IMG/VR virus record: IMGVR_UViG_3300046531_000422
Reading direction: 5' to 3' (one strand)
Length of the DNA: 44,669 nucleotides
Source: a virus
Positions 1 to 44,669 of the stretch are shown piece by piece; position 1 is the first letter of the stretch; every line of letters starts with the position of its first letter. Both the position numbers and the translations under genes were made by a program. The notes under the pieces were generated by a model that saw only the letters and a program-made list of their open reading frames with translations, was not told the DNA's origin and made no database searches.

Positions 1-127
1 TAAAAAATATGAACTTTTCAAAAAGACTGACCATTAAAAGACATCAATTAAATTTTACACAAGATGATCTAGCAGAGCTGATTGGAGTATCTAGGGCAAC
101 AATAAATATGTGGGAAAATCCGGTATC
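1..127. repeat. Terminal direct repeat, exact copy of 44543..44669 (circular-assembly overlap)
   Basis: Read base by base: 1..127 (taaaaaatatgaactttt...ccggtatc) is identical to the last 127 nt of the window. Confidence 0.95.
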
Positions 128-689
128 AGATGAAAAATACCCCAATACAAATAACTTAAAAAAATTAGCCGAAGTTTTAAAAGTTGAAGAGTCATGGCTA
201 AGATTTGGTATAGGTGATAATCAGCCAAAAGACTACAAAAATTCTATTGAATTAAATAAGAACATACATATACTATCGGACGTTCCACTCGTGCCAATCA
301 ATCTTATAAGTGGTTGGTTGAAATCTAAACGAAAAATATTAAAAAAGGGATTAAATATGAGCATCGAAGAAAGAAAAGAAGTAATATTTCCATGTCCCAT
401 CGAAGGAGATTCAATGGTTAGCGAATCAAATCCAGAAAAAAGTATTTATGATGGAGATATAGCCATAGTAGACCCAACAATGATTAACAATATAAAAAGT
501 GGGGATGTCGTAATAGCTCAATATGGAATGCTAAGCGACAATTACAAATTAAGGATTTATAGAAAGGATGGTACAGATGATTATTTGATACCATTGAACA
601 AAAGATATAATTCAATAAAAGTTGACGAAAATGTAAGAATTGTAGGAAAAGTTTTAAGAATTTATAAAAATTTATATTCAAAATATTAG
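9..689 (+). CDS. CI/LexA-like repressor: XRE-type HTH plus S24 peptidase domain
   Basis: N-term LTIKRHQLNFTQDDLAELIGVSRATINMWE (HTH_XRE); C-term GDSM...DGDIAIVDP...RIVGKVL (S24 Ser/Lys dyad context); divergent from Cro-like gene. Confidence 0.85.
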   Translation: MNFSKRLTIKRHQLNFTQDDLAELIGVSRATINMWENPVSDEKYPNTNNLKKLAEVLKVEESWLRFGIGDNQPKDYKNSIELNKNIHILSDVPLVPINLISGWLKSKRKILKKGLNMSIEERKEVIFPCPIEGDSMVSESNPEKSIYDGDIAIVDPTMINNIKSGDVVIAQYGMLSDNYKLRIYRKDGTDDYLIPLNKRYNSIKVDENVRIVGKVLRIYKNLYSKY

Positions 690-702
690 GATATAAGACT
701 AT

Positions 703-745
703 AAAACCCGAATATTTTATAAAATGTACGGGTTTTATTTTATCA
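703..745 (+). terminator. Intrinsic terminator after repressor gene
   Basis: Stem aaaacccg (703-710) / cgggtttt (729-736), long AT loop, followed by attttat. Confidence 0.5.
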
Positions 746-781
746 AAAAATGACAAATAAAAAAATATTTAAAAAAAATAG

Positions 782-811
782 TTGACATCAAATGCAAAGC
801 TAGCTTATCAT
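782..811 (+). promoter_or_regulatory. Sigma70-like promoter of rightward early operon, with AAGCTAGCTT palindrome in spacer
   Basis: TTGACA 782-787, 18-nt spacer, TATCAT 806-811; perfect 10-bp palindrome aagctagctt 797-806. Confidence 0.5.
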
Positions 812-852
812 TCATTTTGTAAACATTTAAAAAACAAAATGGAGGTAAAAAA

Positions 853-1290
853 ATGGAATATCAAAATACTTATCAGTACATGAAGTACAAAATAGACAGA
901 TCAATATCATCAAGATATATAAAAAATTCAAGCAATAAACCAACTATTTCATCAATAGATCATTTTGATTTTGAACAAAAAAAAGAAATACTTTTATCTT
1001 TTTTTAGAGAGTTGACTGACGAAACAAAAGATAAGATACAAGATAAACTTTTGGATGATCCAAAAAATTTAATGCTTAGAATTTTGGATATTTCTAATCA
1101 TTCAAACATTGAAGAATCTATTGTAAGTTTTTTATGGATTTCTGTATTGCCAAAACTTGAAGATATTTATGATGAAGTAGAAAAAGATATGTTTAGAAGT
1201 GAAATGTCTGAAAATGATGAAAATTTATTGTTATGCATGAAAGAAAGATGTTCTGATATTAGACAATCTATTGGAGGCAATTATGTGTAA
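853..1290 (+). CDS. hypothetical early protein
   Basis: ORF with GGAGG SD 8 nt upstream; first gene after promoter. Confidence 0.6.
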   Translation: MEYQNTYQYMKYKIDRSISSRYIKNSSNKPTISSIDHFDFEQKKEILLSFFRELTDETKDKIQDKLLDDPKNLMLRILDISNHSNIEESIVSFLWISVLPKLEDIYDEVEKDMFRSEMSENDENLLLCMKERCSDIRQSIGGNYV

Positions 1291-1408
1291 TTTTGATAAA
1301 GATTATGAATTTATTATTGTTAAACAAGACCCAGAAATATATACAAAAGAAGAATGGGAGAATCAATATAGTTTGCCTCATCAAGCATTTATAAATGATG
1401 AATATTAG
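1283..1408 (+). CDS. small hypothetical protein (41 aa)
   Basis: ATG overlaps preceding stop (ATGTGTAA); below ORF-track cutoff; MCNFDKDYEFIIVKQDPEIYTKEEWENQYSLPHQAFINDEY. Confidence 0.3.
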   Translation: MCNFDKDYEFIIVKQDPEIYTKEEWENQYSLPHQAFINDEY

Positions 1409-1418
1409 GAGAATAAAA

Positions 1419-1721
1419 ATGAATGAAAGAAACGCAACAATAGATATATTTGGTACAAAAATTGGAAACGCAGAAGAGTATGATTGTGATGATGATATGA
1501 ATGTAAATTATGTAAATTGTGAATTTGATGATTTTTTTTTACAAGATAATCGTTTAGAAAAATTGAAAAATTTTTTAAATGAAAAAAAGGAAGGTGATTT
1601 TATATGTTTTTCTTTTGGTTTACATAAAAAAGAAGCTTTATTATATTTTTATGATAAAGAAGGAGAATTATATTTTGAAATTACTTTAGATTTTGTAGAA
1701 ATTATTAAAAGCATTTTATAA
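1419..1721 (+). CDS. hypothetical protein (start moved to Met9 of ORF 1395..1721)
   Basis: AGGAG 8 nt upstream of ATG 1419. Confidence 0.55.
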   Translation: MNERNATIDIFGTKIGNAEEYDCDDDMNVNYVNCEFDDFFLQDNRLEKLKNFLNEKKEGDFICFSFGLHKKEALLYFYDKEGELYFEITLDFVEIIKSIL

Positions 1722-1736
1722 AAAGGAGATAAATAA

Positions 1737-2588
1737 ATGGCATTGCGAGCTAAAAAACCAAGTTTAGTTTCTAAGAGATTAAAGGCATTATTTTATGGAG
1801 CAGCCGGAGCAGGAAAAACTACTGCTGCCATATCATTTCCCAGGCCATATCTTATAGATACAGAAAAAGGGGCTTCAAATTCTCAATATGTAAAAATATT
1901 AGAAACAAACGGCGGCGTTATTTTCCAAACTTCTGATTTTGATGAGGTAATAAATGAAGTTAAGTCTCTTATTTCTGAAAAACATGAATATAAGACTTTA
2001 ATAATTGATCCTTTAACAATCATATATAATGACCTTTTAGATAAAGCAGCTTTAAAAACTGGTACAGAATTTGGAAGACATTATGCAGAAGCAAACAAGC
2101 TTATGAAACAATTGCTTAATTTACTTCTTAGGCTTGATATGAATGTAATTATAACAAGCCATGCAAAAAATGAATATGGTGATAATTTAAAGGTATTGGG
2201 AACTACTTACGATTGTTACAAGAAGCTTGATTACTTATTTGATCTAGTTTTTGAGGTTCAAAAAAGAGGTATGGATCACGTAGGAATAGTAAAAAAGTCT
2301 CGTATAGAGGGATTCCAATATTCATCACAATTCCCCTTTAATTACGAACATATAGCAAAGACATACGGAAAAGATGTGTTGGAAAGAGATGCAGTGCCAG
2401 TTAAATTAGCTTCTAACGAACAAGTAAAAGAAATAACCAGGCTAATAGATATTATGAAAATACCTGTAGATATTTACCAAAAATGGATTGATAAAGCTGA
2501 TTCGTCAAACTTTTCAGAAATGACATTTGATCAGATTCAGGCTTGTATAGATGCTTGCAATAAAAAATTAACCCAACAAGGAGAATAA
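1737..2588 (+). CDS. AAA_24 / Sak4-like RecA-fold ATPase (recombination)
   Basis: Walker A GAAGAGKTT near N-term, LIIDPL Walker-B-like strand; typical size and position ahead of a DUF669-like gene. Confidence 0.8.
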   Translation: MALRAKKPSLVSKRLKALFYGAAGAGKTTAAISFPRPYLIDTEKGASNSQYVKILETNGGVIFQTSDFDEVINEVKSLISEKHEYKTLIIDPLTIIYNDLLDKAALKTGTEFGRHYAEANKLMKQLLNLLLRLDMNVIITSHAKNEYGDNLKVLGTTYDCYKKLDYLFDLVFEVQKRGMDHVGIVKKSRIEGFQYSSQFPFNYEHIAKTYGKDVLERDAVPVKLASNEQVKEITRLIDIMKIPVDIYQKWIDKADSSNFSEMTFDQIQACIDACNKKLTQQGE

Positions 2589-2591
2589 AAA

Positions 2592-3041
2592 ATGTCTTTT
2601 ACATTTGATCCAAATATTCCAGATAGAGAATATGAAGTACTTAAAGAAGGAATTTATTCATTTGAAACAATTTCTTGTATAGAGGGAGAAACTGAACAAA
2701 AAGTCCCTAAAGTTGTATTAACTCTTTCTGTATTTGATGAAGAAGGCTCAAGATGGAAGCATACAATGCATATAACTGAGAAAAACGCATATCATTTGAA
2801 ATCTTTTTGGTATGCAGTAGGTCATCCTGAATTGATAGAACAAGTAGCACAAAATCATGATCCATTTGTTTATCTGGGTAAATGTGGGAAACTTAAAACC
2901 AAGGTAGAGCATAGTATGTATAACGGAAATCCACAAACTAGATCAGTTGTTTCTTACTTCATTTTTGAAAAACCAGATCAATTAAATAAAATTAATAAAG
3001 AACCTGAAATTGAAATTAAAGAAGATGACATACAATTTTAA
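2592..3041 (+). CDS. DUF669-like (SSB-like partner of Sak4)
   Basis: Position directly after AAA_24 gene; N-term EYEVLKEGIYSFETIS pattern typical of DUF669. Confidence 0.5.
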   Translation: MSFTFDPNIPDREYEVLKEGIYSFETISCIEGETEQKVPKVVLTLSVFDEEGSRWKHTMHITEKNAYHLKSFWYAVGHPELIEQVAQNHDPFVYLGKCGKLKTKVEHSMYNGNPQTRSVVSYFIFEKPDQLNKINKEPEIEIKEDDIQF

Positions 3042-3063
3042 ATAAAAATAACAGGAGGTTAAA

Positions 3064-3264
3064 ATGAATCAATATTCACAAGAAATACAGCACATACAAA
3101 AAAAATATAGCATATTGAAAAATATTTTTCATAGGTATGTATATTTCAATGAAGGTTTTCAAAATGCACAAGAACAAGAAATAAACAGGGTTGTTAGGAA
3201 GCTTGTCTCTAACAAAAACAATCGTGATAAAAACAGAATGACAGCTATGGAGATATATTTATAA
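3064..3264 (+). CDS. hypothetical protein
   Basis: GGAGG SD; operon context. Confidence 0.5.
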   Translation: MNQYSQEIQHIQKKYSILKNIFHRYVYFNEGFQNAQEQEINRVVRKLVSNKNNRDKNRMTAMEIYL

Positions 3265-3584
3265 TGACAACCTTAAACAATTTGCCAGAAAATTTCTTTT
3301 CTGATTCTGTAAGTGAATTTAAAGGATTGCCCGATGATGTTATTAAATCATTAAGTAATAAAAAAGAATCAATACTTGAAAAAAATATAATTTCATTGAT
3401 AAATGCTGCTGGCGGTGAATTAAACTTAGATAAAATTATTGCTGGCGTTTATTATTTAGAAACTGAAGCATATTCAAGAACTACCATGACTCAAAAAATT
3501 TATAGAATGATGAAGAAAGAACTTATATTTAGAGTTAAGGGTAAGAAAGGATTATATACAACAATAATTGGAACTGAAAAATGA
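3264..3584 (+). CDS. hypothetical protein, possible winged-helix
   Basis: TAATG stop-start overlap with the preceding gene (stop-inclusive ORF end = ATG first base); C-terminal half looks wHTH-like by eye only. Confidence 0.5.
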   Translation: MTTLNNLPENFFSDSVSEFKGLPDDVIKSLSNKKESILEKNIISLINAAGGELNLDKIIAGVYYLETEAYSRTTMTQKIYRMMKKELIFRVKGKKGLYTTIIGTEK

Positions 3585-3844
3585 AACTTAAAAAACCAAA
3601 AAAGTTACAAGTTTTAAAAAAAACAAAAATTAAAACACCAGAAAAAATATATAGAAAATCTAATATAAAAAATAATAGTATAGATTGTTTTTCTGAAATT
3701 ATTGATGCTACACGCATGACTTTAGAATCTTTAATAAATTTTGTATTAAATATAGAAAAAAGAATTTTTGTTTTAGAAGAATGGTTGGAACTTTTAGAGA
3801 AACAACAAAAAGAAATTAAGAAGAAACTGGATCAGAAAAAATGA
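3581..3844 (+). CDS. hypothetical Lys-rich coiled-coil protein
   Basis: ATGA overlap coupling on both sides. Confidence 0.5.
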   Translation: MKLKKPKKLQVLKKTKIKTPEKIYRKSNIKNNSIDCFSEIIDATRMTLESLINFVLNIEKRIFVLEEWLELLEKQQKEIKKKLDQKK

Positions 3845-4182
3845 TGCTCTACGAAAACACAGACCTTAAAAATACTGTCTTTGGTGAATATGGCGAAGAG
3901 AAATTTATTAAGGTTATTTACCAGGGATATCACAGAGAAGGACTTCATCAGGTGCGCTTAAAATGGTATCCTGAAGCAGTTGATAATGATGATGAGATTA
4001 AGTTAGTTCATGAGTCTTTGTTTATGGATTATCAGACAACTGAGAAACCTGCTGAATTACAATCCGATCCCACTCTTTTAAAGAAAAAACAGAAGCGACA
4101 TAAGCCTTCATTACGTCAGGAGGAGTCGATAAGTCAGTTAAATTATGTATTGGCAAATCAGGTTCTTTTGGCAGGGAAATAG
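3841..4182 (+). CDS. hypothetical protein
   Basis: ATGA coupling to upstream gene; 3' 161 nt overlap the convergent o-spanin candidate. Confidence 0.45.
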   Translation: MMLYENTDLKNTVFGEYGEEKFIKVIYQGYHREGLHQVRLKWYPEAVDNDDEIKLVHESLFMDYQTTEKPAELQSDPTLLKKKQKRHKPSLRQEESISQLNYVLANQVLLAGK

Positions 4183-4294
4183 AAGGATACTTGTAAACTA
4201 ATCTGGTTGGACTAGATGAGCATGCAGTTAATGAAATTAAACACATTAATGTAAAACATTTAAGGATATTTTTATGACAAATGAATCTATACAT
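4022..4294 (-). CDS. o-spanin (Rz1-like outer-membrane lipoprotein) candidate
   Basis: Lipobox LISLTAC after basic n-region, Pro-rich mature part, last gene of lysis cassette. Confidence 0.5.
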   Translation of the reverse strand: MYRFICHKNILKCFTLMCLISLTACSSSPTRLVYKYPSISLPKEPDLPIHNLTDLSTPPDVMKAYVASVFSLKEWDRIVIQQVSQLSDNP

Positions 4295-4420
4295 AAATCT
4301 GGTAAGAGGTTTTATAATCTAAAACAGATAAATTTTTTGTCTGGTTTATGGATAGGATTTTTTATTGGGGCTACTTCGGGTATGTCTGCTTTTGTTTTAG
4401 TTTATAAACTTTTCTCATAA
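4274..4420 (+). CDS. small membrane protein candidate (48 aa)
   Basis: AGGA SD upstream; one hydrophobic segment LSGLWIGFFIGATSGMSAFVLVY; below ORF-track cutoff. Confidence 0.3.
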   Translation: MTNESIHKSGKRFYNLKQINFLSGLWIGFFIGATSGMSAFVLVYKLFS

Positions 4421-4717
4421 AGACTTAGCCTGTTTTATTCCCCATTTTATAGCCTCATCGCACTGTAATGGAACGCCTGAACTCATGATACGATCAACGT
4501 TAAGCTGTGATGTTTTGAGGCTTGTTTCTGCTTGATTCTGAGCTTTAATAGCCTTAGCCTCAAATGTTTTAGATTCTAATTCTAATTTTTCTACTTGTTC
4601 ATTAATGTTTGATAGTTTTAATTGACAAATATCTAATCTAGAGTCTTGAAAATAAATTACTGATGCCAAAAATAAAATAACCAAAATATACCAATATCTA
4701 CTTATTAGATTTATCAT
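4415..4717 (-). CDS. i-spanin (Rz-like) candidate (start at internal Met of ORF 4415..4768)
   Basis: N-terminal TM YWYILVILFLASVIYF then coiled-coil periplasmic domain; follows holin-like gene. Confidence 0.5.
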   Translation of the reverse strand: MINLISRYWYILVILFLASVIYFQDSRLDICQLKLSNINEQVEKLELESKTFEAKAIKAQNQAETSLKTSQLNVDRIMSSGVPLQCDEAIKWGIKQAKSL

Positions 4718-4922
4718 GATGTGTTTTCTCTGCAAAGAAGCCAGACATAAACTTAAAAAACATGCCAACTAACATAATTAATATACCAAGTCTATCATTT
4801 TTATCTACTATTGGGAATGTTTGGGAAAACATGCATGCAGCTAGAACAGAATCAGAAAACAATCTGATTTTAAGCGGTGTTGGGAATTTATAGTGTTTTA
4901 AACCAAAAGAGATTTTTTTCAT
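4698..4922 (-). CDS. holin candidate
   Basis: 74 aa, two hydrophobic segments, charged C-terminus EKTHHDKSNK, directly downstream of endolysin. Confidence 0.4.
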   Translation of the reverse strand: MKKISFGLKHYKFPTPLKIRLFSDSVLAACMFSQTFPIVDKNDRLGILIMLVGMFFKFMSGFFAEKTHHDKSNK

Positions 4923-5004
4923 GAATGATGATTTATTTATTGCTATTATGTTTGCCCTAACATTAATATCTACATTAATACTGTGTTATATTTTATTGCA
5001 TTGA

Positions 5005-5553
5005 TTATAAATTAGCTCTTCTTAACCATGATTTTAATGACGGGCCATATTTTTCAGCATTTCTGTCAACAAGACTTTCATAAAATTTTATTCTTTCTTG
5101 TCTATAATTAATAATCAAATCTTCCACATAACATGCATTTAATTCATTAATTACTGAAATTGTTTTAGGCCCTAATATACCATCACACATCAGTTTATAT
5201 TTTTCCTTAGCAAAAATATTGTAAGATTTTTGAAGTATCCTATTAGCAACTGATGGGCCAGAATTAACGCACATATCAAATAATCTTTTTGTTAATTCAA
5301 AAATACTATCTTCTAATAAATTATAATGATCTTCTTCAAACATGATTTCATATTCAGTAATTGCATTTTCCTTACTGAATTTTTTCATGTCTTCAATACC
5401 TATAATACCATCTCCATCTAAGTCATATTGCCATCTATCATTATCCATTAGATATTTTGCAGTTATCCCAAAATTTGTAGGGCCTCCATTGTCTACAGTA
5501 AAACCCCCTTCATTTTTAAGAACAAACTCTATTGATTCTTTTGTAACATTCAT
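5005..5553 (-). CDS. Endolysin, glycoside hydrolase family 108 N-terminal domain + PG_binding_3-like C-terminus
   Basis: NEGGFTVDNGGPTNFGIT (GH108 EGG motif), C-terminal GILGPKT...RIKFY pattern; contains EF-hand-type loop. Confidence 0.8.
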   Translation of the reverse strand: MNVTKESIEFVLKNEGGFTVDNGGPTNFGITAKYLMDNDRWQYDLDGDGIIGIEDMKKFSKENAITEYEIMFEEDHYNLLEDSIFELTKRLFDMCVNSGPSVANRILQKSYNIFAKEKYKLMCDGILGPKTISVINELNACYVEDLIINYRQERIKFYESLVDRNAEKYGPSLKSWLRRANL

Positions 5554-5557
5554 AAAA

Positions 5558-5941
5558 TCACCATAAATATCTTATTATATTTTTTATTGATTCTTTTACA
5601 GAAAAATATATTGCAGATAAAAATATCAACATATGAATTAAATATTTAGGATAGTATTTAATTATGTTTGATATAAGTTTTTTTCTTACTATAACTTCCT
5701 TATTGTCAGACTCAATTGAATAAACCTTTTCTATAAGATCACGATTAAATTTTTCTATTTTTTCATTAAGAACAGTAGATGAATCAAAAAGAGCTATAAC
5801 ATCCTGATTAACTTTTTTTAATGTTTCAGACATTGCAAAAAAACCATTTGTCAAATCATGAGTATGTTTTCTCAATTTATCTATCTCTTTTATATTTACA
5901 TCTATCCTTTCTTTCAAAACTTCAATATTTATTTCTGGCAT
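5558..5941 (-). CDS. coiled-coil protein with C-terminal TM anchor (lysis-associated?)
   Basis: Hydrophobic YLIHMLIFLSAIYF near C-term; directly upstream of endolysin. Confidence 0.5.
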   Translation of the reverse strand: MPEINIEVLKERIDVNIKEIDKLRKHTHDLTNGFFAMSETLKKVNQDVIALFDSSTVLNEKIEKFNRDLIEKVYSIESDNKEVIVRKKLISNIIKYYPKYLIHMLIFLSAIYFSVKESIKNIIRYLW

Positions 5942-5946
5942 TTTTA

Positions 5947-6198
5947 TTACATTTCAACACGCAATCGATCATCTTCTGTTTCCAAAGGTTCTTCTGGTAA
6001 AACTGCATTATCACAATTTTTTTTGTTTTTATCGCAATGATATGAACGATCAAATTTATTTTCACCGAATCTATTAATGTCATACATAATTTTTGGAACC
6101 GGCACCGGTGGGTAAGATTCTCCACTATTTGTAAAAATTTCTTTTTCACTTGATCGTAATGCGATTAAAGATAAAAAATGAAATATTTTTTTAAACAT
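5947..6198 (-). CDS. hypothetical secreted/anchored small protein
   Basis: N-terminal MFKKIFHFLSLIAL signal-like segment; abuts tail-fibre stop; preferred over the overlapping 5922..6149 frame. Confidence 0.45.
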   Translation of the reverse strand: MFKKIFHFLSLIALRSSEKEIFTNSGESYPPVPVPKIMYDINRFGENKFDRSYHCDKNKKNCDNAVLPEEPLETEDDRLRVEM

Positions 6199-6199
6199 T

Positions 6200-8824
6200 T
6201 TATTGTCCTAAGTATTTAATTTCTAAACTAGAATGCTTAATAGTTATAGGTATATTTCCATTGTTAATAGCTCTTACGTTTATGGTATCTCCTAAAGTTA
6301 ATAAAATTGATATAAATCCAGAATTATTTCCAGTCATTTCTACTAAATTTGCAACTAAAGGATTTTTACAAGATCCATAATCACTATTTTCAAATGCACT
6401 ATTCACACGTATGGAAGAATCAAGCCAATAGGTATTTGTTGCAACTCCAGCGGTTCCATCATGATGCAAATCATATTGAATTTTATAGTACCCATCAAAA
6501 GGGGCAGTAAATGTAGATGTAGATGAATTAAATCCAGAAAGATTATTTATTGTAACATGTGGAAAAAGTAGCTCAGAATTTGCTCCGGCGTTAATTAAAA
6601 CATCAGAAAATCCTTCTTTATCAGAAAATAAAATAGGTAAAGATAATCCTAATTTATTGTCTATCCCATTTAAAAACCCAGTAGTTGTTCGTGAGCTATA
6701 TTGTACCGTAGAAACGGGTGTAAAATTTACAGGTGTAAAATTTACATCAGCTACTTCTCCATCAGATATTGAGGAAAGATAAACATTGCTTATATTTGCA
6801 CCACCGGAAAATATTGGAGTAACTGTATAACTACTAGAATCCGGATGATACCTAACAGTTGAACTTGTAATATTAACAGATGAGGGATTGCATCCTATTG
6901 CAAAAAAATCAGTAATAGAACCAAGATCATTAATTACAAAATCTAATCCAGCCCCTTGATTTAAAATATCAATACATCTAGCGCTTATACTTGTAGACCC
7001 GCTATTTGATGAAGATATAGTTTTTGCTTGGCAATTTCTAACTTCAATAGATACTTCATTAAAATTATAAGAAATTTGATTCAATTTATCCAAACAATCA
7101 ATAAATAATAAATTCTCATTTACACCAGTTCCTGTACCAGTAGAATTGAACTCAAGACATCCAGTAAAATCAGTGCCAATATAGTGTTGTATTGCGCCTT
7201 GTTCAAAATTAAAATTATTCTTTATATTTGAAAAATTTATTCTAATAGAACCAATATCTATAAATGGTAATGGAATAGAATCCCATGAAGAATCATTTTG
7301 TAAAAGACCTCCAGTGAATAAAGCATTGCCTAATGGAAAAATATCTATAAATGGATATAAAAACATATCTACAAAATTAAATTCTCCCGTTGCATAAATT
7401 GCACATCTATTTGTAGCAGAAGGGCTGAATAATGATAGGTACACAACAGCCGCTTCATATGTTAAAAATGGATTTGTTAGGCATCCTGTTGGTGAAGAAT
7501 CATCTCCAGTAAAAGAATTTATATAAGCTATTTGAGGATATTTTATAGAATTTAAGGGAGCACCGCCAATATTTGACAATGACGTTACTGGATCAGCAAC
7601 ATCTGATAAATTATTAGTTTTATTCAACTGCACATTATTAATAGCATTTTGAATAGTTACACCATCTACTAAAACATAATTAGATATAGTTTCTGCCGAC
7701 CATTGACCACCAGAAGTAACTGAAAAACATCTTAATTTTATAGTTGTTTGAAGTGGAACAAAGAAAAACGAGGATACCGAATTTGTACCAATAGTAACAA
7801 GCGATGTCCCCCTATTAACATTTATTCCTGCCGCACCATTTGATCTAACTATAACAACATCACCAATATTTGGATTAACAGGCATTATCCCAGTTGCAAC
7901 TGGAGAAGAAAGTGAAGCAAAATAAATCTTATTAGATAAAAATTGAACAGGTGTTGCAACAGCAATAATAATTGATTCAAGAGTAGTAGATACATTCTCC
8001 TGCCAAACCGCAGTAGAAGATGTTCCTGTTGTTATGCACCCCCAGTATGATTGTGCAGCACTATCAAAATATGTATCTAACCCTGCTTCACCGGCAACTA
8101 CTCCATTAGGATCACCGGTACCAATAATAGTTGCCCGCTGCCCACCAATATTATTAAGTGATATTGAGGCACTCGCTACATCTGATAAATTGCTTGCCTT
8201 ATTTAACTGTATGTTACCAATTGCATTTTGAACAATAGATCCATCTATTGTTACAGATCCAATAATTCCTTCTGCACGCCATTGCCCCCCACTTGGAGTA
8301 GCAAAACATCTTAGTATAATTGTTGACCCAAAAGGTAAGAAAAAAGAACTTGAAACTGATGTACCGGATATAGTAATTAATCCAGTTCCCTTGCTAATAT
8401 TAATCCCCGCTGCCGCATTCGCATGAATAATAACAATATCACTCAAATTTGGAGCTATTGGCATTATTGAATTAGCTGCTGGAGATGATAACCTAGCATA
8501 ATAAATTCTATTCGATAACATTTGAACAGGTGTTGATACATCGATATTTATAGATTCAAGATCGATCGATATGTTATCCCATACCGCGGTTGAGGTAGTC
8601 CCCGTTGTAATACAATTCCAGTAATGTTTAGCAACACTATCAAAATATGTATCTTTACCAGCCGTTCCTGCCTGAAATCCATTAGGGTCTCCTGTTCCTA
8701 TAATTGTTGGATTTTGGAAATTTAAAGCAAATCTAGTATTCACACCACCACGAAGACCAACTGTTTCATCAGTTGATAAAAAATTACCACCATTATTAAA
8801 TTGACTAAATTTTTTAGAAGCCAT
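6200..8824 (-). CDS. Long tail fibre / receptor-binding protein with internal 192-aa duplication and C1q/TNF-like C-terminal head
   Basis: Fibre-type N-terminus MASKKFSQFNNGG..TDE, NLSDVA..IGG collar motifs, C-term FTAPFDGYYKIQY...LTLGDTINV...EIKYLGQ. Confidence 0.8.
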   Translation of the reverse strand: MASKKFSQFNNGGNFLSTDETVGLRGGVNTRFALNFQNPTIIGTGDPNGFQAGTAGKDTYFDSVAKHYWNCITTGTTSTAVWDNISIDLESINIDVSTPVQMLSNRIYYARLSSPAANSIMPIAPNLSDIVIIHANAAAGINISKGTGLITISGTSVSSSFFLPFGSTIILRCFATPSGGQWRAEGIIGSVTIDGSIVQNAIGNIQLNKASNLSDVASASISLNNIGGQRATIIGTGDPNGVVAGEAGLDTYFDSAAQSYWGCITTGTSSTAVWQENVSTTLESIIIAVATPVQFLSNKIYFASLSSPVATGIMPVNPNIGDVVIVRSNGAAGINVNRGTSLVTIGTNSVSSFFFVPLQTTIKLRCFSVTSGGQWSAETISNYVLVDGVTIQNAINNVQLNKTNNLSDVADPVTSLSNIGGAPLNSIKYPQIAYINSFTGDDSSPTGCLTNPFLTYEAAVVYLSLFSPSATNRCAIYATGEFNFVDMFLYPFIDIFPLGNALFTGGLLQNDSSWDSIPLPFIDIGSIRINFSNIKNNFNFEQGAIQHYIGTDFTGCLEFNSTGTGTGVNENLLFIDCLDKLNQISYNFNEVSIEVRNCQAKTISSSNSGSTSISARCIDILNQGAGLDFVINDLGSITDFFAIGCNPSSVNITSSTVRYHPDSSSYTVTPIFSGGANISNVYLSSISDGEVADVNFTPVNFTPVSTVQYSSRTTTGFLNGIDNKLGLSLPILFSDKEGFSDVLINAGANSELLFPHVTINNLSGFNSSTSTFTAPFDGYYKIQYDLHHDGTAGVATNTYWLDSSIRVNSAFENSDYGSCKNPLVANLVEMTGNNSGFISILLTLGDTINVRAINNGNIPITIKHSSLEIKYLGQ
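7559..8710 (-). repeat. Tandem in-frame duplication inside tail-fibre gene (aa 39-230 and 231-422)
   Basis: TIIGTGDPNG...QLNK.NLSDVA....L.NIGG occurs twice with a 192-aa period, clearly alignable by eye. Confidence 0.85.
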
Positions 8825-8833
8825 AGTTTTTCC

Positions 8834-8965
8834 TTATTCCGCTATAATTTGTATGTTATCTTCAGTAATCATCTGTTCATCAATTTCAGTTATAATATCT
8901 ATTTCTGAATCTGGATTTGATGATAAATTTTTATAATAAAACAATAAATATATTGCCTGTCCCAT
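8834..8965 (-). CDS. small acidic protein (43 aa)
   Basis: TAATG overlap with upstream stop; MGQAIYLLFYYKNLSSNPDSEIDIITEIDEQMITEDNIQIIAE; below track cutoff. Confidence 0.3.
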   Translation of the reverse strand: MGQAIYLLFYYKNLSSNPDSEIDIITEIDEQMITEDNIQIIAE

Positions 8966-9351
8966 TATCCATGGATTCCTTGAAATATAGGTTGAAAAAA
9001 TATTTGTATTTTAACTTGTTGAACTTGTGGAGTTTGACTAACAATCTTAAAATAAGGCGCACTATCAAATAAATAAGGTATTAATGGTATAGAGCATAAA
9101 CTAGGCACAGCAGGAATTAAAAAATCAGACAAAATAGAACCATCAAAATTTTTGAGAACATAAAAAATTGAACCATTTTTATCATTTGTAAAATAAATTT
9201 TTAAATCACTAGTTGTCCAATTTGATGGGAATAATAAATTTCTTGGCTGCATTCCACCACAGTCTATTAATTCAGAATTAGTCCCACCAATTAAAATTTT
9301 TGATTCTTGAACCACCAATGTTCTTTTATATTTAAATTTTTCATTTATCAT
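8965..9351 (-). CDS. hypothetical tail-fibre-associated protein
   Basis: Lies between the two fibre genes in the late operon. Confidence 0.5.
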   Translation of the reverse strand: MINEKFKYKRTLVVQESKILIGGTNSELIDCGGMQPRNLLFPSNWTTSDLKIYFTNDKNGSIFYVLKNFDGSILSDFLIPAVPSLCSIPLIPYLFDSAPYFKIVSQTPQVQQVKIQIFFQPIFQGIHG

Positions 9352-9379
9352 TTTTTAATACCCTGTAAATTTAATATTT

Positions 9380-10765
9380 TTAAAATCCAATATATTTAAC
9401 TTGAAAACTTGAAGAAAGATTACCACTAAAAAAAGTAACTGATGTTCCAGCAGAATTTGAAGCATGAATACTAATTACATCACTAACTCCATTCAATAAA
9501 ATTTTTCTTGTTGATGATAAAGATTGGTCATTGTTAGCACCTTGTATTTGACCCATATCGGCAATATTCACACCATTTTTATTTAAATATATAGCATATG
9601 AATTACCAGAATTTCCGTTCGTAAGATTTAAAGCATTAATTTCATACCAACCAGGAATAGTTGGTAATATTGATTTAGTTGATGATGTAAACCATGAATA
9701 ATCATCTACATCTACTGTATCAAAATTTAACAAAACAGCAGTTAAAGCTGGCACAACTTGATTTGTACCCATATAAACAGAAGATATAAATACACGTGAT
9801 AAAGAAGGATTTAACAATATAAATTCAACCCCATCAAAAACATAATCATGAATTCCAGAAATTTCACCACCTTTTAATAAAAATTTTCCAGCAGGCGTTT
9901 GAATATAAATTGGATAAGATGTAATACCACCATCTATACTTAATGTTGAAGAACCTGTATTTACAATAGAAGAAATGATTTTAATTTCAACTCCTGAAAT
10001 TAAAGCTGGATATGATGGATTTGGAGTAACAATTAAAGCGTTTGCAGTTCCTGTTGCCGTATAAATTGTATATTGATTTGTTCTTATTGAATTGTATGAA
10101 ATTTTTTGTGTCAAAGATTCAGTTACAAACGGAGCTCCTGTTGCAACAGTTATGTTGTTTGTAACAATAGAAGTTTGACCAAAAGCAACTGTTACATAAT
10201 ACAATCCAATAAATCCTGCATCTGGTGTAGGTGCAACCGGAGATGGTGCTTCTACCCCACTTTTAACATTTATCAAAATTTTATCTGTTCTAGTATCTGA
10301 TAATGAATTAAATATAGGACTTGTAGGATCAGCAGAATTAAAATATGGACGAGAAATAATATTTACATCCAATGTTTCAAAAGCAGCTTGAACTAAATAA
10401 ATTATAGAATTTCCAACAACTGAAGGAGCGGGAGTATTTAATGTAACAAGATCAAAATTTAAAGCTTGTTTGTATAAACGATGATGAGGGTCATTATCAG
10501 CAGGCAAAACACTATATGCGGTAGCATCATAGCTTTCAAAGCTATATAAACACCCTGAACCAACAGTAACCTGAAGACCTGGCGGCGCTATTGGCAAACA
10601 GGGAAGACCAGATACTAATTTTGCATTGCTTATACCAGTTCCTAAAACAGTTTCAGCAAGCTTAGAAACATCTGCCATTTTATAGGTATTGCTTCTTAAA
10701 ACGTCTGCCTCATAAGGAACTTGATTTGTATAAACTGTTACTCTACCGTTTAATGGTGCTGTCAT
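9380..10765 (-). CDS. Tail fibre / receptor-binding protein 2 with C1q-like C-terminus
   Basis: Follows baseplate wedge genes; C-term PGWYEINALNL...SSSFQVKYIGF resembles that of the long fibre. Confidence 0.65.
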   Translation of the reverse strand: MTAPLNGRVTVYTNQVPYEADVLRSNTYKMADVSKLAETVLGTGISNAKLVSGLPCLPIAPPGLQVTVGSGCLYSFESYDATAYSVLPADNDPHHRLYKQALNFDLVTLNTPAPSVVGNSIIYLVQAAFETLDVNIISRPYFNSADPTSPIFNSLSDTRTDKILINVKSGVEAPSPVAPTPDAGFIGLYYVTVAFGQTSIVTNNITVATGAPFVTESLTQKISYNSIRTNQYTIYTATGTANALIVTPNPSYPALISGVEIKIISSIVNTGSSTLSIDGGITSYPIYIQTPAGKFLLKGGEISGIHDYVFDGVEFILLNPSLSRVFISSVYMGTNQVVPALTAVLLNFDTVDVDDYSWFTSSTKSILPTIPGWYEINALNLTNGNSGNSYAIYLNKNGVNIADMGQIQGANNDQSLSSTRKILLNGVSDVISIHASNSAGTSVTFFSGNLSSSFQVKYIGF

Positions 10766-11475
10766 GGTTTTCCCCTAATTATTTTTGTCCAGATAACTGT
10801 TCCAAACACTTTTGTTAAATTTATTAATTTGTAAATATCAGAATCAGATATAATTGTTTGCTGTAGTGATTGTCCTCCATACCAAAAATCTGCTAACCCA
10901 CCGGCTGCGTTATATCCACCAAAATAGCTGTTATATCCGCTATATCTAGACATTCCTTGATAGGGATCAACATAGACATCTATGAATGCTTGGTATGCAA
11001 AAGAACCTGATCCATAACTTCCTGCAATGTTATATCCCATCTTTTCTGAAACATTATAACCTCCACAATCCGAAGCATTCCAAGGTTCAAATATTCTTGG
11101 ATAAAATCCAGTAAGATTAAAAAGAGCATTTCTCATTGCTCGTCTTGTTGCTTTTTCCCTTAATAAAGTTGCTAGTATTCTTGTTCTAAAACTATCATCA
11201 GTTTCGCCTGTTCTTCTTGGTAATTCATCACCCAAATAATCAGAAGAAATAATATCTAAATTTATATCAGTAGCTGTTTTTATTCTTGTTTGTAATACAA
11301 CATATAAATATTGTTGATAATGAAATGATCCAGTATCAACAAAAGCAGCTAATATAGAATCTAAATTTTTATGATCTGTTCCCCACCAATTTAATGGAAG
11401 CTGAGATATTAGACGATTGTATATGTCTTGTTCATCACCAGGATTTAACATTATTTGATTTTGTATTGAGTCCAT
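10762..11475 (-). CDS. baseplate wedge protein (P2 gpI / Mu gp48 position)
   Basis: Position immediately after the gpJ-like gene, ATGA-type overlap; no motif recognised. Confidence 0.5.
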   Translation of the reverse strand: MDSIQNQIMLNPGDEQDIYNRLISQLPLNWWGTDHKNLDSILAAFVDTGSFHYQQYLYVVLQTRIKTATDINLDIISSDYLGDELPRRTGETDDSFRTRILATLLREKATRRAMRNALFNLTGFYPRIFEPWNASDCGGYNVSEKMGYNIAGSYGSGSFAYQAFIDVYVDPYQGMSRYSGYNSYFGGYNAAGGLADFWYGGQSLQQTIISDSDIYKLINLTKVFGTVIWTKIIRGKP

Positions 11476-11477
11476 TT

Positions 11478-12611
11478 TTAAGCATTCATTATTATGTTTA
11501 TGGTTCCAACAGTCATAATTTCTCTTCCAGTTATTTGTATATCTGATGTTCCGCCATTCAAAGTATAACTAGTAACATCTGTTATTCGTGAATCTGCACC
11601 ATAAATTATAGATGGAACTTTAGAATATGGAAAAAGAGCATCGAAATTTTGAGCAGTAATGTAATTTTCTAAAGCAGCTACAACTTTGTCGTGTATTTCT
11701 GTTTCTGCTGATAAATCCTCATTAAATACATGCGCAGTAATTGATACAGGAAAAGGAATTGGATCATATACCGCATACTGAATTGTTAATCCTCTATAAG
11801 ATTCAACAGAAGCGCTAACATTTGCGATCAGTTGACCACTTGCTGCACCAGAACCATCATCAATTACAACATAGAAAAACCCTAGTTGAACAACATCAAA
11901 TATTGTTTTATTTTCTACAACTTTGTATCTAAAAACCCCAGGAACAACACTGACTGCATATTCAATTGCTTGTTTAGTTGCTCTGAATAAACTAGCCAAA
12001 TAAAGAATAAATTCATCTTTTAGAGACTGATCGCTTTGTTGATTCGTTCCATTTGTAAATGGTTGTGCATTTGTTACAGCATCTACACCAGGTAAAACAC
12101 CACTTATTGTAGTTATCTGATTAGCTAAACAATTTGTTATTGTTCCAACAGAATCAGCAGAAATTGGAACATCAATTGAAGAAGTACTAATGTTAAATAC
12201 ATAAGCATTATTTAACACATCCCAATTAGGATTTGTTGTATCTACTGTTACAGAATATGTAATACCATTTACTCGGCTTAATACTTTTTTTAATGGTTGA
12301 ACATAAACAACTGTTCCTGTTGTATTTCTACTAAAAGTAACAATCCCAAACGATCCCGTACCTGCCCTTCTTTTTAATCCAAAATCACCAACAAATGTAT
12401 CTACATCATTTCCAGAAGATGTTAATAATCTAGTTACCGACAGAAGAGATGATATTAAAGCTTGTAACCACAATGAATTACCCATATTACTTTCAATTAT
12501 GGCTCTATAATCAGAACCAACACTGAAATCTAATATTGAACCAGCAGCAGACTGCATTGCCGTTACCTGACTACTTAATAATTCTTTGTCTGTTCTAATT
12601 GGTAATGGCAT
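11478..12611 (-). CDS. Baseplate J-like protein (P2 gpJ / T4 gp6 family)
   Basis: N-terminal pattern and 377-aa size typical of Baseplate_J; sits between gpW-like and gpI-like genes. Confidence 0.75.
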   Translation of the reverse strand: MPLPIRTDKELLSSQVTAMQSAAGSILDFSVGSDYRAIIESNMGNSLWLQALISSLLSVTRLLTSSGNDVDTFVGDFGLKRRAGTGSFGIVTFSRNTTGTVVYVQPLKKVLSRVNGITYSVTVDTTNPNWDVLNNAYVFNISTSSIDVPISADSVGTITNCLANQITTISGVLPGVDAVTNAQPFTNGTNQQSDQSLKDEFILYLASLFRATKQAIEYAVSVVPGVFRYKVVENKTIFDVVQLGFFYVVIDDGSGAASGQLIANVSASVESYRGLTIQYAVYDPIPFPVSITAHVFNEDLSAETEIHDKVVAALENYITAQNFDALFPYSKVPSIIYGADSRITDVTSYTLNGGTSDIQITGREIMTVGTINIIMNA

Positions 12612-12615
12612 TTTT

Positions 12616-13011
12616 TTATAAGTTAAATGATAAAACTATAGGATTCTTTGATACACTTTCTACATAATTTATTTGAATGAAAACTCCGCCCTGTATTGTC
12701 TGTATAAATATTTCAGGCTGTACGTCTTTTGAAACAGAATCCTCTAAAAATATTTGTGAAATTATTGTGGATTTTATTTCATCAAAACGATCAGAGTTTA
12801 AAGATTGACCTATATATTTAGCCAATCCAGCACCGTAATTTGAATGCCAAATATAATCACCAGGATTTGTTAACAACCTTCTTAAAACTCTTTGCTGACT
12901 CCTGGAAAGTCCAGAACTATGGGAAATATCATTTAATGAACTCAAATGTAAATCTTGTCCAATATCATGATTTATATCATTTACAACTTCTTGATATTGA
13001 GACTCATTCAT
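12616..13011 (-). CDS. Baseplate wedge protein gpW/gp25-like
   Basis: 131 aa, LRRLLTNPGDYIWHSNYGAGL motif typical of GPW_gp25. Confidence 0.7.
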   Translation of the reverse strand: MNESQYQEVVNDINHDIGQDLHLSSLNDISHSSGLSRSQQRVLRRLLTNPGDYIWHSNYGAGLAKYIGQSLNSDRFDEIKSTIISQIFLEDSVSKDVQPEIFIQTIQGGVFIQINYVESVSKNPIVLSFNL

Positions 13012-13619
13012 TAGCTACCTTGTAAATTTGTAGTTGGTGTATTGTCAGATTTCAATAACGTCTCAAATGAACCAGAAGAATCTCCCGCTTTAACTTGAGG
13101 AGAGAATATGTCGCATTGTGTAGATGCATCTATTTTCATATTCCCTGTAGTTATGTTGCATTCATCAGAAGCATTTATGTTTACTTTAGGTGCCGTTAAA
13201 TCTATTTGAACAGTCGACGAAACTAATACTTTTCCATCATTTGTAAATTTTAATGAAGCGCCACTCGAATGAACTATCCAAAACTCACCAGATTCAACTG
13301 TTAACGGCCTATTTGAAGCATCAAATAAAGGCCCGGCAGATATTGGTATTTGTTTGCTACCCTGCTGATAAACAACGACACATAAAGTATTCAGTACAGG
13401 TGCAGCATACAATCCCCATCCGTTACCAACCCATGAAGCGCTATATGGTATCCAACCAGTTTGTAATGCCGGCTCATCTTCAGTTTCAGGATGAATTTGA
13501 ACAATTACTAAATGATTAACAGGATCATAAGAAGTAATGCGTCCAACATCGCATGAAAAAGCAGTATTACTTAATGCCATTAAAGCTCTGGCTGAAACTG
13601 AATTTAAGAATTTTTCCAT
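13011..13619 (-). CDS. Baseplate hub/spike protein gpV-like
   Basis: GRITSYDPVNHLVIVQI...GWIPY OB-fold pattern of Phage_base_V; gene order V-W-J. Confidence 0.65.
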   Translation of the reverse strand: MEKFLNSVSARALMALSNTAFSCDVGRITSYDPVNHLVIVQIHPETEDEPALQTGWIPYSASWVGNGWGLYAAPVLNTLCVVVYQQGSKQIPISAGPLFDASNRPLTVESGEFWIVHSSGASLKFTNDGKVLVSSTVQIDLTAPKVNINASDECNITTGNMKIDASTQCDIFSPQVKAGDSSGSFETLLKSDNTPTTNLQGS

Positions 13620-13620
13620 A

Positions 13621-14736
13621 TCAACTTATTTCTGTTTCATCTGGTTTATTCTTAGCACTAATAAACATAGAAAAATCATTAATTGTTATTTTTCTTACAA
13701 TTGACTCAATATAATAAACTTGGTCAAAATCAGTTTCTGTTCCAGTAATTTTTATTAACATATCCTTTGATAAAATAATGTCTCCTACTAATTCAGCACT
13801 AAACCTAACACCATGAACTACCAAGTTATTTAATAATTGTTTTGCTTTTTGTACTGCTTGTTCATTTGTTAAACCAGGATGTGAATAAACATACTGCCTT
13901 ATAAACTGTTCTTTAGAATCTTTAGATTTTGCATTTTGCTTCACGTGGAACGCTTTACCAGTATAAGTAGAGTATGGAACCTTTACTGTTACTCGAACGT
14001 TTCCAGATACAATATTGTTTTTGAAGAAATTTATTTTTGTTCCTTTATCAAAAACAGGGAATGTATTATTTATATCTTTAGGTGCATAATTTAAAATATA
14101 AGGCTTTAAATTATCATCATTAACAGGATTTGGTTTAAAAACTAACGTTTCACCCTTTACAAATACGATAAAATTTTCCTTCATTGCTGCTTCAGTTAAC
14201 ATATCCCACTGAGTTGTATTATTAGCAGTATATGTCTGAGCAGTTTGTAAAAATGTTCCTAATACCTGTGTTGTTTTCGTAATATCTGATTTTAAACCGT
14301 TTTCATTTGCAAACTGTTCTGCTAGTTCTGAAGCTGTAATGTTTGAAAATGACTTAGTAACCTTTTTATCAATTAACCTAGAACTTAAATCACGACCAGA
14401 AATACTTACTAACCCTTCAGATGGGTTTATTTCAACATCATTACTATCACCCTGTATCATCAACGTAAGGTCACTTGTCGTAAATGAATCAACATCATTT
14501 GGAAAGCCTACATATATTTTTACTAAAAATTTCTCAGTTGATGCGAAATAAGCAAGATTTAATGTTCCTGTTTTCTCATTAAGTGGTATCTCTAAAAAAT
14601 AAGTATCAGCCGTATATGGAGCGCCTGATCTTATTTCTATATCAACAAATTCAACCTGAGTATCATTTATCTTTACTATAGCTCTTGGCCTTCTAAGTTC
14701 ACCTTGAGTATTTTGAGCAGTATTTTCAACTGTCAT
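13621..14736 (-). CDS. Tail/baseplate hub protein, P2 gpD (late control D)-like
   Basis: 371 aa, position between the U/X-like and V-like genes. Confidence 0.6.
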   Translation of the reverse strand: MTVENTAQNTQGELRRPRAIVKINDTQVEFVDIEIRSGAPYTADTYFLEIPLNEKTGTLNLAYFASTEKFLVKIYVGFPNDVDSFTTSDLTLMIQGDSNDVEINPSEGLVSISGRDLSSRLIDKKVTKSFSNITASELAEQFANENGLKSDITKTTQVLGTFLQTAQTYTANNTTQWDMLTEAAMKENFIVFVKGETLVFKPNPVNDDNLKPYILNYAPKDINNTFPVFDKGTKINFFKNNIVSGNVRVTVKVPYSTYTGKAFHVKQNAKSKDSKEQFIRQYVYSHPGLTNEQAVQKAKQLLNNLVVHGVRFSAELVGDIILSKDMLIKITGTETDFDQVYYIESIVRKITINDFSMFISAKNKPDETEIS

Positions 14737-15686
14737 GATTGATAAACTCCATCTGTGTCAGTTGTTTGTGCAGGTATAACTAAACTCATAGCTTCACCAG
14801 GATAAATAAATGGATCAACCAATCCATTAGCTTTAGCAATAGTTGTCCATAAGGTTGCATCTCCATAATATTGAGAAGCTAATTGATAAAGATTACCGCC
14901 ATTTATAATTATGTTTTTTCCATCAGAACCTTTGCTTATTAAAACTATATTTCTCTGTATTTGTAATAAAAATGCTTCCAACAAATAAGCATCAGCTAAA
15001 TTCAAAAAATCTTTAGAAACAACATCAGCATTATCATTTCCATCTATTTTGTTTGTTACTAGATTCCTTTGTGCAAAAAATAATGAACCACCACCTAAAT
15101 TCGATATATAATTTCCAGTAGTAGACAAAGCGCTATTTAATGGCCCAGTAATCGTTGCTAAAACAGAACTCGTCGCATTTGATATAGATGCTATTGAATT
15201 TATCGTTACTGATAACAATGCAATAGCAGAAGATATGCTTGGATCGGCTATAGTAGCTGCTAAATCTCGAGCTTCTATCATTGCAGCGCTTATAGCATCG
15301 TTATAAGCAACTGGAAGAAGGACAGGAAATGGCTTATTTAAATCTTGTATGACAGATACAGTTATTGTGTACGGTATTTCATAAAAAGCGTTAAAACTAC
15401 ATCTAAAAGACTTAATAACAACATTGTAATTAAACTGTGACCATTTTAATTCTTGCTGTTCTCCTTTAGCTCTTAATCCATCTAAAAATCTTGCTCTAAA
15501 TGTTGCTGTAGAACCCCTAAAAATACCTGACCATGAAATGTCATCATCAATACGACCCATTGCATCTATAGAACGACGGCCCCCAACCAATTTTTTATCA
15601 GATAAAGACTGTTCACCACCAAAATTTATAGTGCTTGGCACTTCAAAATTTGCAAATGTAATAGAGCCAAGCGTTAAAAATACCAC
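14733..15686 (-). CDS. Tail protein: gpU-like N-terminus fused to C-terminal LysM (gpX-like)
   Basis: N-term LTLGSITFANFEVP...GGRRSIDAMG pattern; C-term LysM YQLASQYYGDATLWTTIAKANGL; follows tape measure. Confidence 0.55.
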   Translation of the reverse strand: MVFLTLGSITFANFEVPSTINFGGEQSLSDKKLVGGRRSIDAMGRIDDDISWSGIFRGSTATFRARFLDGLRAKGEQQELKWSQFNYNVVIKSFRCSFNAFYEIPYTITVSVIQDLNKPFPVLLPVAYNDAISAAMIEARDLAATIADPSISSAIALLSVTINSIASISNATSSVLATITGPLNSALSTTGNYISNLGGGSLFFAQRNLVTNKIDGNDNADVVSKDFLNLADAYLLEAFLLQIQRNIVLISKGSDGKNIIINGGNLYQLASQYYGDATLWTTIAKANGLVDPFIYPGEAMSLVIPAQTTDTDGVYQS

Positions 15687-17599
15687 TATGGATTACCCAT
15701 GTTTGTTAATGCCGATGGTGCAAGTGAATTGGCACCATTAAATCCACTCGTACTGCCTATTGCGCCAGACATAATATTATTAGACATGCCGCTTAAAATA
15801 ACTCTTCCAACTTTATTTCTATCTAAATAAACATCACCAGTCACTTTATCTGGTTTCATTTTTTCTTTTGGATCAGCTAAAACACTTCTTGAATAATTAC
15901 CATATGTTTTATCAGAATTTAACATAAGAGGATCATGTATAAATCCAGAATATGCACCAATTACTGGTTGTTTTTTTGATATCATACTTATATTAGAAGC
16001 TTGATTTGAAAATCCTTTTGTATTAAATAAATTTATAAAAGATGCTAATTTTTCTAACATGGCAGACAAAACATTCAGAGAATGAATAACTCCTGGAGAT
16101 GTTAATTCCCCAAATGCAGTTGCTAAATTATGAGAAGCATTTGCAAATCTCATGCTTGCGCCTTTATTTGTATTTAGAGATTCATCATAAGTTGCATCTA
16201 TTCCCCAAAATCCACCCATCAATTGTCTTTGTCTTAAAATCTTATCTCTATTTTTATGCATCAAAAATAACTCTTGACCAGGAGTTCTACCAAAATCAAG
16301 ACTTAACCTTCTTTGAATATCCAAATCATCAACAGTTCCTTTCGATTTATAAACATCCATTACTTTTTCTTCAAACAAGAAAGGATCAGTTGACAATAAA
16401 TCAGTGAATTTCTTTTTTGCGTGTGTTCCTGTAGGTCTTCCATTTTTATCAACAGAAGCAGAGCTATAAATTCCTAAATTAAGTAAATCCGCTACCCTTT
16501 TTTTATTGTTTAAAGTACCTGCACCAGTCTGCATTTGCATGGCAAGCGTAATTAAACCAGTAGCTGCTCTTCTTCCTTTTATTTCTTGTAAAACGGGCTC
16601 TAATCCAATAAAACCCATAGGAGTTAACTTTCCAAATGCACCAGAACCTTGAGCAAGAAATTGCTGCATTTGTGTCGGATCAATTGTTCCAGCAGAAGAA
16701 GACATCATTTGAAACATCAAATTTTGTCCTTCCATTACTTTTTTATGATCTGATCCACCCCATATTTCAGCAGCCCTAGCCATGTCCATCATTTGCTTAT
16801 CGCTCATTTTTCCAAATGTTGCGCTAGCTGCAAACTGTGATTTAGCAAGCAATGGTGCCAATTCTTTAGAGTTCGCATATCCACTACCAGGCAATTCTTT
16901 TGTTATCATGACAGAATCAACAAAAGCTTTTAAAAGTTCATTTCTTGATATCCCTTTTACTGTCTGTTTTGAAAAATCACTCGCTAACTTTATATTTTCT
17001 GGTGAAAATCCTTGTGCCTTTAATTGCATAATAGATTGCTGCCTTTCAACTTCTGCTTCATATCCAGAATGCAAAGCAGAATAACCAGCATACCCCGCAA
17101 CCATCGCACCTAATCCTACTGGCCCTCCTAATATACCTACACCCATCATAGAACCGGAAGCGCCAACTCCATGGCCAGCAGCTTTCATTAATATTTTTGA
17201 TTTTTTGCCACCAGCATATGCAGCACCTGCAGCAGCTCCACCACCAATGCCACCTATTCCCATTTCAGAAGCCATTCTTGCTTCACGCAAACGCTCTGTT
17301 AAAACAGCAGTTTTTTGTGATAATTTTTCAGTGTTTATGCTTGCTCTTAATAGAACACCATCATATTTAGAAAATACAGAAGAACTAGCCATTCCTTCTT
17401 TATTTATGACAGAGAATGATTTTGCTAATCGAGCAAATTCAGGAGACGCAATAGCTAAGTTTCTTGAAAACTTTTCTAAATTTACGTTAAGAAGGGATAA
17501 GTTATAATTTGCTGCGCGGATGCTCTCTTGAAAAATTTTCATTTTTTCAATTGCATCACCTTTGATGTTAAGGGCAGCCCATATTTTATATGCTTCCAT
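15686..17599 (-). CDS. Tail tape measure protein
   Basis: 637 aa, Gly/Ala-rich hydrophobic core (GIGGIGGGAAAGAAYAGG), downstream of frameshifted chaperone. Confidence 0.8.
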   Translation of the reverse strand: MEAYKIWAALNIKGDAIEKMKIFQESIRAANYNLSLLNVNLEKFSRNLAIASPEFARLAKSFSVINKEGMASSSVFSKYDGVLLRASINTEKLSQKTAVLTERLREARMASEMGIGGIGGGAAAGAAYAGGKKSKILMKAAGHGVGASGSMMGVGILGGPVGLGAMVAGYAGYSALHSGYEAEVERQQSIMQLKAQGFSPENIKLASDFSKQTVKGISRNELLKAFVDSVMITKELPGSGYANSKELAPLLAKSQFAASATFGKMSDKQMMDMARAAEIWGGSDHKKVMEGQNLMFQMMSSSAGTIDPTQMQQFLAQGSGAFGKLTPMGFIGLEPVLQEIKGRRAATGLITLAMQMQTGAGTLNNKKRVADLLNLGIYSSASVDKNGRPTGTHAKKKFTDLLSTDPFLFEEKVMDVYKSKGTVDDLDIQRRLSLDFGRTPGQELFLMHKNRDKILRQRQLMGGFWGIDATYDESLNTNKGASMRFANASHNLATAFGELTSPGVIHSLNVLSAMLEKLASFINLFNTKGFSNQASNISMISKKQPVIGAYSGFIHDPLMLNSDKTYGNYSRSVLADPKEKMKPDKVTGDVYLDRNKVGRVILSGMSNNIMSGAIGSTSGFNGANSLAPSALTNMGNP

Positions 17600-18068
17600 A
17601 GGTACCCTTAGTTAAAGATAGTTTTTTGCCAGCTACAAAACTCTGTAGCATTCTTCCAAAAACATAATGTATAACTGGCTGTGCTTGATACATTGTCGTA
17701 CTAATAACAGGCCTCGGCGGTATATGCCTTGTACCTAATTCTTGATAAACCATTATTTGACTATCAGAACCTAAAAATAATGTCTGAGATTCAACATTGA
17801 ATACATGATGTATTGATTCTTTTAATTCACCAGTCCTATAGAGAGGATTGTAATCAGCGTTAAATACATACCCTTGTCTTTCTTTGTCTCTCTTTGTTGA
17901 TTCCGCTAAGGGAGCCCATCCATCTTGCAAATGTCCTATCTTATCTTTTGCTTCTTTTTCAAGAACTTCACCTGCAAATTTTGCAGCTACTTTCTCATAA
18001 ACAGGAAATTCTAAAATCAATTTCTCTATATGTTTTTGAAACATTTCTAAAGATTTAAATTCTTTCAT
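17586..18068 (-). CDS. HK97 gp10-like virion morphogenesis/tail completion protein
   Basis: PLYRTGELKESI and ELGTRHIPPRP motifs typical of the gp10 family; unusual position between chaperone and tape measure. Confidence 0.45.
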   Translation of the reverse strand: MKEFKSLEMFQKHIEKLILEFPVYEKVAAKFAGEVLEKEAKDKIGHLQDGWAPLAESTKRDKERQGYVFNADYNPLYRTGELKESIHHVFNVESQTLFLGSDSQIMVYQELGTRHIPPRPVISTTMYQAQPVIHYVFGRMLQSFVAGKKLSLTKGTYGSI

Positions 18069-18543
18069 TCATATTTCCAAGTATTGAAATTGAATTTACC
18101 TTTACCTGCTTGTTGCTGGACTATAATGCAGAAAGCTTTCCTCATTTCATCACTCAATGAAAGTACATATTCTTCTTTAAATCCACTAGACACCAATAGA
18201 ACAAATTCATTCATGTCGGTATCTAAAACTATTTTTTTATGTTTTCTGGCTCCTCCTTAACTTCAATTAATAGCTCAGAATAAACTGCTTCAATACCTTC
18301 CTCTCCTAAGTTCTGCAATAAAGCTAAACATTCCTCATAACTTCTTGGAGATTCATAAACTCGTTCATTTACTTTTGCAACATAGATAATGGCTGACATC
18401 ATATTCATACAAGATAAAATATCAGCATCTTGTTTCATGCACTTATTAAGATTGTATCTATCCATGATAGTAGGTTTTCTCAATATAATAGTTCTTTTCA
18501 AACTATCAGTAATTGCCTTACCATCATAAGAAGCCTTAATCAT
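18065..18543 (-). CDS. Tail assembly chaperone -1 frameshift product (gpGT / E+E' analogue)
   Basis: Slippery A AAA AAA (18232..18238) just before TAG; the -1 frame stays open for 55 more codons to TGA at 18065..18067. Confidence 0.6.
18229..18543 (-). CDS. Tail assembly chaperone (lambda gpG / P2 gpE analogue)
   Basis: 104 aa between tube and tape measure, ends in A7 slippery run. Confidence 0.7.
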   Translation of the reverse strand: MIKASYDGKAITDSLKRTIILRKPTIMDRYNLNKCMKQDADILSCMNMMSAIIYVAKVNERVYESPRSYEECLALLQNLGEEGIEAVYSELLIEVKEEPENIKK

Positions 18544-18560
18544 AATTTAACCCTGTTTAT

Positions 18561-18992
18561 TTATAGTGGAATTTTTCGTCTTGCCTTAAATGCTACACTT
18601 TGTTTAACAATAGTAGTTCCAGAATACTGACCCCCATCAGTTAAAGAAAGAACACAATTAGTGTATTGCCATTGAGTAATAGTTCCATTCAATTCTCTAA
18701 TCGTTTCTGTAATTGTTATATTAATTTGATCGCCACCTTGATAATAAACTCTTTCTTGTTTAGCAAAATACTGGTCAAGAACAGGTGATCCTCGCTGATA
18801 AACAAAAGAACCATGCCATCCTTGATGTAATTTTGGATGCCTTGTTATACCATCCATAGCAGTATGATCTTGAACATCAGCATTTTCATTTGCTGAAAAA
18901 CTTTCAATGATTGTAAAATCTTTCAATCCGTCAACATCAGTCAAAACAAGAGTGTGACTAATACCACTAGTTAAACCATCTAGATTAGACAT
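18561..18992 (-). CDS. Tail tube protein
   Basis: 143 aa directly after sheath gene (position-based). Confidence 0.7.
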   Translation of the reverse strand: MSNLDGLTSGISHTLVLTDVDGLKDFTIIESFSANENADVQDHTAMDGITRHPKLHQGWHGSFVYQRGSPVLDQYFAKQERVYYQGGDQINITITETIRELNGTITQWQYTNCVLSLTDGGQYSGTTIVKQSVAFKARRKIPL

Positions 18993-18994
18993 TT

Positions 18995-21022
18995 TTATAA
19001 TCCTCCTGTTTGTACTGGCAATATGCTAACAGCAGAAGATAAAGATCCCTGTTCAGCATTTAAATTTACGATAAAATATTGAGTTATAGAAAATAATACA
19101 ACAGCTATATCAGACTGCATATATCCTAATGCAACCCTATTAGGAGGATTATTACTTTCATCTAAAATAATTGAACAAGCTTTAGAAAAATTACCTGGAT
19201 TGTTAACATCTCCAATCATTCCAAATTGAAATAAATTTTGAAAAAATGCAAAAAGTGTTGCTCTAGCTTGCTCTCTTACGGTCGGAGTTTGAGCTTTACC
19301 AATAAATACACCCATGCCGTTTAAAATGGTTTGAGCAATAAAATTAACCATTCGCGGATAATTATCTGTTTGCGTTAAAGGATTGCTGCTTGTATTAATG
19401 CCTAGCCTACAACCAAATAAGTTACCTGAAGGAATAGGATTTGTAATAACCTCAATTCTTCCAGTTCTGATTTGAGATAAATCGGCAGTAGAATAAGATC
19501 TGCTTTCCAATGTTTTTTGAGTTGCAATTATTCCTGATAATTGCTTATTTAAAGAAGATTCACTGGGTAATAAATTTGCAAGAATTCCTGCTTTAAATGA
19601 TTGAGGAGAAATAAACCGAGTTAAACCATTGAATGGATCGTTAATCTGAATCCAATCTCCCATGGCTAAACTAAATGAATAACTATCTATTCCAGCATTA
19701 GCTAATAACGTTCTTGCACCTGATATATTGTCTTGATATCCAGGATCAATAGAACCAATACAATATGATCCTTCTTCTCGAGCAAATTCATCTTGCAAAG
19801 TCCACTTCGTTGGATCAGATGTATCAGCTAAAAAGAAAATTCCACCAGAAACATTATTACGAAGTGCATACATTCCTGTTCTTGGAAGAACACCATCATT
19901 TCCAATAATCTGAGTGCTAGTTACATTAGAACCGTCTGTACCACCAGATAAAGTTTGAGTAACTAATTTTGGTGAACTAATTGATCCTAAAAATAAAGTT
20001 ACATCTGCACCACCAGAATCTGAAATAGTAACAACAGATGTTTCCTCATAATCACTACCAGCAGTTAGAACATTAATATTTTCAATTCCCCAGTCCAAAT
20101 CAAAAGTTGCGCCAGTTCCAATGCCAGATGTCGTATTTTGAGAAACTGGATTACTTGGCAATACGGTATAAGAACCCGCGACCGTAACAGTTGCCGTTAA
20201 AATAACGCCCCCTATATCAACAGTATCAACCGTTAGCGTTACAGGAACTGTATTTGTACCGCCAGCAAGAACAATAGTGTCATTTACGAGATATCCAGTA
20301 CCGCCAGAATTAACAACAGCCGTATTTGCTAACATTGAAACTTCAAAAGTAGCACCTGTACCATCTGCTACAGTAACTGTCGGAACAACAAAATAACTAC
20401 CTGGATCATTAATCGTAAAACCAGCAATACCTGTAGGCAAACTAGCAACAACAAGACTTGATGGGCCGCGTTGTATTGACTGTCCAAGATTCACAGCATC
20501 AATTAAATTTTTCCAAAATGCGTTTCCAGTACCTACAATATTGTCGTAAACCTCTGGAATACCGCCCTGCATATAAACAGACAACTTATAACTGCCTACT
20601 GCTGAACCATTGCCTATCGTTGCATTGATAGAATTTCCAGTTGATCCTGTATAAAATGCCGTCAAATTTGCGCCAACTTTTGGAACAAGCAAATCATCTA
20701 TCAAAGTTCCGACCGCTGCTGTATCAGTACCATCAGATACTCGAACACATCTAAAATTAGATGCACCTTGTAAAGAACAGGCATACATCGCAGTACCCAA
20801 GTCATATCGAATAGGATTTGGCGTACCAAACAATGCAATTTGATCTTGAAGAGAACCAACTACTACTGCTGAATTTAATTGACCCCAACTAGCAGTACCA
20901 ACAATACCAATAACATCCGTTGGAACTCCATTTAACAATGGATTTGGAGGAACAATCTGTACGTATAAATTTGGAACTGTTAAAGCTGGTAAATTTGTAG
21001 TTCCTGAAGGTGCAATTGGCAT
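18995..21022 (-). CDS. Contractile tail sheath protein with central beta-rich insertion
   Basis: 675 aa, sheath-like N and C termini, followed by tube gene. Confidence 0.8.
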   Translation of the reverse strand: MPIAPSGTTNLPALTVPNLYVQIVPPNPLLNGVPTDVIGIVGTASWGQLNSAVVVGSLQDQIALFGTPNPIRYDLGTAMYACSLQGASNFRCVRVSDGTDTAAVGTLIDDLLVPKVGANLTAFYTGSTGNSINATIGNGSAVGSYKLSVYMQGGIPEVYDNIVGTGNAFWKNLIDAVNLGQSIQRGPSSLVVASLPTGIAGFTINDPGSYFVVPTVTVADGTGATFEVSMLANTAVVNSGGTGYLVNDTIVLAGGTNTVPVTLTVDTVDIGGVILTATVTVAGSYTVLPSNPVSQNTTSGIGTGATFDLDWGIENINVLTAGSDYEETSVVTISDSGGADVTLFLGSISSPKLVTQTLSGGTDGSNVTSTQIIGNDGVLPRTGMYALRNNVSGGIFFLADTSDPTKWTLQDEFAREEGSYCIGSIDPGYQDNISGARTLLANAGIDSYSFSLAMGDWIQINDPFNGLTRFISPQSFKAGILANLLPSESSLNKQLSGIIATQKTLESRSYSTADLSQIRTGRIEVITNPIPSGNLFGCRLGINTSSNPLTQTDNYPRMVNFIAQTILNGMGVFIGKAQTPTVREQARATLFAFFQNLFQFGMIGDVNNPGNFSKACSIILDESNNPPNRVALGYMQSDIAVVLFSITQYFIVNLNAEQGSLSSAVSILPVQTGGL

Positions 21023-21033
21023 CTTGAATCCCC

Positions 21034-21273
21034 TTATTTGTTATTCGTTTTTAAAACCATGTTCTTCTCATGACTATCTAATATTTTTTCTATTTCTTCT
21101 TTTCTTGTTATTAATTGACCTTTTAAATATTGACGAAAAGGTGTTTTAACAAACAAATTAAATTCATTTTTTTCTTTATTAATTAACACAGGTTCTAAAA
21201 CTGCTTTTAATTCTTGAAATTCATTTAATTTTAAAAATTGTGATTTTTTAAACTTTTTATCTTTTGTTTTCAT
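21034..21273 (-). CDS. hypothetical Lys-rich small protein
   Basis: ORF between neck and sheath genes. Confidence 0.45.
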   Translation of the reverse strand: MKTKDKKFKKSQFLKLNEFQELKAVLEPVLINKEKNEFNLFVKTPFRQYLKGQLITRKEEIEKILDSHEKNMVLKTNNK

Positions 21274-22065
21274 TTATGTTCCATATTCTACGTTCAAAAC
21301 ATTGCTTGCTATGGTTGTAAATAATTGTGTATTTGTAGTTGCGTACTGAACTCTAAAAAACAAATCACGCCTGTATATCAATGGTATTTCCAGATCATCT
21401 GTCTCATTTGTGTGATCGTAAAACATGTGACAATAAAAACCATCAGGCAAAACAAATCTGTAATTCAATCTAAAAAATATATCAATTGGAGGAGCTAACA
21501 AAGATCGTGTAGTTGGATTATTACACCAGCAAGATATTTGAAATACTCTCTCTTGACGTCCAAGTTCTTCTGCTGCTTTTGATTGCGTAACTATTCTTGC
21601 AACTAAACTATTATTAAAATCAATTGTTAATGTGCTTCCTGATGGAACTGATCCAGGAACCAATAAAGACAAAGCAGTTGCAATATCGTCTAATGTATCT
21701 GTTATCAATACTTGATATGAATATCCAACACCATCTACTACTATCATTACTGCTTGAGGAACACTTATCACTCCACCAAAAGTAATAACATTCCCGACTA
21801 CAGTTGCTGTTATCGTTGCAGGTATTGATTCAACTTCCTGAAAAACTCTCTCAAATTTTGTTACATCTTTTTCTTTATTCGTTGGATAAACTGAAATCAT
21901 TGCTCTTCCAGCTTTCATTTCATCATCCAACTTATTTCTAATTGGCCATCCAGGAAATATCGATACATCAACACCGGCTACTGATGGTTGAGATGTACCA
22001 TTTGGATAAACAGCTTGCTCAACCATTCCTACCAAAACATTTAATACATCAGATAAGTCAGCCAT
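21274..22065 (-). CDS. hypothetical structural protein (neck/tail terminator region)
   Basis: Late-operon position only. Confidence 0.55.
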   Translation of the reverse strand: MADLSDVLNVLVGMVEQAVYPNGTSQPSVAGVDVSIFPGWPIRNKLDDEMKAGRAMISVYPTNKEKDVTKFERVFQEVESIPATITATVVGNVITFGGVISVPQAVMIVVDGVGYSYQVLITDTLDDIATALSLLVPGSVPSGSTLTIDFNNSLVARIVTQSKAAEELGRQERVFQISCWCNNPTTRSLLAPPIDIFFRLNYRFVLPDGFYCHMFYDHTNETDDLEIPLIYRRDLFFRVQYATTNTQLFTTIASNVLNVEYGT

Positions 22066-22072
22066 TTAAACC

Positions 22073-22732
22073 CTATGTAACCATTTGCATTGCTTTGATT
22101 CGCCAAATAAAATCTGTCCTTTCTGATAAAGTTATTAGGTATTGCTGATTACTCTCATCAATTACAATGTCACCCGTTTTTATGTCTGTACTATCAATAT
22201 TTGGCATCAAAATTACCCATGAACTCTGCTTACTATCAGTGGGTAATTTTGTTATCGCATTTGAACCAATTCTGTCTAACAAAGTTGATGCCGGCATTTC
22301 ATCAACAAGAAGCTGAGAATTTGCAGGCAGATACCCACCGTATGGTTGAATGCCTGGGCCCAATGTTTGGTCAGGTCTTATAATTCTCAAAATACTATTA
22401 CATTCAACTGCCAACATCGGCATTTGATACTGCTTTGCTAATACAAAAAATGTCTGTTTAACATCTACTAAAAAATCACATTCTCTTACGTTTAATATTC
22501 CTGAGCTTTCTTGACCGTCTGTTAACAAATACCAGATTGCATTTCCTGGTCTATTTGCTTTCATCCAATCCCAAGAAATTGTAAAAGCACACTTTACAAC
22601 GCCTTGTAAATTTAATGGATCAATCGGACTAATAGGATTTGATGCTCTGTAAAGAGAAAAATCTTTACCCAATTTCTGAGCAGCTTTGTAATATCCAAAC
22701 CTAATCTTTTGATCTACTCCTGGCCCATCCAT
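22073..22732 (-). CDS. hypothetical structural protein (head-tail joining region)
   Basis: Late-operon position only. Confidence 0.55.
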   Translation of the reverse strand: MDGPGVDQKIRFGYYKAAQKLGKDFSLYRASNPISPIDPLNLQGVVKCAFTISWDWMKANRPGNAIWYLLTDGQESSGILNVRECDFLVDVKQTFFVLAKQYQMPMLAVECNSILRIIRPDQTLGPGIQPYGGYLPANSQLLVDEMPASTLLDRIGSNAITKLPTDSKQSSWVILMPNIDSTDIKTGDIVIDESNQQYLITLSERTDFIWRIKAMQMVT

Positions 22733-23119
22733 TTAAACAATCATCCTAAATTGACCTCTCACTAATTTACTTGGACTTTCAATGCCCAAAAAATCAATAA
22801 GACGATTACACCAATAATTAAATAAATCAGTTCTATCTCTTAACTCATCCTTATTCCTGTACCAAACAGCAGCACGATCAGTATCTAAATTTGTTGTTGA
22901 GTCAGGGATTGCTTGTTCAAGCGTTATCAAATTAGACAGATAAATAGTTCTTATTGTGTCTTCTTCTTCTAATGCAAGATTATTCAATCGATATTCAAGC
23001 ATTAAGTACCACTTATAATATCTGTAACCGAATGTTGGAGGAGATGCTGTAGAACTATTTCCGAAAACGGGAAACCCACAATATCGCCTGATATTAATTT
23101 TTTCCTGTTCCGTTAACAT
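22733..23119 (-). CDS. hypothetical head-tail connector region protein
   Basis: Late-operon position only. Confidence 0.55.
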   Translation of the reverse strand: MLTEQEKINIRRYCGFPVFGNSSTASPPTFGYRYYKWYLMLEYRLNNLALEEEDTIRTIYLSNLITLEQAIPDSTTNLDTDRAAVWYRNKDELRDRTDLFNYWCNRLIDFLGIESPSKLVRGQFRMIV

Positions 23120-23465
23120 CTTTCACATAAACCTCAATAGGCGCATTTTTACGCAGGAAATGCCTTATATCTTCTACTTTGTATAAAACTTCACCAACTA
23201 ATCTAATTTTGTGTATATGTAAAAAATTATTGTAATTCTGATTTCCATTTGTAGAATCAGCAAATTTCTGATAGAAAATTGCGATCCTATTTTGTCCATC
23301 ATCCAAAAAAGAAAAATCTTCTTTAACAATAGATTTTTCAAGAGAAAATTTCTCTCCTCTTTCAACAAATTCTTCTACAGCTTTCTCAACAACATCAGAA
23401 ACAGACGGAGTTTCCAATTCTTCAACGGGAAACTCCTGAGATAACTTTTTTTCTGTTTTTTTCAT
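23094..23465 (-). CDS. hypothetical protein after capsid gene (start at internal Met)
   Basis: ATG 23465 lies one base after the MCP stop (TAA-t-ATG); acidic N-terminal half. Confidence 0.5.
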   Translation of the reverse strand: MKKTEKKLSQEFPVEELETPSVSDVVEKAVEEFVERGEKFSLEKSIVKEDFSFLDDGQNRIAIFYQKFADSTNGNQNYNNFLHIHKIRLVGEVLYKVEDIRHFLRKNAPIEVYVKDVNGTGKN

Positions 23466-23466
23466 A

Positions 23467-24888
23467 TTAAGCATGCTCGAATATGACAGCTCGTTTATAA
23501 GCAGCATTGCCAGCAGTTAAAATTACATTGCTTGTAGTTGTAACGTCAGTAGGAACCACAAATCCGCCAGTATAGTTAGCAGTTTGAGAAATGATTTGGC
23601 CCAATCGATCCAATGGATGACGAACGTACATGTACATACCAGCCATTGACATGTCCTTAACGTTACGAACAACGTTGATATTGAATGGATTGTTGAACAT
23701 ATTGACGTTGCTCATATCAGCCAAAGAATTACCAGAAGACATGTTGCGGATAGCTTCCAAACCTTTTTGGAAAACAGCTTCTACTAAACAACCTGCACCA
23801 CACATGATTGGACGATGAACAGATGTCAAAACAGGAACAGGAGCAGTTGTTTGTGGAGATTGGATAACCATTTGAGTAGTAGAGATAATTCGACAATCCA
23901 AAAATTCATACACAAATGCATTTTGGTATGAAGGATCGCGAACACTTACACCACGATTAAGGATTTGAAATTCAGGATCTGCATATAACTCTTGCATGCT
24001 AGTTGCATCCAAATACAAGTTATATTTTCCATCGATTGTAGGAACTGCATTATTTCTAAGATAAGCAACACCAGCCAATATGCTAGACATATTGAAAAAG
24101 TCAGTCGAAATTAAATTATCTGTAGAAGCACGACCATTAGGACGTATAATAAGAGGAGCATTTGAAGCGAGCACTAAATTTCCAGCAGTACCATCTACCA
24201 CACTGATGTTTGCAGATGCAGTGATAGTTCCAGAAATACCACCTACAGAAATCGCACTCGATACGTTTACAACGTCAACAGTAAACGCAGTGATTGAATA
24301 AACAGTACCATTGATACTAACAGCCAAAGGATTTGTTGGAGAAACAGGAACAACTTGTCCGTTCACAACAACTTCTTGAAATCCTCTAACATCATCAACT
24401 TGAATTGTAACGCCAGGCGCACCAAGCGTAGCAGTAACAACTGTATTTCCACCCATGTATCTATTAAACAAAGAAACACGAGCAAGCGTATCAACAGCAG
24501 ATGCAGTAGCAATCCCCAAATTGACAGCATTACGCATTGCAAAACTTGCAATAGTAACTTCGTCATCCATTAAATTAATGTTTGGAGCAACTTGCGGATA
24601 TTGAGCAATAGACAAACTATACTGTTCGACAGAATAATTGACTGGTGTCAATCCGTTATCAATATTGGTATTGCTAGATGGGTCAAGAGGAACTGTGTTT
24701 GGCTGCATTAAACCAACACGAGTTTTTGAAATGCTATCGCCAATACGACCAGGGAACATCTCAAAGTCGGCAACAGCGCGGAAAACTAAATTAGGACGAA
24801 GTGAATCAATAAATCCCCTTTCCAAGTAATTCTCTTGAATAGCAGCGCCTAAGGTGGCGGGAAATGGGCCAAAAGGAGGTGTAGCCAT
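23467..24888 (-). CDS. Major capsid protein
   Basis: 473 aa, immediately after scaffold gene with a long leader; position-based, family not recognised. Confidence 0.65.
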   Translation of the reverse strand: MATPPFGPFPATLGAAIQENYLERGFIDSLRPNLVFRAVADFEMFPGRIGDSISKTRVGLMQPNTVPLDPSSNTNIDNGLTPVNYSVEQYSLSIAQYPQVAPNINLMDDEVTIASFAMRNAVNLGIATASAVDTLARVSLFNRYMGGNTVVTATLGAPGVTIQVDDVRGFQEVVVNGQVVPVSPTNPLAVSINGTVYSITAFTVDVVNVSSAISVGGISGTITASANISVVDGTAGNLVLASNAPLIIRPNGRASTDNLISTDFFNMSSILAGVAYLRNNAVPTIDGKYNLYLDATSMQELYADPEFQILNRGVSVRDPSYQNAFVYEFLDCRIISTTQMVIQSPQTTAPVPVLTSVHRPIMCGAGCLVEAVFQKGLEAIRNMSSGNSLADMSNVNMFNNPFNINVVRNVKDMSMAGMYMYVRHPLDRLGQIISQTANYTGGFVVPTDVTTTSNVILTAGNAAYKRAVIFEHA

Positions 24889-24959
24889 GATAAGTGTCTC
24901 TCTGTAGATAAAAGTTAATAAAAACGACCTTTATCCCTGCAGAGATCCACTCTAAGGGG

Positions 24960-24996
24960 ACGCTATTTATACAAGATCCACCTGTATAAATAGCGT
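24960..24996 (-). promoter_or_regulatory. Perfect 14-bp-stem hairpin in scaffold-capsid intergenic leader
   Basis: acgctatttataca (24960-24973) / tgtataaatagcgt (24983-24996), 9-nt loop; no U-run on the coding (minus) strand. Confidence 0.6.
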
Positions 24997-25024
24997 ATGT
25001 GACTTTCTATTTTATTTCTAAAAC

Positions 25025-25567
25025 TTAATTAGAATATCTTGATACCTGTTGTAACATTTTTGCAAAATCTTCTGCCGGAATATCATTAGCAGACTTACTT
25101 TGAACTGATGCACCACTTGATATATCAGAATTAGTAGAAGAATTTAATTTCTTCTGCGTTCCAAAATATGTAGGCTTTTTCTCTTTAAATGCAGAAACAA
25201 CCTCCTTAATACCAACAACTTCACCATTCTCAATCTTAACATTTGATGTATCCATCAACTTAATAAGATCAAGATCATTCAAACCTTCTAATACAGCAGC
25301 AGTTTTAAGTTCTGCATTAATCCTTTTTGACTCTACATCTTGCATTTGTTTTTCTAAAGTGCTGAATTTTTCCTGAAATGCTTTCTCTTGAGATTCAGAC
25401 TTTATTTTAATTGTCTCGTATTCACTCTTTGTTTCTTTATACTTCGCACGCCACTTAATATCGCTATCCTTTAAGTTCTCTACACTTTCTTTATTTTCTG
25501 TTTTAACTGGAATAGAAACAGGGTCAGCATCAACAACAGTAGTTACTTGTACATTTTCATTTGACAC
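25025..25567 (-). CDS. Scaffolding protein (DUF4355-like)
   Basis: Acidic coiled-coil, C-term ...GIKEVVSAFKEKKPTYFG typical of scaffold proteins; lies between portal and MCP. Confidence 0.7.
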   Translation of the reverse strand: MSNENVQVTTVVDADPVSIPVKTENKESVENLKDSDIKWRAKYKETKSEYETIKIKSESQEKAFQEKFSTLEKQMQDVESKRINAELKTAAVLEGLNDLDLIKLMDTSNVKIENGEVVGIKEVVSAFKEKKPTYFGTQKKLNSSTNSDISSGASVQSKSANDIPAEDFAKMLQQVSRYSN

Positions 25568-25592
25568 ATTTAATACCCTTTTATATTGTTAA

Positions 25593-27131
25593 CTATTCAT
25601 TATTAACACTTAATTTCTTAGATGTCAAGTTTTTTTTATCAATTTCATCATTTTCTTTGTCAATTTTCTTAATTTCATCATCTTCATCAAGAATATTGTA
25701 CTTATCAGCTATAGATGCCAACCCAGATTCTTTTGACAAAACTTTAGCACCCTGCGTCAATATGGATAATGTTTGTGCTTCCTGGAAGTCATCCATAGGT
25801 GTTGGTGGGTACCAAGCAGGCCAGTCTAAAAGCATTGTACTGGATGCATCCGTCATTTTTTCAACACTTGGTAAAACACCATCATAATTTATTTGGTAAA
25901 GACCGGTGCTACAAATTTTCAATACCATCTGCAATAGTTTTAAAAGTCCCTTCTCTCCATAACATATTCTCAATTCATCAACTAATGACACAAGCGGAGA
26001 ATTCAACATTTGAAGTGCTTTACCGCTATTTATAGCATTTATCTTGTCAGGGTTTGACCTATTACCTCTGAGTGTTTCTAGAGAAAACTCACGCAAACAT
26101 TTTACAAATTCTATGACTGCTTTTGTACTAGAATTTGTTATTTCAAGCAGTTTTGCATCACCATCTTTACCAACCATTAATGCACCAGCACCCTTAATAA
26201 GCTCATTATCTCGCAATCCAGACGGCTCTTTAATAACCATAGTAGGATCAGCATTGTAATGAAGAACACGCGCCAAATGACTAAGCTGATAATCAATTTC
26301 TATACACATATCAAGCGCTGGTCTAAATGTGCATTCTCCATCAATATCATTAGATATAACTGAATTTTTCATCCAGACAATTGGAACAAATCCAATGTTA
26401 TGAACTGTAGACCTTACGTCATCTCTAATAAGTGTTTGATCTGTTGAATCAACTAAAATCGGCTTGTAATAAATTTCTTCTGTATCAGTCCATTCCCGCA
26501 TAACCCAATAATAATTTTTCAATTCTTTTTCTGGTATATCAAAACCTTTCGCTCTTAATACTTCTCCTCTTAGCTTATTTCTTTCTTTAACATTAACAAG
26601 AACTGATGGACTTTCTCTATCAAATACAGGTATCAAATTCATTGTAGACATAACGTCAAAATGAAAATCCCCATTTAATACTTTAACAACCGTACAAACG
26701 CTACCGATTGAACCAGTACGCGCATTATTTAACATAACTGCATTAAGATTTGATTTGCGAGTTATATATTGGAGAAAATCTTGAGTTTCATCATCGTCAT
26801 CATCACACCTAACCATCGGATAATGACCCTCACCAAATAGCATAGATACTGAATCGTTAACGATAATGCGCGGGATTCCATAAATAACACATGGTCGTCT
26901 TTTTAGAAGCGGTATGTACTTCTCTTCACCATATTCATTATGCCAAGGTTGCAACATGTCATAAACAGTACCATTAAAAAAAAGATTGAATAGATGAAGT
27001 TTACATTGACGCTCTGACCAATCTTTATCAACAACGATACAAAATCTTTCAAGCATGACATTCAAAAAGCTATCAGAGTAATTCCCTGAACTTTTACCAT
27101 TAAGAATATTGTGTATGTTTTCCATTGTCAT
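25593..27131 (-). CDS. Portal protein
   Basis: 512 aa, upstream of scaffold/MCP, acidic C-terminal tail. Confidence 0.75.
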   Translation of the reverse strand: MTMENIHNILNGKSSGNYSDSFLNVMLERFCIVVDKDWSERQCKLHLFNLFFNGTVYDMLQPWHNEYGEEKYIPLLKRRPCVIYGIPRIIVNDSVSMLFGEGHYPMVRCDDDDDETQDFLQYITRKSNLNAVMLNNARTGSIGSVCTVVKVLNGDFHFDVMSTMNLIPVFDRESPSVLVNVKERNKLRGEVLRAKGFDIPEKELKNYYWVMREWTDTEEIYYKPILVDSTDQTLIRDDVRSTVHNIGFVPIVWMKNSVISNDIDGECTFRPALDMCIEIDYQLSHLARVLHYNADPTMVIKEPSGLRDNELIKGAGALMVGKDGDAKLLEITNSSTKAVIEFVKCLREFSLETLRGNRSNPDKINAINSGKALQMLNSPLVSLVDELRICYGEKGLLKLLQMVLKICSTGLYQINYDGVLPSVEKMTDASSTMLLDWPAWYPPTPMDDFQEAQTLSILTQGAKVLSKESGLASIADKYNILDEDDEIKKIDKENDEIDKKNLTSKKLSVNNE

Positions 27132-27175
27132 TTTTATTGCCCGATCTTCTCTATCATTGTGCTCTTAATTGGTTA

Positions 27176-27415
27176 TTATCCATTATTCAATCCTTCTGTA
27201 ATTTTATTTCTTAAATAAGTAAGAATTTTAATATTGTCGTCTATAAATCCTAATTTTTGAAGATTTTTATAACATTTATTTTTATCTCTTGTCATCTTTT
27301 TATCAATTTTTAAAGTTACAATTTCGTCTCCCTGCTCAAAACTAAAACTGGAAGATATAAATTCACAATCTTCAATAAATGACATTGCAAAACTTTTTAA
27401 TTCGTCACTTATCAT
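27176..27415 (-). CDS. hypothetical protein
   Basis: ORF between TerL and portal; ATGA coupling with upstream ORF. Confidence 0.5.
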   Translation of the reverse strand: MISDELKSFAMSFIEDCEFISSSFSFEQGDEIVTLKIDKKMTRDKNKCYKNLQKLGFIDDNIKILTYLRNKITEGLNNG

Positions 27416-27627
27416 TTATCTTTTTTCTTGCCAAGTATTTTATTAGCTTTCGCCTTAATCTTAGCGGCCGTAGACGGTGAAAGCTTACCTTTGTTTACCA
27501 TCTGAGTAGCGCGTGCTTTAGCATTAGCAGCATGAGATTTGTCAGGCATTGGATACTTTCGTTCAGAAGGTATGCCAAATGTGCTTTTAGATAGTGAATT
27601 TCTTTTTTTAGTCGTTAGTTTTGCCAT
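27412..27627 (-). CDS. hypothetical basic protein
   Basis: KYPMPDKSHAANAKARA motif seen in small conserved phage head-module proteins (recognition by memory only). Confidence 0.5.
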   Translation of the reverse strand: MAKLTTKKRNSLSKSTFGIPSERKYPMPDKSHAANAKARATQMVNKGKLSPSTAAKIKAKANKILGKKKDK

Positions 27628-27637
27628 TTTATTATCC

Positions 27638-27991
27638 TTAAGTTACTTGGAAAAAATTATCATCTTCTTGACTAGATTCAGATTTTTTTTTCTTCTTATC
27701 AAAATAAGAATCAATTTTTTTCTTTAAATCTTTTTCTATCATTCTATCTATCTCAAATTCCATTTCCTTATATTTAGAATCTATTTTTTCATTAATCAAT
27801 TTTTTAACTTTATTTTTGCAGGCATCTAAAACCTCATCCTTAAGTATTTTTTCCATTACTGTATTAAATTTATCTCCAATTATTTTTTCAACACATTCTT
27901 TTGTTGCGGCAACAAAATAGTTAGCAATCTCAGCATGATTATCTAAAGTGAAACTTTTCAATTCAGATTCAAAAGACCAATCTTTTTTCAT
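27638..27991 (-). CDS. hypothetical Lys/Glu-rich protein
   Basis: ORF with GGAGG-like SD. Confidence 0.5.
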   Translation of the reverse strand: MKKDWSFESELKSFTLDNHAEIANYFVAATKECVEKIIGDKFNTVMEKILKDEVLDACKNKVKKLINEKIDSKYKEMEFEIDRMIEKDLKKKIDSYFDKKKKKSESSQEDDNFFQVT

Positions 27992-28061
27992 TAAATCCTC
28001 CTATATTATGTAATCTTACAAAATAAATGCTTACGTTTACATAGCCAATTTATTTTTACTC

Positions 28062-28265
28062 CTAATGAACCGTTGAATTTTGTTTTTCAGTAAGTTGGTT
28101 TTCAAATATCGTTAATAGAATAAATTGAGAAACGTAAAAAATGTCCTCAGCAATATTTGAAAATGCAATAATGTTTTTGAAGTGGTCATATAAAAACCAG
28201 TTGTCTATAGGTATTTCAATTGTAAATATAGAAAAGAACTGCTCTTTAGTGACTTGTACTAGCAT
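28062..28265 (-). CDS. hypothetical protein
   Basis: Abuts TerL stop. Confidence 0.45.
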   Translation of the reverse strand: MLVQVTKEQFFSIFTIEIPIDNWFLYDHFKNIIAFSNIAEDIFYVSQFILLTIFENQLTEKQNSTVH

Positions 28266-28266
28266 C

Positions 28267-29811
28267 TTATCTCGCCATAATATTAATATTCCTCGAATAT
28301 CCCGTACGATTCATCAAGAATATGTAATTAAGCGCCTGGCTCATTGAATCAACCGCATCATCATGCGCAGCTTTCGGAAATGTTTCTACTTCGTCACAAA
28401 ATCTCTTTAACCAGTTAGCGCTTTCTGGTAGAAAAACTCTCCCGTTTTCAATAAATGGCGAGATAGAATGCACTCTCGACTCTTTATCATTCCCCATTGT
28501 TTTATAGGGATAAATAGGCAATCTTGTCTCTCGCTTAAGCGCTTGTATCAAACTCTGACCACTCGCACAATCTTCTATAATTATCTGATTCGGATTGTAC
28601 TCATTCGCATCTTTTATCATTTCTCGCAATAAGTCAGGAAATCCTAACTTATACCACGATATAGATACCAAAAAAGCACCTTCATTATTGACGCCCCAAT
28701 TCTGGCGAACACTAAAATCGTTATCCTGACCTTCTTTAAAAGCTGTATCCCATGATTGAATCAGATAATCAAAAGCAGGCCTAATAACACGATGATTTAC
28801 GTCGTATTCTGGTTTAAAGTATCGCCACCATTCGTTCTTGATTATACCACCGCCACGAGGAACAGGGCGCTGCTGTAATTGTCCTGCTGTACCATATGTT
28901 CCAAGCGATATTTTATAATCTTCTACAACTTCTTTAGTGAAACGCTCAGGAAATAATAACTCACCTTCTTCTGTTCGTGGATCAGAAAACCCTATAAATG
29001 TAGTACATTTACGTGATTTTTCAAATTCCATGGGCAACATTAAATGTTCATAGCCCAAATTTCTAGATAGAACAACACCGCTTGTATCATTCTCTGCAAG
29101 TCTCTGCATAATCATGACAATTGCGGATTTTTGAGGATTAATAAGACGTGTTGGTACAGTTTCACATACCCAACCTTCACGAGATTCTAAGATTGTTTTG
29201 GATCTTGCATCTTCAACACTCAAAGCATCATCAATAATTAATCGATCACCACGCGAACCCGTTAATGAATTAGCTGCACATGCTTCTCTAAATCCAAGCA
29301 AACTATTTTCAAACTTCCCTTTAGCATTTTGATCTTTTAATAGCTTAATTTGAGGATATTCTTTTTGATACCACTCGCTTAATACCAATCTACGCATTTT
29401 AAGATTATCGCGAAGCGCAAGTGTTTCTTTATGAGATGTACTGATATATCGATAATGACCTAAACCTTTAACCGCCCACTCCCATGCTGGCCAAAACACG
29501 CACGTTAGAAGAGACTTCATGCAACCTGGTGGAATGTTAATAACAAGTCTAGTGATCTGACCTTCAGTAACAGCAGTTAAATGCTCACATACTGCGTCTA
29601 TATGCCATCCATGCACATATTGTGCACCTGCCTCTACAACACCCCACGCACGCTTAATAAACTCATTTAGCGGCAAACTTTGTTTTTCCATCATCAGTAG
29701 ATGATGGTCTAGTTCCGCGCGTTCTTGCTGTGTCAAGTAACGCACCAATTCGTCTATTTCGCTCATCTGCTGTGAGGTTTTCTCTATACTCAACCGGCCC
29801 TCCATTTGCAC
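28267..29811 (-). CDS. Terminase large subunit
   Basis: Walker-A-like INIPPGCMKS, DRLIIDD Walker B, C-terminal nuclease DD motifs (HDDAVDS); start uncertain (149-nt overlap with TerS; Met40/41 at 29694/29691 possible). Confidence 0.9.
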   Translation of the reverse strand: MQMEGRLSIEKTSQQMSEIDELVRYLTQQERAELDHHLLMMEKQSLPLNEFIKRAWGVVEAGAQYVHGWHIDAVCEHLTAVTEGQITRLVINIPPGCMKSLLTCVFWPAWEWAVKGLGHYRYISTSHKETLALRDNLKMRRLVLSEWYQKEYPQIKLLKDQNAKGKFENSLLGFREACAANSLTGSRGDRLIIDDALSVEDARSKTILESREGWVCETVPTRLINPQKSAIVMIMQRLAENDTSGVVLSRNLGYEHLMLPMEFEKSRKCTTFIGFSDPRTEEGELLFPERFTKEVVEDYKISLGTYGTAGQLQQRPVPRGGGIIKNEWWRYFKPEYDVNHRVIRPAFDYLIQSWDTAFKEGQDNDFSVRQNWGVNNEGAFLVSISWYKLGFPDLLREMIKDANEYNPNQIIIEDCASGQSLIQALKRETRLPIYPYKTMGNDKESRVHSISPFIENGRVFLPESANWLKRFCDEVETFPKAAHDDAVDSMSQALNYIFLMNRTGYSRNINIMAR

Positions 29812-30232
29812 CTGTAATTTCTGTTTTCTTCGTATCCCCGTATTTATCTTTATTCATAATACTCATTAATTTCATCATATGAGCAGCACGCATATTGCAG
29901 CGTTGAACACGTGCAGAATTTGGCATTAATCCATGTTTCCCCATGATCATATCTTGAGAATCGTCCTCCAAAGATTCAAGCACATAATTAGCTTGAACCT
30001 CAGTCCTACAGCGCTGTGCGCGTGTGTACATCTGCAAAAAGTCTTCCTTGTCACGTATCCATCCGTATATAGTTCTAGCACACGGCCAGTGTTTACATTC
30101 TTCTGTTTCGCATAATCTTTCAAGACTAGAATAAGTAACAGAAACAACATCACAGATATCTTTAGCCAATTGTTCTGTATATTTCGTAGGCCTACCGAAC
30201 GGTTCTTTGCGTTTTTTTGTTGTTGTCATCAT
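29663..30232 (-). CDS. Terminase small subunit
   Basis: N-term GRPTKYTEQLAKDICD...TIYGWI HTH typical of TerS; directly upstream of TerL. Confidence 0.75.
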   Translation of the reverse strand: MMTTTKKRKEPFGRPTKYTEQLAKDICDVVSVTYSSLERLCETEECKHWPCARTIYGWIRDKEDFLQMYTRAQRCRTEVQANYVLESLEDDSQDMIMGKHGLMPNSARVQRCNMRAAHMMKLMSIMNKDKYGDTKKTEITGANGGPVEYRENLTADERNRRIGALLDTARTRGTRPSSTDDGKTKFAAK

Positions 30233-30416
30233 TTTTAACCGTTACTTTTTTATATCTACAATTTTGTACTTCGATTTGAATATCTTCTATTTTATGAGTT
30301 TTAAGTAATTGTTTAATCTGACTTTCTATTGATTCTGCATCTTTCTTAGCAGCTTCATAAGACAACTTATAGAGTAATTATTCTAACATTCTATTTTTAA
30401 TCTCTATTAAAATTCA

Positions 30417-30497
30417 GTGCGAAAGAGTCTAAAATTTATCTGCATGCATTGTACTCCCTCGCACCCGACATATACAGTATTAAACCTGACATGTCAA
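30417..30497 (-). promoter_or_regulatory. Candidate leftward (late-operon) promoter plus 5' leader hairpin
   Basis: Minus strand TTGACA (30492-30497), 17 nt, TATATG (30469-30474); then an 11-bp stem 30454-30464/30417-30427 that is perfect only on the minus-strand RNA (2 G-U). Confidence 0.35.
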
Positions 30498-30553
30498 GTA
30501 AAATATATCAATTCCTTAATTTCAACTAAATACGAAATAAATGCAAATAAAAG

Positions 30554-30582
30554 TAGACTGAGTCTAATTTGTATAGTATGAT
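30554..30582 (+). promoter_or_regulatory. Early promoter with 13-bp palindrome TAGACTGAGTCTA over the -35
   Basis: TAGACT 30554-59, 17 nt, TATGAT 30577-82; palindrome 30554-30566; motif recurs at 31353 and 36487. Confidence 0.6.
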
Positions 30583-30636
30583 GTCTTTATCGAGTGACAG
30601 AGGGTTACTTGAAAACAAAAAAACGGAGATTTAAAG

Positions 30637-30903
30637 ATGATTAACTTAGCCATTGAAAATATGACAAAAAAAATTGAGCAACTCTGTGTTTTGCAAGAAA
30701 TATTTGGATACAACGTAAAAACTTATAGATCATTTTTTTACTTTGAATTTGCTTGTGAAAAACCAGCAAAAAAATTATTCAAATTACTAAAAGAATCTAT
30801 AGGCAAACACATTTCTATTGATCTTGTATCTGATGTTGAATTTGTCGATGAAGAAACTGGTCTTGTTTCACCCGCATATTGTAGTGTTCGAGTATCAGCT
30901 TAA
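30637..30903 (+). CDS. hypothetical protein
   Basis: GGAG SD; first gene after promoter. Confidence 0.6.
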   Translation: MINLAIENMTKKIEQLCVLQEIFGYNVKTYRSFFYFEFACEKPAKKLFKLLKESIGKHISIDLVSDVEFVDEETGLVSPAYCSVRVSA

Positions 30904-30924
30904 TAATCCAAAAGGAGTAATGAA

Positions 30925-31125
30925 ATGAACACACCAAAATATAAAGTAGGTCAATATGTAAATTATACAAATGATTACGGAGTAAAATTAAGAGGAGCAC
31001 GATTAATAAAAAAAATAGCAGATGAGTCAAATACATTAAGTCAATACGGAGTTCATTATTTTATAGAATGCGATTCTCCCTGGTGTCCAGTTAGCGAAAA
31101 AAATCTTTCACCAATATCTGAATAA
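30925..31125 (+). CDS. hypothetical protein
   Basis: AGGAG SD. Confidence 0.55.
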   Translation: MNTPKYKVGQYVNYTNDYGVKLRGARLIKKIADESNTLSQYGVHYFIECDSPWCPVSEKNLSPISE

Positions 31126-31139
31126 AAAGGAAAATAAAA

Positions 31140-31349
31140 ATGAAGAAATCATACGAAGAAATTAAAGAAATACTTGTAAAAGCATATAGGCACGATCGAT
31201 TGTATGGGCGCGGAGACGACTATGGAGATTATGTAGTAAGTAAAAGATATCAAGACTATTTAGATGGTAAAAACGATGATGAGATACTAATTTCACGACA
31301 CGACAGTCACACTCGAGAAACGATTTACTTTGACATATTGAACAAATAA
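31140..31349 (+). CDS. hypothetical protein
   Basis: AAGGAA SD. Confidence 0.55.
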   Translation: MKKSYEEIKEILVKAYRHDRLYGRGDDYGDYVVSKRYQDYLDGKNDDEILISRHDSHTRETIYFDILNK

Positions 31350-31352
31350 AAG

Positions 31353-31381
31353 TAGACTCAGTCTAATAATTAAGATATACT
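31353..31381 (+). promoter_or_regulatory. Early promoter with palindrome TAGACTCAGTCTA over the -35
   Basis: TAGACT 31353-58, 17 nt, TATACT 31376-81; upstream context aaataaaag identical to the site at 30554. Confidence 0.6.
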
Positions 31382-31418
31382 GTTTATATCAGTTCACAAC
31401 AACAAAGGAGACTTAAAA

Positions 31419-31637
31419 ATGAACAACAAAACAGTCAGAGAATTAGAAATTGAATTAATTGTTTTAAACATACAAAGAAAAAGCATTGAAAAATCAAATG
31501 CAGTAAAAAGCAATTTTCCAGAAATAAAAAGAACTTTTACCTGGAGGAAAAGAGGGGGTGGTGGAATTAGAGACCTAGCAAAGTTCTCTGCAGAAATTAA
31601 TAAAGAATATATCAATAAAGGAGAAACAAAATGTTAA
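31419..31637 (+). CDS. hypothetical protein
   Basis: AAGGAG SD; preferred over antisense ORF 31394..31615. Confidence 0.55.
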   Translation: MNNKTVRELEIELIVLNIQRKSIEKSNAVKSNFPEIKRTFTWRKRGGGGIRDLAKFSAEINKEYINKGETKC

Positions 31638-31951
31638 AAATAAAAAATATTTATACAGACGAAGTAATTGAATCAATAAAATTCAATACAAACTCATTAG
31701 TAATGAGGGTTATATTTGAATACTTGGGAATTGAAGGAGTCTTTGTTACTAGCCTACAAATCAGAAAAGACGGAAGATCAGAAATTATTAATAGATTCTC
31801 AATTTGTATTAATAGTGACAAACAAGAAGTATTCAAGACAATCAAAAAGCTAAATATAGACATCTCTGAAATTTCAACAAATTTTTACATTTTAGTAAAA
31901 GATGAAATTGAGAAAAAAATTGGAAATAAAGCAAATGAGTATGGAATTTAA
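31631..31951 (+). CDS. hypothetical protein
   Basis: AAGGAG SD, overlaps upstream stop. Confidence 0.55.
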   Translation: MLKIKNIYTDEVIESIKFNTNSLVMRVIFEYLGIEGVFVTSLQIRKDGRSEIINRFSICINSDKQEVFKTIKKLNIDISEISTNFYILVKDEIEKKIGNKANEYGI

Positions 31952-32004
31952 CAAAAAAGGAGATACTAATCTCACATCATGACAGTCACATAGGAGAACT
32001 AAAA

Positions 32005-32163
32005 ATGAAATATCAAAAAGCAATAATTGGACGACAAATAGAAACATCTCGTAGACGACGAGCTATGAAGAAATGGCTTAGAACAAGGAATATAGAATAT
32101 ACGATGAAAGATCAATACAACGAAAAAGCACTCATTAAATTAATCAAAAAAAATATAATTTAA
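32005..32163 (+). CDS. small basic protein (52 aa)
   Basis: TAGGAG SD 8 nt upstream; MKYQKAIIGRQIETSRRRRAMKKWL...; below track cutoff. Confidence 0.4.
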   Translation: MKYQKAIIGRQIETSRRRRAMKKWLRTRNIEYTMKDQYNEKALIKLIKKNII

Positions 32164-32182
32164 TCAACAAAGAAGAAACAAA

Positions 32183-32413
32183 ATGACAACCTTTAAAATT
32201 GAAGTACCTGGCAACTACTTAACACGTGGTGGCGAAACAGTAAAAATATTACAAATAAATTCTGAAAAAGCACCAATTTGGTATAGAAATTATTGTTTAG
32301 GAGAGAAGATAGCAGGACAATTTAAGGGCTGTAGGTTCATCTGGCAAAAGTCTGGAGAGATGCATGAAGGACGAAAAAGTGATAACGATATCGTTAAATA
32401 CCTTTCAAATTAA
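32183..32413 (+). CDS. hypothetical protein
   Basis: ORF in operon, weak SD. Confidence 0.5.
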   Translation: MTTFKIEVPGNYLTRGGETVKILQINSEKAPIWYRNYCLGEKIAGQFKGCRFIWQKSGEMHEGRKSDNDIVKYLSN

Positions 32414-32438
32414 ACATAATACAAAAGGAATTCTTAGA

Positions 32439-32627
32439 ATGCTAACAGAAGAACAAATAAAGTGGGCAAAGCAGCATGACTGGTTTTGTTGTGATAATAA
32501 CGATGGATCGATACATGTATTTGATCAGCAAATAGAATGCGATGATCATTTTGAGTACAAATACATTAAAACATTCAATAATTTTAAAGAATTACAAAAA
32601 TGGGCAGAAAACCAAAATGGCACTTAA
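32439..32627 (+). CDS. hypothetical protein (start moved to Met26 of ORF 32364..32627)
   Basis: AAGGAA SD upstream of ATG 32439. Confidence 0.5.
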   Translation: MLTEEQIKWAKQHDWFCCDNNDGSIHVFDQQIECDDHFEYKYIKTFNNFKELQKWAENQNGT

Positions 32628-32931
32628 CATAAAAAACATCATTTCGAAAATCAACAAAGAGAGAGTTAAAAAACTAGATGAGTTACCTTATTCTTTTTCT
32701 TCAAAAGAAGTAGAAAAAATAGAGTTATTAATAGAAAAATATACCAAACAAAAAAAACTATTGATAAGCGCTTTTTATGCAGCGAATGATTTTGCAAGCT
32801 TATCAATAGAAAAAACTAGATTTTGCAAAGATGAATATAACAGAAGGATTAAATACAGATTTGAAAATAATGCAGAATTGACTGAACAAATGGTTATTAA
32901 ATGTTTGAAAAAATTAAACTTAACAAACTAA
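32617..32931 (+). CDS. hypothetical protein (start moved to Met26 of ORF 32542..32931)
   Basis: ATG 32617 overlaps the upstream gene end. Confidence 0.5.
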   Translation: MALNIKNIISKINKERVKKLDELPYSFSSKEVEKIELLIEKYTKQKKLLISAFYAANDFASLSIEKTRFCKDEYNRRIKYRFENNAELTEQMVIKCLKKLNLTN

Positions 32932-33189
32932 TCTACCCAAAGAATTTCTGATTTCTTCTTCAGTAGCTATTCTATACGCGTGAGAATTTTTTTCATTCAC
33001 AGTACAAAAATCATTTTCATATCTATTAGAGCCACACTGAATATCTTGATAATGTTTTTTGATTCCAGTTTTAAGTTCAGTTGATAGCTTTACTTTACGA
33101 AATTGAAGCGCTTTAAAAAATTGAATCAATTGTTTAAATCTATATTGATGATTATCACATCTTGAGAACTGTTCAATTTTTTTCGCCAT
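32920..33189 (-). CDS. small Cys/His protein, RCxxHxxxF family member A
   Basis: N-term SRCDNHQYRF shared with ORFs 33685..33906 and 34130..34345. Confidence 0.5.
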   Translation of the reverse strand: MAKKIEQFSRCDNHQYRFKQLIQFFKALQFRKVKLSTELKTGIKKHYQDIQCGSNRYENDFCTVNEKNSHAYRIATEEEIRNSLGRLVC

Positions 33190-33200
33190 AATTTACTCAT

Positions 33201-33262
33201 AAAAAAATCCCTTGGATTAGGCATGCGGTCTATTAATTTTTAACATGCTTACTGCCAAGGGA
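33201..33262 (-). terminator. Intrinsic terminator (minus strand), GGGA-U7 type
   Basis: Stem tcccttgg 33208-15 / ccaaggga 33255-62 with inner gcatg/catgc stem; U7 = 33201-33207; ends 12 nt before the ATG of ORF 32920..33189. Confidence 0.55.
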
Positions 33263-33313
33263 GCTATTCTGTTACACTATACTTACCTCGTCTACCCAAG
33301 GTAGAAGGAGTTG

Positions 33314-33338
33314 AGCCAACGTTACGCGTTGGCTTTTT
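33314..33338 (+). terminator. Strong plus-strand intrinsic terminator
   Basis: agccaacg / cgttggct 8-bp GC-rich stem, 5-nt loop, then ttttt. Confidence 0.65.
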
Positions 33339-33339
33339 A

Positions 33340-33537
33340 TTACCTTAAATTTTTCTTAATTAACCCACCAACAAAAAATAATATTGCAACAATAAAAACA
33401 GCAACCGGTGCCCACAACGGCATAAATATATAAAACCATTCCCAATAAATGCAATGCGTCAATTTTAGAACAAGAAACATTATAAAAAGAACAATTGGAA
33501 AACCCATATTAAGATCAATCGAAGTTTTTTTATTCAT
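33340..33537 (-). CDS. small membrane protein (2 TM; ATG start at Met5 of track ORF, which starts at TTG)
   Basis: Two hydrophobic segments FPIVLFIMFLVL and APVAVFIVAILFFVGGL. Confidence 0.45.
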   Translation of the reverse strand: MNKKTSIDLNMGFPIVLFIMFLVLKLTHCIYWEWFYIFMPLWAPVAVFIVAILFFVGGLIKKNLR

Positions 33538-33617
33538 AACAATTAACAATCAAATATATAAACAATTAACAAAAAGCATTTAGTAACAGCCTACACATTT
33601 TTGGAAATAACTAAAAT

Positions 33618-33694
33618 TGGTCTGTGTAGATGGATTTGAACCACCGAACTCCTGCTCCCAAAGCAGGCGCGTTACCAAGCTACGCTATACACAG
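33618..33694 (-). tRNA. tRNA-Pro: tRNA-Pro (anticodon UGG), CCA encoded
   Basis: Hand-folded cloverleaf: acceptor CTGTGTA/TACACAG, D stem GCGT/ACGC, anticodon stem CCTGC/GCAGG with loop TTTGGGA, T arm GGTGG-TTCAAAT-CCATC, A-CCA 3' end; 77 nt. Confidence 0.85.
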
Positions 33695-33906
33695 AAATTA
33701 GCTGCTTTATACTGTTCTTTCAATGTCAAACATTTATCAGATGTTGAACATTTTAAACCATCATAGTCATGATGAAGAATTTTTATTCTTTCACACATCC
33801 TAGCTTTCTCAAAATCAGGAAGATGAGGATATATAGCTATAACATCTTTAAATGTATTAAAAATCTCTTCATGTAAACTGCATCTATTATTCATTGACCG
33901 CCCCAA
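33685..33906 (-). CDS. small Cys/His protein, RCxxHxxxF family member B
   Basis: NRCSLHEEIF motif; last 10 nt overlap the tRNA 5' end. Confidence 0.5.
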   Translation of the reverse strand: MGRSMNNRCSLHEEIFNTFKDVIAIYPHLPDFEKARMCERIKILHHDYDGLKCSTSDKCLTLKEQYKAANFCV

Positions 33907-34133
33907 AACTTAAATACCTTTAAAACCCGTTTTAGCAAGGTATTTCTGCATTCTTCTCTTTCTTCCCTCTGCTTCTTCTTTATCCATTCCAACGCACTAG
34001 AAAGTGTTATAAACGACGCGCTCCCAGTCATTGGATCATTCACATCAAATTCAGCAATATAGAGGATATTTTGAGTAGAATCGTTATGACTGCATCGGCA
34101 TTGAGATGTGATGTTGTAGATATTTGGCATCAT
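33891..34133 (-). CDS. hypothetical small protein (start at Met8, ATGA coupling)
   Basis: ATG 34133 overlaps the TGA of the upstream gene. Confidence 0.45.
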   Translation of the reverse strand: MMPNIYNITSQCRCSHNDSTQNILYIAEFDVNDPMTGSASFITLSSALEWIKKKQREEREECRNTLLKRVLKVFKFWGGQ

Positions 34134-34345
34134 TGGTCGTAAAAAGGAAAACAATTTTTAGGATTAAAACATTCCGGAGAAAATTTATGAACATCATATC
34201 TATCTTCAATTTTAGATAATTTAGATTTTAAATTTATCCAGTCTTTAACCTGAAGACAATGAAATGAATTGGCAGTTTCTATAAATTCTTCAAATAATTT
34301 TTGATGATATCTACATCGTTGTTTGATAACTTTATCCATTTTCAA
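34130..34345 (-). CDS. small Cys/His protein, RCxxHxxxF family member C
   Basis: QRCRYHQKLF motif. Confidence 0.5.
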   Translation of the reverse strand: MKMDKVIKQRCRYHQKLFEEFIETANSFHCLQVKDWINLKSKLSKIEDRYDVHKFSPECFNPKNCFPFYDQ

Positions 34346-34420
34346 TTTTACTTTTTAAAATGTGATAGTAACTCATTGATTTATAACAACTATTCACTAA
34401 TTTCCGTTTTCAGATGTGAT

Positions 34421-34459
34421 AAAATTCAGTGTATGCAAAATATGCACATACTGAATTTT
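34421..34459. promoter_or_regulatory. 39-nt near-perfect palindrome in divergent intergenic region
   Basis: aaaattcagtgtatgcaaaatatgcacatactgaatttt: outer 10 bp perfect, 16 of 19 positions pair; A4 / T4 flanks. Confidence 0.6.
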
Positions 34460-34589
34460 ATAAAAGACTCTGTGTCAGATTAAAATCTGAACCTCATAAT
34501 ATCGACTGAGTCACAGAGTTTCATGATCGTATATCAAAGTCGACAAACAATCTATAAAATTCAATCATAAAAAATACAGAGAAAAAATA

Positions 34590-34850
34590 ATGTTTACAAG
34601 ACATAAAAATTATGGATATGACTTCAATAAAAAACCACAACTTCTTAAAAAACTTGACAATAACGAAATAAGCATAAAGGAATATTGTGATTCAATGATG
34701 TTTCCACACTTTGTATATTTTTATTGTGAAGAAGCAGGAAGAATGGTTGGGACAACGTATGAAGAATATTCGGAACATGTAAGGGAAAATATTATAAAAC
34801 GCCGCGCCGAAAAATCTATAAGTTCAAAAAATTGTTTAGCAAGTAAATAA
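34590..34850 (+). CDS. hypothetical protein
   Basis: ORF; a GACTGAGTC palindrome lies upstream at 34504-34512. Confidence 0.5.
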   Translation: MFTRHKNYGYDFNKKPQLLKKLDNNEISIKEYCDSMMFPHFVYFYCEEAGRMVGTTYEEYSEHVRENIIKRRAEKSISSKNCLASK

Positions 34851-34858
34851 TGTCAATA

Positions 34859-35035
34859 TTAATATTTATTCAATTTTCTATTTATTTCTGATCTCACTAA
34901 AAAAGCTTCATCAGCTTCTTCTTCATATTTTTTCAAATTAGCTCTAGCAAGCTTCATAACAGCATGTGAAAAGTACGGGCGTTTGTTTGTCAATGACTTA
35001 TTACTATTTATTTTTAATATATTCTTATTAGCCAT
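34859..35035 (-). CDS. small basic protein (58 aa)
   Basis: MANKNILKINSNKSLTNKRPYFSHAVMKLARANLKKYEEEADEAFLVRSEINRKLNKY; below track cutoff; ATG 12 nt after the U-run of the terminator at 35048-35090. Confidence 0.35.
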   Translation of the reverse strand: MANKNILKINSNKSLTNKRPYFSHAVMKLARANLKKYEEEADEAFLVRSEINRKLNKY

Positions 35036-35047
35036 AAATAATTAGTC

Positions 35048-35090
35048 AAAAAAAAATCCCTTCAATCTTTAATTCAGAAAGAATGGATTT
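35048..35090 (-). terminator. Intrinsic terminator (minus strand), GGGA-U9 type
   Basis: 10-bp stem 35054-63 / 35081-90 (1 mismatch), 17-nt loop, U9 = 35048-35056. Confidence 0.6.
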
Positions 35091-35243
35091 TAAATAATTT
35101 TGCCGGTGTAGACACATCAAGGAATCACCCCATCCCGCTACTCCGTTCAAGTTACTTTGTTTTTCATGGTGTTGGTGATTATTCAACAACATTCCATAAC
35201 GTTTCACCTAGTCCATCCCGCTAGACCCTGCTCCTACAAAACA
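35048..35243 (-). ncRNA. Candidate ~195-nt GGA-rich small RNA or leader (possible CsrA-binding RNA)
   Basis: Bounded by the predicted promoter (35250-35277) and terminator (35048-35090); no credible ORF; 7 GGA on the minus strand versus 2 on the plus; exact repeat UAGCGGGAUGG at 35130-40 and 35213-23. Confidence 0.45.
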
Positions 35244-35249
35244 GTGTGA

Positions 35250-35277
35250 ATTTTATCAACATAATAAAAAATGTCAA
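35250..35277 (-). promoter_or_regulatory. Sigma70-like promoter with extended -10 (minus strand)
   Basis: TTGACA (35272-77), 16-nt spacer, TGaTAAAAT (35250-58). Confidence 0.55.
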
Positions 35278-35279
35278 AC

Positions 35280-35313
35280 AAAAAAAATCCCCTAATTTTC
35301 AGTTAGAGGATTT
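35280..35313 (-). terminator. Intrinsic terminator (minus strand), GGGGA-U8 type
   Basis: 11-bp stem 35285-95 / 35303-13 (1 mismatch), 7-nt loop, U8 = 35280-87; abuts the next promoter. Confidence 0.6.
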
Positions 35314-35337
35314 AGTTTAAAGGTATTATTATAAGAC

Positions 35338-35524
35338 ACAACAACAGTTTACCAACATTTCATAAACTATCAACAACTCGTAAGTAATACTTACAACATC
35401 AACAACCATTAGGAATTTCCGAACAGTAGTTGATAACCAAAAAACCATATTTAGGTTTTTGTTATTAACTTTACACAATTAAAATAAATTGTTGTTAACA
35501 CTATTATTAATAAATATCAATAAC
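35338..35524. repeat. Iteron-like cluster ATCAACAAC (both orientations) plus 15-bp palindrome
   Basis: atcaacaac at 35369-77 and 35398-406; atcaataac 35516-24; inverted atcaact 35429-35 and aacaacaat 35488-99; palindrome gtaagtaatacttac 35380-94. Confidence 0.5.
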
Positions 35525-35734
35525 TTACAACGACAGGGTAAAAAAAGTAACCTATTAGGGGTGTGTATAACTTGTGTGTATCTCCCCCATACCCCCTCTG
35601 ACCGCCCACTTCGTAAACGGGCTATCAAGCTTCGCTTGATGGATATATATGATAATACTCTTAAGTTTATAGACGATTTATGATGTTGACTGTAAATAAT
35701 AGTTAATCAAATTTACGATCAGTGTCGTAAATGC

Positions 35735-35763
35735 ATTCTACTGTCAGATAAAAAACGTGTCAA
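35735..35763 (-). promoter_or_regulatory. Near-consensus sigma70 promoter (minus strand) with palindrome at +1
   Basis: TTGACA (35758-63), 17 nt, TAGAAT (35735-40); inverted repeat atttacga-N6-tcgtaaat at 35711-35732. Confidence 0.5.
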
Positions 35764-35977
35764 GAACTTTCTGCATTTATTTTCAAATAGTCCTTTAACA
35801 CAAACCTTAAAATGATCGTTTTTATGTGAAATATTCATATATATCAATAAGTTAAGTGCTTTAATGCTAAATGGATATGCTTAAGGGAAGCTTAACTCAA
35901 TAAACTTTATTAATGATATCGCTTAGTAAAGAAAAGTGCGTTTCTCTTTATTAGTGAATCACAAACACATATGCAAT

Positions 35978-36010
35978 AAAAAAGCCCATAAACGCATCGA
36001 TTACAGGCTT
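35978..36010 (-). terminator. Weak intrinsic terminator after ORF 36068..36379
   Basis: 5-bp stem aagcc/ggctt, 19-nt loop, U6 (35978-83) on the minus strand. Confidence 0.35.
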
Positions 36011-36067
36011 CTTAAGAGATAAAGGTAGGGTAACTATAAATTATCTATGAGACGCTTAAATGATGCG

Positions 36068-36379
36068 TTATTGTGCAGCCTGAGCGTTTCTTTTAATCAT
36101 ATAAAGAATGTGTTTAATAAGCGCTTTATCTGATTCTGAAGAATTTATTATTTTTATAAATGTTTTTCCAATAAGTCCTTTGCAATATTTACCTCTTCCT
36201 AATGGGCTTAAAATTGTACATGCGATGGAAGGAGAAAAAACAGAATCCTTAATATCGATTGCTATAAGAGGATGACTATGTAGTTTTGAAATGATGTCAT
36301 CCCTAATAAGATTTGTTCCTTCTGTATGAATTCCATATTCCTTTTGTGCTTCAAGTAACGAATATTTGAACCAACTCAT
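36068..36379 (-). CDS. hypothetical protein (103 aa), isolated leftward gene
   Basis: ORF; no motif recognised. Confidence 0.5.
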   Translation of the reverse strand: MSWFKYSLLEAQKEYGIHTEGTNLIRDDIISKLHSHPLIAIDIKDSVFSPSIACTILSPLGRGKYCKGLIGKTFIKIINSSESDKALIKHILYMIKRNAQAAQ

Positions 36380-36486
36380 AAAATATCCTCATTAGTTAAT
36401 AAAGCGATATTAAAGCACACAAACTAATTAAGTTGGTGAATTTTTGTCACCATCTGAAACTATTTATCATTATTTGAAAATAATAG

Positions 36487-36514
36487 TTGACTCAGTCTAA
36501 TTGTATGATATTAT
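36487..36514 (+). promoter_or_regulatory. Early promoter with palindrome TTGACTCAGTCTA over the -35
   Basis: TTGACT 36487-92, 16 nt, TATTAT 36509-14; same motif as 30554 and 31353. Confidence 0.6.
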
Positions 36515-36561
36515 GCATTCATCAATCGCAACAGATGGTATCAATTAAAAGGAAAAACAAA

Positions 36562-36804
36562 ATGAGCCTACAAGCAATAAAGAAATTGATAAATAATGAA
36601 ATTCTAGACTGTGAAGAAGCAATACGAGAAGTTAACGAAGATCCAGAATGTCTGGACGAAAAATACATTGAATACAAAATTGAAGAGACTTGTAATTATA
36701 AATTAATAATACAGGCATACCTAAATGTTATTACCTTAATAAATAAATATGATTACCAGCAAAGAAAGAATAAGAAAAAGTTAATATCAACAAAAAACAA
36801 GTAG
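36562..36804 (+). CDS. hypothetical protein (start moved to Met26; the track ORF begins inside the promoter)
   Basis: AAGGAAA SD upstream of ATG 36562. Confidence 0.55.
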   Translation: MSLQAIKKLINNEILDCEEAIREVNEDPECLDEKYIEYKIEETCNYKLIIQAYLNVITLINKYDYQQRKNKKKLISTKNK

Positions 36805-36863
36805 AAATAAAATGCTATACAAACGATCATAATGTTTCATAAGAATACATAAGGAGAAATAAC

Positions 36864-37043
36864 ATGTCAGAGCTAATAAAAGAACTAGAATCCTTAATAT
36901 ATCAAAAAGAGATAACCCTTTCAGAATTAAGGAGCCAACTTTCTACTATTGCAAATAAATTGGAAATAGAAAAAAAAGAAAAAGGTGATCTTGATAAAAG
37001 ATTAATAGAAGCCTACAAAATTATATACTGTAAGGAGAAATGA
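36864..37043 (+). CDS. small coiled-coil protein (59 aa)
   Basis: TAAGGAGAAAT SD; below track cutoff. Confidence 0.45.
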   Translation: MSELIKELESLIYQKEITLSELRSQLSTIANKLEIEKKEKGDLDKRLIEAYKIIYCKEK

Positions 37044-37044
37044 C

Positions 37045-37210
37045 ATGCACACAGTTATTGTTTTCAATTTAGATACCAACAAATATGAAGTGTTAGTCAA
37101 AGAATCATCTATGTGTTGGAATTTATGAAACAGAAGATAAAGCACTTCAACGTCAAGAAGAATTAAGTCATATTAACCGAAAAGAACATGAACACAGAAA
37201 TAATCTATGA
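37045..37210 (+). pseudogene. Frameshifted paralogue of ORF 37188..37328
   Basis: Frame 0 stops after 27 codons (37126-28); the +1 frame from 37118 continues GIYETEDKALQRQEELSHIN, aligning with ETLDKAIKRQKELNSID of the next gene. Confidence 0.5.
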
Positions 37211-37328
37211 CGAAAAGTTACGTCTCTATAAAATATATTTAGCTCAAACAAATATTTGTATCGATGCCTGCGAAACCCTAGATAAAGCAATTAAACGTCA
37301 AAAAGAACTAAATAGTATTGACATGTAG
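37188..37328 (+). CDS. small protein (46 aa), intact paralogue
   Basis: MNTEIIYDEKLRLYKIYLAQTNICIDACETLDKAIKRQKELNSIDM aligns along its full length with the frameshifted upstream copy. Confidence 0.45.
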   Translation: MNTEIIYDEKLRLYKIYLAQTNICIDACETLDKAIKRQKELNSIDM

Positions 37329-37396
37329 GGCAACATACCTAATGTCAATATAACGCAAGGAATGTGTCATTGCTGACATTTAATAGAATATAAAAT

Positions 37397-37567
37397 ATGA
37401 CTTGTGAAAATATCATACATTCATGCGCTTGGACTCATGATATGTCAGAAGGGGAGGATGTATTTGATGCTTCTTGCGAAACAAAATGGATTGTAGAAGA
37501 TTATAAATCATTTATATTTTGTCCAAATTGTGGCGGAAAAATTCAGTTAAATTATAACGAAAAATAA
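37397..37567 (+). CDS. Zn-ribbon small protein, family member 1 (56 aa)
   Basis: C-A-W...C...FCPNCGGKI; no obvious SD; supported by paralogy. Confidence 0.45.
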   Translation: MTCENIIHSCAWTHDMSEGEDVFDASCETKWIVEDYKSFIFCPNCGGKIQLNYNEK

Positions 37568-37583
37568 AAGGAGTAATCTAACA

Positions 37584-37781
37584 ATGAATGACAAAACAAC
37601 AGATGAAATACTTCAAGCTTGTGAAATAATCTCAAATAGAAAAAACAACGGGAACGCGCATAAAGCCATAGAGGCTTTGGAAAAATTAGGAATAGAAAAA
37701 TATAGAGCAGAAATGATTATCTTTGATATCATGAAAATATCTATCAATTGTCGACTTGAAGAATTAGGATATTCAGTTTGA
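37584..37781 (+). CDS. hypothetical protein
   Basis: AAGGAG SD. Confidence 0.55.
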   Translation: MNDKTTDEILQACEIISNRKNNGNAHKAIEALEKLGIEKYRAEMIIFDIMKISINCRLEELGYSV

Positions 37782-37950
37782 AAACAACATACGAAGTACA
37801 ATTAATAAAAGAATTCGTCGAACATAAGCTTGCATATTTGCAAGATCAATATGAACTTCTCTCTAATTCGATGAAAAAAAATAAATCGAATCATTTAATA
37901 GTAACGGTATTGAATATAAAAAATTTGATTCAAGAAAAGGATACTAAATG
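37777..37950 (+). CDS. small protein with TTG start (57 aa)
   Basis: AGGA 7 nt upstream of the TTG; overlaps the upstream stop and the downstream ATG (ATGA). Confidence 0.4.
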
Positions 37951-38111
37951 AAAAACGATATATGCATATGGTTTGAGCCAGAAAAAGAATATCCTGAAAT
38001 GTTTCAAATCGGATGCACAGGATATAAAATATTTTGTGCACCTAAATTTTTTAAATATTGCTACGAATGTGGGGGAAAAGTTCAAATAAAAATAGAACAA
38101 AATTCACATGA
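37947..38111 (+). CDS. Zn-ribbon small protein, family member 2 (54 aa)
   Basis: CIW...C...YCYECGGKV; ATGA coupling with member 3. Confidence 0.5.
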
Positions 38112-38317
38112 ATAATAATAAATTATGTATATGGGAATTTCATGAAGTATATTGTTGTGAGGAAGATTCTGGTGAATATAGTAGTAGTCCAGATTATCAT
38201 AAAACAGCTTGCGAAAAAGAATATATTTGTGAGGGGCCATATACTAATGGAAATTTAGAAGATGATTGGATTTATTGTCCAGGATGCGGTCGGAAAATTA
38301 AAGTACAGGAAAATTAA
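38108..38317 (+). CDS. Zn-ribbon small protein, family member 3
   Basis: CIW...TAC...YCPGCGRKI. Confidence 0.6.
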   Translation: MNNNKLCIWEFHEVYCCEEDSGEYSSSPDYHKTACEKEYICEGPYTNGNLEDDWIYCPGCGRKIKVQEN

Positions 38318-38318
38318 A

Positions 38319-38717
38319 ATGAAAAGCTTCATAAGATGCATATGCATATGGAAATGGAATAAATATGATGAAAATCATGTAAATGATTACTATAAAACTG
38401 CTTGCAATAAATCCTATGAATCTCTGTATTTTTACCCATCGAACAAAGAAATTAATTTAAATTTTTGTCCAAATTGTGGTTATAAAATTGAAATGTTTGA
38501 TAGTAAACCATATTCAATAAGAAGAGCCGAAGTTGAAAGATGGTGTTCCTATGAAGTTATTTATCAAGAACAACTTATTTCTAAAATGCTTAACATACTT
38601 ACCGATATTTTAAATGGTGAATATAGCATTGAAGACGCAAGAGAAGACTGTATATGCACTATACACCTAATAGATAATGAAAAAGAACAAGATCGATTAA
38701 TAAAAAACGAGGATTAA
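38319..38717 (+). CDS. Zn-ribbon protein, family member 4, with C-terminal extension (start at Met20 of track ORF)
   Basis: CIW...TAC...FCPNCGYKI then a ~55-aa extra domain. Confidence 0.6.
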   Translation: MKSFIRCICIWKWNKYDENHVNDYYKTACNKSYESLYFYPSNKEINLNFCPNCGYKIEMFDSKPYSIRRAEVERWCSYEVIYQEQLISKMLNILTDILNGEYSIEDAREDCICTIHLIDNEKEQDRLIKNED

Positions 38718-38720
38718 AAA

Positions 38721-38912
38721 ATGGCAAGATTTTTAATAGTTAATGACGGACTAAGTTTAGTTGATAACCTGACTAGAGAAGAAATAGAACAATTACGTGA
38801 GGCTGAGCATTGTGTGCATGTTATAGACTTGAATAACTTAAAACAGTTATCTTTTGATGATGATGAAAGTAACGGAAGTTGGGTATCAATAGATAATCTT
38901 AATGAGGGTTAA
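38721..38912 (+). CDS. hypothetical acidic protein, paralogue pair member 1
   Basis: FLIVNDG...C.HVIDL..LKQLSFDDDESNGSW aligns with the next gene. Confidence 0.55.
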   Translation: MARFLIVNDGLSLVDNLTREEIEQLREAEHCVHVIDLNNLKQLSFDDDESNGSWVSIDNLNEG

Positions 38913-38916
38913 AAAT

Positions 38917-39144
38917 ATGTATATCGTTAGTGGAGCAGATTTGGGAGGAACTTATATTACTGATTCAGTATCTAAAAGTATTAGAGAAAATTACGAATGT
39001 GGTCAATGTGAAATTATAAGGTTATCTGATGGAAAAGAATTAAAATTCCCAGACGATCATGATAATTGGGAATGGAAATTAACTGATGAATATATTAATG
39101 ATGAATCAAACTGGAACAACCTGCCAAAATGGGAAGATGACTAA
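38917..39144 (+). CDS. hypothetical acidic protein, paralogue pair member 2 (start at Met6)
   Basis: MYIVSGA...CEIIRL..GKELKFPDDHDNWEW. Confidence 0.55.
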   Translation: MYIVSGADLGGTYITDSVSKSIRENYECGQCEIIRLSDGKELKFPDDHDNWEWKLTDEYINDESNWNNLPKWEDD

Positions 39145-39430
39145 GATAAATCATGAAAAAGAAATTTTAGGATATGTAACAAAATATGCACTTACTTATG
39201 GGATTATGCACATATACGTCACACAGCATAATTTACCAAATGGCAGAATTTGGTTTAGTTTTAAAAGTTCACCAAATAGTTATATATCAGATAAAGAATT
39301 TTGGCTTAGTAAAGAAAATGCAGAAGACGCAGTAGATAGAATGATTCATAAAAAACTTGAATATTTAGAAAAACAAAAAGAAAAATTAGGAAAATTGTTA
39401 AAAACTAAAAAATACAAAGAGGTGCTCTAA
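39137..39430 (+). CDS. hypothetical protein (start at Met18; the ATG lies 5 nt upstream of, and overlaps, the upstream gene's TAA stop)
   Basis: ATG 39137 overlaps the end of the upstream gene. Confidence 0.5.
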   Translation: MTKINHEKEILGYVTKYALTYGIMHIYVTQHNLPNGRIWFSFKSSPNSYISDKEFWLSKENAEDAVDRMIHKKLEYLEKQKEKLGKLLKTKKYKEVL

Positions 39431-40500
39431 TGATTCACGCATTTACATCATCTACTGTCAGTTATCTACCTAAAGTTAGATTGCTCGCAAAATCGCTTAA
39501 AGAGCATCATCCTGATGTTATTTTTCATTTGGTATTAGTAGATGAAACACCTGATTGGTTAAAATTAAAAAATGAGCCTTTTGATTCCATTATTCCATTA
39601 GATGGCCTTGAATTTATATATTATAAATACCAAAAAAATTCAAAACTCTGGAAACAATGGGTATTTTGTCATGATGTTGTAGAACTTTGCACAGCGATTA
39701 AACCTTTTGTTTTAAAATATTTATTAAACAAAGAAAACTGCACGGGTGTTTTTTATTTTGATCCTGACATTGTTGTTTTCTCACCATTAGATAACCTGTT
39801 TAAAGAACTTGAATCTTCCAGCATTTTGCTAACACCTCACTTAACCAAACCTGAAAAATCCTTAGAAGCTATTCTTGATAATGAACTTTGCAGCTTGAAA
39901 CATGGTATTTTTAACTTGGGTTTTATCGGTGTTTCTCCAACAGCAGACGGCATTTCTTTTGCTAACTGGTGGACAGAAAGGCTATATCATTTTTGCCGAG
40001 CTGATATTGCAACTGGACTTTTTACAGACCAGAAATGGATAGATTTTGTTCCTGTATTTTTTGATAACGTGAAGATTCTTAAATCTCCCAGATTCAATGT
40101 TGCTCCTTGGAATCTGACAAATCGTAAACTTTCAGGAAATTTTAAGACTGGTTTTAAAGTGGAAGGAGAGCCTTTAGGTTTCTATCACTTTACGGGTTTT
40201 GATAGCGGCGCACATAAAATTATGGCTGTGAAAAATGGTGGCTTTAATGAAACCGTTTTATCTTTAGTAGACTGGTATGAAAATCAAATTAAATCAGATC
40301 AGAAAGGAGACATTTCAAATACTAAATGGGTATTTGAAACGTTTTCAAATGGAGAAAAAATAATTAAAAAACAAAGAGAACTTTTTAGGGATAACGCGTA
40401 TTTAATTATTTTTCGCAATCCTTTTGATAGCGAAGGAGATTCGTATTATAAATGGCTTAATAAACATAAGATTAAAAAATTTATAAAAAATTTATTGTGA
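39430..40500 (+). CDS. Glycosyltransferase-like protein (GT-A fold, DxD)
   Basis: N-term Rossmann-like IHAFTSSTVSYLP, YFDPDIVVF (DxD), later FTDQKWID and NVAPWNL motifs reminiscent of GT8-like sugar transferases; recognition by eye. Confidence 0.5.
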   Translation: MIHAFTSSTVSYLPKVRLLAKSLKEHHPDVIFHLVLVDETPDWLKLKNEPFDSIIPLDGLEFIYYKYQKNSKLWKQWVFCHDVVELCTAIKPFVLKYLLNKENCTGVFYFDPDIVVFSPLDNLFKELESSSILLTPHLTKPEKSLEAILDNELCSLKHGIFNLGFIGVSPTADGISFANWWTERLYHFCRADIATGLFTDQKWIDFVPVFFDNVKILKSPRFNVAPWNLTNRKLSGNFKTGFKVEGEPLGFYHFTGFDSGAHKIMAVKNGGFNETVLSLVDWYENQIKSDQKGDISNTKWVFETFSNGEKIIKKQRELFRDNAYLIIFRNPFDSEGDSYYKWLNKHKIKKFIKNLL

Positions 40501-40527
40501 GCGAAAAATAGAAATACAGGATATAAA

Positions 40528-40707
40528 ATGCAAACCATAAAAGAATTCGTCAAAATATTGAACGGGAAAGGCAAATATTGTTCTGTTAAGTACTTAACCT
40601 ATCTTTGCTATAAGGGTAAATTGCCTGCAAAAAAAGTAGGTAGGATGTGGTTTATTGATGAAAAAGAATCTGTTAAGTATTTATCAAAATGTAGGAAGAT
40701 TAAATAA
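40528..40707 (+). CDS. Excisionase/MerR-type HTH_17 DNA-binding protein (59 aa)
   Basis: GKLPAKKVGRMWFIDEKESVKYL is the typical HTH_17 core; AGGA SD; below track cutoff. Confidence 0.55.
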   Translation: MQTIKEFVKILNGKGKYCSVKYLTYLCYKGKLPAKKVGRMWFIDEKESVKYLSKCRKIK

Positions 40708-41120
40708 TGACAATCTGGCATGATAATACTGAAATACCTAAACATGAATCTGATTGTTTTTATATAGTTATAGATAGTTTCTATGATAAAAATGGTCACT
40801 TTAAAGAAATGCGTGAAAAATTAAGATTTGGCAAATTTAGAAGAGATATAATTGATTTATTTATTCTTGATGAGAATGTAACACCATTTTCACATGTTAA
40901 AAAATGGGCATACGAAGAAGACATAATAAAAAGCGCATTTAAAGAACCTATTGGATATGCCATTAAACTTAATAAACCAGAAAGAAAATATTACTTTCAC
41001 GAACATAAAACATGTTTTGATGAACAACAAATTGTAGTTTATATAAATAAAGAAGATGCCAAATCAGCATGCGAATCATGTGATTCGCCAAAACCAACAA
41101 TTGTTCCTCTATATGACTAA
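40707..41120 (+). CDS. hypothetical protein (weak DUF551-like look)
   Basis: ATGA coupling; W-rich termini; weak. Confidence 0.5.
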   Translation: MTIWHDNTEIPKHESDCFYIVIDSFYDKNGHFKEMREKLRFGKFRRDIIDLFILDENVTPFSHVKKWAYEEDIIKSAFKEPIGYAIKLNKPERKYYFHEHKTCFDEQQIVVYINKEDAKSACESCDSPKPTIVPLYD

Positions 41121-41682
41121 AACTATTATTTTATCCTTAGCTTTGTGTTTTTTAACATCTGAGGCTATAGCTCAGAAATTCTCTACTGACGCATCATATG
41201 ATGTTTGTTTTACACCAGGACAGAATTGTACAAGCATGCTCGTTGATGAAATTCATAAAGAAAAGCAATCTATATTGGTACAGGCGTACAGTTTCACCAG
41301 CGTGCCTATTGCTAAAGCTTTAGTAGCAGCAAAACAAAGAGGTGTGGATGTAAAAGTGATTTTAGACAAATCGCAGTTCAAAGCTGAGAAATATTCAGCG
41401 TCAAAGTTTCTGGATAATCATGGAATTTCTGTCTGGATAGACTCCAAACCAGCGATTGCTCATAACAAGATTTTTATTTTTGGTGCTGATGCTATTGCTA
41501 CAGGCAGTTTTAATTTCACAAAAGCTGCTCAAGAGAAAAATGCTGAAAATTTGATCATCATTCATGATACTAATTTAAACGCCATCTACAAACAAAATTG
41601 GTTTAAAAGAAAAGAAGTATCTATTTTATTATCAAACTACAAGGAGAAACAAAATGCTCGTATTAACAAGGCTAATCGGTGA
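41113..41682 (+). CDS. Secreted PLD-family endonuclease (Nuc-like, single HKD)
   Basis: Signal peptide [21 protein letters not shown]; [32 protein letters not shown] = HxK...GSxN motif as in plasmid/Salmonella Nuc; start at Met20 of track ORF. Confidence 0.8.
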
Positions 41683-41854
41683 ATCAATTATAATCGGCGA
41701 CAATGAAGCTACTTTAACGATTTTGGATATTGATAGAAGTAGAAATCAAGTAAGAATAGGAATAGAAGCATCTAGAGAAATTCCTGTTAATAGGAAAGAA
41801 ATTTATGACAGCAAAAAAGAAGATATGAAATTACAATCAACAGGAGAAATATAA
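41654..41854 (+). CDS. csrA: CsrA/RsmA-family RNA-binding translational regulator
   Basis: [16 protein letters not shown]...[21 protein letters not shown] aligns with E. coli CsrA MLILTRRVGETLMIGD...[27 protein letters not shown] SD. Confidence 0.9.
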
Positions 41855-42174
41855 TGCAAGAAAAAACACTTAAATTAATCAAATATACTGAACTTAAAAA
41901 GAAAATAGGAATAGCTTATATACTTCTATTTATATTTGGAATATTTGGTGCTCATAAATTTTATGTAGGTGAAAATACATGGGGAACATGTGAATTGATG
42001 TTGCTTTTCTTTTCATTTATATTTTTTATTACAGTTTCTCCAATAGGAATATTTTTTTTCATCCTATTAGATATAGCAGTATTTTGTGATATTTTTCTAA
42101 TACCATCCGCAATAAAAAAAGAGAATTTTAAAATTATGGCGAGCTTGGGTATTGACCCAACAGAAGTAAGATAA
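41854..42174 (+). CDS. TM2-domain membrane protein
   Basis: AYILLFIFGIFGAHKFYVGE motif; TAATG coupling to csrA. Confidence 0.75.
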   Translation: MQEKTLKLIKYTELKKKIGIAYILLFIFGIFGAHKFYVGENTWGTCELMLLFFSFIFFITVSPIGIFFFILLDIAVFCDIFLIPSAIKKENFKIMASLGIDPTEVR

Positions 42175-42343
42175 GTTAAATATCAATCATCTTAATTTTT
42201 TTAATGGTTTATCTTCAATTTTTTCTGTGGCGTAAATTACATCTTCTATAACGATATTTTTTTGAATAACATTCCAGTGTTTCAGACTCTGTCAACCCTC
42301 CATAAATCTTACATATTTTAACAATTTTTTCTTCTACAATTTT

Positions 42344-42757
42344 TCACCATAAATCCAATATAGATGAATATTCACATTTTTTAGCAGGCATCAGATAATC
42401 TTTTATTTTTTTGATAGCTTCTTCTGCACCATAAGCTACCAACGTTATATATCCTATTTTTTCCATTCTAACCAACCATATACCTTGCTCTTCTGTTAGT
42501 TTAGAAGTGGTCTTATTAGACCTTTTTAGCTCAATCCAAAGGCCATGCTTACCATTCGATGGATATGCTAAAAAGTAATCAGAAACGCCTGGTCTAACAC
42601 CTTGTGCACGCATGTTAATTGCCTCTCTAACATTCCTGGTTCCACCATTTGGAATAGCGAACAAATAATCTTTAGCGATAGGATGATATTGTGCCCATTC
42701 CCATAATGTTTTAGCTTCAGATGATTCAAGCGGACATTTTATCTTTACTTTTTTCAT
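42344..42757 (-). CDS. VRR-NUC domain nuclease
   Basis: PNGG...GVSDYFL...LWIELKR (PD-ExK) pattern typical of VRR-NUC. Confidence 0.75.
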   Translation of the reverse strand: MKKVKIKCPLESSEAKTLWEWAQYHPIAKDYLFAIPNGGTRNVREAINMRAQGVRPGVSDYFLAYPSNGKHGLWIELKRSNKTTSKLTEEQGIWLVRMEKIGYITLVAYGAEEAIKKIKDYLMPAKKCEYSSILDLW

Positions 42758-43073
42758 TTTGTTCCTCTTTTTCTATAATTGAACAAATCTTTTTTCTTAA
42801 TCCATCTATAAGATTATCTGAATTTATTTCAGGTAGAAAATTGATGTATTTTCTTAAAGAAGAACTATCATCCATAATCCAATCAATAGCATCTTCTCTA
42901 ATTGGATTTAATACTTTACATTTAATTTTAATGCCATCTTTCGATAATATCTTATTGAGATATTTTTTAGATTTAGAATCAGATAATGCTTGATCTATCA
43001 TTGCTATAATTAAATTAAATTCTGGTATTTCATAATCATTACTCTTTTTTACATAATCCTGATCCACCTTCAT
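42726..43073 (-). CDS. hypothetical protein
   Basis: Replication-module position. Confidence 0.5.
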   Translation of the reverse strand: MKVDQDYVKKSNDYEIPEFNLIIAMIDQALSDSKSKKYLNKILSKDGIKIKCKVLNPIREDAIDWIMDDSSSLRKYINFLPEINSDNLIDGLRKKICSIIEKEEQNEKSKDKMSA

Positions 43074-43074
43074 T

Positions 43075-43617
43075 TTATGTTCCTTTTTTTTGATTTAAAT
43101 AATGAGTAAAGCAATTTATCATTCTTTGGTCAAAATCCATTTTAGATTCTTCTAATGTTCTATTGCTATCTTTTCTTTTTTGTTTATAAATAAGTACTTG
43201 TTGATGCCAATAACATATTATTTTTTTATCATATCTATCACGAATACAGCGTTGAATTTGTAACTTATCTATTGGCCATCTATCGCTAATATTTGAACAT
43301 AAATAACGCGAAACCTCACACTCGTCAGTATCTCCATAGTCAATATAATGACACCTCATTTCATTTGATGTTAGAGGTATATCATCATTAGACTTTATAC
43401 TAAATTTTTTACATCTTGAAAGTATCTGTCCAGCATTTGGCATCTTTTCATCATCACATCGTTCCATGACAATTTTTACAATATGGTTCTCTTGATGCTC
43501 TAATTTTACAAACCATGCTTGATGCATTTCTTTTAATGATTCTGGTGTTATAAATTGATTATAGCTTCGCATTAAATCTTGAATCATTCTGTAAAATTGA
43601 TCTCTATTCAATTTCAT
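43075..43617 (-). CDS. hypothetical protein, possibly G39P-like helicase loader
   Basis: N-terminal pattern ...YNQF...WFVKLEH...IVKIV...MPNAGQIL resembles the loader N-domain; weak. Confidence 0.5.
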   Translation of the reverse strand: MKLNRDQFYRMIQDLMRSYNQFITPESLKEMHQAWFVKLEHQENHIVKIVMERCDDEKMPNAGQILSRCKKFSIKSNDDIPLTSNEMRCHYIDYGDTDECEVSRYLCSNISDRWPIDKLQIQRCIRDRYDKKIICYWHQQVLIYKQKRKDSNRTLEESKMDFDQRMINCFTHYLNQKKGT

Positions 43618-44203
43618 TGCTTATTTTTTCCCTTTCTTCTCTATCTAGACGCATTGCTGCTTCTAAAATGCTTTCCTTTTTTTCTTTTTTAATGACGGGA
43701 ATGGATTTATCTTCATCCTGCCATCTTTTACCACGCAAATAGGTTGTTGGATGTGGAATAAATGGATTCCCAGTCTGCCAATCAATCCTTTTAGACAAAT
43801 CATATAAAATTTCATCTATGCTCAAATGTATATTTTTACTTTTCCAAATTTCAAATGATTTTGATTTATTAACTTTTCTTGGGTATTTTTTCCAAAATTG
43901 TTCAAAAGATAATTTTTTTAGCAATCTTATATTTTCTTTTTCTTCTTTTTCTTCTTTATAAAGTATAAAAACCCATTTTGTTTCATATGAAAAATCTATA
44001 AGTTTATTAAACATAAGCTCATCTAAACATTTCTTAACAACTTTTTTGCTTAATGATAGATCAATCATTATGCATTCTTCATGTATTTCAAAAGCTCCAT
44101 CATAAAATTCAGTAGGTGGGCCAGAATATAAGTACAAAAATAATAATTTTGATTCATTTGAAAGCGAAATGAAATTATTGTTATACCAAATAGAACATGA
44201 CAT
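43604..44203 (-). CDS. Replication initiator/organizer-like protein
   Basis: FEQFWKKYPRKVNKSKSFEIWK...IPHPTTYLRGKRWQDE motif common in phage replication (DnaD/O-like) proteins; follows cro. Confidence 0.55.
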   Translation of the reverse strand: MSCSIWYNNNFISLSNESKLLFLYLYSGPPTEFYDGAFEIHEECIMIDLSLSKKVVKKCLDELMFNKLIDFSYETKWVFILYKEEKEEKENIRLLKKLSFEQFWKKYPRKVNKSKSFEIWKSKNIHLSIDEILYDLSKRIDWQTGNPFIPHPTTYLRGKRWQDEDKSIPVIKKEKKESILEAAMRLDREEREKISNEIE

Positions 44204-44252
44204 TTTAAAACTCCAAATAATTATTGATTATTTTTAATTCCTTAATATTTCC

Positions 44253-44477
44253 TTAAGGTTTGTGATGTATATTTTTATTTGCTGATCGAGATAAAAAACA
44301 TGCTTTTATTTTTCCTTCGGTGATTATTTCAATTTGATATGCTCTTTTTTCAGGTATTTTTTTCCACTGATATATAGCATTTCGATTGATTCTTAGATGA
44401 TTTGCTAGATTTATGATACTTCCAAAATAATCTAGCAATAAATTTAAATGCTTTATCTTTCTTACACGTTTTCTCAT
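44253..44477 (-). CDS. Cro/YdaS-like HTH regulator (start at Met34 of track ORF)
   Basis: LLLDYFGSIINLANHLRINRNAIYQWKKIPEKRAYQIEIITEG matches the YdaS/Cro pattern; divergent from the repressor. Confidence 0.7.
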   Translation of the reverse strand: MRKRVRKIKHLNLLLDYFGSIINLANHLRINRNAIYQWKKIPEKRAYQIEIITEGKIKACFLSRSANKNIHHKP

Positions 44478-44486
44478 AGTTTTAAA

Positions 44487-44525
44487 TTGATGGGTTAACC
44501 TTACAAAAAAGATAAAATACATCAA
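44487..44525. promoter_or_regulatory. Repressor/cro switch region: inverted TTGATG...CATCAA elements and GGTTAACC palindrome
   Basis: TTGATG 44487-92, GGTTAACC 44493-500, CATCAA 44520-25; possible interleaved divergent promoters (-10 GATAAA 44511-16 rightward; TAAGGT = 44498-503 leftward). Confidence 0.35.
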
Positions 44526-44542
44526 CTTTAAAAAAAAGGATA

Positions 44543-44669
44543 TAAAAAATATGAACTTTTCAAAAAGACTGACCATTAAAAGACATCAATTAAATTTTAC
44601 ACAAGATGATCTAGCAGAGCTGATTGGAGTATCTAGGGCAACAATAAATATGTGGGAAAATCCGGTATC
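44543..44669. repeat. Terminal direct repeat, exact copy of 1..127 (contains the first 119 nt of the repressor gene)
   Basis: Identical to 1..127 when read base by base. Confidence 0.95.

Follow-up and report, generated by a model that had tools for sequence, protein, structure and literature searches.

A temperate-type phage, whose DNA was analysed here as a single window of 44,669 nucleotides, carries on its minus strand a gene-free stretch of ~196 nt with its own strong promoter and its own terminator, which probably yields a short RNA or acts as a gated leader of the genes that follow. In our tentative estimation, which falls somewhat short of an even chance, the most likely role of this G-rich, non-protein-coding RNA is that of a terminator-gated leader.

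Anatomy of the predicted transcription unit

Pattern scans and folding bore out the insulated arrangement described previously for this locus, in which a terminator closing an upstream unit is followed by a promoter and then by a second intrinsic terminator, all on the minus strand and without convincing coding potential (Table 1). The upstream terminator, with a folding energy of -10.2 kcal/mol, closes a preceding tiny unit. The promoter matches at 11 of 12 positions, being among the two best found by the pattern scan in 9 kb; its -10 element comprises TG at 35258-57 and TAAAAT at 35255-35250, and transcription is predicted to start at ~35242-35245. The hairpin of the downstream terminator (-10.4 to -11.5 kcal/mol) has an A/U-rich tract on its 5' side. 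Read on the + strand, this terminator could also end the transcript of a convergent 86-aa ORF.

Table 1. Features of the ~196-nt unit and of related loci in the window
Feature	Coordinates	Strand	Details
Upstream intrinsic terminator	35280..35313	-	Stem 35313-35285, 11 pairs; T8 35287-35280; pattern scan, independent scan
Sigma-70-type promoter	35250..35277	-	TTGACA 35277-35272, 16-nt spacer, extended -10 TGaTAAAAT 35258-35250
5' hairpin CUGUUUU-GUA-GGAGCAG	35228..35244	-	Minimum-free-energy folds; -4.8 kcal/mol on its own
Repeat module 1	35204..35234	-	GGAG (35234-31), 7 nt, UAGCGGGAUGG (35223-13), 4 nt, GGUGA (35208-04)
GTTGTTGAA	35182..35190	-	Fourth member of local GTTGTTG cluster; possible DNA-level operator motif
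Repeat module 2	35121..35144	-	GGAG (35144-41) directly followed by UAGCGGGAUGG (35140-30), then GGUGAU (35129-24)
23-codon ORF	35046..35117	-	AUG 35117-35115; stop UGA 35048-46; crosses terminator hairpin and U-run
Downstream intrinsic terminator	35048..35092	-	Interrupted hairpin 35092-35054 and U9 35056-35048; folds, independent scan
58-aa ORF	34859..35035	-	Starts 12 nt after the U-run; no SD, no own promoter
Palindrome TGTAAG-TATTA-CTTACg (TGTAAGTATTACTTACg)	35379..35395	-	GacA/UvrY-box-like; N5 spacer instead of N6
Phage csrA, 66 aa	41654..41854	+	Pfam PF02599, E=1.3e-16

Two further promoter/terminator units share with it a gap of 1 kb that is free of genes. Three of the few strong terminators of the genome (at 35983, 35287 and 35056) cluster on a single strand within 1 kb, and the only minus-strand promoter-like sites matching at least 10 of 12 positions between 30 and 39 kb are those at 35763, 35355 and 35277; the same scan found none in the minus-strand block downstream of 35035. 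This block consists of the 58-aa ORF, further small ORFs and a tRNA-Pro gene, and it is broken up by a + strand ORF (34590-34850). A second junction at which a terminator is followed by an SD-less ATG is present at 33260-33189.

The 58-aa ORF has an in-frame log-odds of 0.42 and no PADLOC, Pfam or PHROG match, and protein searches with it and with the 103-aa neighbour returned only these proteins themselves. Its C-terminal ~38 aa are kept in longer zinc-ribbon ORFs of relatives, and judging from its sequence it looks like an N-terminally truncated copy of these longer genes, a resemblance that suggests a rearrangement at the locus.

As regards coding potential within the unit, the earlier judgement that it holds no credible ORF was upheld, while the companion statement that none of its ORFs has an SD has to be withdrawn: an SD-like GGUGAU lies 6 nt upstream of the AUG of the 23-codon ORF, this AUG being 7 nt after the GGUGA shared by both repeat modules. 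The preliminary description had also overlooked a 53-codon GTG ORF (35207-35046, minus strand), of whose frame the 23-codon ORF is the 3' part. The codon log-odds of the 53- and 23-codon ORFs were -0.10 and -0.21, respectively, against 0.62+-0.24 in real genes, and apart from a repeat-protein artefact no homologue of either was found among 1.84 billion representative proteins. The open frame has no Pfam, PHROG or PADLOC match and was missed by both gene callers; none of the contigs spanning the region has a gene call in 35036-36067.

Repeat modules and RNA folding

The exact 11-nt repeat reported earlier was recovered as two copies of TAGCGGGATGG on the minus strand (35223-35213 and 35140-35130), and the window contains no third copy at up to 2 mismatches. 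Shuffling the element produced an exact 11-mer repeat in 118 of 20,000 trials, and TAGCGGGATGG is the only G+C-rich 11-mer in the genome repeated within 200 nt. In both modules the G-rich core lies in a predicted hairpin loop beside an SD-like sequence. Each copy is followed by GGUGA and, 6-7 nt further on, by an AUG; that after module 1 (35197-95) opens a 4-codon ORF. For module 1, the CUAG/CUAG hairpin proposed previously turned out to be weak (-1.7 kcal/mol), the favoured register being GGUCUA/UGGACU (35227-35210; -5.8 kcal/mol) with the loop GCGGGA, in which the GGA has an unpaired probability of 0.97. In module 2, UAGCGGGAUGG occupies the loop of the hairpin GGAGU/AUUCC (-6.6 kcal/mol), with a GGA unpaired probability of 0.67. 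The first GGA of the RNA is buried by the 5' hairpin, and the folding of the RNA as a whole is not significant (z-score of -1.69).

Many tRNA-Met genes begin with the bases of the 11-mer. A tRNA or tRNA-like identity was nevertheless rejected, as ARAGORN found only the tRNA-Pro at 33618-33694, no tRNA model matched at E<=10 and no TCCCGCT, which would pair with AGCGGGA, is present downstream. A type III toxin-antitoxin locus, in which tandem full-length RNA repeats precede an endoribonuclease gene of the ToxN/CptN/TenpN type, was likewise discarded, only the 11-nt core and short flanks being repeated and the downstream 58-aa ORF having none of the database matches sought above.

Distribution among related phages

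The element is identical in eight sister contigs from different samples, the sole exception being one mismatch in L087 somewhere in the 1,521 nt compared; the identity of these contigs (L085-L093) therefore leaves no usable variation. It is absent from seven related phages whose TerL is 56-76% identical, and searches by blastn, tblastx and nhmmer against TerL-anchored relatives (L001-L080, L094-L099 and L226-L228) returned nothing. The leader sequence had no match in phage, plasmid, viral, metagenome or genome collections: blastn of the region was negative in 50,697 phage records and 72,556 plasmids, and the wider viral, metagenome and genome collections, scanned by exact pattern, yielded for the double 11-mer only unrelated tandem repeats, a CRISPR array, coding repeats and tRNA-Met loci. 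Scans of viral contigs for GGAGCAGGG..AGCGGGATGG and for GGAG..11-mer..GGTGA gave high-G+C coding sequences only. A repeat in a metagenome-assembled genome (MAG; L174) shares the hairpin CUGUUYY-NNN-GGAGCAG and the 11-mer; its alignment was not significant against shuffles and it has no Rfam match, so that it was set aside as probable chance. The comparison of homologous loci suggested in the preliminary description thus found no such loci, and there was neither conservation nor covariation to use, no homologue of the leader having turned up among relatives or in databases. The gap of 1 kb is an orphan over its whole length, and the flanking small genes are poorly conserved as well.

The arrangement itself does recur. 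The relative L094 (TerL 76% identical) has, directly before its terminase and late operon, a terminator, a promoter of the form TTGACA-16-TGnGATAAT, a leader of ~70 nt, a terminator with U7 and an SD-less ATG; a terminator-spanning ORF is not reproduced in this leader. The preliminary description had offered, as an alternative, that the unit is a leader for the 58-aa ORF, and this proposal gains support from the position of that ORF just behind the U-run, its lack of SD and promoter, and the presence of the same module in L094.

A terminator-gated leader as the favoured explanation

In the mechanism that we favour, the sigma-70-type promoter would start the G-rich RNA and the strong intrinsic terminator would end it. 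Most transcripts would stop at U9 and accumulate as a discrete small RNA, and the fraction reading through would supply the downstream minus-strand block, which lacks a strong promoter of its own. Read-through might be brought about by a phage antiterminator, or by ribosomes translating the 23-codon ORF, which crosses the terminator and stops 10 nt short of the SD-less ATG. Among ~45 phage proteins scanned with Pfam or PHROGs, no Q-like or N-like antiterminator was identified, and many of the small proteins carry no annotation at all. The two GGAG-UAGCGGGAUGG-GGUGA modules would most plausibly be the sites of a dimeric RNA-binding factor that sets the termination choice, for which CsrA, whether of phage or host, is the obvious candidate. 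The hairpin with its U9 looks efficient, a property that suits a stand-alone sRNA gene equally well.

One of the closest known parallels is the late leader of lambda, in which the promoter P_R' gives rise to the 194-nt 6S RNA, ending at the terminator t_R', which is read through with the Q antiterminator. The unit described here likewise has a strong promoter, a predicted ORF-poor transcript of ~195 nt, an intrinsic terminator that looks efficient and promoterless genes behind it, and in L094 a similar module immediately precedes the terminase genes and the late operon. In contrast to lambda, the present unit does not lie directly upstream of the late operon: it is 5 kb from the terminase genes, which start at 30232, with an opposite-strand block (+ strand, 30637-32931) in between. 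Moreover, no Q-like protein was recognised among those scanned, nor any Q-binding or pause element, and there is no sequence similarity to the lambda leader.

In translation-coupled attenuators of the pyrBI type, the leader ORF extends through the attenuator hairpin. Here too an SD-bearing leader ORF runs through the terminator hairpin and the U-run, so that a closely following ribosome would prevent termination; however, no pause region that would sense nucleotides is evident, the L094 leader lacks the ORF, and the codon usage of the ORF is not gene-like. In CsrA-controlled mRNA leaders, dual GGA sites, one of them at the SD, are bridged by a single CsrA dimer over distances reported as 10-63 nt. 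The unit shares with them a pair of identical GGA sites, each with an SD-like GGUGA and an AUG close by; the second site comes before the short ORF leading into the next gene. In contrast, the candidate sites are 83 nt apart, beyond the range just given, and the GGA does not overlap the SD itself.

Alternative explanations

A role at the DNA level, or none at all, is rather unlikely, taking both versions jointly: proteins would bind the 11-mers and the GTTGTTG motifs within a hot-spot of regulation or recombination, or the stretch would be a decayed remnant, its promoter and terminators being of use to the neighbouring genes alone. The 83 bp between the 11-mer copies correspond to about 8 helical turns. 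The orphan state of the gap, its poorly conserved flanks, the apparent truncation of the 58-aa ORF with the rearrangement that it suggests, and a terminator that could be bidirectional are all consistent with these readings, as is the GTTGTTG cluster (four in 220 nt), a motif which recurs in regulatory regions of relatives. Against them, the 11-mer is present in only two copies, in direct orientation, within the transcribed part and not around the promoter; both copies are in hairpin loops and keep their GGAG and GGUGA flanks despite indels, a pattern suggestive of RNA-level selection. The near-complete identity of the sister contigs also argues against this explanation.

The preliminary description favoured a trans-acting decoy, namely an RNA of ~196 nt that would titrate phage or host CsrA through its GGAs and form with the csrA gene a phage-borne Csr/Rsm pair; we regard this action in trans as unlikely. 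The csrA homologue on which the idea was built is a real CsrA gene, of the gammaproteobacterial mobile-element type: E. coli CsrA (1y00) is its best solved relative and a Legionella plasmid copy its best match (59.6%), and identity to the listed Vibrio and other phage CsrAs is ~50%. It is no more than a candidate partner, and its gene is on the opposite strand at a distance of 6.4 kb. The text available for PMC7366521 and PMC8450108 documents CsrA/RsmA homologues borne by phages and plasmids, to which the present protein adds another mobile-element CsrA; that text mentions no phage-borne cognate CsrA-binding RNA, and none appeared in the titles and abstracts retrieved by keyword search.

The unit resembles CsrB, CsrC and RsmX/Y/Z in being a stand-alone promoter-terminator gene with several GGAs, two of them in loops, with an upstream inverted repeat like the GacA/UvrY box and with csrA in the same genome. 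Its two identical GGGAUGG cores in predicted loops would fit a dimeric RNA binder, and further GGAs are present at 9-23 nt from each core, a spacing that would suit dual-site binding by CsrA. The GGA counts given earlier, seven triplets on the transcribed strand versus two on the opposite one, are correct, and at least seven per 199 nt places the element in the top 1.4% of minus-strand windows; 3.7 are expected from its own composition (198 nt), and G-richness largely accounts for the excess. The claimed agreement of the repeat with 8 of 11 positions of the SELEX CsrA site is right as arithmetic but ordinary: the repeat matches 8-9 of 12 positions, at least 8 are matched by 125 of the 889 GGA-centred 12-mers of the window, and the base two positions before the GGA is C, not A. 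Nor are the GGAs preferentially unpaired (mean probability of 0.36 versus 0.39 for the whole RNA), only those of the two repeat copies, 2 of 7, being in predicted loops. RsmY and RsmZ carry 8 GGAs in 118-133 nt, 3 of them in loops, so that the density of 3.5 per 100 nt found here is about half of theirs, which is about 6-7 (PMC4353343).

No covariance model supported the relationship, as a scan with Rfam 15 gave no match for the region at the gathering threshold, and the Csr/Rsm families whose inspection had been suggested (CsrB, CsrC, RsmX/Y/Z) were not found in 34700-35700 even at E<=10. The element is, in addition, absent from all related phages. With Rfam empty, an ordinary consensus match and few GGAs in loops, the CsrA-specific part of the original proposal, as sponge or as sensor, passed no independent test, although CsrA may still be involved.

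The palindrome upstream of the unit (Table 1) resembles the GacA/UvrY box, TGTAAGN6CTTACA (PMC3171408, PMC4353343), and is unique in the genome, where 0.03 occurrences are expected. Its spacer, however, is N5, no canonical N6 box is present even if 2 mismatches are allowed, and phage-type GTTGTTGAT direct repeats flank it. Its centre lies ~143 nt upstream of the predicted start of the ~196-nt unit, from whose promoter it is cut off by another promoter and a terminator, and ~66 nt upstream of that of the neighbouring tiny unit, to whose promoter it belongs more naturally. A search for the Legionella LetA box gave chance-level matches.

A base-pairing RNA unrelated to CsrA, for instance of the Hfq type, which would act in trans using the exposed G-rich loops or single-stranded stretches as seeds, seems distinctly unlikely. 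An A/U-rich tract followed by a terminator hairpin and a long U-tail is the usual Hfq-binding module, and the unit has all three, together with its own promoter; it also clusters with two similar short units. Against this reading, the phage contains no site complementary to the 11-mer at up to 2 mismatches, a duplex scan, which covered the phage only, gave no clear target, and SD sequences are not targetable by G-rich seeds.

That the open frame 35207-35046 encodes a small protein, of 53, 48 or 23 aa, is very improbable: it is open for 53 codons and GGUGAU lies 6 nt ahead of the AUG at 35117, but a different frame scores higher, the terminator itself would make up the last 14 codons, and the codon statistics, homology searches and gene calls presented above all speak against it.

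Implications

If transcribed as predicted, the unit would add to the short noncoding RNAs and gated leaders that phages encode, which are common features. Together with L094, it indicates that terminator-promoter-leader-terminator modules recur before SD-less genes in this phage group, which points to control of the antitermination type. What is distinctive is the csrA-bearing genome, since in the literature checked, as far as its available text goes, documented phage CsrAs come without a known RNA partner. It is a long shot that CsrA and a cognate RNA, whose two identical GGGAUGG loops would bind it, form a Csr circuit private to this phage. Such an RNA would either serve as a decoy and buffer the CsrA of phage or host, or let CsrA operate a terminator switch controlling the downstream accessory genes, and the variant box might place its transcription under a host signal of the GacA/UvrY kind. 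A cognate RNA, if real, would mean that a post-transcriptional circuit can be imported by phages as a whole and not just as its protein.

Promoter, terminators and repeat of the element

We tentatively read the gene-free unit at about 35048-35277 as a leader gated by its terminator. Its sequence features are real, and the positions that the preliminary description had assigned to the promoter, to both terminators and to the two copies of the 11-mer all hold on the minus strand (see table). The promoter is among the two best sites within 9 kb. An exact 11-mer repeat appeared in 0.6% of shuffles of the element, and the present one is the sole G+C-rich one in the genome; no third copy of TAGCGGGATGG occurs in the window at up to 2 mismatches. 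The shared repeat is longer than 11 nt, both copies carrying GGAG-(7 or 0 nt)-UAGCGGGAUGG-(4 or 0 nt)-GGUGA, with an AUG 6-7 nt after GGUGA. With -1.7 kcal/mol, the CUAG/CUAG hairpin drawn earlier is weak; a register with loop GCGGGA is favoured (-5.8 kcal/mol). The folding z-score of the whole element is -1.69. We regard explanations at the level of DNA, or the lack of any function, as rather unlikely.

Features of the window discussed in the text
Feature	Position	Strand	Details
CI/LexA-like repressor	9-689		
Cro-like regulator	44253-44576		
TerS and TerL	30232-28267		
Terminator after 103-aa ORF	about 36010-35978	minus	
First gap unit, promoter	35763-35735	minus	TTGACA-17-TAGAAT; predicted to drive ~300 nt
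Second gap unit, promoter	35355-35328	minus	TTGGTA-16-TATAAT; predicted ~40-nt hairpin-only RNA, to terminator 35313-35280
Upstream terminator of element	stem 35313-35285, T8 35287-35280	minus	
Promoter of element	TTGACA 35277-72, TGaTAAAAT 35258-50	minus	16-nt spacer; 11/12 positions matched
11-mer TAGCGGGATGG	35223-13 and 35140-30	minus	exact copies
Downstream terminator of element	hairpin 35092-35054, U9 35056-35048	minus	interrupted hairpin; about -11 kcal/mol
Conserved ~38-aa segment	34860-34972; L001 5721-5833; L094 1024-1123; L095 6117-6168		L001, L094 and L095 are relatives

Possible relationship with the Csr/Rsm system

As originally counted, the transcribed strand carries seven GGA triplets against two on the opposite strand; seven falls in the top 1.4% of windows, with 3.7 expected from the composition of the element (39% G+C, 25% G). 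The likeness of the repeat to the SELEX-derived CsrA site RUACARGGAUGU, which had been put forward for CsrA binding, proved ordinary: at least 8 positions are matched by 125 of the 889 GGA-centred 12-mers of the genome, and at least 9 by 30 of them. As a group the GGAs are not preferentially unpaired: this is predicted for the two repeat copies alone (0.97 and 0.67), the mean unpaired probability being 0.36 over the seven GGAs vs 0.39 over the whole RNA. The Csr/Rsm covariance models did not match the element, which is below RsmY/Z (8 GGA in 118-133 nt, 3 in loops; PMC4353343) in GGA density and exposure.

The csrA gene noted in the same genome proved real (PF02599, E=1.3e-16); of the proteins with a solved structure, E. 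coli CsrA is its best relative. The product of the phage gene is closest to a copy on a conjugative plasmid of Legionella lytica (59.6% identity), the nearest CsrA in PLSDB lying in the tra region of an L. lytica plasmid, and is ~50% identical to the Vibrio and other phage CsrAs listed. CsrA homologues on phages and plasmids are documented, with 30 of 2,517 phages carrying one in PMC7366521 and further cases in PMC8450108; the portions consulted of both papers make no mention of a phage-carried cognate RNA for a phage CsrA, and none figures in the titles and abstracts returned by literature searches. Considering the csrA gene and the exposed repeats together with the unmatched models and the ordinary site, we find it unlikely that the element is a trans-acting decoy for CsrA.

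The csrA gene belongs to an accessory ('moron') cassette of three genes (41056-42174, + strand). The gene before it, whose 3' end it overlaps, encodes a signal-peptide-bearing protein that by its sequence resembles a phospholipase-D/Nuc-type nuclease and matches nothing but PHROG 12711 (function unknown, E=3.5e-40); the gene after it encodes a small membrane protein.

The sequence searched contains no canonical GacA/UvrY box (TGTAAGN6CTTACA; PMC3171408). A variant whose spacer is 5 nt, TGTAAGTATTACTTACg (35395-35379; 0.03 expected per genome), is unique in the genome and lies ~66 nt upstream of the predicted start of the neighbouring tiny unit, and a terminator stands between it and the element. 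GTTGTTGAT repeats lie on both sides of this palindrome and are found in regulatory regions of relatives as well; the palindrome may simply be a phage operator. The motif GTTGTTG(A/T) has four copies within 220 nt (35406, 35377, 35345 and 35190, minus; ~0.02 expected), two flanking the palindrome and one in the spacer of the 35355 promoter, and GTTGTTGTGAATCAGTGAG is found upstream of terS in the divergent regulatory region of two relatives (L001 ~9322-9340, L095 ~9307-9325); this motif is possibly the operator of a regulator common to these phages.

Search for relatives of the element

The region recurs in eight further contigs from other samples, identical bar one mismatch in L087 over the compared 1,521 nt. 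The conservation in related genomes that the preliminary description had looked to is lacking, the element being absent from all seven related phages by blastn, nhmmer (E<=10) and motif search; blastn against plasmid and phage collections gave no match either. The gated leader would also release a discrete RNA of ~196 nt; another kind of trans-acting sRNA we hold to be quite unlikely.

Exact scans of viral, metagenome and genome collections for the double 11-mer matched only unrelated sequences: tandem repeats, a CRISPR array and tRNA-Met loci opening by chance with AGCGGGAUGG. The window element is not tRNA-like, and that reading was rejected. In metagenome and MAG contigs, e.g. from Moraniibacteriota, a tRNA-Met gene starts with the 11-mer (AGCGGGAUGGAG..; L103, L104, L130, L153, L160, L162, L167 and L168), and a second segment lies ~70-100 nt (start to start) upstream. 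In several loci this segment copies the first ~15-25 nt of tRNA-Met before diverging; in others it shares no more than the 11-mer and a few bases. ARAGORN did not call it a tRNA, and the usual order is segment, tRNA-Met, tRNA-Met, tRNA-Asp.

A MAG locus that shares the 5' hairpin and the 11-mer of the element (L174) was also discarded, its similarity not being significant vs shuffles and having no Rfam identity. At 2486-2870 this locus (SUTU01000007.1, 'Cyanobacteria bacterium SIG28') holds a tandem array of three near-identical 94-nt units and a fourth, diverged one. The ORF immediately behind the array encodes a membrane protein which, judged from its sequence, is a CDP-alcohol phosphatidyltransferase. 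Two hairpins, CUGUUCC-AAA-GGAGCAG and ACCGGU-N8-ACCGGU, recur in every unit together with the motif UAGCGGGAUGGGUUCC, and GGAGCAC of the fourth is able to pair with GUGCUCC beside the Shine-Dalgarno sequence (SD). The repeat had no match in Rfam and is possibly an unrecognised cis-regulatory repeat.

Coding potential

The initial list of ORFs had overlooked a 53-codon GTG frame (35207-35046), and the 23-codon ORF, described as devoid of an SD, has an SD-like GGUGAU (35129-24) 6 nt before its AUG; it extends across the terminator, its stop codon lying 10 nt ahead of the ATG of ORF 34859-35035. Codon log-odds were -0.10 for the 53-codon frame and -0.21 for its 23-codon part, the references being 0.62+-0.24 for true genes, 0.27-0.49 for small neighbouring genes and -0.33+-0.22 for off-frames. 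The only phmmer match of the frame among 1.84 billion representative proteins was artefactual, to a repeat protein; Pfam, PHROG and PADLOC gave none, and no gene was called within 35036-36067 in any contig spanning this gap. Because codon scores, protein searches and gene calls are all negative, the claim that the element is non-coding stands and a small protein gene is highly improbable; the element may nevertheless encode a translated leader peptide.

Genomic context and proposed mechanism

The window is a complete metagenomic contig of 44,669 nt (JGI 3300046747, Ga0495543_0000366) from a tailed phage with roughly 31% G+C, which also encodes a Sak4-like annealing protein, an endolysin and DnaD-like replication functions. 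The proteins of the window that were scanned include no recognisable integrase. A nucleotide search against 50,697 phage records gave no match, and the TerL proteins of the closest relatives are 76%, 66%, 61% and 56% identical. The CI-like repressor (within 1-700) and the Cro-like regulator (within 44250-44669) occupy opposite contig ends, an arrangement that points to a complete, circularly permuted genome.

A 1,032-nt gap (35036-36067, minus) contains three gene-free units, each bounded by promoter and terminator, and the element is the last of them. The first holds a 41-52% G+C island at 35520-35640 (GGGGGUAUGGGGGAGAU), and the ~40-nt hairpin RNA of the second resembles Rfam NsiR1 weakly (23 bits, E=0.05, below threshold). 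The three gap promoters are the only minus-strand promoter-like sites of at least 10/12 in 30-39 kb, none of that strength being found in the minus-strand block behind the gap, which comprises a 58-aa ORF (34859-35035), three small ORFs, tRNA-Pro and two more ORFs. The 58-aa ORF has its ATG 12 nt after the U-run and no SD, and a second junction of a terminator with an SD-less ATG lies at 33260-33189 (minus). In the relative with a 76% identical TerL (L094), 8260-8421 shares the architecture of the element directly before the late operon (126-aa ORF, 227-aa ORF, TerS, TerL): a terminator, TTGACA-16-TGnGATAAT, a ~70-nt leader, a -17 kcal/mol hairpin with U7 and, ~10 nt later, an SD-less ATG. This module looks like an antitermination-type late switch.

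At 33260-33189 the hairpin (-18.8 kcal/mol, U7) is followed ~17 nt on by the ATG of an 89-aa ORF (32920-33189), and the sequence resembles that at 35060-35033 (AGGGAUUUUUUU..UAA..UUAUGGC). Nearby, 33338-33285 (minus) is 82% identical to L094 4728-4782, among the few non-coding stretches that blastn detects; its two neighbouring hairpins contain three compensatory base-pair changes, one being GCCAACG/CGUUGGC vs GGCAACG/CGUUGCC and the other two in the second stem, and it is a conserved structured element or bidirectional terminator. Near the element, only the C-terminal ~38 aa of the 58-aa ORF (..AVMKLARANLKKYEEEADEAFLVR..) are conserved; they recur within longer zinc-ribbon ORFs of relatives with 79-85% DNA identity to their 3' ends and in reversed orientation relative to TerL, whereas elsewhere these genomes have diverged beyond the reach of blastn. 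In the window copy the N-terminal part seems to have been lost or replaced.

The terminator-gated leader is favoured because of the signals, their context and the recurrence of the module, and we take it to be comparable to the lambda P_R'/6S/t_R' leader. Its two loop-displayed repeats would be putative sites for a dimeric RNA-binding factor beside SD-like sequences; CsrA is the natural candidate for this factor, and no test here singles it out. The element, an orphan, is most likely a phage regulatory RNA or leader of an ordinary kind; a role of CsrA is a possibility, not a finding.
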